From: Escherichia coli | GTDB taxonomy: Bacteria > Pseudomonadota > Gammaproteobacteria > Enterobacterales > Enterobacteriaceae | Length of the DNA: 64,000 bases | Direction: 5' to 3' (one strand) | NCBI RefSeq assembly: GCF_030013205.1 | Contig: NZ_CP122648.1 | Part shown: positions 1 through 64,000 of the stretch, one piece after another | Position numbering within the stretch: position 1 is the first letter of the stretch | How the letters are laid out: every line of letters begins with the position of its first letter | Notes under the pieces: model-generated | Seen by the model: the letters and a program-made list of their open reading frames with translations, nothing else | Database searches by the model: none | Told to the model about the DNA's origin: nothing | Made by a program: the position numbers and the translations under genes

Positions 1-38
1 GTTCAACACTTCAGCTATTTGTAAGGTTGTAATAGCAG

Positions 39-70
39 GTAGATGCCTGAATCTCTATTCAGGCATCTAC
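39..70. repeat. perfect 14-bp inverted repeat (stem-loop) upstream of the transporter gene
   Basis: gtagatgcctgaat-ctct-attcaggcatctac read directly; U-rich stretch follows on + strand. Confidence 0.5.
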
Positions 71-115
71 TTCTCCTGATTCTGATTTATCGCCGTGCAC
101 CTGATGGAGGAAAAA

Positions 116-1396
116 ATGAAGAAAATAAGTTTAACCACGATGATTCTTTTGGCGCTGGTACTTGGAATGATTATCGGCGTAGTGCTCAATAACACTGCTT
201 CACCGGAAACCGCAAAACTCTATGCGCAAGAAATATCGATATTCACGACGATTTTCTTACGACTGATAAAAATGATTATCGCTCCGTTAGTGGTCTCTAC
301 CCTGGTGGTAGGTATAGCTAAAATGGGCGATGCCAAAGCCCTTGGTCGTATTTTTTCTAAAACACTCTTTTTATTTATTTGCGCCTCATTGCTGTCAATT
401 GCCTTAGGCTTGATAACAGTAAATTTCTTCATGCCAGGCACAGGAATTAATTTTGTTGCACACGGAGCCGAAACCACCGGAGTGGTCGCGTCAGAACCCT
501 TTACGCTAAAAGTATTTATTTCGCATGCTTTCCCCACCAGCATTGTCGATGCCATGGCGCACAATGAAATTTTGCAAATCGTGGTGTTCTCAATTTTCCT
601 CGGCTGTAGCCTGACGGCGATTGGCGAGAAAGGCAGCGCCATCGTTCACGCCTTAGATTCACTGGCACATGCCATGTTAAAGCTCACTGGCTACGTCATG
701 CTCTTCGCTCCCCTGACCGTATTCGCTGCTATTTCAGCATTGATTGCTGAACGAGGACTGGCAGTTATGGTGAGCGCCGGGATCTTTATGGGTGAATTTT
801 ATTTCACCATGTTATTACTTTGGGTGCTGCTTATCGGTCTGGCCATCGTTTATGTTGGCCCCTGCATCAGACGCCTGACCCGCGCCCTTTCGGAACCCGC
901 CCTGCTGGCATTTACCACATCCAGTTCTGAAGCGGCTTTTCCGGGAACGCTTGAAAAACTGGAGCAATTTGGCGTTTCCCCAAAAATTGCCAGTTTTGTC
1001 TTACCCATTGGCTACTCATTTAATCTCGTTGGATCAATGGCCTACTGCTCCTTCGCCACAGTTTTCATCGCCCAGGCCTGCAATATCCATTTATCCATCG
1101 GTGAGCAAATCACCATGCTGTTGATCCTGATGTTGACCTCGAAAGGAATGGCTGGCGTACCACGCGCCTCAATGGTGGTTATCGCCGCCACGCTCAACCA
1201 GTTCAATATTCCGGAAGCGGGGCTGATCTTGCTGATGGGCGTTGATCCGTTCCTTGATATGGGGCGTTCAGCGACAAACGTCATGAGCAACGCAATGGGC
1301 GCTGCGATGGTGAGTCGGTGGGAAGGCGAACATTTCGGCGAGGGCTGTCGGGGTAAAGCATTAAAACCCAATGAATCGAACGTTGCTCTGCCCTGA
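116..1396 (+). CDS. dicarboxylate/amino acid:cation symporter (DAACS, DctA/GltP-like)
   Basis: ORF track 95..1396; GGAGG 5 nt upstream of ATG at 116; polytopic hydrophobic protein with serine-rich SSSEAAFPG motif typical of DctA/GltP family. Confidence 0.85.
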   Translation: MKKISLTTMILLALVLGMIIGVVLNNTASPETAKLYAQEISIFTTIFLRLIKMIIAPLVVSTLVVGIAKMGDAKALGRIFSKTLFLFICASLLSIALGLITVNFFMPGTGINFVAHGAETTGVVASEPFTLKVFISHAFPTSIVDAMAHNEILQIVVFSIFLGCSLTAIGEKGSAIVHALDSLAHAMLKLTGYVMLFAPLTVFAAISALIAERGLAVMVSAGIFMGEFYFTMLLLWVLLIGLAIVYVGPCIRRLTRALSEPALLAFTTSSSEAAFPGTLEKLEQFGVSPKIASFVLPIGYSFNLVGSMAYCSFATVFIAQACNIHLSIGEQITMLLILMLTSKGMAGVPRASMVVIAATLNQFNIPEAGLILLMGVDPFLDMGRSATNVMSNAMGAAMVSRWEGEHFGEGCRGKALKPNESNVALP

Positions 1397-1503
1397 GGGG
1401 GATCTTAAGCAATCAGAAGCCAATGACTACGCATTTTTATAAGCCGGATCATGAAGTTAGACGGCAATTAAGTAAAACTAACGTTTAAGGTGAAAAGTGA
1501 AAT

Positions 1504-3156
1504 ATGTCCAAACCATTTATCTGGCAAGAACCGTTTCTACAAAATAAAGACGGTACAGAATATACATTAATTAGCGATCAACATATTACAGTAACGGAAT
1601 TAGACGGCGAAGAAGTAATAAAAATCGCTCCTGAAGCATTAACGCTGCTTGCCCGGCAGGCATTTTATGAAGCCTCTTTTTTCTTACGTTCCGCTCATTT
1701 GCAACAGGTCGCCAGCATTCTTAACGATCCGCAGGCCAGTAGTAATGATAAATACGTTGCGTTGCAGTTATTACGTAATGCTGAAGTCTCAGCAAAAGGG
1801 GTATTACCCAACTGTCAGGATACCGGCACCGCAACTATTGTTGCCAGTAAAGGGCAACAGATATGGACTGGAGGTAACGACGCCAAAGCCTTAAGCAAAG
1901 GCATTTACACCACTTTTCAGGAAAATAATCTGCGCTTTTCACAAAATGCGCCGCTGGATATGTATACCGAAGTCAATACGCAAACCAATCTCCCGGCGCA
2001 GATTGATATCAGCGCTGTCGCTGGTGATGAGTACCATTTTCTCTGTGTTAATAAAGGGGGCGGCTCTGCCAATAAAGCCGCGCTTTATCAGGAAACCAAA
2101 TCCTTATTGCAACCAGAAAAACTGACCGCATTTTTAATCGAAAAAATGAAATCGCTGGGCACCGCTGCCTGCCCGCCTTACCACATCGCCTTTGTCGTCG
2201 GAGGGCTTTCAGCCGATCAAACCTTAAAAGTTGCCAAGCTGGCTTCTACGAAATATTACGACAATTTGCCCACCAGCGGAAACGAGCAGGGACAAGCATT
2301 CCGTGATATTGAGCTGGAAAAAGTGTTGCTCGAGGCCAGTCAGCAATTTGGTATTGGTGCGCAATTTGGGGGTAAATATTTCGCTCATGATATTCGCGTC
2401 ATTCGTCTGCCGCGTCACGGTGGCTCTTGCCCGATAGCTATGGCGCTCTCCTGTTCTGCCGATCGCAATATCAAAGCAAAAATTAACAAGCACGGTATCT
2501 GGCTGGAAAAACTCGAACACAATCCGGGGCAATATATTCCAGCCTCACTGCGGGAAGAAAATCACGCGCAACATGTACAACTGGATCTAAACCGTCCGTT
2601 GCGTGACGTGATGCAGGATCTCGCCAGATTACCGGTAGGCACCCGCGTGTCGTTAAGTGGTCCCATCGTAGTGGCACGCGATATCGCCCACGCCAAAATA
2701 AAAGCGCGGCTGGATAACGCCGAACCGATGCCGGATTACCTGAAGCATCATATTGTCTATTACGCTGGCCCGGCGAAAACACCGGAGAACATGGCCTGCG
2801 GTTCACTGGGTCCAACCACGGGCGGTCGAATGGACGGTTATGTCGATACCTTCCAGGCGGCTGGCGGCAGTCTGGTGATGTTATCGAAAGGTAACCGCAG
2901 CCAGCAGGTCACCGATGCCTGTCACAAACATGGTGGCTTCAATCTGGGTAGTATTGGCGGTGCAGCTGCGTTACTGGCGCAAGAATATGTCAAAAGTCTG
3001 CGTTGCCTGGAATACCCGGAGCTGGGTATGGAAGCGGTGTGGATGATGGAAGTGGAAAATCTGCCCGCATTCATCCTGGTAGATGATAAAGGCAATAATT
3101 TCTTTAGTCAGTTTGAGCAGCAACACCGCTGCGCCAGTTGCCCTGCGGGACATTAA
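1504..3156 (+). CDS. class I (Fe-S) fumarate hydratase family paralog; candidate mesaconase/fumarase
   Basis: 550 aa, colinear with remembered FumA/FumB along the whole length ([36 protein letters not shown] motifs); divergent enough to be a third paralog. Confidence 0.85.
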
Positions 3157-3165
3157 GGAAAATGA

Positions 3166-3768
3166 ATGGAAGCGCGAATTTCAACTGAACGGCATGTGCA
3201 GCGCCAGCAGAAATTGAAGGAACAGGTCGATACGCGCGTCGCGGCGGCGATAGAGAAAAAAGGGATTTTGATTGTTTTCACCGGCAATGGCAAAGGGAAA
3301 TCCACTGCCGCGTTTGGTACTGTGACGCGCGCGGTGGGTCATGGCAAAACGGTGGGGGTTGCGCAGTACATCAAGGGGCAATGGGACAACGGCGAATACA
3401 ACCTTCTCCAGCCGCTGGGGGTTGAGTTTCATATTATGGGAACCGGTTTTACCTGGGAGACACAGAACCGGCAAGCGGATATCGACGCGGCGAAAGAGGT
3501 CTGGTCGGAAAGCAAACGGATGCTGGCTGACAAGCGTTACGACTTAGTGGTGCTTGATGAGCTGACCTATATGCTGGCTTACCATTATCTGGACACCGAA
3601 GAAGTGATCGCTTCTCTGCAAAACCGCCCGGCACAACAAAGTGTCATTGTCACCGGACGCGGTTGCCACAGTCAGATATTAAAAATGGCGGATACGGTCA
3701 GCGAAATCCGCCCCGTCAAACATGCTTTTGATAACGGCATTCAGGCGCAGCCGGGTATCGACTGGTAA
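3166..3768 (+). CDS. cob(I)alamin adenosyltransferase, CobA/BtuR family
   Basis: 200 aa; P-loop FTGNGKGKSTAAFG and overall similarity to remembered BtuR; 9 bp after the fumarase-like gene. Confidence 0.8.
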   Translation: MEARISTERHVQRQQKLKEQVDTRVAAAIEKKGILIVFTGNGKGKSTAAFGTVTRAVGHGKTVGVAQYIKGQWDNGEYNLLQPLGVEFHIMGTGFTWETQNRQADIDAAKEVWSESKRMLADKRYDLVVLDELTYMLAYHYLDTEEVIASLQNRPAQQSVIVTGRGCHSQILKMADTVSEIRPVKHAFDNGIQAQPGIDW

Positions 3769-3801
3769 TAACTGCGCCTGGCATCCCGCCAGGCGCAGGT
3801 T

Positions 3802-4707
3802 TTACATCTCCTGCGGTACGACCGATTTCGCCAGCAACCATTCACGAAATTGCTGCAAGTGCGGCGAGTCAGACTTCTCTTCCTGCCACGTCATAATAAA
3901 ACGATTACCGGTACGAATAGGCACATCACAGGGAATCACCATATCGCCACTATCCAAATCATGTTGAATAGCGAACCGTGGTAACAGCGCCACGCCGAGA
4001 TTAGAGCGCACGGCGGCAATCAGCATTGAAAGCAAATCGAAACGTGGTCCGTTATTGACCAGCGGACTGCTAACGCCAGATAAAGCAAACCACTCTTCCC
4101 AGCCAGTAATACGGGTGCTTTGATGCAGAAGTGGTAACTCAGTAAGCAGTTCTGCCACTGACAGTTTTTGATCGGACATTGCAAGCAAACTGCCGCTGCA
4201 TACCGGCAAAATCTCCTCATCAAAGAGATATTCTACTTCCGCCCAGGGCGCGCAAAAATTTTCGCGCATAATGACAGCATCGTACTCCCGATTAAGAAAA
4301 TCGCCGTTATTAGCTAAAGAATGAATATTAACAATAATATCGGGATGTAACTTTGTGAATTCATGTAAATTTGGGATTAACCAGTGGGTACTAAAAGTAG
4401 GATTAACGGCAAGTTCAATAACCTGAACCGTAGGCTGCCAGGTCATAATGGTATTGGTATCGCGTTCCAGCTTATTTAATGTTTCTTTTACTATCCCCAG
4501 GTAATACTTCCCTGCATCATTAAGAAAAATACGTTTTTTAGAGTGTGAAAATAACGGAGTATGTAAAAATTCCTCCAGCGCACTCACTTGTCTGAATACA
4601 GCACTTTGGGTTAACGCTAACTCCTCTGCCGCTCTGGTATAACTTTCATGACGTGCGACGACCTCAAAAGTCACCAGCAGCTCCGTTTTAGGTATTTTTC
4701 CTCGCAT
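3802..4707 (-). CDS. LysR-type transcriptional regulator
   Basis: 301 aa; N-terminal HTH ...YTRAAEELALTQSAVFRQV...; convergent with the upstream 3-gene cluster. Confidence 0.85.
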   Translation of the reverse strand: MRGKIPKTELLVTFEVVARHESYTRAAEELALTQSAVFRQVSALEEFLHTPLFSHSKKRIFLNDAGKYYLGIVKETLNKLERDTNTIMTWQPTVQVIELAVNPTFSTHWLIPNLHEFTKLHPDIIVNIHSLANNGDFLNREYDAVIMRENFCAPWAEVEYLFDEEILPVCSGSLLAMSDQKLSVAELLTELPLLHQSTRITGWEEWFALSGVSSPLVNNGPRFDLLSMLIAAVRSNLGVALLPRFAIQHDLDSGDMVIPCDVPIRTGNRFIMTWQEEKSDSPHLQQFREWLLAKSVVPQEM

Positions 4708-5272
4708 AATGCCGTCCCTTAAAAATAGTTTAAACCATCAAAAATACATTACTTATTACGAAGTAATGGTAACCAAAGCAGCAATAAATAATTTATAAGA
4801 ATCATGATTGACATTTATAACCCAGTAAGCCTAGCGTGACAAATATCTTAATCAGATAATAATAATCCGAAAAGCACAGCGCCTTTCGAATTATCCGGAA
4901 TCACATTAAGTGAAAATTATTAAATTGATATCATTTATCATATCTGTGGATATTATGATAAACAATCAACAAAGATTTTATTTTTGATTTATAGCATATC
5001 CCTCTAAGAATTTTTGCGATGCTGCAATATCCGGGTAAAGACCCGATCCTGGCTGACAAATGGCACGACTTGACGATAAGCGGTGAACATCGCTTTTGTT
5101 GATTTACTTAACGCTACGGTCAAACGCTGGGAAGCCAGTGCATCAGGTAACGATTCGAAATTCGCCGTCGTTCTTATTCGTGGCTTGCGGTCGGTTGCGG
5201 CAATCCACAGTGGCTGTGGTCATGCAGTCAAGCCAGCGGTCAGATTTCGACCGTGGTTAACATTTAAGGCAT

Positions 5273-5371
5273 AAAAAAGGCCATCATACGATGGCCAACC
5301 ATGTCGAAACCGACAGCCCTTCGCCATTCCTGTAGAGGGAAGCGGCGAGGGCTATTTCTTATTACAGATAT
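5273..5371 (-). ncRNA. sdhX: sucD 3'UTR ending in intrinsic terminator; candidate SdhX-type 3'UTR-derived sRNA
   Basis: about 100 nt between sucD stop and hairpin ggccatc-ata-cgatggcc (5279-5296) followed by U-run on minus strand; SdhX occupies this position in K-12 (memory). Confidence 0.35.
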
Positions 5372-6241
5372 TTATTTCAGAACAGTTTTCAGTGCTTCAC
5401 CGATATCCGCCAGGCTGCGAACGGTTTTCACGCCTGCGGCTTCCAGAGCAGCGAATTTCTCATCCGCAGTCCCTTTCCCACCGGCAATGATGGCACCCGC
5501 GTGGCCCATACGTTTGCCTTTCGGCGCAGTTACACCAGCGATGTAACCTACAACTGGCTTGGTAACGTGCTCTTTGATGTACGCAGCCGCTTCTTCTTCA
5601 GCACTACCGCCGATCTCACCGATCATCACGATCGCTTCGGTCTGCGGATCTTTTTCGAACATTTCGAGGATGTCGATAAAGTTAGAGCCAGGGATCGGGT
5701 CGCCGCCGATACCAACACAGGTCGACTGACCGAAACCGTAATCCGTGGTCTGTTTAACCGCTTCATAGGTCAGTGTACCGGAACGGGAAACGATACCCAC
5801 TTTACCCGGTTTGTGAATGTGACCAGGCTGGATACCGATTTTGCATTCACCCGGAGTGATAACGCCTGGGCAGTTCGGGCCGATCATGCGAACGCCCGCT
5901 TCATCCAGTTTCACCTTCACGGTCAGCATATCCAGCGTCGGGATGCCTTCAGTGATGGTGATAATCAGTTTGATGCCTGCATCGATAGCTTCCAGAATGG
6001 AGTCTTTGCAGAACGGTGCTGGTACGTAGATAACAGAAGCGGTAGCGCCAGTAGCAGCAACAGCTTCACGCACGGTGTTGAACACCGGCAGGCCGAGGTG
6101 GGTGGTGCCGCCTTTACCTGGGGTTACACCGCCAACCATTTTAGTGCCGTATGCAATGGCTTGTTCAGAGTGGAAAGTCCCCTGGCTACCGGTAAAGCCC
6201 TGGCAGATAACCTTGGTGTTTTTATCAATTAAAATGGACAT
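5372..6241 (-). CDS. sucD: succinyl-CoA synthetase alpha subunit
   Basis: 289 aa, recognisable SucD sequence; stop/start overlap with sucC. Confidence 0.97.
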
Positions 6242-7407
6242 TATTTCCCCTCCACTGCGGCAACAACCTGCTGAGCTGCATCCGTCAGACCTTTTGCTGC
6301 AATAATATTCAGGCCGCTGTCAGCCAGTTTCTTCGCGCCGAGTTCGGCGTTGTTACCTTCCAGACGTACCACGACCGGTACGTTAACACCCACTTCCGCT
6401 ACCGCGCCAATGATACCGTCAGCGATCAGGTCGCAACGAACGATACCGCCGAAGATGTTAACCAGAACGGCTTTCACTTTGTCGTCAGAGAGGATGATTT
6501 TGAACGCTTCGGTTACACGTTCTTTGGTTGCGCCGCCGCCAACGTCCAGGAAGTTAGCTGGTTCGCCGCCGTGCAGTTTAACGATGTCCATCGTACCCAT
6601 CGCCAGACCTGCGCCGTTAACCATACAACCGATGTTACCGTCCAGCGCAACGTAGTTCAGTTCCCACTGTGCAGCTTGTGCTTCACGCGGATCTTCCTGC
6701 GACTGGTCACGCATTTCGCGCAGATCAGGCTGGCGGAACAGTGCGTTGCCATCAGCGCCCAGTTTGCCGTCGAGGCAAATCAGATCGCCCTGTTTGGTAA
6801 TGACCAGCGGGTTGATTTCGATCAGCGCCAGGTCGCGCTCCAGGAAAATGGTCGCCAGGCCCATGAAGATTTTGGTGAACTGCTGAACCAGTTTACCTTC
6901 CAGACCCAGTTTAAACGCCAGCTCGCGTCCCTGATACGGCATCGGGCCAGTCAGCGGATCAAGCGCAACTTTATGGATCAGGTGCGGAGTTTCTTCCGCC
7001 ACTTTTTCGATTTCCACGCCGCCTTCGGTGGAGGCCATAAAGACCACACGACGGGAACTACGGTCAACAACGGCACCGAGATACAGCTCTTTAGCGATAT
7101 CGGTCGCTGCTTCAACCAGAATCTGGTTAACCGGTTGGCCATTGGCATCTGTTTGATACGTTACCAGACGCTTGCCCAGCCAGTTTTCTGCAAAAGCACG
7201 GATGTCTTCTTTGCTGTTTACCACTTTCACACCGCCCGCTTTACCGCGGCCACCAGCGTGAACCTGACATTTCACTACCCACGGACCGGCACCGATTTTT
7301 GAAGCGGCTTCTTCTGCTTCGCGCGGAGTAGTACAGGCATAACCCACCGGTGCTGGTAAGCCATAGCGGGCAAAAAGTTGTTTTGCCTGATATTCATGTA
7401 AGTTCAT
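6241..7407 (-). CDS. sucC: succinyl-CoA synthetase beta subunit
   Basis: 388 aa [18 protein letters not shown]... Confidence 0.97.
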
Positions 7408-7500
7408 GTGTTCTGTCCATCCTTCAGTAATCGTTATCTTTTAAACCGTAGACCGACACCCTATCCACGTCGGTCTACAGTGCAGGTGAAGCTTAAACTA

Positions 7501-8718
7501 CTACACGTCCAGCAGCAGACGAGTCGGATCTTCCAGCAACTCTTTGATCGTTACCAGGAAGCCCACGGATTCGCGACCATCGATCAGACGGTGATCGTAG
7601 GACAGCGCCAGGTACATCATCGGCAGGATCTCAACCTGACCATTCACCGCCATCGGACGATCTTTGATAGCGTGCATACCCAGAATTGCGCTCTGCGGCG
7701 GGTTGATGATCGGCGTAGACATCAGGGAACCGAACACACCACCATTGGTGATGGTGAAGTTACCACCGGTCAGATCTTCAACCGTCAGCTTGCCGTCACG
7801 GCCTTTAACTGCCAGCTCTTTGATTTTCTTCTCGATGTCTGCCATGCCTAGGGTATCGACATCACGCAGTACCGGCGTCACCAGGCCGCGCGGCGTAGAA
7901 ACCGCCATGCTGACGTCGAAATAGTTGTGGTAAACCACATCATCGCCGTCGATAGAAGCATTCACTTCCGGGTAACGTTTCAGGGCTTCAACCACCGCTT
8001 TCACGTAGAAGGACATAAAGCCCAGACGGATGCCGTGGCGTTTTTCAAACGCTTCACCGTACTGCTTACGCAGATCCATAATCGGCTTCATATTGACTTC
8101 GTTGAACGTGGTCAGCATGGCGGTGGAGTTTTTCGCTTCCAGCAGACGCTCTGCCACACGCTTACGCAGGCGAGTCATCGGGACACGTTTTTCGCTACGT
8201 GCAGCCAGAGCCGGTTGCGCCGCCGGAGCAGCCGCTGCCGGAGCAGACTCTTTCGCCGGGGCTTTCGCCAGATGTTTTTCCACATCTTCACGAGTCAGAC
8301 GACCACCCACACCGGTGCCTTTAATGGCGCTGGCGTCGAGGTTGTGTTCAGCCAGCAGGCGACGGATCGCCGGGCTTAACGCATCGTTGTTTTGCTCTTC
8401 CAGAGACGCCTGCTGGCGTTGCGCCGGAGTGGACGCTTTCTCTTCAGATTTGGCGCTGGTTTCTTTACCCGCGCTGTTGCCTTCACGCAGGCGACCAAGG
8501 ATCTGACGAGACGTTACCGTTGTACCTTCATCTTCCAGAACCGCATCCAGAATGCCGTCTGCTGATGCCGGTACTTCCAGTACCACTTTGTCAGTTTCGA
8601 TTTCTACCAGCACTTCATCACGTACGACTGCGTCGCCGGGTTTTTTATGCCAGGTTGCGACGGTGGCATCGGCTACGGATTCAGGCAGGTCAGGGACCAG
8701 AATATCTACGCTACTCAT
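7501..8718 (-). CDS. sucB: 2-oxoglutarate dehydrogenase E2 (dihydrolipoyl succinyltransferase)
   Basis: 405 aa; lipoyl domain, Ala/Pro linker, catalytic domain. Confidence 0.97.
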
Positions 8719-8732
8719 TGTGTATCCTTTAT

Positions 8733-11534
8733 TTATTCGACGTTCAGCGCGTCATTAACCAGATCTTGTTGCTGTTTCTGGTGAACGGACATATACCCTA
8801 CCGCCGGAGAGGCGGAGGCCGGGCGGCCTGCATAACGCAGAGAAGCCCCAAACGGAATCACTTCACGGAAATGATGCTGGCTGCAGTACCATGCGCCCTG
8901 GTTGAGCGGCTCTTCCTGGCACCAGACAAAATCCTTGACGTGAGCAAACTGCTGCAACACTTCCTGCATCGCTTTATGCGGGAACGGGTAGAGTTGCTCG
9001 ATACGCACAATGGCGACATCGTGTTGATTGTTCTTACGACGTTGTTCCAGCAGGTCGTAATAAACCTTACCAGAACACATCACTACACGCTTAACACCCT
9101 TCGGATCAAGCTCGTCGATTTCACCGATGGCTGGCAGGAAGGTGCCGTTCGCCAGTTCTTCGAGGCTGGATACCGCCAGCGGATGACGCAGCAGGGATTT
9201 CGGCGACATCACGACCAGTGGACGACGCATCCCGCGCAACGCCTGACGACGCAGCATGTGGTAAACCTGTGCCGGGGTAGACGGTACGCACACCTGCATG
9301 TTTTGCTCAGCGCAAAGTTGCAGATAACGTTCCAGACGCGCGGAGGAGTGCTCCGGTCCCTGCCCTTCGTAACCGTGCGGCAGCAACATCACCAGGCCAC
9401 ACATCCGGCCCCATTTCTGCTCGCCAGAGGAGATGAACTGGTCGATAACCACCTGAGCACCGTTGGCGAAGTCACCGAATTGCGCTTCCCAGATGGTCAG
9501 GGTGCGTGGTTCTGCGGTGGCATAACCGTATTCAAACGCCAGCACGGCTTCTTCTGACAGTACGGAGTCCCAGACACGGAACGCGCCCTGACCGTTATGG
9601 ATGTGTTGCAGCGGCGTGTAAGTGGAACCGTTAGACTGGTTGTGGATCACCGCGTGGCGGTGGAAGAAGGTACCGCGACCGGAGTCTTCACCCGACAGGC
9701 GAACCGGAATGCCTTCATCAACCAGCGTGGCGTAAGCGAGGTTTTCCGCGCCGCCCCAGTCGAACAGTTTCTCACCGGCAGCCATCGCCTGGCGATCGCC
9801 ATAAATCTTGGCAACGCGAGACTGCATTTCAACTGCTTCCGGCACCGTACTGATGCGTTTAGCCAGTTCCTGCAGGCGCTTCATCTCAACTTTGTTCGGG
9901 TACTCTTCGTCCCATTCGTGGTTGAGGTATGGCGACCAGGTGAAAGAGTGCATGTTCATCGGACGCCACTCTGCCACTACGCAATCGCCAGCATCCAGCG
10001 CATCGCGGTACAGGTTAACCATCTCGGTGGCATCTTCCAGTGTCGCGACTTTTTCCTGCTCCAGCTTGTCAGCGTAGATTTTGCGCGGCGTCGGATGTTT
10101 TTTGATTTTCTGATACATCAGCGGCTGGGTTGCGCTCGGCTCGTCGGCTTCGTTGTGGCCATGACGGCGGTAGCACACCAGGTCGATGAAGACATCACGT
10201 TTAAAGGTGTTACGGAAATCGAGCGCCAGACGGGTCACAAAGGCAACGGCTTCCGGATCATCCGCGTTAACGTGGAAAATCGGTGCCTGAACCATCTTAC
10301 CGATATCAGTACAGTACGGCGTCGAACGGGCATCCAGCGGGTTAGAGGTGGTGAAGCCAACCTGGTTGTTGATAACGATACGTACCGTACCGCCAACTTC
10401 ATAGCCACGCGCTTTCGACATGTTCAGGGTTTCCTGAACCACGCCCTGCCCGGTCACTGCGGCGTCACCGTGGATGGTAATTGGCAGCACTTTGTTGCTG
10501 CTCGGCTCATCAAGTCTGTCCAGACGGGCACGAACAGAACCGATAACTACCGGGCTTACAATCTCAAGGTGAGACGGGTTAAACGCCAGCGCCAGGTGCA
10601 CCAGGCCGCCATCGGTCTGGAAGTCAGACGAGAAGCCCATGTGGTATTTCACGTCGCCCGTGCCGAGGTGTTCTTTATGTTTACCGGCAAACTCGTCGAA
10701 CAAGTCTTGCGGTTTTTTACCCAGCACGTTCACCAGCACGTTCAGACGACCACGGTGCGCCATCCCGAGAACCACTTCGCGGGTGCCGCTGTTGCCAGCG
10801 TGGCGGATCATCTCTTTAAGCATCGGGATTAACGCGTCACCGCCTTCCAGCGAGAAGCGTTTTGCGCCAGGGAATTTTGCGCCGAGGTAACGTTCAAGGC
10901 CTTCAGCGGCGGTCAGTTCGCTTAAGAAGCGTTTTTTCTCTTCGCTATTGAAAGTCGCGCGACCAGACTCGATACGCTGTTGGATCCAGCGTTTTTCTTC
11001 GGTGCTGGTAATATGCATATACTCGGCACCAATCGGGCCGCAGTAGGTTTGCTTGAGGGCTTCCAGCAGTTCGCCGAGTTTCATGGTTTCTTTGCCGCTG
11101 GCAAATGAACCGACGTTGAAGGTCTCCTGGAAGTCTGCTTCGGTCAGATCGTGGAAAGACGGATCCAGATCGGCCACTTTATCTTGCTGCCACAGTCCCA
11201 GCGGATCGAGATTCGCATGCTGGTGACCACGGAAGCGGTATGCGTTAATGAGCTGCAGGACTTTAACCTGCTTCACATTGGTGTCAGGGTCGGAGATCGT
11301 TGAAGAGTAACGTGAAGCGTCTTTCGCCAGGCGGCGGAAATATTCACGCGTTTGAGAGTGGAATTGATCCGGTTTGACTCCCGTACCAGGTAACTGCTGG
11401 AACGTCGAACGCCAGTTAGCGTCAACCGAGTCAGGATCGGTTAAGAAGTCTTCATAGAGCTGTTCTATCCAGCTCTGGTTTGCGCCAGAGAGGTAAGAAG
11501 AGTCCAACCAGGCTTTCAAAGCGCTGTTCTGCAT
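8733..11534 (-). CDS. sucA: 2-oxoglutarate dehydrogenase E1
   Basis: 933 aa [17 protein letters not shown]... Confidence 0.97.
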
Positions 11535-11733
11535 CGTGATCCCTTAAGCATCTTTTTTATGCTTACTTCGCCGTGGATACTACCACGCACAGTGATGTGC
11601 GTGCCGGGGTTCACTTGCGAGCTCTTGTCTACGTAGTGGCTCGCGAAGGAACCTTTAAAAACTGTCTTAGTGTCAGGGGCAGTTTTTAAAGATTTCCTGA
11701 ATAGCCGGGGATTTCCCCGGCATCAACATTTAA

Positions 11734-24246: not shown

Positions 24247-24981
24247 TTATGCTGCGACAACAATCCCCTTTTCGGAAAATGTAGAGCGTAGTCGGCGGGC
24301 GAATGCCAGTGCGTGTTCTCCATCGCCATGCAGGCAGACCGTTTGCGCCGTGACCGTTGCCCATTCGCCGTTGATACTTTTGACTCTGCCGTGTTGCACC
24401 ATCTCCAACGTTTGCGCCAGCGCCTGTTCTTCGTTTTCAATCAACGCGCCTGGCTGGCTTCGCGGCACCAGCGAGCCGTCAGCCTGATAACCGCGATCGG
24501 CAAACACTTCCTCGCTCGTTATCAGACCATATCGCTTGCCTGCACGAATCAGCTCGCTTCCCGCCAGCCCGACGAGAATCAATGACGGATCGCAAGCGTA
24601 TACCGCTCTGGCGATGGCGTCTGCCAGTTGTGCCTCTTTCGCCGCCTGGTTGTATAACATGCCGTGCGGTTTGACATGACGCATTACGCCCCCTTGCGCA
24701 CGGGTAATCGCTGCCAGCGCGCCAATTTGATACAGCGTCTGGGCGTAAACGGTTTCTGGCGGCAGCTGCATGGCACTGCGACCAAAATTTTCCCGGTCGG
24801 GAAAACTCGGGTGAGCGCCAATCGCGACACCATTTTTTATTGCTTCACGCACGCAAGCCTGCATGGTTTGCGCATCGCCTGCATGAAATCCACAAGCAAT
24901 ATTGGCAGAGGAAACCAGCGTTAATAGCTCTGCGTCGCTGGCGCAGCCTTCGCCCAGATCGGCGTTAAGGTCAATTTTCAT
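24247..24981 (-). CDS. pxpA: 5-oxoprolinase subunit A (LamB/YcsF family)
   Basis: 244 aa [20 protein letters not shown]... Confidence 0.9.
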
Positions 24982-25903
24982 TGTGCAGCCGCCACGCTAA
25001 TTGTTCGAAATAACGTTGTTGATCTTGCCGCGCTTTCAGTGCCTCTTCCAGTGAACACTGGACAAAATGAATCGGCTGACCGAGCGGAATTTGCGCCAGA
25101 TGGTACATATCAGCCTCAATGATACAGGCAATACGCGGATAACCACCGGTGGTCTGTGCGTCGTTCATCAATACAATCGGCTGACCGTTATGCGGCACTT
25201 GCACCACACCCGGCAACAAACCGTGAGATAACAGTTCGCGATCGGTGGTGCGTTTTAAAATTTGCCCCTGTAAGCGATAGCCCATGCGGTTACTTTGCGG
25301 ACTAAGCTGCCAGGGCGAACGCCAGAATGCATCCTGCGAGGCGCGATCGAACTCATGATATTCCGGCCCCGGCAAGGCGCGAATGCGGTTGCCCCACAGC
25401 AGCTGTTTAACGCCCTGCGCTTCCATAAAATCACGCTTCGATTTACCCATCGGGAGTCGGTCACCATCCTTCAGTAAACGGCCTTCCAGCCCGCCAATCC
25501 CCACTTTGAGATCGGTGCTGCATGACCCCATTACCGGCGGAACATCAATACCACCCGCGACCGCCAGATAACTGCGCATCCCGTGCTGCGGGCGTTTAAG
25601 CGTTAAACGCTGGCCTGCTTTCATCGGTAATCGCCAGCCAGTCCAGACGGCATTATCATCCAGCCGCGCTTCGCAACCTGCCCCCGTCAGGGCAAACCAA
25701 CCATCAGTTTCGAACTCTACCGTTAACTGACCGAGCGTTATCTCCAGCGCGGGGGCATTGGCGTCATTACCCACCAGCAGGTTAGCAATGCGTAACGCAG
25801 GCATATCCAGTGCGCCGCAGTGGCTGATACCCGACTGGCGAAAACCGTGACGACCGCCATCCTGCACAGTGGTATACATGCCCGCACGAATAATCTTCAG
25901 CAT
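24971..25903 (-). CDS. pxpC: 5-oxoprolinase subunit C
   Basis: 310 aa; overlaps pxpA start and pxpB end. Confidence 0.9.
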
Positions 25904-26553
25904 ACTCCCTCCTTCTGCGGTACAAAGCGCACGCTGTCTCCCGGACGTAATAAGATGGGTTCGTCACGCGCCGGATCAAACAGGCTGAGTGAGGTATGAC
26001 CAATCAACTGCCAGCCGCCCGGTGTTGCCAGCGGATAAACACCGGTCTGCGGCCCGCCGATCCCGACAGAACCTGCCGGAACGAGCAAGCGCGGTTCAGC
26101 GCGACGTGGCGTGTGTAGTTGTTCCGGCAAACTCCCGAGATACGGGAAGCCCGGTTGAAAACCTAAAAACCAGACCACGTATTCCACGGAGGAGTGCAAT
26201 TCAACAACCTGTTTTTCGCTCAACCCACAATGCGCCGCGACCACCGCCAAATCCGGTCCGCCTGCGCCACCGTAAACAACCGGAATTTCAATAAAACGAG
26301 ACTCCGGCTCCAGCGCCTCACTCTCCTCCCACCAGCGTTGCAAACGCTCTATGGCATCCAGCGCCAGCGACTCAGGATTACGTAAAATCACCGTGATATT
26401 GTTCATGCCGGGAATGGCTTCAACCACATTCGGCATATCCACCAGACGCTGTGCCAGTCGCCAGATCCGTTTCTGGCTAGCCAGCGTCACCGGCGGTTCC
26501 AGTTCCAGCACTACCGCCGTTTCACCTATCAGATAACAACGCGCTCGTTGCAC
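25897..26553 (-). CDS. pxpB: 5-oxoprolinase subunit B
   Basis: 218 aa. Confidence 0.9.
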
Positions 26554-26575
26554 TTTCGATCCCTCTGATTATTCG

Positions 26576-27319
26576 TTATGCAGGATTAGGAATATCAATA
26601 AAGGTCACATCAAGATCGGTATTTTCATTCAGCCACTCGCTCAACGCGCGAATACCACCACGTTCAGTGGCATGGTGACCCGCAGCATAAAAATGCAATC
26701 CCTGCTCGCGGGCTGAATGAATGGTCTGTTCAGAAACTTCGCCAGTAATAAAAGCATCCACGCCAAAACGCGCGGCGCTATCGATAAAACTTTGCCCGCC
26801 GCCCGTGCACCAGGCAACGCGCTGGACCACCTCAGGTCCGGTATCGCCACACCATAACGGCTTACGTCCCAGACGCGCTTCAATCCAGGAGGCTAGTTCC
26901 AGTCCCGGCACAGGCATGGTCAGTTCTCCCCACGGCACCAACGGCTCAATTTCGCCCATGACCGAGATCCCCAGTAACGCCGCCAGCTGTGCGTTATTGC
27001 CCAGCTCAGGATGTGCGTCAAGCGGCAAATGCCAGCCATACAGGTTGATATCATTTGCCAGCAACGTTTTTAAACGGTTACGCTTCATGCCGCGAATGAC
27101 CGGAGATTCGCCTTTCCAGAAGTAGCCATGATGCACAATGACCGCATCCGCGCCCAGACGCACTGCCTCATCGAGCAAAGCCTGGCTGGCAGTGACACCG
27201 GTAACAATTTTTTGCACCGTCTCTTTGCCTTCCACCTGCAAACCATTCGGCGCGTAATCACTAATCGCCGCGCTGTTCAGTTTTTCGTTAATCAGTTGTT
27301 CCAGTTCGGTGTTTTTCAT
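26576..27319 (-). CDS. ybgI: NIF3-family metal-binding protein (GTP cyclohydrolase 1 type 2 homolog)
   Basis: 247 aa MKNTELEQLINEKLNSAAISDYAPNGLQVEG... Confidence 0.92.
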   Translation of the reverse strand: MKNTELEQLINEKLNSAAISDYAPNGLQVEGKETVQKIVTGVTASQALLDEAVRLGADAVIVHHGYFWKGESPVIRGMKRNRLKTLLANDINLYGWHLPLDAHPELGNNAQLAALLGISVMGEIEPLVPWGELTMPVPGLELASWIEARLGRKPLWCGDTGPEVVQRVAWCTGGGQSFIDSAARFGVDAFITGEVSEQTIHSAREQGLHFYAAGHHATERGGIRALSEWLNENTDLDVTFIDIPNPA

Positions 27320-27406
27320 CTTCGCGCCTTCCGTATTCTGATAGCTACACCGTTAACATAGCGTTACCTCGCCTGTTCGTCGATAGCCAATCTTTTGAGA
27401 TATTAA

Positions 27407-29071
<1,665 letters not shown>

Positions 29072-29087
29072 CAGGCCAGCACCGATG

Positions 29088-29118
29088 CCTGATAAAACGC
29101 TCGCTGCGTTTTATCAGG
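29088..29118. terminator. bidirectional hairpin between convergent dtpD and phr
   Basis: cctgataaaacgc-tcgct-gcgttttatcagg inverted repeat; overlaps phr stop. Confidence 0.5.
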
Positions 29119-30532
29119 CTCCTTTCCTCGCTTCTTCGTACGCTGCCAGCGTTCGCAGCCTTGCCTCTTTGTGATCAACTATCGGTTGCGGATAATCCAG
29201 CGTCACACCTGCTTTCTGCGCCCACTTCCACGGCTCATGCACCACTTTCCCTGGCACATCGCGCAGTTCCGGTAGCCACTGGCGGATAAACTCGCCTTCG
29301 CGGTCAAATTTCTCGCCCTGGGTTGTCGGGTTAAAAATACGAAAATACGGCGCTGCATCGGTTCCGGTTGAAGCGGCCCACTGCCAGCCACCGTTATTAG
29401 CTGCCAAATCACCATCAATCAGCTGCGACATGAAATATCGCTCGCCTTCGCGCCAGTCGATCAATAAATCTTTCACCAGAAAACTGGCTGTAATCATCCG
29501 TAGCCTGTTATGCATCCAGCCAGTGCTGTTAAGCTGACGCATGGCAGCATCGACAATCGGGTATCCCGTTTTGCCTTCCTGCCAGGCCTGTAAATGTGCG
29601 GGATTGCTCTGCCACTGCACACGATCCGTCCAGGCAATAAACGGACAATGTTTACACAACGAGGGGTAATACGTCATCAGATGACGGTAGAACTCGCGCC
29701 AGATCAGCTCACTAAGCCAGACACTACCGGCCCCACCGTCCAGCGCCTGCGGCTGTTCCGCCAACAAGCGATGCAAACACTGGCGAGGCGATAACCCGCC
29801 CGTTGCCAGGCTGGCGGACAAACGACTGGTGCCTTCCACTGCCGGAAAATCTCGTTGTTGCTCATATTCTCCGGCACCGTTCTGGCAAAACTGGCGTAAT
29901 TGCGCAATCGCCGCTTTCTCTTCCACCGGGAAATGCGCAGTATCGAAAGGCTGACGAGGATAATTCAGCGTAATGGATGGCGCGGGCTTTATCGATCCGC
30001 TACTACGAACTTTTGGCGCAGCGACGCACTCCGGCATCCCTTCCCGCAGCCGTTTCAGCCAGGCGTTTTTAAACGGCGTAAAGACTTTGTACATCTCATG
30101 ATTGCCAGTCATCACCGCCCCCGGCGGCAGGATCACGCTGTCGTCAAATCCTTCACACACCACGTTACGCAGCGTTCTCTCAACCTGCGCATCCCGCGCC
30201 CGCTCATTCACCTCATACTGATAGTTATAAAACAGATGGGTAACACGATTTTCCGCGCACACCTGTTTAACTATTTCGACGCTGGCGACAAAGTCATCCA
30301 CTTCATGAAACAGCAAAGGAATGCCTTTTTCCGCCAGCGCGATTTGTAGCCCATTCAGTTGAGCATTGATAAGTTCAGCCTGACGCGGCGACACATTATG
30401 CGCCGCCCACTGGCGTGGGGTAGCGATATACAACGCCAGCACGCGCACAGACGAATTGCGGCAGGCGGCAGCCAGCGCGAGATTATCGTGCTGACGTAAA
30501 TCCTGGCGAAACCAGACCAGATGGGTAGTCAT
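29114..30532 (-). CDS. phr: deoxyribodipyrimidine photolyase
   Basis: 472 aa MTTHLVWFRQDLRQHDNLALAAA... Confidence 0.96.
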   Translation of the reverse strand: MTTHLVWFRQDLRQHDNLALAAACRNSSVRVLALYIATPRQWAAHNVSPRQAELINAQLNGLQIALAEKGIPLLFHEVDDFVASVEIVKQVCAENRVTHLFYNYQYEVNERARDAQVERTLRNVVCEGFDDSVILPPGAVMTGNHEMYKVFTPFKNAWLKRLREGMPECVAAPKVRSSGSIKPAPSITLNYPRQPFDTAHFPVEEKAAIAQLRQFCQNGAGEYEQQRDFPAVEGTSRLSASLATGGLSPRQCLHRLLAEQPQALDGGAGSVWLSELIWREFYRHLMTYYPSLCKHCPFIAWTDRVQWQSNPAHLQAWQEGKTGYPIVDAAMRQLNSTGWMHNRLRMITASFLVKDLLIDWREGERYFMSQLIDGDLAANNGGWQWAASTGTDAAPYFRIFNPTTQGEKFDREGEFIRQWLPELRDVPGKVVHEPWKWAQKAGVTLDYPQPIVDHKEARLRTLAAYEEARKGA

Positions 30533-31038
30533 AAAACTCCTGCATGGCGCAAGTTAATCACACGCGGCCAAAGTTCGAAATAACGCTGCTCTGAAAGCCA
30601 GGCGTCAGGATAAAACGCCATATAGTGTTTGATACGCATCAGCAGCGCAAGAAGCGGTTGCTCGCCACGGCGATAACTGTCGATAAGCGCCGCCAGCTGC
30701 TGGCGTTCTGTGGAATCAATATGTGGGCGAAAATATCCCTGAACGTGCATCAAAACGTTAGTATGATCACGCCGGTTGGCAGGGTGAGAAAGCAAAACAA
30801 TTACGCGTTGGCGGTACTGGTTGTAATAGTCATCCAGATTTTGCCACTGGTGAATATCAGCCACAAACGGGCCAAGTTTGCGGTACTCCGGCTGGGAATG
30901 GGCCAGAAAGACGAGTTTATAGCGGCTGTGATAATCGTTGAGTGCCCCGCGCGTTAAGCCATGTTCTTTCAGTCGATGTAACTCATGAAGGGCGAAGATA
31001 CGGATTAGGGTGCTGTCATCAAATCGTTGCTGATTCAT
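30529..31038 (-). CDS. ybgA: DUF1722 protein cotranscribed with phr
   Basis: 169 aa; 4-bp overlap with phr. Confidence 0.85.
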   Translation of the reverse strand: MNQQRFDDSTLIRIFALHELHRLKEHGLTRGALNDYHSRYKLVFLAHSQPEYRKLGPFVADIHQWQNLDDYYNQYRQRVIVLLSHPANRRDHTNVLMHVQGYFRPHIDSTERQQLAALIDSYRRGEQPLLALLMRIKHYMAFYPDAWLSEQRYFELWPRVINLRHAGVL

Positions 31039-31109
31039 TACTGCTCCTGAACGGTTTACAGGAGTAAGTGTAGACGTTGGGAAATGATATTTGTGAAGTT
31101 AATCCTGTT

Positions 31110-32095
31110 GTAGCAGGGCAAGATTACGAAAGCCCGCTCCCCGCAAGGACTGACGTCAGGTAGTTTCTGTCCATGGCTGCCCTTTCCATTCAAACGTGAA
31201 ATCAATAAGTTCATCAGGGACATCGCAAACAATATGAAGACGGATTTCTTCTCTGCCGTGACTTTTTTCACTAATTGCGTAACTGTCATGCTCTGGATTA
31301 TTTAATTCTTTCAGTGGGAATTTTTCCTCAAAGGCTTTATTAAGCCGCCCCTGATTTCCTTTTACAGCGAATAAATAATCACCGCCCTGTTTTTGTATCT
31401 TCTCTGCGATATCTTTCTGGCAACCCATCGCATCAGTTGTGATAATTTTTCCTTTAATATCCAGCATGTTAAGAAGTTCAGGGATAGCTGTGATCTCATT
31501 GGATTTCTTATCCGTCCTGATCTGTCCGATGACAAGACTGTGCATTGTTGAGAACGCACTAATGACATGAATCGCTCCCCTGCGGCGACTCTTGTCATAA
31601 GAATGCCGGAGCGTTTTTCCATCAATTGCAATAACGTCTTTATCATCTGAAGAATGGCAGTCACGCATCCAGTTAATAAAGCACTCGTGAAATTTTGAAG
31701 GACTGATACAGGATACAACTCTGGCGATGGTATCGTGAACAGGAATACCATTTTAAAAATCACCATATTGTTTTAAAAAATCGAGATGTGTTTCCCCAAA
31801 ATCCTCTATATCTTCCCAACCGTCTGCACAAGAAATAACGGCACAAATAGTCAACAGTAGAATATCCGACAATTTATGTTCCACTTTCCTGGCATGTCTG
31901 TAATCGGAAGTAATAGAAATATGTTCCATCAATTTTTTAAGTTCCATTTTGTTCTCCTTAATTATGTAAGGAGTATTTGATCATGTATAAGCAATAAAAA
32001 AGAGCTTCAGGTAATGAGGAATATCTCAATTTTTAAACATAAAATGCGAATTGTTTAGTACAAAAAAGCAGCGTTACGTGATCTTTCCCTGGTGA
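31110..32095 (-). mobile_element. H-repeat (ISAs1-family) element copy 1, degenerate
   Basis: terminal sequences shared with copy 2 (gcagggNaagattacgaaagcccgc at one end, gatctttccc at the other); internal deletion of about 385 bp plus a TAA nonsense codon. Confidence 0.8.
31156..31947 (-). pseudogene. H-repeat-associated (ISAs1-type) transposase, disrupted
   Basis: ORF track fragments 31753..31947 and 31156..31668 same frame; ...YGDF then TAA where copy 2 has GAA; C-terminus replaced after FTFEWKG by deletion. Confidence 0.8.
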
Positions 32096-32545
32096 CAGTC
32101 ACGGCAGCGGAATCGATCATGTCCTTTTGGGTTCTTCCCGTGACGGTAAACCTGAACGGACTGGCAACGGGGGCAATGAAGGTTAACAGTGACCATGAAG
32201 GAACCTTAAAAGCGAGTATTATACCACTCATTCAACTAATTGGAGGCATTACCCATCCCTTTTAACACGATCTTTTCCATATAAAACAGGAATAAGTTGC
32301 TCCATGTTGTAATTTTTATATTTTTCATGCAAAAACAACTCCCTGCTTTCTTTTCGTCTTTTATTCACATCAATAATTTTCATATCAACTATCTCATTTT
32401 CTTTGCTATCTTATCTTTTGAATGGCGTGAATGCTTGCCCCCCATGCTTTCATTGTGCTTTTTGCCTCTAACGGTGAATATTTACCTTGTGAAATTAATT
32501 CCTCAAGCATCTCACATCTGCTCTAGTAAAGAAATAGTTCATATT

Positions 32546-32995
32546 CTATAGTTTAATGACCTCGCCAAGCTTACCCCCCTCATCGGCATAAAAAGCACTC
32601 AAATACAGATCACCCTTATTTTCTTTTGTAAACTCAAATTCCTCTATTAGAGAGTAATGTTCATATGTAGAGCGATAGGTTAAAACCACAACATTATGAT
32701 TAATTACATTACTCGCCAATAAGTTTATTTTATTTAATCTTCCAAACACCTGTTTTTTTTCTTTCATTATCGTTATAAAAACATCTTCCGATGTTGCTTT
32801 TTTAAATTCACTGCTTGTGTCAGAGTAGATTTTGTCCACTTCATTCTGATTGTATAGTTTTTGAATGATAACAACTTTATCCTGCGCAATTTTTCTAATA
32901 TCAGCATCATTCTTTATTACATTATGACTAATGTCTTTCCCCAAAAACATAAAAACCACTACTGCTACAATAACAATACTCACTTTTATTTTCAT
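32546..32995 (-). CDS. candidate immunity protein for orphan Rhs tip 2; N-terminal signal peptide or membrane anchor
   Basis: 149 aa, MKIKVSIVIVAVVVFMFLG hydrophobic N-terminus; AT-rich; start 4 bp from upstream toxin stop. Confidence 0.55.
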   Translation of the reverse strand: MKIKVSIVIVAVVVFMFLGKDISHNVIKNDADIRKIAQDKVVIIQKLYNQNEVDKIYSDTSSEFKKATSEDVFITIMKEKKQVFGRLNKINLLASNVINHNVVVLTYRSTYEHYSLIEEFEFTKENKGDLYLSAFYADEGGKLGEVIKL

Positions 32996-32998
32996 AAA

Positions 32999-33780
32999 TT
33001 AATATCCTGCCAATTGTGATAAACACCATAAACTTTGCGAACAGGTAAGTTCGCCAACAAAACCACCAAATCCGGGACCAATACTCACTGTGCCTGAATT
33101 TTTTCCGTCTGCATCCCTAACCCCTGCAATGGAATATTTTTTCAAATAACCACCTGTAGATATATAACCTTTAGTAAGATACTCCCCCGGAGAGATTTTT
33201 GCTTGCGATGCTGTACCTGACAAAGAAATACCGATTGCAGAACCAACACCATTATGTTCACACAAAGTATAATACATACAAACATCCAGATTAGCTGGAG
33301 CTCTGTCATTCCCCCCAACTGTTGCTCCCACAGCAAAACTAGCCCCTGTAAATTCGTCACCATTAAAACTTATATCAATAGATCCTGAACCAGGGAAAGG
33401 AGTAGTATAAATTTTAGAAGTCACATCCGAAGGAGCGTTATTATTATACATAGAGTTATTCATAAATTCGCCCCAATTGCTATATAATCCCAAAGCATCT
33501 GTGTATGCAACAGGATTCAACGGATACTGATAAAAATTCCATCCCCACTTCAGCCCAATCGGATCATGAGTGATATACCGCCCCTGCAGCGGGTCATAAT
33601 AGCGGTGGCGGTTGTAATACAGGCCGGACTCCTCATCATACTGCTGCCCCGGCAGGCGGACAAGCTGCTGCAGCTGATGCGGGTTCTCTTCATTCAGCAG
33701 GTTGCCCCACTCATCGTATTCTGCGCACCATTCTGTTGCCCCTTCCGTGCTGATAAGCGCCAGCGGCAGGTTATTCGGTT
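32999..33780 (-). CDS. orphan Rhs C-terminal tip 2 (core-end remnant plus glycine-rich toxin domain), no ATG/GTG start
   Basis: minus-strand frame open from about 33780 to stop at 32999; encodes ...[73 protein letters not shown]...[13 protein letters not shown] then a divergent 160-aa domain; ORF track lists the TTG-initiated part 32999..33520. Confidence 0.75.
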
Positions 33781-33893
33781 TGCGTCGTTGAGTTCACTAC
33801 ACTAAAACTCCGTGCCCATATAACCCAAGTCGGAGGCATGCCTTCCTCTGGTTCGTTCCATCTAAAATGTCTATACATAACATGGTTATTCAA

Positions 33894-34286
33894 TTATTTT
33901 TCTTTGAATTTATTCTCAATCCAGCTGTCTTTATACCTGATGAAAATTTGACACTCACCAATATTATCAATGCCTCCAGAATTTGTATTTGGAATTTGTC
34001 CAACTGCAACTATAGTTGATTCAAAATATTCAACATTGACATTATCTGTAATTATTGAAATTATATAATCATCTGGAATAGAGCCATTAGGAGTTATATT
34101 GAAGAAACTAACACCTGAAAATACCAAATAACCATCTTCTAAGTCTTCATTATCATAAAAATTCCATTCTGTTGTACCATAGGCTATCCTTGAGATTAAA
34201 TTAACCTGAATTCTAATTTGTTTACTCCATAAATCAAATTCAATTTTTTTTATTGCTCGATCACCAAGATATATTCTATCAAACAT
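33894..34286 (-). CDS. candidate immunity protein for orphan Rhs tip 1 (cytoplasmic)
   Basis: 130 aa, no signal peptide, AT-rich, starts 14 bp after upstream toxin stop. Confidence 0.55.
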   Translation of the reverse strand: MFDRIYLGDRAIKKIEFDLWSKQIRIQVNLISRIAYGTTEWNFYDNEDLEDGYLVFSGVSFFNITPNGSIPDDYIISIITDNVNVEYFESTIVAVGQIPNTNSGGIDNIGECQIFIRYKDSWIENKFKEK

Positions 34287-34300
34287 ATTATCCCCCTATT

Positions 34301-35203
34301 CTAAAAATACTCAGGCATTCCGCACATTATATCAGCCTCATCTTGATTGCTTCCCGTTGACATTTCAACATACATAGCATAATAACATTGTCCAAACGTT
34401 CCCTCTCTACATGATCTAAGTGTAAACATATGTAAAACAGAACTAAAAAAGCTTAGTGTACCGAGTGATCTAATACCGATATGTGCGGCACTACTATTCC
34501 ATGGTACAACGCGACCATTAACATCAAGGGATGGACCTTGGCCTTTCATACCGCTACCTGTTCCTGGTAAATGTGCATGTGCATGTGGTGTTGAATTGTT
34601 TGCATGCCCTATTGGATTAAGCCTATAAGCATTTGAATTATTCTGATAAAGAGTGTGAGTATCTGCACTTCCTGGATTACTGGGGGGATACGGGATTGTT
34701 CTGCCACCTACCGGTTCAACCATAATATTGCCTTTAGAATCACCTATAAACCTACCAACAGGTTGTTGAGTTATAGGATCAATAGTACAGGATTGACTTA
34801 CAGGTTTTTGTCTGGGAGAAGGTAATGATAATAGATCTAATCCCAAAGGGTCTATATACTGAACCGGATTCAACGGATACTGATAAAAATTCCATCCCCC
34901 CTTCAGTCCAATCGGATCCTGAGTGATATACCGCCCCTGCAGCGGGTCATAATAGCGGTGGCGGTTGTAATAGAGGCCGGACTCCTCATCATACTGCTGA
35001 CCCGGCAGGCGGATGAGCTGCTGCAGTTGATGCGGGTTCTCTTCATTCAGCAGGTTGCCCCACTCATCGTATTCTGCGCACCATTCTGTTGCCCCTTCCG
35101 TGCTGATAAGCGCCAGCGGCAGGCCGCGATGGTCGCAGTGGTACAGGTGGATTTTTCGCGCCGGCGTGTACACCGGGTCCATCTGGTTTTGCATCTGCGT
35201 CAC
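34301..35203 (-). CDS. orphan Rhs C-terminal tip 1 (core-end remnant plus unclassified toxin domain)
   Basis: 300 aa; first about 115 residues near-identical to rhsC core end up to [13 protein letters not shown], then unique 185 aa; begins with GTG exactly at H-repeat copy 2 boundary. Confidence 0.75.
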
Positions 35204-35204
35204 C

Positions 35205-36495
35205 GCAGGGAAAGATTACGAAAGCCCGCTCCCAGCAAGGACTGACGCCAGATAGTTTCTGTCCATGGCTGCTTTTCGCATCTTACGTCTTAACCCTGCC
35301 TTGAATACCTTATCATTCGTCAAAATATTAATAGCAATGTGCCGTATCCCTGAAAATAATTCTGCTGCATTTCCTCTTCTTATTTTGCAGTCGTCTTCAT
35401 TCATTACCACGTCCAGACGCCAGTGCAGCTTATTCTCCACGTGCCAGTGGTTTCGGATTGCTGTGGCGAACTTTTCTGCGGTTAAATCAGCAGAACTGAT
35501 ATAATATCTGACCGTCATTTCTGGCTCTTTCTTTTGTTCTGCTATTATTGACCGAAAGGAGACTGCCACGCATAATTTCTTCATTCCTTTCCATTCAAAC
35601 GTGAAATCAATAAGTTCATCAGGGACATCGCAAACAATGTGAAGACGGATTTCTTCTTTGCCGTGACTCTTTTCACTTATTTCGTAACTGTCATGCTTTG
35701 GATTATTTAATTCTTTCAGCGGAAATTTTCCCTCAAAGGCTTTATTTAGTCGTCCCTGATTTCCTTTTACAGCGAATACATAATCACCGCCCTGTTTTTG
35801 TATCTTCTCTGCAATATCTTTCTGGCAACCCATCGCATCAGTTGTGATGATTTTTCCTTTAATATCCAACATGTTAAGAAGTTCAGGGATAGCTGTGATT
35901 TCATTGGATTTCTCATCCGTCCTGATCTGTCCGATGACCAGACTGTGCATTGTTGAGAACGCACTAATGACATGAATCGCTCCCCTGCGGCGACTCTTGT
36001 CATAAGAATGCCGGAGCGTTTTTCCATCAATTGCAATAACGTCTTTATCATCTGAAGAATGGCAGTCACGCATCCAGTTAATAAAGCACTCGTGAAATTT
36101 TGCAGGACTGATACAGGATACAACTCTGGCAATGGTATCGTGAACAGGAATACCATTTTCAAAATCACCATATTGCTTCAAAAAATCGAGATGTGTTTCC
36201 CCAAAATCCTCTATATCTTCCCAGCATTCTGCACCAGAAATAACGGCACAAATAGTCAACAGTAGAATATCCGACAATTTATGTTCCACTTTCCAGGCTT
36301 GTCTTTAATCGAGGATAATAGAAATATGTTCCATCAATTTTTTAAGTTCCATTTTGTTCTACTTAATTATGTAAGGAGTATTTGATCATGTATACGCAAT
36401 AAAAAACAGCTTCAGGTAATGAGGAATATCTCAATTTTTAAACATAAAATGCGAATTACTTAGTACAAAAAAGCAGCGTTACGTGATCTTTCCCT
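35205..36495 (-). mobile_element. H-repeat (ISAs1-family) element copy 2
   Basis: about 1.3 kb; same terminal sequences as copy 1; same orientation as copy 1. Confidence 0.8.
35216..36360 (-). pseudogene. H-repeat-associated transposase with in-frame TAA at codon 15 (remaining ORF 357 aa)
   Basis: [19 protein letters not shown], then ORF track 35216..36289 from a GTG; N-terminal segment carries several substitutions relative to copy 1. Confidence 0.7.
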
Positions 36496-36692
36496 GGGGC
36501 TTTAACTTCCCTTTATTCATAAACTCATGGATATGGTGATCAACGGTGGTCTGATGGAGGCGCAGAGCCTGAGTAATCATGACTGAATTTCAGCCTTCAG
36601 AAGCCAGAAAAATGGCTTTAATACAATCGCAGCCCCGCTTTTCACAACATTATGCTTATAATATGAAAAATATCTTGCCTTGCATCTTTGTG

Positions 36693-37171
36693 CCTACGGC
36701 ATTGGATGATCTTTCCCTAACCTTATAGTTTCTTTTAGCCTTTCAAGCCTTAGCAATTCAACCTCGGCTTTAATATAGCCATGTGAGGCAGCCATTTTCA
36801 GCCAATTAATTGCATTATCTAAATTATAATATTTTAAATAGGAATCATCCTCCTCTGAGGATAGAATCATAGCATAATTATATTGCGCTATGATATTTCC
36901 TTGAGATGCAGACCTTGCCAGATATTTAATTTGCTTGGGTATATTAAAGCAAACATATGTATAATATTGATGTAATCGATATGACGCATCACCATCCCCG
37001 CCCTCAGATTTAATATCAAGTTCATATCTTTGATTTTTACTTAAATTAAACGATTCAGATGTTGAGCTTATTTCAATGTTATGGAGCTTAATAGGGGGGG
37101 GATTTCACCTCCATATGAACAACAAGAGAAAAAGAAAACATTTGCAATCAGAATAAATAAAAAGCACTTCA
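36693..37171 (-). pseudogene. frameshifted small lipoprotein with Sel1-like repeats; candidate rhsC cognate immunity gene
   Basis: ATG about 14 bp after rhsC stop; MKCFLFILIANVFFFSCCSYGGEI then an 8-nt homopolymer (G8 on + strand, about 37093-37100) shifts frame; with 9 nt the ORF reads about 155 aa. Confidence 0.6.
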
Positions 37172-37185
37172 TGTTGCCACCTTTG

Positions 37186-40100
37186 TTATTTTATATCACT
37201 TGGTCTCATAACTTTGCCAGGAGTGGAAGAAATGGGTTGACCTGAAGGTCCAAACGTTATCCAGCGGCCCATATTATTACCAGTTATGACATTATTACTT
37301 GTGTCAATTGCCGAGATATTATCCGTAAGTCCTGTTTGGATCGTATTAAAAAGAGGAGTATTATTATCCCACGCCATCCATACTTGCCATTGTGTATCAG
37401 CTCCAGTGACATTTGCATGAAGTGCTCTGGCTAACTTGCTGGCAAAAGATTTATTTCCCTCTCTGGCTGTACCACATGAGAATAACCAAACAGACATTCC
37501 CTTTTTATAGCGTGGATTAGCTCTGATTCTCTTGGCTAATCCCTCAGCGGTCTCATAATTTCCACTTTCATCTGTAATAAAACCAGGATATCCATGTCCT
37601 CCAATAGTAAAAACGCCAGGAATATTTATTTTATCTGTTGCAGCATGCAGTGATACATTTCTGCGTAGACTCTCATCATAGAAATTCATATCAGCTAATC
37701 CAAAAGGGTCTATATACTGAACCGGATTTAACGGGTACTGATAAAAATTCCATCCCCCCTTCTGCCCAATCGGATCCTGAGTGATATACCGCCCCTGCAG
37801 CGGGTCATAATAGCGGTGGCGGTTGTAATAGAGGCCGGACTCCTCATCATACTGCTGACCCGGCAGGCGGATGAGCTGCTGCAGCTGGTGCGGGTTCTCT
37901 TCATTCAGCAGGTTGCCCCATTCATCGTATTCTGCGCACCATTCTGTTGCCCCTTCCGTGCTGATAAGCGCCAGCGGCAGGCCGCGATGGTCGCAGTGGT
38001 ACAGGTGGATTTTTCGCGCCGGCGTGTACACCGGGTCTATCTGGTTTTGCATCTGCTCCACTGTCAGGCCGCACGATGCCAGCCAGCGGCGGCTTTCCTC
38101 ACTCACCCGGTCAGCCAGGATTTCACTTTCCAGCCGATCGAGCATCTGTACCAGCACCGGCGGGAACACCACACTGCCACCGTCTTCACCGCCGGACTGC
38201 TGAAGGGCATCCGCTAGGCTGCGGCGCTGCGTTTTCGCCAGCTCACCGGTGGCGGTTTCGACCCTGATGAGTGGCGTGAAGCTCCCCGGCTGATAAACCG
38301 TCTGGATGCGGGTTCTGTCGTTCTGTATTGTGGTCAGCCGGTCGCCGTCCCAGCCGTACCAGGTCACTTCCGGTTTCCGTGACAGCGACATCCAGCCCGT
38401 CAGGTCCCGTTCACGCCGCCACACCCGTTTTGCCACCCTGCGGCCCAGCGGGTCGTAAAGATAGCGGCTTTCAACCAGCGGCTCTGCATATTGTGTCCGC
38501 GTGTAGTGCACCAGCCGGTGCCGGCTGTCGTAATGGTACCGGTGAGTCCGCTCATCATCCGTGCGGATAACCCCTTCCGGGATGAGGTCGGTTTTCTCCG
38601 TCAGCCTGCCGTGACGGTCATACCGGTAAAGATAGTGCGCGTCACGGGCGATACGGTTATCCGGCCACATGCTGAGGGTGCTGTCCGGGTGCAGCTCCGG
38701 GTCGGGCAGGCGGTTGCCCGCCGGGTCCGTGGCATACGGGATGCGGATATCCAGATTCGCTGCGGTGGTGTGGACGCCGGTCAGCCTGCCGGTGTCGCTG
38801 TAGCTGTAACTCCGGGTCTGGCGCGGGCTGCTGATGCGGATGAGTTCGCCGTTGTCGTTCCAGGTGTAATCGCGGTCATACTGCAGGCTGTTCAGGTGCT
38901 GGCTCTGTAACTGCCCGGCAGGGGTGTAAGCGGTGGTGAGTTCATAACGGCCGAAGCTGCGCAGCGTTTCCCGGTGCAGGCGGTCGCGGGTGTACTCCAC
39001 CAGCGGTGTGTCGCCGAGTTTCATGCCTGACAGCCAGCCGCTGCCGTAGGTCAGCCATTCCACGGCGGGCAGGCTGTCCGGTATACAGCGGTTCGCCAGT
39101 CCCTGCGTGTTGTAAGCGTGTCTGGTTTCATGCTGCCAGAGCAGTGCTTCCGTCTGCGGATGATGCACCGTCTGGCGCTCACCGGTCAGGCGGCCTTTCT
39201 CATCATACCCGTAATGCACCGTCACCCGGTGGCCTTCGCTGAGATGGCTGATGCCTGTCAGCCAGCCGCGTTCGTCATACTGCCACTGCTCTGCAGGTTC
39301 ACCCTTCACGGTGCGGTGAGTGAGGCGGTCTGCTTCGTCATAGTGCCAGTGGGTGACCAGCCCCTCATCCTCGCTGCGGATAAGTTTACCGGTCAGGTCG
39401 TGGTGATAACGCTGTGTGCGGCCGTCAAAGCCGGTTTCCTGTATCAGCCGGTCGAGTACATCGTAACGGAAGGTGGTGTGGCTGCCGTTTTCACTGGTCA
39501 GGCGGATGACCCGTCCGGCAGCATCGTATTCCATACTGCGCGTCAGACCGCCCTGTGTGGTACGGATGGCCTTTCCCCACGCATCGTACTGTGTCCCGTT
39601 TCTGCTGCCGTCCGGGGCAATGACGGCGGTCAGGTCACCGGCGGCGTTGTATTCATACCGCGTTTCATGGCCCTGCGTGTCTTTCACCGCAATTAACTGT
39701 CCACGGCTGTCGTATGCGCGGTACTGACTCAGCCCTTCCTCGCGGTGCACCGCCGTCACCTGACCAAAACGGTCATGGTCATAACGGGTTACATAACCGG
39801 AACAGTCAGTGACGGTCAGCAACTGACCGTAACGGCTCCATGTCATGGTTTTCCGGCTGCCGGTGGCATCTTCCGTTGCGCAGGGTAAGTCACTGTGTGG
39901 ATTATCATAACGGTAGCGGGTGATATCGCCGTTGTGTGCGGTTTCCTGAATCAGACGGCCGGATTCATCATATTTGCGGCGCAACTCCAGCCCGTCAGTC
40001 CCGGTGGCTGACGTTAACTGGTTGTGGTGGTTATAGTAAAATGCCGATGCCCTGCCATCCGGTGTGGTGATGCGCGTGATGAGTCCCGTCACCACATCCG

Positions 40101-41436
40101 GGCTGTACTCAGTCGTCCGGCCTGCGGCATCCGTCTGTGCCTTAAGCCCACCCACCGCGTCAAACTGACTCTGCGTGACGCTGCCGTCCGCGTGTTCCTT
40201 TTTCACCACCCGCTTCAGCCCGCCTTCGCCCTGCGTGTGCAGCACTTCACGGCGGTCCAGACTGTCGGTGATGGTGATGCGGTCTTTCTCATACTGATAC
40301 GTGTAGCTTAAGCCTGCCGGGTTTAGCTGTTCTGTCACCCGCCCGTCGCTGTCGTAACGGTAACGGATTTCCGGCCGGCCCGTGTGACGGTGCGCCACCA
40401 TCCGGCCCCGGTATTTATCATCGTAAGTAAAGCTGCGCACCTGTGTATTGCTGCGGTCATACACCGCCGCCAGTTCGCCGCGTGGCGTCCAGCCATAGCG
40501 CACCAGCGGCGCGGCAGGTAAATTCTCCGGGTATTCCGGGTCGTGCGTCAGCCACACGGCAGACAGACGGATGCCGTTGTCCCGGCCATATTCGGTGTAA
40601 CCCGGCAGGGTATCAGGAAAAGCGGACGGTTCCGTCCCGCCGGAAATGGCCTGCTGCCGGGCCTCTTCTGCCCGCAGCGCCTGCGTGGTCAGTACCAGCC
40701 GGAAGTGACGCCCGGCACCATCCGTCACGCCGGTGATTTCGCCGCTGAATTCGCCGCCAGCCTCACGGTGGAACGTCTGTGTGCGCCCGAAGCGGTCCAC
40801 CAGCCCGGTCAGTACCCGGTACGGCGGCAGCGGCGCAGACAGCACCTCATCCGCCTCCGGCACCCGCTCACACCAGCCGAGTACCCACCACGGCCCCTGC
40901 GGACTGTTCGTCGCCAGATAACGATGCGGACTCAGGCGAAGCTCTTCCGGCAGCGCCTGCCAGAGTGCGGCCAGCCGGTGACCTTCATCCAGTTTCGCCA
41001 CGCCGCCGCGCACCAGCCAGAGTGACTCGCTGCGGCTGTAACCGTCCTCACCGGGAAACAGGTGCTCAAAATACAGGCTTCTGCCGCCGTTATCACTGAG
41101 TATCAGTGTGTTATCGCGCAGCTGTAAGCGGATATCCGCAGGCATTTTCCAGCCGGGGCCGAGGCTCCCCACCGGCGCGGGCGTTTTTGTCCGGTAACTG
41201 CTGTAGGTGCGGGAGAGGATGAACGGCAGCGGGCCGGGCAGGGCAAGGTCGGTTTCGCCGGGAAGGACCTTCGCACCGAGCAGCGGATTGACCGGATGGC
41301 CGGACGTCACCCCGCCGGGGCACACCGAACAGGCCACGCCGGTGGGGGCACCAATACGTACCCCGGCTGAACCCTGAACAATGCTACCGCCATACTGCGT
41401 CATGTCGCCCTGACGCGCCGCCGGTTTTCCGCTCAT
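37186..41436 (-). CDS. rhsC: Rhs family protein, rhsC-type: N-terminal PAAR-like region, YD-repeat core, DPxGL boundary, variable C-terminal toxin domain
   Basis: 1416 aa; [30 protein letters not shown]-terminus, YD repeats, [13 protein letters not shown] then unique 170-aa tip. Confidence 0.95.
37701..38057 (-). repeat. rhs core 3'-end segment repeated at 34843-35203 and about 33515-33770
   Basis: near-identical nucleotide stretches read directly in all three places. Confidence 0.85.
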
Positions 41437-41624
41437 CTGCTCATCCTTGTTTTATCGGGTTATTTGTCTGCTGACAGGCGAAACCCTACAGATTTATAAG
41501 AAAGCCTTAAGTGAGATATCTGTCAGATAAGAACAATTAGGAAAATATTTATATATATTTCATGAATATATGTTTCGATTGGTATAACGGTGTCTAAATA
41601 TTCCTCTGAACATCTTCCTGATAC

Positions 41625-41658
41625 AAAAAAAACCGCCAGCGTTTCCGCTGGCGGTTTT
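41625..41658 (-). terminator. bidirectional intrinsic terminator downstream of ybfA
   Basis: A8-ccgccagcg-tttc-cgctggcgg-T4. Confidence 0.75.
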
Positions 41659-41680
41659 CAATGTATTCAGAACTCAGCAA

Positions 41681-41887
41681 TCAGTAAAAATCACCAGTTG
41701 CCTTTTCGGCCTGATCCATCCACACCGGTTTCTCGCTGGTTTTCGACCAGACGCGGTGCAGGTAGCTGTAAAAGCGGGCGCGGTCTTTCCAGAAAAGCAT
41801 GAAAGGCAGCGCCAGAACGCCCGCTGCAACCGCATAAGTACGGCGTAAAAAGATAAGCCATGCAGGATATTCTCTGTAGAGTTCCAT
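41681..41887 (-). CDS. ybfA: small membrane protein (DUF2517)
   Basis: 68 aa [33 protein letters not shown]... Confidence 0.85.
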
Positions 41888-42199
41888 ACTTTTCTCCCCC
41901 TTTTGTATCTACCCGGTGAATGGCACCGGAAAAATGAATTTGTTTATCTGATGAAAATAGTACCGCCTTTTGTGTAATTTTACTACTCATCCGACCACTT
42001 ATTTTTGCTTATTGATGGTTTATTTACATTCATACCGTAATTAAGTTACACAAAGGTTAAATTAATACTAAACATTAGTTAAATCATGGCTTTTGCCATT
42101 TTTATACTTTTTTTACACCCCGCCCGCAGATTTTTGCGAAATCTTTGCAGCCAGAATTCTACCCTTCCGGTATCACTTTTAGGCCACTGGAGGTGCACT
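41888..42199 (+). promoter_or_regulatory. kdpFABC promoter region (KdpE-dependent)
   Basis: AT-rich region upstream of kdpF; KdpE site not mapped. Confidence 0.5.
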
Positions 42200-42289
42200 G
42201 TGAGTGCAGGCGTGATAGCCGGCGTGTTGCTGGTGTTTTTATTACTGGGTTATCTGGTTTATGCCCTGATCAATGCGGAGGCGTTCTGA
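42200..42289 (+). CDS. kdpF: K+-transporting ATPase small subunit
   Basis: 29 codons from [32 protein letters not shown]; stop overlaps kdpA ATG. Confidence 0.9.
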
Positions 42290-43962
42290 TGGCTGCGCAA
42301 GGGTTCTTACTGATCGCCACGTTTTTACTGGTGTTAATGGTGCTGGCACGTCCTTTAGGCAGCGGGCTGGCGCGGCTGATTAATGACATACCTCTTCCCG
42401 GTACAGCGGGTGTTGAACGCGTACTCTTTCGTTTACCTGGCGTCTCTGACAGTGAGATGAACTGGAAGCAGTATCTCTGTGCCATTCTCGGCCTGAACAT
42501 GCTGGGGCTGGCGGTGCTGTTTTTTATGTTGCTCGGTCAGCACTATCTGCCGCTCAATCCACAGCAGTTGCCAGGGCTGTCATGGGATCTGGCGCTGAAT
42601 ACCGCCGTCAGCTTTGTCACTAATACCAACTGGCAATCTTACAGCGGTGAAACCACGTTGAGCTATTTCAGCCAGATGGCTGGCTTAACGGTGCAAAACT
42701 TTCTTTCTGCCGCCAGCGGGATTGCGGTGATTTTTGCCCTCATACGTGCATTTACCCGCCAGAGCATGAGCACACTCGGGAATGCCTGGGTCGATCTGCT
42801 ACGCATCACGTTATGGGTGCTAGTCCCTGTGGCGTTGTTGATCGCATTGTTTTTTATTCAACAAGGTGCGCTGCAAAACTTTCTGCCCTATCAGGCGGTG
42901 AATACCGTTGAAGGAGCGAAACAGCTGTTACCCATGGGTCCGGTGGCTTCTCAGGAAGCTATCAAGATGCTCGGCACTAACGGTGGTGGCTTCTTTAATG
43001 CCAACTCGTCGCATCCGTTTGAAAACCCAACCGCACTGACCAACTTCGTGCAGATGCTGGCGATCTTTTTGATCCCAACAGCGCTGTGCTTTGCCTTTGG
43101 TGAAGTGGCAGGCGATCGCCGCCAGGGGCGCATGTTGCTGTGGGCGATGTCAGTGATTTTTGTCATCTGCACAGGCGTGGTGATGTGGGCAGAAGTTCAG
43201 GGTAATCCTCATCTGCTGGCGCTGGGTGCGGACAGCAGCATCAATATGGAAGGTAAAGAGAGCCGTTTCGGCGTGCTGGTCAGTAGCCTGTTTGCGGTCG
43301 TGACTACGGCGGCTTCCTGTGGCGCGGTGATTGCGATGCATGATTCGTTTACCGCTCTCGGTGGCATGGTGCCGATGTGGCTGATGCAAATTGGTGAAGT
43401 GGTATTCGGCGGTGTCGGTTCTGGTCTTTACGGCATGATGCTGTTTGTCCTGCTGGCGGTGTTTATTGCCGGGCTGATGATTGGTCGTACACCGGAATAT
43501 CTGGGTAAAAAAATCGACGTACGTGAGATGAAATTGACTGCACTGGCGATTCTGGTTACTCCAACACTGGTGCTGATGGGCGCGGCGCTGGCGATGATGA
43601 CCGACGCCGGACGTAGCGCCATGCTCAACCCTGGCCCGCATGGTTTTAGCGAAGTGCTGTACGCCGTGTCATCCGCCGCTAACAACAACGGCAGCGCCTT
43701 TGCCGGATTAAGCGCCAACTCCCCGTTCTGGAACTGTTTACTGGCGTTCTGCATGTTTGTCGGTCGCTTCGGGGTGATTATCCCGGTGATGGCAATTGCC
43801 GGTTCGCTGGTGAGTAAAAAGAGCCAACCCGCCAGCTCCGGCACGCTGCCAACGCACGGCCCGCTGTTTGTTGGCCTGTTAATCGGCACCGTATTGCTGG
43901 TTGGCGCACTGACCTTTATCCCTGCCCTGGCGCTTGGTCCGGTGGCGGAATATCTCTCCTGA
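42289..43962 (+). CDS. kdpA: K+-transporting ATPase subunit A
   Basis: ORF track 42145..43962; start at [12 protein letters not shown] (557 aa). Confidence 0.96.
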
Positions 43963-43984
43963 TGATATTGAGTGAGCACTGAAT

Positions 43985-46033
43985 ATGAGTCGTAAACAAC
44001 TGGCGCTATTCGAACCAACACTTGTCGTTCAGGCGCTGAAAGAAGCGGTGAAAAAATTAAACCCGCAGGCGCAATGGCGCAATCCGGTGATGTTTATCGT
44101 CTGGATCGGCAGTCTGCTGACCACCTTTATTAGCATCGCAATGGCAAGCGGTGCGATGCCTGGCAATGTGCTGTTTAGCGCGGCAATCAGCGGCTGGCTG
44201 TGGGTCACCGTACTGTTCGCTAATTTCGCCGAGGCGCTGGCAGAAGGCCGCAGTAAAGCGCAGGCCAACAGTCTGAAAGGGGTGAAAAAAACTGCCTTTG
44301 CCCGCAAGCTGCGTGAGCCGAAATATGGCGCTGCGGCGGACAAAGTTCCCGCCGATCAACTGCGTAAAGGCGATATCGTACTGGTGGAAGCTGGCGATAT
44401 TATCCCCTGCGATGGTGAAGTCATTGAAGGGGGCGCATCGGTCGATGAAAGCGCCATCACCGGGGAATCGGCACCGGTGATCCGTGAATCCGGCGGCGAT
44501 TTTGCCTCCGTCACTGGCGGCACGCGTATTCTTTCTGACTGGCTGGTGATTGAGTGCAGCGTTAACCCCGGCGAGACATTTCTGGATCGGATGATCGCGA
44601 TGGTGGAAGGCGCGCAGCGACGCAAAACGCCGAACGAGATTGCCCTGACCATCCTGCTGATTGCCCTGACTATCGTCTTTTTACTGGCAACCGCCACGCT
44701 GTGGCCGTTTTCCGCGTGGGGCGGTAATGCAGTCAGCGTAACGGTACTGGTGGCGCTGCTGGTCTGTCTGATCCCAACGACCATTGGCGGTCTGTTGTCA
44801 GCGATCGGCGTCGCCGGGATGAGTCGGATGCTGGGCGCGAATGTGATTGCCACCAGCGGACGTGCAGTTGAAGCGGCGGGTGACGTTGACGTCCTGCTGC
44901 TGGATAAAACCGGCACAATCACGCTAGGTAACCGTCAGGCATCGGAGTTTATCCCTGCACAGGGCGTAGAGGAAAAAACGCTGGCCGACGCCGCACAACT
45001 GGCTTCGCTGGCTGATGAAACGCCGGAAGGTCGCAGTATTGTGATCCTCGCCAAGCAACGTTTTAACCTGCGCGAGCGCGATGTGCAGTCGCTCCATGCC
45101 ACCTTTGTACCGTTTACTGCGCAAAGCCGGATGAGCGGGATCAACATCGACAACCGCATGATCCGTAAAGGTTCTGTCGATGCCATTCGCCGCCATGTTG
45201 AGGCTAACGGTGGTCACTTCCCTGCCGATGTCGATCAAAAAGTCGATCAGGTTGCGCGTCAGGGGGCCACGCCGCTGGTGGTGGTGGAAGGTTCCCGTGT
45301 GCTTGGCGTTATTGCGCTGAAAGATATCGTCAAAGGCGGTATTAAAGAGCGCTTCGCCCAGCTGCGCAAAATGGGCATTAAAACGGTGATGATTACCGGC
45401 GATAACCGTCTGACTGCCGCCGCGATTGCTGCGGAAGCGGGCGTCGATGATTTCCTCGCCGAAGCGACACCGGAGGCCAAGCTGGCATTGATTCGTCAGT
45501 ATCAGGCAGAAGGCCGTTTAGTGGCGATGACCGGCGATGGCACCAACGATGCTCCGGCGCTGGCGCAGGCAGATGTCGCGGTGGCGATGAACTCCGGTAC
45601 TCAGGCGGCGAAAGAAGCGGGCAATATGGTGGATCTCGACTCTAACCCGACCAAGTTGATCGAGGTGGTACATATTGGCAAACAGATGCTGATGACCCGT
45701 GGCTCGCTGACCACCTTCAGCATTGCCAACGATGTAGCGAAATACTTCGCCATTATTCCGGCGGCGTTCGCGGCAACGTATCCGCAGTTAAATGCGCTGA
45801 ACATCATGCGCCTTCATTCGCCCGACTCCGCCATTCTCAGTGCGGTCATTTTCAACGCCTTGATTATCGTCTTTTTGATTCCTCTGGCGTTAAAAGGCGT
45901 GAGTTATAAACCGCTTACCGCTTCTGCCATGTTGCGCCGTAACTTATGGATTTACGGTCTGGGTGGGCTGCTGGTGCCGTTTATTGGTATCAAAGTCATT
46001 GATTTACTGCTGACCGTTTGCGGTCTGGTGTGA
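43985..46033 (+). CDS. kdpB: K+-transporting P-type ATPase subunit B
   Basis: 682 aa; DKTGT phosphorylation motif, TGDGTND. Confidence 0.97.
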
Positions 46034-46041
46034 GGTTTACC

Positions 46042-46614
46042 ATGCGTGGATTACGTCCGGCATTATCAACATTTATCTTTCTGTTATTGATCACTGGCGG
46101 CGTTTACCCGCTGCTGACCACCGTGCTGGGGCAATGGTGGTTTCCCTGGCAGGCCAACGGTTCGTTGATTCGTGAAGGTGATACGGTGCGCGGTTCGGTA
46201 TTAATCGGGCAGAATTTTACCGGCAACGGCTATTTTCATGGTCGCCCGTCGGCAACGGCAGAAATGCCCTATAATCCACAGGCTTCTGGCGGGAGCAATC
46301 TGGCGGTCAGTAACCCTGAGCTGGATAAACTAATAGCCGCACGCGTTGCTGCATTACGGGCCGCTAACCCGGATGTCAGTGCGAACGTTCCGGTTGAACT
46401 GGTGACGGCATCGGCAAGCGGACTGGACAATAACATCACCCCGCAAGCGGCAGCCTGGCAGATCCCACGCGTGGCGAAAGCGCGTAATCTCAGCGTTGAA
46501 CAGCTCACGCAGCTGATCGCAAAATACAGCCAACAACCGCTGGTGAAATATATCGGCCAGCCGGTCGTCAACATTGTCGAACTCAATCTGGCGCTGGATA
46601 AACTTGATGAATAA
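46042..46614 (+). CDS. kdpC: K+-transporting ATPase subunit C
   Basis: ORF track 46018..46614; start trimmed to [11 protein letters not shown] (190 aa). Confidence 0.93.
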
Positions 46615-49291
46615 CGAACCCTTACGTCCCGACCCCGATCGTCTGCTGGAACAAACTGCCGCGCCGCATCGGGGGAAGCTGAAAGTTTTCTTCGGTGCCT
46701 GTGCGGGCGTCGGAAAGACCTGGGCGATGCTGGCAGAAGCCCAGCGACTGCGGGCGCAAGGGCTGGATATTGTGGTTGGCGTGGTTGAAACCCACGGGCG
46801 GAAAGATACCGCCGCAATACTGGAAGGGCTGGCTGTTCTGCCGCCCAAACGCCAGGCGTACCGTGGGCGGCATATCAGCGAATTTGATCTCGATGCCGCC
46901 CTCGCCCGCCGTCCGGCGCTGATCTTAATGGACGAACTGGCGCACAGTAATGCGCCAGGTTCTCGTCATCCTAAACGCTGGCAGGACATCGAAGAGCTGC
47001 TGGAAGCTGGCATTGATGTTTTCACAACCGTCAACGTTCAGCATCTGGAAAGTCTGAATGATGTGGTCAGCGGCGTCACCGGAATTCAGGTACGGGAAAC
47101 CGTGCCCGATCCTTTTTTCGATGCCGCCGACGACGTGGTGCTGGTGGACTTGCCCCCGGACGATCTGCGTCAACGGCTGAAAGAAGGTAAAGTCTATATT
47201 GCCGGGCAGGCGGAACGCGCCATTGAACATTTTTTTCGTAAAGGTAATCTGATCGCCCTGCGCGAACTGGCACTGCGCCGTACTGCCGATCGCGTTGATG
47301 AGCAAATGCGCGCCTGGCGGGGGCATCCTGGCGAAGAGAAAGTCTGGCACACGCGCGACGCGATCCTTTTATGCATCGGGCATAACACCGGCAGCGAAAA
47401 ACTGGTCCGCGCGGCGGCGCGGCTGGCGTCACGGCTGGGAAGCGTCTGGCACGCGGTGTATGTTGAAACCCCTGCCCTGCACCGCTTACCGGAGAAAAAA
47501 CGTCGGGCAATTCTCAGCGCCTTACGTCTGGCGCAGGAGCTGGGCGCAGAGACGGCAACACTTTCTGATCCAGCGGAAGAGAAAGCGGTAGTGCGTTATG
47601 CCCGTGAACATAATCTCGGCAAGATTATTCTCGGTCGCCCAGCCTCGCGCCGCTGGTGGCGTCGGGAAACGTTTGCTGACCGACTGGCGCGCATCGCCCC
47701 CGATCTCGATCAGGTGCTGGTCGCGCTTGATGAACCACCCGTCCGCACGATTAACAACGCGCCGGATAGCCGCTCTTTTAAAGACAAGTGGCGGGTACAG
47801 ATTCAGGGATGCGTGGTTGCCGCCGCGTTATGCGCCGTTATCACCTTAATTGCCATGCAGTGGCTGATGGCGTTTGATGCCGCCAACCTGGTGATGCTGT
47901 ATCTGCTTGGCGTGGTGGTGGTGGCGCTGTTTTATGGACGCTGGCCTTCGGTGGTTGCTACCGTCATTAATGTGGTGAGTTTCGATCTCTTTTTTATCGC
48001 CCCACGCGGCACGCTCGCCGTCTCTGATGTGCAATATCTGCTGACCTTCGCGGTGATGTTAACCGTCGGGCTGGTGATCGGGAACCTTACTGCGGGCGTG
48101 CGTTATCAGGCGCGGGTAGCCCGTTACCGCGAGCAACGCACACGGCACTTATATGAAATGTCGAAAGCACTGGCGGTGGGCCGCAGTCCGCAGGACATCG
48201 CCGCCACCAGCGAACAATTTATTGCCTCCACGTTTCATGCCCGCAGTCAGGTGCTGTTACCCGATGACAACGGTAAATTGCAGCCGTTAACACATCCGCA
48301 AGGAATGACGCCGTGGGACGATGCCATCGCGCAGTGGAGTTTTGATAAAGGCCTGCCTGCGGGCGCGGGCACCGACACGTTACCCGGTGTACCGTACCAG
48401 ATTTTGCCGCTAAAAAGCGGCGAGAAAACCTACGGGCTGGTGGTGGTGGAACCGGGGAATCTGCGCCAGTTGATGATCCCGGAACAGCAACGCCTGCTGG
48501 AGACGTTTACGCTGTTAGTCGCCAATGCCCTTGAGCGGCTGACACTGACCGCCAGCGAAGAACAGGCGCGGATGGCAAGCGAACGAGAACAGATCCGCAA
48601 CGCCCTGCTGGCGGCGCTTTCGCATGATTTACGCACGCCGCTTACGGTGCTGTTCGGTCAGGCAGAAATCTTAACGCTCGATCTGGCGAGCGAAGGATCG
48701 CCCCACGCCCGCCAGGCCAGCGAGATTCGTCAGCATGTGCTGAACACGACCCGACTGGTGAATAATCTACTGGATATGGCGCGAATTCAGTCCGGCGGCT
48801 TTAATTTGAAGAAAGAGTGGTTAACGCTGGAAGAAGTGGTCGGCAGCGCGCTGCAAATGCTGGAACCGGGTTTATCGTCGCCCATCAATCTTTCTCTGCC
48901 AGAACCGCTGACCTTAATCCACGTTGACGGGCCACTCTTTGAACGGGTGCTGATTAATCTGCTGGAGAACGCGGTGAAATACGCGGGTGCGCAGGCCGAA
49001 ATTGGTATCGATGCCCACGTTGAGGGCGAAAATCTACAACTGGATGTCTGGGATAATGGCCCCGGTCTTCCGCCAGGCCAGGAGCAGACGATATTTGATA
49101 AGTTTGCTCGCGGGAATAAAGAGTCGGCGGTACCGGGTGTAGGGCTTGGGCTGGCAATTTGTCGGGCGATTGTGGATGTACACGGCGGCACCATTACCGC
49201 GTTCAACCGACCGGAAGGTGGTGCCTGTTTTCGTGTTACACTTCCCCAGCAAACTGCCCCTGAACTTGAAGAATTTCATGAGGATATGTGA
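46607..49291 (+). CDS. kdpD: sensor histidine kinase KdpD
   Basis: ORF track 46574..49291; start [16 protein letters not shown] (894 aa); H-box SHDLRTPL. Confidence 0.96.
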
Positions 49292-49965
49292 CAAACGTTC
49301 TGATTGTTGAAGATGAACAGGCTATTCGTCGCTTTCTGCGCACGGCGCTGGAGGGCGATGGGATGCGCGTCTTTGAGGCCGAAACGCTGCAACGCGGCTT
49401 GCTGGAAGCGGCTACCCGTAAGCCAGATTTGATTATTCTCGATCTCGGCCTGCCCGATGGTGATGGGATTGAGTTTATCCGCGACCTGCGCCAGTGGAGC
49501 GCAGTGCCGGTGATTGTGCTTTCCGCACGTAGCGAAGAGAGCGACAAAATCGCCGCGCTGGATGCCGGAGCGGATGATTATCTGAGTAAGCCGTTTGGCA
49601 TTGGCGAATTGCAGGCCCGTCTGCGCGTCGCATTACGCCGCCACTCTGCCACCACCACGCCCGATCCGCTGGTGAAATTTTCCAATGTTACCGTCGATTT
49701 AGCGGCTCGAGTGATCCATCGCGGTGAGGAAGAGGTGCATCTCACCCCGATTGAGTTCCGCCTGCTGGCGGTGTTGCTTAATAATGCGGGAAAAGTGCTC
49801 ACCCAGCGCCAGCTCCTTAACCAGGTGTGGGGGCCAAACGCGGTCGAACACAGTCATTATTTGCGTATTTATATGGGGCATCTGCGACAAAAACTGGAGC
49901 AAGATCCCGCCCGCCCCCGCCACTTCATTACTGAAACCGGTATTGGGTATCGGTTTATGCTTTAG
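49288..49965 (+). CDS. kdpE: response regulator KdpE
   Basis: 225 aa; receiver domain plus OmpR-type winged helix. Confidence 0.96.
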   Translation: MTNVLIVEDEQAIRRFLRTALEGDGMRVFEAETLQRGLLEAATRKPDLIILDLGLPDGDGIEFIRDLRQWSAVPVIVLSARSEESDKIAALDAGADDYLSKPFGIGELQARLRVALRRHSATTTPDPLVKFSNVTVDLAARVIHRGEEEVHLTPIEFRLLAVLLNNAGKVLTQRQLLNQVWGPNAVEHSHYLRIYMGHLRQKLEQDPARPRHFITETGIGYRFML

Positions 49966-49975
49966 GCGGTTAAAT

Positions 49976-50073
49976 GCTGGATCCGGCATGAACGCCTTAT
50001 CCGGCCTACAAAATCTTGTAAATTCAATATATTGCACCATCCTCGCAGGCCTGATAAGCGTAGCGCATCAGGC
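49976..50073. repeat. REP pair (BIME-like) between kdpE and pgm
   Basis: tgctggatccggcatgaacgccttatccggcctaca and inverted gcaggcctgataagcgtagcgcatcaggc match remembered REP consensus. Confidence 0.75.
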
Positions 50074-50085
50074 AGTCATAAGTAA

Positions 50086-50116
50086 AAAAGGGCGATCTTC
50101 CGACCGCCCTTTTTCT
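50086..50116. terminator. intrinsic terminator shared by convergent kdpE and pgm
   Basis: aaaaaagggcg-atcttccgac-cgccctttttc. Confidence 0.7.
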
Positions 50117-50128
50117 TATTTAATGTGT

Positions 50129-51769
50129 TTACGCGTTTTTCAGAACTTCGCTAACAATCTCGACCGCTTCTTTCTCGATCTGCTTGCGATGCTCTTCACC
50201 GAGGAAGCTTTCGCAATAAATCTTGTACGCGTCTTCCGTGCCTGACGGACGCGCGGCGAACCAGCCGTTGTCAGTCATCACTTTCAGACCGCCGATAGAA
50301 GCACCGTTGCCAGGCGCAGCGGTCAGGCGCGCGGTGATCGGGTCACCTGCCAGGGTGCTGGCGCTCACCATTTCCGGAGACAGTTTAGACAGCGCCGCTT
50401 TTTGTGCGGAAGTCGCGGCTGCCTGCAAACGGTTGTAGCTCGGCGCACCAAAGCGTTTTGCCAGTTCGTTGTAGTGTTCCTGCGGGTTCTTACCGGTGAC
50501 CGCGGTGATTTCTGCCGCCAGCAGACACATAATGATACCGTCTTTATCGGTTGACCACGGCGTGCCGTCGAAACGCAGGAAGGAAGCCCCTGCGCTCTCT
50601 TCGCCGCCAAAGCCGAAGCTGCCGTCGAACAGACCATCAACAAACCATTTGAAACCTACCGGGACTTCTACCAGCTTACGGCCCAAGTCATTGACCACAC
50701 GGTCGATCATCGCAGATGAAACCAGCGTTTTACCGACAGCAACATCTTTGCCCCACTGCGGACGGTGCTGGAACAGGTAGTTGATCGCCACCGCCAGGTA
50801 GTGGTTCGGATTCATCAAACCTGCCGGAGTGACGATACCGTGACGGTCATAATCCGGGTCGTTAGCAAACGCCAGATCGAACTTATCACGCAGTGCCAGC
50901 AGACCCGCCATCGCACACTCGGAGGAGCAGTCCATACGGATCGCACCGTCTTTATCGAGGTGCATAAAGCGGAAGGTTTGATCGACCTGATCGTTAACGA
51001 TGGTCAGGTTGAGATTGTAATACTCGCCAATGCGCTTCCAGTATTCGATACCGGAACCACCCAGCGGATCAACGCCCAGCGTCAGGCCCGCTTTCTGAAT
51101 CGCCGCCATATCAACGATATCGGCCAGACCTTCCACAAACGGCTGCACCAGATCCTGCTCTTTCACATGACCGGATGCCATCGCTTCGTCGAGGGAGATA
51201 CGCTTCACGCCTTTCAGGCCATCAGCCATCAGTGCGTTGGCCCTGTCTTCCACCACTTTAGTGACGTTGGTATCAGCCGGGCCACCATTTGGCGGATTGT
51301 ACTTGATACCACCATCTTCCGGCGGGTTATGAGACGGTGTAATCACGATACCGTCTGCCAGCGGGCCACCTTTTTTATTGTGAACCAGGATGGCATTGGA
51401 AACGGCAGGCGTCGGGGTGAAGCCATTGTTTTCCTGCACAATGACATCAACGCCATTCGCTGCCAGCACTTCCAGTACGGAAATGAACGCAGGCTCGGAC
51501 AGGGCGTGAGTATCTTTACCCACATAGCAAGGGCCAGTGATGCCGTTTTTCGCACGTTCTTCAGCAATTGCCTGAGCGATCGCCAGAATGTGCGGCTCGT
51601 TAAAGCTGTGGCGCGCTGCACTGCCACGGTGACCGGAAGTACCGAATTTCACCGCGTGCTCCGCATTCCCTGCTTCTGGTTTCAGTACATAATATTGCGC
51701 CGTCAGTTGGGCGACGTTAATCAAATCACTCTGTTGTGCAGGTTGGCCTGCACGATTGTGGATTGCCAT
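50129..51769 (-). CDS. pgm: phosphoglucomutase
   Basis: ORF track 50129..51820; start trimmed to [16 protein letters not shown] (546 aa). Confidence 0.96.
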
Positions 51770-51794
51770 TGCTTTGTCCTTTGTCTGCAACGTT

Positions 51795-52340
51795 TTAGAT
51801 AGTTCCGCAAACCTTCTCAATCAATTCCGCCGGGAATTGCATCGACTGCATGATGTGTTCGATCATGCTGCATTTACGGCCGGTGTTGGTATTGGTGATC
51901 ACCCAATATGGCGTGCCTGGCACATGTTTCGGCTTGGTCTGATTACCATTTTTCAGCAGCGTTTGTTCATCTGCCGCAAAGTAAACGCGTGTACGACCGT
52001 GCAACGATTCCGTTGCTTCGGCAAACGCCTGGGCGTCAAGAGAATATAGTGTAGACAACAGCAGCATAAAGCGATTGACCGCTCGCTTTTGCTCTGCGTA
52101 TTCATCCGAAAGCAGAAGTTCACGCATTGCGCGAACCTTGTCTTTAATCGTTTTGACCGGCTTCGCTTCGACGATAGCAGGTGACGCAACGCGAACCTCT
52201 TTCGTCACCGGAGCAGCAGGCTGTGATGCGGCGGAAAATTTCAACATACGCCGTAAAATGTCGGATGCGCTCTCGCCGATATGCTTAGTGTGGCTGGCAA
52301 TATAGCTGTAGAGTTCATCATCAACTTCAATCGTTTTCAT
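51795..52340 (-). CDS. seqA: replication initiation negative regulator SeqA
   Basis: ORF track 51795..52475; start trimmed to [17 protein letters not shown] (181 aa). Confidence 0.95.
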
Positions 52341-52524
52341 CTTAATCCAGTGCAGTGTCTTAGCTGAATACAAGTCGCCAGGAGTATATGAATAAATCCC
52401 GGCAGCGGATAGCGTCAAGCCTGGCTTGCAGAAAAACTCGGAATAAACCTTATTTGTTGCAGCCCTGTGGCACAATGGTCAACATAATACCCTAACCCGA
52501 CAACGCGAAAAAAAGAACTTTGCC

Positions 52525-53289
52525 ATGAAATTGAATATCCGCGCGCAAACTGCACAAAACCAGCACAATAATTCTCCCATCGTTCTTGTCCACGGTCTGT
52601 TTGGCAGCCTCGACAACCTTGGCGTACTGGCTCGCGATCTGGTAAACGATCACAATATCATCCAGGTTGATATGCGTAACCACGGTCTTTCACCGAGAGA
52701 TCCGGTGATGAATTACCCGGCGATGGCGCAGGATCTTGTTGATACTCTGGATGCACAGCAGATCGACAAAGCAACATTTATCGGTCACTCCATGGGCGGT
52801 AAAGCGGTAATGGCACTTACTGCACTGGCCCCCGATCGCATCGATAAATTGGTGGCGATTGACATCGCGCCGGTCGACTATCACGTACGCCGTCATGATG
52901 AGATTTTCGCGGCTATCAACGCCGTAAGTGAATCGGACGCACAAACTCGCCAGCAAGCAGCAGCAATAATGCGCCAGCATCTTAATGAAGAAGGGGTGAT
53001 TCAGTTTCTGTTGAAATCTTTTGTTGACGGTGAGTGGCGCTTTAACGTGCCGGTATTGTGGGAACAGTATCCACATATTGTGGGTTGGGAGAAAATCCCG
53101 GCATGGGATCTCCCTGCCCTGTTTATCCCAGGCGGCAACTCTCCGTATGTTAGCGAGCAGTATCGTGATGATTTACTGGCGCAATTTCCACAGGCGCGGG
53201 CACATGTGATTGCTGGCGCGGGTCACTGGGTCCATGCTGAAAAACCGGATGCGGTATTACGCGCTATCCGTCGCTATCTCAATGATTAA
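52525..53289 (+). CDS. ybfF: alpha/beta-hydrolase esterase
   Basis: 254 aa; HGLFGS and GHSMGG motifs. Confidence 0.9.
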   Translation: MKLNIRAQTAQNQHNNSPIVLVHGLFGSLDNLGVLARDLVNDHNIIQVDMRNHGLSPRDPVMNYPAMAQDLVDTLDAQQIDKATFIGHSMGGKAVMALTALAPDRIDKLVAIDIAPVDYHVRRHDEIFAAINAVSESDAQTRQQAAAIMRQHLNEEGVIQFLLKSFVDGEWRFNVPVLWEQYPHIVGWEKIPAWDLPALFIPGGNSPYVSEQYRDDLLAQFPQARAHVIAGAGHWVHAEKPDAVLRAIRRYLND

Positions 53290-53428
53290 CGCAACTGATT
53301 AAAAACCCAGCGTCCGCGTCGCTTTCCGCGCGTGGGCGTTGGCGTGACTCATCGCGCTGATGTATTATGGCGCGCTATCCATCCGGGCAGAGGCCTGGCT
53401 GATTGTTTCCCCCGAAGTCACCAAGATC

Positions 53429-53722
53429 ATGGCCAAAGAACAAACGGACCGTACGACATTAGATCTGTTCGCGCACGAGCGTCGACCGGGACGACCGAAA
53501 ACTAATCCGCTTTCGCGCGATGAACAGCTGCGTATTAATAAACGCAACCAGCTAAAACGCGACAAAGTACGTGGCCTTAAGCGTGTCGAACTGAAGCTGA
53601 ACGCGGAAGCTGTCGAGGCACTGAACGAGCTGGCAGAATCGCGCAATATGAGCCGTAGCGAACTGATCGAAGAGATGTTAATGCAGCAACTGGCGGCGCT
53701 GCGTAGTCAGGGCATCGTTTAA
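53429..53722 (+). CDS. ybfE: small conserved protein (LexA-regulated in K-12)
   Basis: ORF track 53360..53722; start trimmed to [14 protein letters not shown] (97 aa). Confidence 0.85.
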
Positions 53723-53861
53723 ATTTCCACTTTCATGTAGCACAGTGTGCAGTCCTGCTCGTTTGCTGATTCCGCAAGACTGCCTGTTCTGCTATGATTG
53801 CCTTTATCCGTGGGCAATTTTCCACCCCCATTTCAATAAGTTTCAAGAGGTTATTTCACTC

Positions 53862-54392
53862 ATGGCTATCACTGGCATCTTTTTCGGCAGCGACACCGGT
53901 AATACCGAAAATATCGCAAAAATGATTCAAAAACAGCTTGGTAAAGACGTTGCCGATGTCCATGACATTGCAAAAAGCAGCAAAGAAGATCTGGAAGCAT
54001 ATGACATTCTGCTGCTGGGCATCCCAACCTGGTATTACGGCGAAGCGCAGTGTGACTGGGATGACTTCTTTCCGACTCTCGAAGAGATTGATTTCAATGG
54101 CAAACTGGTTGCGCTGTTTGGTTGTGGTGACCAGGAAGATTACGCTGAATACTTCTGTGACGCATTGGGCACCATCCGCGACATCATTGAACCGCGCGGT
54201 GCAACCATTGTTGGTCACTGGCCAACTGCGGGCTATCATTTCGAAGCATCAAAAGGTCTGGCAGATGACGACCACTTTGTCGGTCTGGCTATCGACGAAG
54301 ACCGTCAGCCGGAACTGACCGCTGAACGTGTAGAAAAATGGGTTAAACAGATTTCTGAAGAGTTGCATCTCGACGAAATTCTCAATGCCTGA
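53862..54392 (+). CDS. fldA: flavodoxin 1
   Basis: ORF track 53745..54392; start [20 protein letters not shown] (176 aa). Confidence 0.96.
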
Positions 54393-54398
54393 TGTGAT

Positions 54399-54427
54399 GC
54401 GGCGTAGACTCATGTCTACGCCGTATT
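54399..54427 (+). terminator. hairpin after fldA
   Basis: cggcgtagac-tcat-gtctacgccg; weak U-tail. Confidence 0.5.
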
Positions 54428-54598
54428 AATAGATAATGCCAATCAAAATAATTGCTACAAATTTGTAACTTTTGCTGTTGTACCTGTACAATGTCCCGGT
54501 GTTCAAGTGGCCTTGCCGTTGTAAATGTAAGCAGTGCCACGTTTTTATTAACAATATTTGCCAGGGACTTGTGGTTTTCATTTAGGCGTGGCAATTCT

Positions 54599-54616
54599 AT
54601 AATGATACGCATTATC
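54599..54616. promoter_or_regulatory. Fur box at the uof-fur promoter
   Basis: ataatgatacgcattatc close to consensus GATAATGATAATCATTATC; overlaps uof start codon. Confidence 0.7.
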
Positions 54617-54688
54617 TCAAGAGCAAATTCTGTCACTTCTCCTAATGAAGTGAACCGCTTAGTAACAGGACAGATTCCGCATGACTGA
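54602..54688 (+). CDS. uof: fur leader peptide
   Basis: 28 codons MIRIISRANSVTSPNEVNRLVTGQIPHD; stop overlaps fur start. Confidence 0.75.
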   Translation: MIRIISRANSVTSPNEVNRLVTGQIPHD

Positions 54689-55127
54689 TAACAATACCGC
54701 CCTAAAGAAAGCTGGCCTGAAAGTAACGCTTCCTCGCTTGAAAATCCTGGAAGTTCTTCAGGAGCCGGACAACCATCACGTCAGTGCGGAAGATTTATAC
54801 AAACGTCTGATCGATATGGGTGAAGAAATTGGTCTGGCTACGGTATATCGCGTACTGAACCAGTTTGACGACGCTGGTATCGTCACCCGCCACAATTTTG
54901 AAGGCGGTAAATCCGTATTTGAACTGACACAGCAACATCACCACGATCACCTGATCTGCCTCGACTGCGGCAAGGTAATCGAATTTAGTGATGATTCCAT
55001 CGAAGCGCGTCAGCGTGAAATTGCCGCAAAACATGGCATTCGCCTGACTAACCACAGTCTCTATCTTTACGGTCACTGTGCCGAAGGCGATTGCCGCGAA
55101 GATGAGCACGCGCACGAAGGCAAATAA
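54681..55127 (+). CDS. fur: ferric uptake regulator
   Basis: 148 aa MTDNNTALKKAGLKVTLPRLKILEVLQEP... Confidence 0.98.
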   Translation: MTDNNTALKKAGLKVTLPRLKILEVLQEPDNHHVSAEDLYKRLIDMGEEIGLATVYRVLNQFDDAGIVTRHNFEGGKSVFELTQQHHHDHLICLDCGKVIEFSDDSIEARQREIAAKHGIRLTNHSLYLYGHCAEGDCREDEHAHEGK

Positions 55128-55143
55128 GCCAGCCGGAACGAGA

Positions 55144-55170
55144 AAAGCCAACCTGCGGGTTGGCTTTTTT
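55144..55170 (+). terminator. intrinsic terminator after fur
   Basis: aaaagccaacc-tgcg-ggttggctttttt. Confidence 0.8.
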
Positions 55171-55210
55171 ATACACGGGAAATAAGAAAAGCGAGAGTTA
55201 CAGCTCTCAC

Positions 55211-55537
55211 TTATTTGTTATTACTGCGAATTTCCTGCCAGACCTTATCACAATCGGCTTTTACCGCCTGGTCATTACCGGTTTGCGTTGCGCGCAGACA
55301 CTGCTGATAATCCAGTACGCGTACACTTTCCTGGTCGGCAAAATGCTGATGTTGTTTCTCTTTCTTCAGCACGTTTAACACGCTCTGGCAGGCTTCAATT
55401 TTTTCCGGCGAACCTTGCGCGGTGTTAATACAGGCGCTGTATGCCTCTTTCAGACGACTGTCTTCCTGTGGCGCGGTTGATTGCGCACAAGCTACCAGCC
55501 CCGATGCCATTATGGCGATGAGAATCAGTTTTTTCAT
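55211..55537 (-). CDS. chiQ: lipoprotein ChiQ
   Basis: 108 aa; signal peptide with LVAC lipobox. Confidence 0.9.
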   Translation of the reverse strand: MKKLILIAIMASGLVACAQSTAPQEDSRLKEAYSACINTAQGSPEKIEACQSVLNVLKKEKQHQHFADQESVRVLDYQQCLRATQTGNDQAVKADCDKVWQEIRSNNK

Positions 55538-55586
55538 AGCAAATTCCTCAAACGTGCGGCAGGCACAAAACCTGCCGCGTCGGGCA

Positions 55587-56993
55587 TCAGAAGATGGTGA
55601 ATGGTGCGATTACCATAAATTTCACGTCACGCTCATCCTGGAAAATGTTGCCGTAACCACCGCCCCAGCTTGGGATGTCGGAGTGGTTGTCGTATTCGGT
55701 GAAGTGCAGTTTGAACATCGTGCCTTTGGCGCGACCGTCCTGAATGGTGTAGACCGCATCCAGGCTGTAGGCAGACTCTTCAATAGTCCGGTTTTTGTCG
55801 TAGTACGCATCCGGATTGCTCTGCCAGGTAGCGGGTTTAGCATCCCATGCGTAAACGTAGGAAGCGCCGATGGCGAAGCCTGGAAGATTCCAGTTTTTCA
55901 GGTCATACATCGCACCGAAGAAGACCGCTTTTTCGCCGTTGGCGTTGAAGTCAGAACGGTTATCCCACCAGATATCCAGGCGACCGTTCGAGGAAGCGTA
56001 GGTTGGAGTCATACGTTGCAGGAAGTATCCCTGCTGACCGTCGGCTTTAACCCAGGTGCCTTCCAGACGCAAATCCACTACATCAGCCGCCCGGTAACCA
56101 AAGGTCAACGCTTGCAGCCAGGCAGTGCCGTCGTAAAGGTCGTTGACGCTGCGATCGTCAACTTTATCGCGCGTACCGTAGAACTGGTAGCTGGTGGTTA
56201 ACGGGCTACCGGCGATATCAAATTTGTAGCTGGCTTTGGCAAAGTATTGATCGATATACCCTTCCGCCTGACCAAATGCTGCTTCCAGTACGAAGTTATT
56301 TTTGAAGTCGTATTTCGCACCGATGGAGTGCAGATAATCAACTTTGGTGGTTTTATCGTTCTGATAAAACTCATCCATTTCCAGATGCCACGGTGCTTTG
56401 TATTCGTTGGTCCACATGTAGGAGAAACTCAACGCACCCGCATCGCCGTAATCAAAATTCGCCCCGGCTTCCGCACCCTGATAAGTACCCGGCATAAAGC
56501 TCCAGTGCGGCGCTAACAGCGTCTGACCGGTTGGCTGAATATAACCTGCCCTCGCCCACACCGGACCGTATTTAAATTTGGCCGCTGCTTTATACAGGCT
56601 TATACCGCTTTTGTCGCCGGACCAGTCTTCGTCATAGGCTTTATTGCTTTTTGAAAACGCGATTTCGTTCGGGTGAGAGCTGTCACCGTTTTCCGCCATT
56701 TCAATCGCCGTAAACGCAGCAATATCAAGGCCGAACATATCAGCAGCATAACCAGACTGAAAATCGAGGTTGGCGTTCCAGGTGGAGTGAGAAAGGTTGG
56801 TTTTGTATTTGTCGCCGTCGGTAACATCTTTACGGTCGCGTTCACGCTGCCAGTAATAGATACCGCCGGTTAAGGTTGAATCGTCGATGAATCCTTCGGC
56901 GCGAGCCTCCGGCATTGCCATAAAGCCCGACATTGCTGTAACACCGGCGATAGCCAGCGCCAGCGTACTACGTTTGCCACTAAACGTACGCAT
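55587..56993 (-). CDS. chiP: chitoporin (OprD-family outer-membrane porin)
   Basis: 468 aa; signal peptide, C-terminal aromatic residue. Confidence 0.93.
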
Positions 56994-57359
56994 GGGTTAA
57001 TCCTCTTTGACGTATAAATTGCTGCACCAAAGGTGAACAGCGAAAAAAATAAAAATTAAAAAAGTAGCGTTGAGAAAAGTCTCGCTGACTACAGGAACAG
57101 ACTATTTTTCGCGACGCGAATTATCAATCTCTTTCTGTAACCAGAATGTAAGAACATGAGCAACCGCACATATTTTGATGATTTTTGTTACAAGGCTTAA
57201 GTTTGCAGTTGAAAGGCTTGCAGAAGAATAAAAACGTGAAATTCCAGCAAGATGAAAGCGGTTACATTTTATTTAATTATGTTTTGTGATTTTAAATTTG
57301 TTTTATGGATAAATTGCGAAGCGGAATTAATTCGCGAAGAAAAGCAGAATAAATATCCT

Positions 57360-58060
57360 CCGGCATAGCCGGAGGTTTTTCAAATGCGCCTATAAGGCTC
57401 TCTTACCAGCCGCGCCCTAACAGGCGCACACGATCTGACATTTGCATCCAACTTCGTTACTTACGGCCCGTAAACGGGCTGCCCGGATAGGGAATCGATA
57501 ACTGCTCTCCCATTTTATCCTCTTCAAGCTGGTGCTTTATGTAATCCTGTATCTTCGCCGTGTTCTTACCCACCGTATCGACGTAGTACCCTCTGCACCA
57601 GAACTCTCTGTTCCTGTATTTGAATTTCAAATCACCAAACTGCTCGTAAAGCATCAGACTGCTTTTCCCTTTCAGATATCCCATAAAGCCGGATACGCTC
57701 ATTTTGGGCGGGATCTCCACAAGCATATGGATATGATCTGCACAGCATTCAGCTTCAAGAATCCGTACGCTTTTCCACTCACACAGCTTTCTCAAAATAC
57801 TGCCTATTGCTCTACGCTTCTCTCTGTAGAACACTTGTCTTCGGTATTTTGGCGCAAAAACTATGTGATATTTACAGTTCCATCGGGTGTGCGCTAAGCT
57901 CTTTTCGTTCCCCATTGGGACCCCCTTTTGATTTCTTGTTTGACACTTGCAGTTGCCAGACCGCAAGGTGTTTTAACAAATCAAAAGGGGTTTTAATAAC
58001 TGGCTCAAAGCTGAAAGCTTTCCGGAACCCCCAGCCTAGCTGGGGGTTTTCTGTGCACAA
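57360..58060 (-). mobile_element. IS200 (IS200/IS605 family)
   Basis: Y1 transposase ORF; perfect hairpin cccccagc-cta-gctggggg at 58028-58046 near the tnpA-proximal end; span estimated from canonical about 0.7-kb length. Confidence 0.8.
57457..57915 (-). CDS. tnpA: IS200 transposase TnpA (HUH/Y1)
   Basis: ORF track 57457..57966; start MGNEKSLAHTRWNCKYHIVFAPKYRR (152 aa); HIHMLVEIPP HuH motif. Confidence 0.93.
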   Translation of the reverse strand: MGNEKSLAHTRWNCKYHIVFAPKYRRQVFYREKRRAIGSILRKLCEWKSVRILEAECCADHIHMLVEIPPKMSVSGFMGYLKGKSSLMLYEQFGDLKFKYRNREFWCRGYYVDTVGKNTAKIQDYIKHQLEEDKMGEQLSIPYPGSPFTGRK

Positions 58061-58086
58061 AAAAACGCCGCAGAGCGCGGCGTTTT
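58061..58086 (-). terminator. intrinsic terminator after glnS
   Basis: A5-cgccgc-agagc-gcggcg-T4. Confidence 0.75.
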
Positions 58087-58106
58087 GGATTGTTTGCATG
58101 TTTCAT

Positions 58107-58140
58107 GCCGGATGCGGCGTAAAAGCCTCACCCGGCCTGG
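58107..58140. repeat. REP element
   Basis: tgccggatgcggcgtaaaagcctcacccggcctgg matches remembered REP consensus. Confidence 0.7.
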
Positions 58141-58152
58141 TAGAACTTAAAA

Positions 58153-59817
58153 TTACTCGCCTACTTTCGCCCAGGTATCACGCAGCCCAACGGTGCGGTT
58201 AAATACCGGTTTTTCCGCCGTAGAATGGCGGCTGTCGAGGCAGAAATAACCTTCACGCTCAAACTGGAATGCTTTACCCGCTACCGCGTCTTTCAGAGAC
58301 GGTTCAGCAAAGCCCTGTTTGATCACCAGCGATTCCGGGTTAATCACCGACAGGAAATCATCCGCAGCACCTGGGTTCGGCACGCTGAACAGACGATCAT
58401 ACAGGCGGATTTCAACCGGCAGCGCATGTGCCGCGCTCACCCAGTGAATAACGCCTTTCACTTTACGACCATCTGCCGGATCTTTGCTTAAGGTGTCGGC
58501 GTCATAAGTACAGAAAATGGTGGTGATATTGCCTTCGGCATCTTTCTCCACGCGTTCAGCCTTAATGACGTAAGCATTACGCAGACGCACTTCTTTACCC
58601 AGCACCAGACGTTTGTACTGCTTGTTAGCTTCTTCGCGGAAATCGGCGCGGTCGATCCAAATCTCACCGCTAAACGGCACCTGACGGCTACCCATTTCCG
58701 GTTTGTTCGGATGGTTCGGCATGGTAACAATTTCGCCTTCGCCCTGGTAGTTTTCGATAACCAGTTTCACCGGATCGATAACCGCCATTGCGCGCGGGGC
58801 GTTTTCGTTGAGATCTTCACGGATGCAGGATTCCAGCGACGCCATCTCAATGGTGTTGTCCTGCTTGGTCACGCCGATGCGTTTGCAGAACTCACGAATA
58901 GAAGCCGCAGTGTAACCACGACGACGCAGACCGGAAATGGTCGGCATACGCGGGTCATCCCAGCCTTCAACATGCTTGTCGGTCACCAGCAGGTTCAGCT
59001 TACGCTTGGACATCACGGTGTATTCCAGATTCAGGCGCGAGAATTCGTACTGGCGCGGGTGAACAGGAATGGTGATGTTGTCCAGTACCCAGTCGTACAG
59101 ACGACGGTTGTCCTGGAACTCAAGCGTACACAGAGAGTGCGTAATACCTTCCAGCGCATCGCTGATGCAATGTGTGAAGTCGTACATCGGGTAGATGCAC
59201 CACTTGTTGCCAGTCTGGTGGTGTTCAGCAAATTTAATGCGGTACAGCACCGGATCGCGCATTACGATAAACGGCGACGCCATATCGATTTTCGCACGCA
59301 GGCAGGCTTTACCTTCTTCAAAACCGCCGGCACGCATTTTTTCGAACAGCGCCAGGTTCTCTTCGACGCTACGGTCGCGGTACGGGCTGTTTTTACCCGG
59401 CTGCGTCAGGGTGCCACGGTATTCGCGGATCTGTTCCGGCGTCAGTTCATCAACATACGCCAGGCCTTTATTGATCAGTTCGATCGCATAGGCGTGGAGC
59501 TGATCAAAATAATCGGAGGAGTAACGGACGTTACCAGACCAGTGAAAACCTAACCACTCAACGTCGTTTTTGATCGACTCAACATACTCGATATCTTCTT
59601 TTACCGGGTTAGTGTCGTCGAAACGCAGGTTGCACTGGCCTTTATAGTCCTGGGCGATCCCGAAGTTCAGGCAGATAGATTTCGCATGCCCAATATGCAG
59701 ATAGCCATTCGGCTCCGGCGGGAAACGGGTGTGTACTGTGGTGTGCTTACCACTGGCCAGATCTTCATCGATGATCTGACGGATAAAGTTAGTCGGGCGG
59801 GCTTCTGCCTCACTCAT
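58153..59817 (-). CDS. glnS: glutaminyl-tRNA synthetase
   Basis: 554 aa; HIGH motif as [19 protein letters not shown]. Confidence 0.98.
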
Positions 59818-59937
59818 CGTGGATTCCTCAAAGCGTAAACAACGTATAACGGCGTATGATCTTATAAGCGGGACAGGCTGACAACTGTTAGTTAGTGAAA
59901 ATCGAAAATCTCACTGAGATTATGGGGATGATTGATG

Positions 59938-59968
59938 AAAAAAAAGCGGCAGAGAAGATCTCCACCGC
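59938..59968 (-). terminator. intrinsic terminator after nagE
   Basis: minus strand gcggtggagatcttctctgccgc followed by T8. Confidence 0.75.
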
Positions 59969-60018
59969 TTGTCATTGTTGGATGCGACGCTGCCGTGTCG
60001 CATCAGGTATAAAGCAGA

Positions 60019-64000: not shown

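What the first reader, a model, noticed from the sequence alone, without database searches (positions are those of the whole stretch)
49966..50128. pgm abuts kdpE across a 163-bp REP-containing spacer; no speF-potE segment
From memory, K-12 has ybfP, two pseudogenes, potE, speF and ybfK between pgm and kdpE. Here the two convergent genes are separated only by two REP-like repeats and one shared terminator hairpin. Either this lineage never acquired the inducible ornithine decarboxylase / putrescine antiporter segment, or it was lost at a REP-flanked junction.
Basis: partly seen in the sequence, partly recalled or inferred. Interest (0 to 1): 0.4.

Follow-up and report, generated by a model that had tools for sequence, protein, structure and literature searches.

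The report
speF-potE loss at kdpE-pgm junction
This E. coli strain lacks the acid-inducible ornithine decarboxylase/putrescine antiporter genes that normally sit between kdpE and pgm; this is an ordinary, recurrent gene-loss variant shared by about 2% of complete E. coli genomes, and its last step was a deletion between two copies of a small repeat (REP).

Summary
kdpE (49288-49965, +) and pgm (50129-51769, -) converge on a 163-bp spacer. It holds 9 bp, one BIME (REP, 35-nt linker, inverted REP) and one bidirectional terminator hairpin. The window matches E. coli O139:H1 W13-16 at 100% over the 1.5-kb junction query.

"Never acquired" is rejected. speF-potE lies between kdpE and pgm in E. albertii, Salmonella, many other Enterobacteriaceae and about 93% of 5,426 complete E. 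coli genomes.

The locus has several architectures in E. coli:
- I: speF-potE, then a terminator.
- II: the K-12 arrangement.
- III: kdpE, BIME, ybfP, BIME, pgm (246 genomes).
- IV: the window's arrangement (105 genomes).
- V: deletion by recombination between kdpE and ybfI (3 genomes).

III and IV share a distinctive left junction in which the kdpE stop codon is TAG rather than TGA, followed about 9 bp later by a REP. IV is best explained as III minus a ~650-bp ybfP segment, removed between two direct REPs. That deletion happened at least twice.

The earlier loss of speF-potE is not REP-flanked in any speF-carrying genome I examined, and its mechanism is unresolved.

This is an ordinary structural polymorphism of low interest.

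The parts
49288..49965 (+). kdpE, the response regulator and last gene of kdpFABCDE. It is intact at 225 aa. Its stop codon is TAG, whereas every speF-carrying allele examined has TGA.
49966..49974 (.). 9-bp junction filler GCGGTTAAA between the kdpE stop and the REP. It is shared with type IV genomes O145:H28, O169:H41, 1504D004 and FDAARGOS_944, and with the ybfP-containing type IIIb allele of XJ5.2 (GCGGTTGAAT).
49975..50009 (+). y-type REP ending in CTAC. This is the surviving copy of the two direct REPs that flank ybfP in type III alleles. Compared with the canonical TGCCGGATGCGGCG it carries three lineage substitutions (TGCTGGATCCGGCA).
50010..50044 (+). Long L linker of a BIME-1-type element. 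It contains ATTCAATATATTG (50022-50034), one mismatch from the IHF consensus WATCAANNNNTTR. It gives a sub-threshold Rfam ES036/CssrF match (34.5 bits; gathering score 37.6).
   Evidence: PMC3333891 for the BIME-1 definition
50045..50074 (+). Inverted z1-type REP. Its 5' tetranucleotide is GCAG here, where K-12 and O169:H41 have the conserved GTAG.
50084..50117 (.). Bidirectional intrinsic terminator: A6, GGGCGATC, TTCC, GACCGCCC, T5CTT. The same hairpin sits between potE and pgm in type I genomes (B2, O157:H7). Here it serves pgm and, on the opposite strand, the kdp operon.
50129..51769 (-). pgm (phosphoglucomutase), 546 aa and intact. It is the last gene of seqA-pgm.

Best explanation
The 163-bp spacer is what remains after a stepwise, derived loss of everything that lies between kdpE and pgm in most E. 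coli.

Step 1 is inferred and its mechanism is unknown. In an ancestor carrying ybfP, the whole stretch between the convergent genes kdpE and ybfP was replaced by a short-linker BIME. This removed speFL-speF-potE and ybfG. The left breakpoint fell inside the kdpE stop codon (TGA became TAG). The right breakpoint fell within about 20 bp of the ybfP stop. The product is the type III allele: kdpE, BIME, ybfP, BIME, terminator, pgm.

Step 2 is supported by intermediates and a parallel case. In type III, two y-type REPs lie in direct orientation about 650 bp apart. One is next to kdpE and the other is the outer REP of the pgm-proximal BIME. Recombination between them deleted ybfP and left one REP. 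The product is type IV: kdpE, 9 bp, BIME-1, terminator, pgm.

The junction now sits on several different flanking haplotypes, so it has been moved by homologous recombination since it formed. The deletion therefore need not have occurred in the O139:H1 lineage itself.

Functionally, the strain has lost the acid- and ornithine-inducible ornithine decarboxylase and the putrescine/ornithine antiporter. kdpE has also lost its own terminator. The retained hairpin next to pgm, preceded by the REP stem-loops, now has to end both convergent transcripts.
For: Ancestral presence of speF-potE:
- The order pgm, potE, speF, kdpE is found in E. albertii, two Salmonella subspecies and about 30 other species representatives.
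- 5,038 of 5,426 E. coli genomes carry speF-potE at 80% coverage or more.

Shared derived junction:
- Every speF-carrying kdpE examined, and also the ybfI fragment, ends in TGA followed by A.
- Every type III and IV allele ends in TAG followed by G, then about 9 nt, then a REP.

Intermediates:
- Type IIIa (118UI, 300033) and type IIIb (XJ5.2) carry ybfP between two BIMEs.
- XJ5.2 has the window's junction (GCGGTTGAAT compared with GCGGTTAAA).

Independent parallel:
- 7CC and 88COLEC are type IV but carry the IIIa junction.
- They have the kdpE-side REP marker CCGACC, followed by the pgm-side linker AAAATAGCGC. This is exactly the predicted REP-by-REP recombinant.

Flanks:
- The window's kdpD-kdpE flank differs from type IIIa strain 118UI at 8 of 1,163 sites. 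It differs from other type IV genomes at 42-53 sites.

Counts:
- Type IV is in 105 genomes and type III in 246.
- 353 genomes have kdpE and pgm within 2.1 kb of each other.
- 295 genomes have no speF-potE match, and 81 more have only a weak 60-80% match.

Terminator:
- It folds strongly on both strands and is the same hairpin that follows potE in type I genomes.
Against: - The mechanism of step 1 is not shown. No speF-carrying genome I examined has a REP next to kdpE, so a BIME had to appear at the join.
- I saw no intermediate with speF-potE and the TAG junction.
- The window has a b-type junction on IIIa-like flanks, so at least one short recombination patch or parallel change is needed.
- For the b family, the crossover must lie at the extreme 5' edge of the REP if the parent looked like XJ5.2, whose kdpE-side REP is rather diverged.
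- Absence of speF-potE elsewhere in this particular genome is inferred from population counts. It was not checked directly.
- Terminator and IHF functions are predictions only.
Confidence: 0.78

Rival explanations
1. Ancestral absence. This lineage never had speF-potE, and the direct kdpE-pgm adjacency is the primitive state, as in Citrobacter youngae, Leclercia, Phytobacter or Kosakonia.
For: About 24 of the Enterobacteriaceae species representatives have pgm directly next to kdpE, with one short terminator spacer. A divergent Escherichia genome (L011) also has the type IV arrangement.
Against: - E. albertii, the B2 and O157:H7 lineages of E. coli, and Salmonella all have speF-potE here.
- The window's flanks are ordinary E. 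coli alleles, 96-99% identical to speF-carrying strains.
- The spacer carries the same BIME and terminator block that lies downstream of ybfP or potE in speF-carrying genomes.
- The TAG stop is a derived state shared only with type III.
- Type IV arose at least twice from ybfP-containing alleles.
Confidence: 0.04
2. A single-step deletion from a K-12-like (type II) or L012-like (type I') ancestor, running from the kdpE stop codon directly to the outer REP of the pgm-proximal BIME. Under this reading type III is unrelated.
For: The right end of the missing K-12 DNA coincides with the edge of the REP. Homology to K-12 resumes at window position 49975.
Against: This would require the same unusual left junction (TAG, G, then about 9 nt) to arise independently in type III and type IV. 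It ignores the XJ5.2 allele, which has the window's junction plus ybfP. It also ignores the demonstrably recombinant 7CC and 88COLEC alleles.
Confidence: 0.1
3. The REP-to-REP step was not RecA-type or slippage recombination. Instead it was a site-specific cleavage-and-joining reaction by the REP-associated transposase TnpA-REP (RAYT) at the CC|TAC sites of the two direct REPs.
For: In 7CC and 88COLEC the crossover is confined to the last 6 nt of the REP (CCTACA). That stretch contains the iREP-II cleavage site described for TnpA-REP (PMC3333891).
Against: A crossover in 6 of 36 identical nucleotides is expected by chance about 1 time in 6. 7CC and 88COLEC may represent one event. In the window's b family the crossover appears to lie at the opposite (5') edge of the REP. 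The z1 REP here has GCAG instead of the GTAG that TnpA-REP needs.
Confidence: 0.1

Closest known systems
The BIME-1-type element and terminator downstream of pgm in E. coli K-12 (the orthologous copy)
   Same: It has the same y REP, the same 35-nt L linker (AAATTCAATATATTGCACCATCCTC), the same z1 REP and the same terminator hairpin, at the same distance from the pgm stop.
   Different: In K-12 it is preceded by ybfP and 5.7 kb of further DNA, whereas here it abuts kdpE. The window lacks an 11-bp stretch (ATTCTGTGTTT), has three substitutions in the y REP, and has GCAG in place of GTAG.
REP/BIME-associated chromosomal rearrangements. These include REPs at the join-points of tandem duplications in Salmonella (Shyamala, Schneider and Ames 1990; recalled from memory, not checked here) and the BIME variability and recombination attributed to TnpA-REP (PMC3333891).
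   Same: Short dispersed palindromic repeats in direct orientation act as the substrate for a deletion. A truncated REP is also fused directly to the kdpE fragment ybfI in K-12.
   Different: Here the outcome is a natural, fixed deletion allele with surviving parental alleles in the population, not a laboratory-selected duplication. The enzymology was not tested.
Type V deletion in the same locus (CUWW10, GF4-3, KL53)
   Same: This is also a natural loss of speFL-speF-potE between kdpE and pgm, by recombination between direct repeats.
   Different: The repeats are the kdpE 3' end and its 142-bp pseudogene copy ybfI (about 90% identical), not REPs. ybfG and ybfP are retained, and the TGA stop is kept.
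Loss of the lysine decarboxylase locus cadA in Shigella and enteroinvasive E. coli ('black hole' deletions; recalled from memory)
   Same: It is a lineage-specific loss of an acid-inducible amino-acid decarboxylase/antiporter system in pathogenic E. coli.
   Different: For cadA an anti-virulence rationale is established. For speF-potE there is no evidence here of selection. speF is reported among the most frequently pseudogenised metabolic genes in E. coli (PMC13322260), which fits relaxed selection.

Membership tests
BIME-1 (REP y, long L linker, REP z1) | Two REPs in inverted orientation, each able to form a stem-loop | tested here: met
   The sequence, the fold showing two separate hairpins at 49976-50005 and 50049-50073, and motif scans.
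BIME-1 (REP y, long L linker, REP z1) | A single copy with a long, conserved L linker that frequently carries an IHF site (definition in PMC3333891) | tested here: met
   The 35-nt linker is nearly identical to the K-12 orthologue and 86% identical to the K-12 chiP-glnS BIME. ATTCAATATATTG is one mismatch from WATCAANNNNTTR. IHF binding itself is not testable here.
BIME-1 (REP y, long L linker, REP z1) | Conserved GTAG/CTAC tetranucleotide at the foot of each REP | tested here: inconclusive
   CTAC is present on the y REP (50006-50009). The z1 REP starts with GCAG instead of GTAG in the window, O145:H28 and 118UI, whereas K-12 and O169:H41 have GTAG.
BIME-1 (REP y, long L linker, REP z1) | Dispersed multi-copy family in the genome | tested here: met
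   A 1.5-kb query containing the element hits a median of 15 places per E. coli genome. A second K-12 copy was found. Only one copy lies in this 64-kb window.
Bidirectional intrinsic (Rho-independent) terminator | A GC-rich hairpin followed by a U-tract on both transcribed strands | tested here: met
   -17.3 kcal/mol on the + strand (z = -5.3) and -22.8 kcal/mol on the - strand (z = -6.1), with an A6 run upstream and T5CTT downstream. The simple scanner missed it because of one mismatch in the stem.
Bidirectional intrinsic (Rho-independent) terminator | Transcripts actually end there | not testable with these tools
   This needs Term-seq or 3' RACE.
Deletion by recombination between direct REPs | A parental allele exists with two same-orientation REPs flanking exactly the missing DNA | tested here: met
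   Type IIIa (L005, L006) and type IIIb (L095) have direct y REPs about 650 bp apart around ybfP.
Deletion by recombination between direct REPs | The product carries one REP whose left context comes from one copy and whose right context comes from the other | tested here: met
   7CC and 88COLEC have the kdpE-side junction and the CCGACC marker, followed by the pgm-side linker. The window has the b-type kdpE-side junction followed by the pgm-side REP and linker.
Deletion by recombination between direct REPs | speF-potE itself was removed by REP-by-REP recombination | tested here: not met
   There is no REP downstream of kdpE in K-12, STLEFF_47, NU14, O157:H7, E. albertii or L012. The left breakpoint is in the kdpE stop codon.
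speFL-speF-potE operon | Coding sequence for SpeF or PotE is present | tested here: not met
   tblastn found no hit in the window. Genome-wide absence is inferred from counts only: 376 genomes have no match or only a weak one, compared with about 354 type III, IV and V genomes.

The most novel reading that the evidence does not exclude
The kdpE-pgm interval may be a long-lived, multi-allelic rearrangement hot spot organised by REP/BIME elements. At least four separate events at this one locus have a REP at a breakpoint:
- the truncated REP fused to the kdpE fragment ybfI;
- the BIME that replaced speF-potE and ybfG;
- two independent REP-to-REP deletions of ybfP.

Under this reading, loss of the acid-inducible ornithine decarboxylase/antiporter is positively selected in particular pathotypes (O139:H1 edema-disease strains, O145:H28 EHEC, O169:H41 ETEC, and lineages carrying type III). 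It would then be a counterpart of cadA loss in Shigella.
Probability: 0.12. Interest if true: 0.45.

Novelty: new member of a known kind. Interest (0 to 1): 0.2.

Why it matters
The practical consequence is small. Strains with this allele cannot make SpeF or PotE, so they should lack ornithine-dependent acid protection and inducible putrescine export, and may read differently in ornithine decarboxylase tests. The constitutive SpeC route is not in this locus and is presumably unaffected, though I did not check it.

For genome biology, the locus is a clean natural example of REP-to-REP deletion. The parental and product alleles both survive in the population, and the event has recurred independently. 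The locus also shows that K-12 is not the ancestral reference here: K-12 carries an insertion (ybfI, ybfG, ybfP) that B2, O157:H7 and E. albertii lack. None of this changes current understanding of REPs, terminators or polyamine metabolism.

Tried and rejected
- **Rfam scan of the spacer.** It gave only sub-threshold matches (ES036 at 34.5 bits, below the 37.6 gathering score; naRNA4, STnc430, MicX). These reflect REP/BIME similarity. No sRNA gene is claimed.
- **Promoter and terminator scanner.** It found no promoter and missed the real hairpin because of one mismatch in the stem. The two hits it reported lie inside kdpE and are ignored.
- **Microhomology at the step-1 breakpoints.** I tried TGCT in kdpE against the sequence upstream of the BIME. 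The predicted join does not match the observed sequence, so I dropped it.
- **ybfI as an import from an L012-like lineage.** A few shared sites suggested this. Overall identity is 88-90% to every Escherichia kdpE, so no donor can be named.
- **Homology in the 20 bp 3' of ybfP between types II and III.** It is weak, so I place the right breakpoint only 'within about 20 bp of the ybfP stop'.
- **Direct check that W13-16 lacks speF-potE elsewhere.** No tool searches a single genome, so only population counts are available.
- **Literature.** I found no paper describing this polymorphism. One pangenome paper lists speF among the most often pseudogenised genes.

Full report
**What is in the window**

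kdpE (49288-49965, + strand) and pgm (50129-51769, - strand) converge on a spacer of exactly 163 bp. The spacer contains, in order:
- 9 bp (GCGGTTAAA);
- a y-type REP ending in CTAC (49975-50009);
- a 35-nt linker (50010-50044);
- an inverted z1-type REP (50045-50074);
- 9 bp;
- a hairpin A6-GGGCGATC-TTCC-GACCGCCC-T5CTT (50084-50117);
- 11 bp before the pgm stop.

The REP and linker motifs have 0.00-0.02 chance matches in shuffles of the window. The hairpin folds at -17.3 kcal/mol on the + strand (z = -5.3) and at -22.8 kcal/mol on the - strand (z = -6.1), with a U-tract on each strand. The arrangement of a y REP, a long conserved linker and a z1 REP is the BIME-1 architecture described in PMC3333891. 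The linker holds ATTCAATATATTG, one mismatch from the IHF consensus. That consensus is from my own knowledge, and binding was not tested. Rfam gives only sub-threshold matches to REP-derived families. KdpE and Pgm are intact, and no SpeF, PotE, YbfG or YbfP coding sequence exists anywhere in the window.

**Source and K-12 comparison**

The window matches E. coli O139:H1 strain W13-16 (wild boar) at 100% over the 1.5-kb junction query. O139:H1 ST1 edema-disease strains are phylogroup D (PMC11052496). In K-12 (BW25113) the order is kdpE, speFL, speF, potE, ybfI pseudogene, DUF2625 (ybfG) pseudogene, ybfP lipoprotein, pgm, with 5,857 bp between the two stops. Window-to-K-12 homology stops at 49963, inside the kdpE stop codon, and resumes at 49975, the first base of the REP. 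K-12 has the same BIME and terminator next to pgm.

**Lost, not never acquired**

A scan of species-representative genomes with Pgm returned 80 loci. The order pgm, potE, speF, kdpE is found in E. albertii, two Salmonella enterica subspecies, several Citrobacter, Enterobacter, Kluyvera, Lelliottia, Atlantibacter, Cedecea and others, about 33 species in all. In about 24 species pgm lies directly next to kdpE. Both states occur within Citrobacter, Leclercia and Phytobacter. In every short spacer a single hairpin terminator separates pgm from its neighbour, whichever gene that is.

Within E. coli, 5,038 of 5,426 complete genomes carry speF-potE at 80% coverage or more. A further 295 have no match and 81 have only a 60-80% match, which I take to be chance seeds in the paralogue speC. 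The presence of speF-potE in E. albertii, B2 (NU14) and O157:H7, together with the window's ordinary E. coli flanks (96-99% identity), makes absence here a derived state.

**Architectures at this locus**

| Type | Arrangement | Where seen |
|---|---|---|
| I | kdpE, speFL-speF-potE, 56 bp with one terminator, pgm; no REP | NU14, O157:H7, E. albertii |
| I' | potE, terminator T1, short unique sequence, BIME, terminator T2, pgm | divergent genome L012 |
| II | type I' plus a truncated REP fused to a 142-bp copy of the kdpE 3' end (ybfI), ybfG and ybfP, inserted before the BIME | K-12; roughly 1,800 genomes, estimated from the extra places |
| III | kdpE-TAG, about 9 bp, short-linker BIME, about 20 bp, ybfP, BIME-1, terminator, pgm | 246 genomes at 80% coverage or more; the main variant IIIa (118UI, 300033) plus a diverged variant IIIb (XJ5.2; 11 genomes in the 80-90% identity class) |
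| IV | the window's arrangement | 105 genomes, including O145:H28, O169:H41 and pig ETEC/EDEC strains; also divergent genome L011 |
| V | kdpE, intact DUF2625 gene, ybfP, pgm | 3 genomes |

In CUWW10 (type V) kdpE is identical to K-12 up to the last 17 nt, and the sequence then continues as ybfI's downstream flank. This makes it a kdpE-by-ybfI homologous deletion of speF-potE. The sum 246 + 105 matches the 353 genomes in which kdpE and pgm lie within one joined place.

**How type IV arose**

Every speF-carrying kdpE examined, and ybfI too, ends in TGA followed by A. Every type III and IV allele ends in TAG followed by G, then about 9 nt, then a y REP. The short filler forms a graded series:
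- GGGCTGAAT (88COLEC);
- GGCCTGAAT (7CC);
- GGTCTGAAT (118UI);
- GCGGTTGAAT (XJ5.2);
- GCGGTTAAA (window, O145:H28, O169:H41, 1504D004, FDAARGOS_944);
- GGGAATAAAT (L011).

This argues for one founding junction that has since diverged.

In type III the kdpE-side REP and the outer REP of the pgm-side BIME are direct repeats (34 of 36 nt identical in 118UI) about 650 bp apart, flanking ybfP. 7CC and 88COLEC are type IV alleles. They carry the IIIa filler and the kdpE-side REP marker (CCGACC), followed immediately by the pgm-side linker of IIIa (AAAATAGCGC). That is exactly the product expected from REP-by-REP recombination.

The window's filler matches XJ5.2, which still has ybfP. O145:H28's kdpE flank resembles XJ5.2's. 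ybfP-containing and ybfP-lacking alleles therefore exist in both junction families. The parsimonious reading is that ybfP was deleted between REPs at least twice. The opposite direction would need two identical insertions.

**What remains unexplained**

Step 1 replaced everything between kdpE and ybfP with a short-linker BIME, and I cannot reconstruct it. No speF-carrying genome I examined has a REP beside kdpE. Homology between types II and III resumes only around the ybfP stop codon. I found no intermediate.

The window is also a mosaic. Its kdpD-kdpE flank differs from IIIa strain 118UI at 8 of 1,163 sites but from other b-family genomes at 42-53 sites. Yet its filler and two REP substitutions (TGCTGGATCC) are shared with O145:H28 and FDAARGOS_944. 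The junction has therefore moved between backgrounds by recombination, or the flanks have been overwritten. The deletion need not have happened in the O139:H1 lineage.

Whether step 2 used RecA, replication slippage or the REP-associated transposase cannot be decided. The 7CC and 88COLEC crossover falls in the 6 nt that include the CC|TAC cleavage site reported for TnpA-REP (PMC3333891). That location is expected by chance about one time in six.

**Function (inferred)**

The strain lacks the inducible ornithine decarboxylase and the putrescine/ornithine antiporter. In K-12 kdpE has its own terminator just downstream, and that is gone here. kdp transcripts must therefore pass two REP stem-loops and end at the reverse face of the pgm terminator. 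This is the same hairpin that potE and pgm share in type I genomes. A pangenome study lists speF among the most frequently pseudogenised metabolic genes of E. coli (PMC13322260). That fits relaxed selection rather than anything unusual.

**Verdict**

This is an ordinary presence/absence polymorphism. Its final step is a textbook-style deletion between dispersed repeats, here documented with surviving parental alleles and an independent recurrence. Interest is low (0.2). It is a new member of a known kind.

Noticed in passing
window 57348-58067 (chiP-glnS intergenic region): An IS200C copy of about 720 bp sits where K-12 has a BIME (L001 17428-17527). The closest genome, CFSAN018748, has 31 places matching this query, so IS200C is high-copy in this lineage. 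IS200C is also inserted in the pgm-proximal BIME of STLEFF_47 (L009 9220-9678).
   Followed up: partly
L001 8487-8642 (K-12 ybfI): The K-12 pseudogene ybfI is a 142-bp copy of the kdpE 3' end, 88-90% identical to every Escherichia kdpE tested. It is fused directly to a truncated REP and preceded by a second copy of the potE/pgm terminator. K-12's arrangement is therefore a composite, not the ancestral state. No donor lineage could be identified.
   Followed up: partly
L012 1854-2083; L010 9125-9189; L007 8016-8071: Two terminator variants exist: T1 (loop GAAT; seen in E. albertii, in L012 and after K-12 potE) and T2 (loop TTCC; next to pgm in E. coli). L012 has both, flanking the BIME. The single terminator of E. 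coli type I has T1's left flank and T2's core. This would fit a T1-by-T2 deletion of the BIME from an L012-like ancestor.
   Followed up: no
L093 (E. coli SC418, NZ_LR778147.1) 2536-3951: kdpE is followed by the type III junction and REP, then an IS200/IS605 transposase gene, then ybgA-phrB instead of pgm. This is a larger rearrangement with one end at the same REP.
   Followed up: no
L013, L015, L077 (Pseudocitrobacter, 'Escherichia sp. ESNIH1'): A SpeF-like decarboxylase gene (about 81% identity) lies between pgm and kdpE without any potE. This is another variant of the locus.
   Followed up: no
L032, L035-L037 (Klebsiella oxytoca group): About 10 kb of unrelated DNA separates pgm from kdpE. 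Together with the roughly 24 species that lack speF-potE and the 33 that have it, this marks the pgm-kdpE interval as variable across the whole family.
   Followed up: no
window 50045-50048: The z1 REP begins with GCAG instead of the conserved GTAG that TnpA-REP requires for recognition (PMC3333891). The same change is present in O145:H28 and 118UI but not in K-12 or O169:H41.
   Followed up: no
window 50132-50700 (pgm 3' half): The 3' half of pgm is more divergent among E. coli (96-98% identity) than its 5' half (97-99%) or seqA (99% or more). Its SNP patterns are mosaic, which suggests frequent recombination breakpoints next to the structural polymorphism.
   Followed up: partly

What the first reader, a model, noticed from the sequence alone, without database searches (positions are those of the whole stretch)
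57360..58060. IS200 copy inserted between chiP and glnS, next to a REP element and the glnS terminator
A 152-aa Y1/HUH transposase essentially matching remembered IS200 TnpA lies at 57457-57915 (minus), with the characteristic perfect hairpin at 58028-58046. I do not recall any IS200 in K-12, so this is strain-specific. It sits about 20 bp from the glnS terminator and about 50 bp from a REP, consistent with the family's preference for hairpin-containing targets. It is also about 370 bp upstream of the chiP start, so it could affect the chiP control region.
Basis: partly seen in the sequence, partly recalled or inferred. Interest (0 to 1): 0.45.

Follow-up and report, generated by a model that had tools for sequence, protein, structure and literature searches.

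The report
Ordinary IS200C copy behind glnS terminator
This is an intact copy of IS200C, a small and well-catalogued jumping gene, inserted right after the transcription stop signal of glnS and well upstream of the chiP promoter; it is ordinary and already annotated in public genomes.

Summary
Window 57348-58059 (minus strand) is a complete IS200C element. Its unambiguous core is 709 bp (57350-58058), and 2-3 further T/A bases cannot be assigned to either end. It has an intact 152-aa Y1/HUH transposase (Pfam Y1_Tnp 3.8e-38; NCBIfam transpos_IS200 1.9e-43). A full-length Rfam STnc490 match (146 bits) covers the left-end hairpin and the 5'UTR, and there is a right-end hairpin. K-12 and close relatives have an empty site.

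- The element is not about 20 bp from the glnS terminator. Its left end directly abuts the terminator's T-tract.
- IS200C is not rare. At least one near-full copy occurs in 2063 of 5426 complete E. coli genomes, although only 23 carry it at this site. Those 23 are a pig-associated lineage plus CFT073, most simply explained as two independent insertions.

All 12 E. coli IS200C sites I read, and 78 of 102 left-end flanks from other bacteria (0.5% at random positions), show the same hairpin plus T-run directly before the left end. The chiP transcription start (57092) lies about 256 bp beyond the right end, and nothing between them is altered, so an effect on chiP is unlikely. Low interest; already known.

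The parts
57348..58059 (-). Complete IS200C insertion sequence. The unambiguous core is 57350-58058 (709 bp); 2-3 extra T/A bases cannot be assigned to one end.
   Evidence: Occupied-versus-empty site comparison at glnS-chiP in two lineages gives +712 bp. The core is 99.3-99.9% identical to copies annotated IS200C at other loci. RefSeq annotates tnpA here as 'IS200/IS605-like element IS200C family transposase'.
57457..57915 (-). tnpA, an intact 152-aa Y1 (HUH) transposase with HUH at H61-I62-H63 and the predicted catalytic Tyr at Y110.
   Evidence: PDB homologues are 2ec2, 2f4f, the IS608 TnpA 2a6m and the ISDra2 TnpA 2xm3, with E from 4e-23 to 2e-16. The protein is WP_000526135.1, the same accession annotated at several other loci.
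58026..58048 (-). Left-end hairpin (10-bp stem, 3-nt loop). In Salmonella IS200 this is the bidirectional terminator that shields tnpA from outside transcription.
   Evidence: ssDNA fold z = -5.35 for the segment. The function is taken from PMC4513863, which places the terminator at nt 12-34 of IS200. That matches this position if nt 1 is 58059.
57922..57990 (-). Stem-loop in the tnpA 5'UTR that pairs the Shine-Dalgarno region (AAAAGGGG), repressing translation.
   Evidence: RNA fold -40.4 kcal/mol, z = -3.9. It lies within the Rfam STnc490 match 57925-58048. The role is as described in PMC4513863.
57907..57996 (+). [quoted passage not shown]
   Evidence: Inference only. Coordinates were transferred from the description in PMC4513863 onto this copy; no expression data were available.
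57357..57375 (-). Right-end hairpin (8-bp stem, 3-nt loop) followed by ATATTTATT. This is the subterminal structure of the right end and resembles a terminator.
   Evidence: It is identical in 12 of 12 E. coli copies read. In Y. pestis tandem copies, a second element sits directly after this motif.
58059..58086 (-). glnS intrinsic terminator (stem-loop 58062-58086, T-run 58059-58065 on the minus strand). This is the insertion target, and it is preserved intact.
   Evidence: The same hairpin plus T6/T7 is present in the empty sites of K-12, SCU-482 and clone D i14.
58106..58138 (.). Single REP element between the glnS stop codon and the terminator.
   Evidence: It contains the REP core GCCGGATGCGGCG. 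There is a weak sub-threshold match to the REP-derived naRNA4, E=0.035. K-12 has three REPs at the homologous position.
56994..57092 (-). chiP 5'UTR (annotated as sRNA chiZ in K-12). The chiP transcription start maps to 57092, 256 bp beyond the IS right end.
   Evidence: K-12 RefSeq annotation; mapped onto the window.

Best explanation
This is an intact, autonomous IS200C element of the IS200 group of the IS200/IS605 family, carrying tnpA only. It most likely arrived by the family's single-strand 'peel-and-paste' Y1 transposition. The element's top strand (the tnpA sense strand, which is the window's minus strand) was pasted into the lagging-strand template immediately 3' of the T-tract that ends the glnS intrinsic terminator.

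The glnS terminator is left intact, and the element's own left-end hairpin adds a second barrier to read-through. tnpA is expected to be kept nearly silent by a weak promoter, a 5'UTR stem-loop that hides the ribosome-binding site, and the antisense RNA art200. The insertion lies 256 bp upstream of the chiP transcription start and alters nothing between, so it is most likely neutral for glnS and chiP.

Shown here: identity, intactness, exact position, the empty sites, and recurrence of the terminator context. Inferred from the family: the single-strand mechanism, lagging-strand targeting, and the RNA-level repression.
For: - Identity and intactness.
- Ends and empty sites.
- Structures.
- Same context at other sites: in 12 of 12 E. 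coli IS200C sites read (11 loci), a G+C hairpin plus T-run lies directly 5' of GTGCAC, and the right end is always ...GGATATTTATT.
- Same context in other bacteria: 78 of 102 distinct left-end flanks pass a strict hairpin plus T-tail test, against 0.5% of random positions. Among T-rich tails, a hairpin is present in 83% of IS flanks against 8.7% at random.
- Independent same-site insertion: the CFT073 copy differs at 9 nt, and its ST73 relative clone D i14 has the same chiP and glnS proteins but an empty site.
- Recent mobility: CFSAN018748 carries an extra copy at the ybfA terminator, where the window has the empty hairpin plus T8 site.
- Orientation: the window's + strand has negative GC skew, and glnS is on the + strand at 0.706 Mb in K-12. 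The IS top strand is therefore the lagging-strand template, as reported for the family (PMC5027513).
- Regulatory anatomy as in PMC4513863.
Against: - No transposition or expression data exist for this copy.
- IS200 is reputed to be almost immobile (PMC4513863, PMC12594629).
- The exact ends are ambiguous by 1-3 nt because they lie in T-runs. The inserted length is +712 bp at glnS-chiP but +711 bp at ybfA-rhs when compared with another strain's empty site.
- The terminator association could partly reflect survival of harmless insertions rather than target choice.
Confidence: 0.92

Rival explanations
1. The position next to the terminator is not target choice. IS200 inserts more or less at random in A/T-rich DNA, and only copies that land harmlessly behind terminators, shielded from read-through, persist.
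For: A preprint reads the excess of terminators upstream of IS200/IS605 elements as a trait that limits transposase expression and aids persistence (10.1101/2025.07.22.666184). T-runs without hairpins lie mostly in genes and promoters, where insertions would be purged.
Against: The junction is precise to the nucleotide. The left end starts directly after the T-run in 12 of 12 E. coli sites and in most of the 102 other flanks. Two independent events at glnS-chiP both leave exactly T7 between the stem and GTGCAC, although the empty sites have T6 and T7. Tandem IS1541 copies sit directly after the right-end hairpin plus ATATTTATT. Selection for 'somewhere behind a terminator' would scatter insertions across the intergenic region.
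Confidence: 0.2
2. The copy is a dormant or domesticated relic that no longer moves. Its presence in two lineages reflects common descent or recombination rather than repeated insertion at a hotspot.
For: IS200 is described as essentially dormant, possibly domesticated for its sRNAs (PMC4513863, PMC12594629). The family excises precisely, so loss would leave no scar.
Against: The ORF and both ends are intact. Only 23 of 5426 genomes carry the site, so descent would need very many precise losses. The flanks of CFT073 and the pig lineage are lineage-specific (97% identity), each matches an empty-site relative, and the right-end junctions differ by one T. Copy number varies from 19 to 33 among the pig-lineage genomes, and one copy is polymorphic between the window strain and CFSAN018748.
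Confidence: 0.1
3. The insertion changes chiP expression, for example by read-through or outward transcription from the right end, or by moving an upstream operator away.
For: tnpA points towards chiP. The right-end hairpin is followed by only a weak T-tail (ATATTTATT). chiP is transcriptionally repressed by NagC (PMC4098024), and a near-palindrome lies next to the right end at 57311-57340.
Against: The chiP start maps to 57092, 256 bp from the right end, and the whole stretch up to the insertion point is collinear with empty-site genomes. In empty sites the DNA beyond the insertion point is only the glnS terminator and REP. tnpA transcription is very weak in IS200 (PMC4513863). chiP is in any case silenced post-transcriptionally by ChiX.
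Confidence: 0.08

Closest known systems
IS200C / IS200 of E. coli and Salmonella (IS200 group, IS200/IS605 family)
   Same: The size is about 710 bp with a single 152-aa tnpA. The left-end terminator hairpin falls at nt 12-34, and the 5'UTR stem-loop and STnc490/art200 region and the right-end hairpin are all present. The core is 99.3-99.9% identical to other copies annotated IS200C, and the protein accession WP_000526135.1 is identical.
   Different: Nothing substantive. It is 709-712 bp against the 707 bp quoted for Salmonella IS200. The ISfinder reference sequence could not be compared directly.
IS1541 of Yersinia pestis
   Same: TnpA is 94-95% identical. The left-end hairpin 19-mer and the right-end motif are the same, and the placement directly after a hairpin plus T-run is the same.
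   Different: The first left-end bases differ (GTGCCCAG against GTGCACAG). The host differs, and tandem copies occur in Y. pestis.
IS608 (Helicobacter pylori) and ISDra2 (Deinococcus), the mechanistic models of the family
   Same: They share the Y1 HUH transposase fold (PDB 2a6m and 2xm3, E about 1e-19 to 1e-16), subterminal hairpins instead of inverted repeats, insertion with the left end 3' of a short target, and a top strand on the lagging-strand template.
   Different: IS608 and ISDra2 also carry tnpB and use the defined targets TTAC and TTGAT. Here the target is a T-run, nearly always following a hairpin, and there is no tnpB.

Membership tests
IS200/IS605 family, IS200 group (IS200C) | Encodes a Y1 (HUH) transposase of about 150 aa with an HUH motif and a catalytic tyrosine | tested here: met
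   Pfam Y1_Tnp 130.7 bits (cutoff 23) and NCBIfam transpos_IS200 147.7 bits (cutoff 55). HUH is at residues 61-63, and Y110 aligns with the Tyr of solved homologues.
IS200/IS605 family, IS200 group (IS200C) | tnpA only, with no tnpB; total length about 700-710 bp | tested here: met
   The inserted DNA is 709-712 bp and holds one family-matching ORF.
IS200/IS605 family, IS200 group (IS200C) | No terminal inverted repeats; subterminal hairpins at both the left and right ends | tested here: met
   Left-end hairpin 58026-58048 and right-end hairpin 57357-57375. The two termini, GTGCAC... and ...ATATTTATT, are not inverted copies of each other.
IS200/IS605 family, IS200 group (IS200C) | IS200 left-end and 5'UTR RNA structure (Rfam RF01405 STnc490) | tested here: met
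   146.4 bits against a gathering score of 56, model positions 1-124 of 124.
IS200/IS605 family, IS200 group (IS200C) | No target-site duplication; left end placed 3' of a short conserved target | tested here: inconclusive
   No duplication beyond T/A bases is seen, and the left end always follows a T-run. However, 2-3 T's cannot be assigned, and the inserted length is 712 bp at one site and 711 bp at another, so a 1-2 nt duplication of T cannot be strictly excluded.
IS200/IS605 family, IS200 group (IS200C) | Near-identity to the named isoform IS200C | tested here: met
   The core is 99.3-99.9% identical over 709 bp to copies whose tnpA RefSeq names IS200C. The ISfinder reference itself is not available in these tools.
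IS200/IS605 family, IS200 group (IS200C) | Single-strand transposition with the top strand on the lagging-strand template | tested here: inconclusive
   The orientation fits: the window's + strand has negative GC skew, and glnS is co-directional with replication in K-12. The mechanism itself is not testable with these tools.
Intrinsic (Rho-independent) terminator, as the target | G+C-rich stem-loop followed by a T-run, downstream of a co-oriented gene | tested here: met
   Stem-loop 58062-58086 with T7 at 58059-58065, 67 bp after the glnS stop codon, conserved in K-12. Termination activity was not measured.
REP element | About 35-nt imperfect palindrome with the core GCCGGATGCGGCG, in extragenic DNA | tested here: inconclusive
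   The core is present at 58107-58119, but two matches in the window are not above chance (7 of 100 shuffles reach two). The naRNA4 match is below threshold. K-12 has three such units at this position.

The most novel reading that the evidence does not exclude
IS200-group transposases may choose their target by structure. On this reading they recognise an intrinsic terminator (hairpin plus T-tract) exposed as single-stranded DNA on the lagging-strand template and integrate at a fixed distance from the stem. The conserved GAAAA 5' of the left-end hairpin would act as the guide for the T-run, and the element's own right end (hairpin plus ATATTTATT) would mimic the target, which would explain tandem copies. 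That would give IS200, long described as lacking a defined target, a precise and testable target rule. It would also explain why near-identical left ends appear in bacteria of many phyla without disrupting genes.
Probability: 0.5. Interest if true: 0.35.

Novelty: already known. Interest (0 to 1): 0.12.

Why it matters
It matters little in itself. The copy is already annotated in RefSeq genomes, including CFT073, and most likely does not alter glnS or chiP. It is useful as a lineage marker: this site is occupied in only 23 of 5426 complete genomes, and copy number ranges from 19 to 33 within the pig-associated lineage. It is also one clean example, with matched empty sites, of the rule that IS200-group elements land exactly at the end of intrinsic terminators. 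That rule has been reported statistically, but it could be tested mechanistically.

Tried and rejected
- I first assumed the whole window was CFSAN018748, because that record is 100% identical over 56700-58450. Aligning a second annotated IS200C of that record to the window failed. BLAST then showed that the window is a close relative lacking that copy. This turned into a useful empty-site comparison.
E. coli sites were therefore collected one by one.
- Plumbridge et al. 2014, on NagC control of chiP, is not held. NagC operator positions could not be placed, and only a secondary citation is available.
- A literature search for the chiP/ybfM transcription start gave nothing usable. The K-12 chiZ annotation was used instead.
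- The REP core pattern is not enriched in the window, so the REP call rests on the consensus and the K-12 homologous position.
- The simple promoter scan found only one weak site, at 57295-57266, fewer than the shuffles gave, and it was given no weight.
- Exact ends could not be fixed. T-run lengths give +712 bp at glnS-chiP and +711 bp at ybfA-rhs.
- Rfam's STnc490 model matches the tnpA-sense strand, whereas PMC4513863 describes STnc490/art200 as antisense. The hit was used only to locate the left end and 5'UTR.

Full report
**What is there.** The window is E. coli. On the minus strand the gene order is nagE (60019-61965), glnS (58153-59817), the element, chiP (55587-56993) and chiQ, with fur on the plus strand. 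The ORF at 57457-57915 (-) encodes 152 aa. It matches Pfam Y1_Tnp at 3.8e-38 over the full model and NCBIfam transpos_IS200 at 1.9e-43. Its closest solved relatives are Y1 transposases, including the IS608 and ISDra2 TnpA. The HUH motif is H61-I62-H63, and Y110 aligns with the catalytic tyrosine region. Rfam RF01405 (STnc490, the IS200 left end and 5'UTR) matches 57925-58048 (-) end to end at 146 bits, against a gathering score of 56. The 'perfect hairpin' is a 10-bp stem with a 3-nt loop at 58026-58048. A second hairpin, 57357-57375, marks the right end. The 5'UTR folds into the long stem-loop that pairs the Shine-Dalgarno region, as described for Salmonella IS200 in PMC4513863.

**Exact ends and the empty site.** I aligned the window with an empty-site relative that is 99% identical in the flanks (SCU-482), with a K-12-like strain, and with K-12 MG1655 itself. 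On the element's top strand the empty site reads GCCGCG-CTCT-GCGGCG TTTTTT CTGC. The occupied site reads GCGGCG TTTTTTT GTGCACAG...GGATATTTA TT CTGC. The unambiguous insert is therefore 57350-58058 (709 bp) plus three T's that cannot be assigned to either end. All 12 E. coli copies I read end in ...ATATTTATT and are preceded by T. With nt 1 at 58059 the hairpin also falls at nt 12-34, as published. The most likely extent is therefore 57348-58059. At a second site (ybfA-rhs) the difference from another strain's empty site is 711 bp rather than 712, so the ends remain uncertain by a base or two in homopolymer runs.

- The element does not lie about 20 bp from the glnS terminator. Its left end abuts the terminator's T-tract directly, and the terminator (stem-loop 58062-58086, T7 at 58059-58065) is left whole.
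- The REP (about 58106-58138) is about 47 bp away. K-12 has three REPs here and this strain has one.
- The chiP ATG is 355 bp from the right end.
- The chiP mRNA 5' end, taken from the K-12 annotation of the 5'UTR-derived sRNA chiZ, maps to 57092, which is 256 bp from the right end. Everything between is collinear with empty-site genomes.

**How common it is.** A copy of the element covering at least 80% of its length is present in 2063 of 5426 complete E. coli genomes, with up to 35 places per genome. Occupation of this particular site is rare, at 23 genomes:
- 15 records that are 100% identical, all from pigs (ETEC, O139:H1);
- GN25;
- three EC5xx pig isolates;
- four assemblies of CFT073.

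CFT073's copy differs from the window's at 9 of 709 bases, and its flanks are only 97% identical. Its ST73 relative clone D i14 encodes the same chiP and glnS proteins but has an empty site with T7. Two independent insertions at the same nucleotide position relative to the hairpin are the simplest reading.

The window strain is not CFSAN018748. That genome has a further IS200C at the ybfA terminator, where the window has the empty hairpin plus T8 site at 41625-41654. Pig-lineage genomes carry 19-33 places. The element has therefore moved recently in this lineage, despite IS200's reputation for dormancy.

**Target context.** In all 12 E. coli IS200C sites examined, the left end GTGCACAG is directly preceded by a G+C-rich hairpin and a T-run. 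The sites lie behind glnS (two events), mdoH, pgm, arcA, fbaB, lom, carB, plaP and uhpT, in the yedP-yodD interval, and at a Nissle island locus. At most of them the upstream gene has the same orientation as the element.

A scan of one genome per species for the 19-nt left-end hairpin returned 120 loci before hitting its limit. They come from Y. pestis (IS1541, TnpA 94-95% identical), Vibrio, Brenneria, Edwardsiella and gut MAGs of several phyla. Of 102 distinct IS200-type left-end flanks, 78 pass a strict test (stem of at least 5 bp, loop of 3-8 nt, at least 5 T in 8) at the right distance, against 0.5% of 20,000 random positions in the same loci. Given a T-rich tail, 83% have the hairpin, against 8.7% at random. 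Most of the 'failures' show imperfect hairpins by eye.

Across elements whose first left-end bases differ, GAAAA just 5' of the hairpin is nearly always conserved. By analogy with IS608 it is in the position of a guide for the T-run; this is inference. In Y. pestis, tandem copies have a left end directly after another copy's right-end hairpin plus ATATTTATT, so the right end looks like a target. A 2025-26 preprint already reports that terminator-like sequences are most strongly over-represented upstream of IS200/IS605 elements, so the association is not new.

**Orientation.** The window's plus strand has negative GC skew, and in K-12 glnS lies on the plus strand at 0.706 Mb, in the clockwise replichore (the replichore assignment is established knowledge). 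The element's top strand is therefore on the lagging-strand template, as reported for the family (PMC5027513).

**Consequences.** glnS keeps its terminator. The element's left-end hairpin, a bidirectional terminator in Salmonella IS200, adds a second block. The chiP promoter region is untouched. chiP is controlled by NagC and by the sRNA ChiX. I could not place the NagC operators because the primary paper is not held. A near-palindrome at 57311-57340 next to the right end remains on the chiP side of the insertion. I rate an effect on chiP as unlikely (about 0.08).

**Verdict.** It is a known element that is already annotated at this site in public genomes. Interest is low. The only mildly interesting point is how exact the terminator-end placement is and that it recurred independently; this is partly published and could be tested experimentally.

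Noticed in passing
window 41625-41654: This is the empty target site for another IS200C insertion: the ybfA terminator hairpin plus a T8 run. The close relative CFSAN018748 carries an IS200C exactly here (L141 40915-41626), so the element is polymorphic between near-identical strains. It also shows that the window does not come from CFSAN018748 itself.
   Followed up: yes
window 32092-35586 and about 33-41 kb: A low-GC region (about 0.45) holds an RHS core gene, a sel1-repeat gene and ISAs1/IS630 remnants. It is rearranged relative to CFSAN018748: about 3.5 kb of the window is unaligned, and short internal repeats align at 93-97%.
   Followed up: no
window 58095-58152 versus K-12 707758-707950 (L130): K-12 has three REP units (a BIME-like cluster) between the glnS stop codon and the terminator. 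The window strain and SCU-482 have one.
   Followed up: partly
window 56994-57092: The chiP 5'UTR is annotated in K-12 as the sRNA chiZ. The window has T7 where K-12 has T6 in the U-rich stretch of this UTR.
   Followed up: partly
window 57311-57340: The near-palindrome TTCGCGAATTAATTCCGCTTCGCAA lies next to the IS right end, about 220-250 bp upstream of the chiP start, and is conserved in empty-site genomes. Its function is unknown; it may be an operator.
   Followed up: no
L008-L089 (genome-contig loci): The exact 19-nt IS200 left-end hairpin CCCCCAGCTAGGCTGGGGG occurs in multi-copy elements in MAGs assigned to Bacillota, Peptococcaceae, Mailhella/Desulfovibrio, Oxalobacter, Saccharibacteria and Elusimicrobia, often at contig ends. 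TnpA is 66-80% identical to the window's where it is present. This points to very wide spread of one left-end design, although mis-binning of MAG contigs cannot be excluded.
   Followed up: partly
L090-L100, L034, L036, L037: In Ruminococcus and other Clostridia MAGs the same 19-mer sits in a different context (AATAAGCAT | 19-mer | TATTTCTTTAACGGGCGAAGCCC) and is not preceded by a terminator. TnpA there is 65-76% identical. This looks like another subgroup with a different end architecture.
   Followed up: no
L102, L103, L105, L119 (Yersinia pestis NCTC5923): These are tandem IS1541 copies. The left end of one starts 0-1 nt after the right-end motif ...CCTCCGGCTATGCCGGAGGATATTTATT of the other, as if the right end served as a target.
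   Followed up: partly
window 55137-55218 (-): A sub-threshold Rfam match to STnc370 (28.9 bits against 54, E=0.92) lies between fur and chiQ. It is essentially a terminator hairpin and is probably not meaningful.
   Followed up: no
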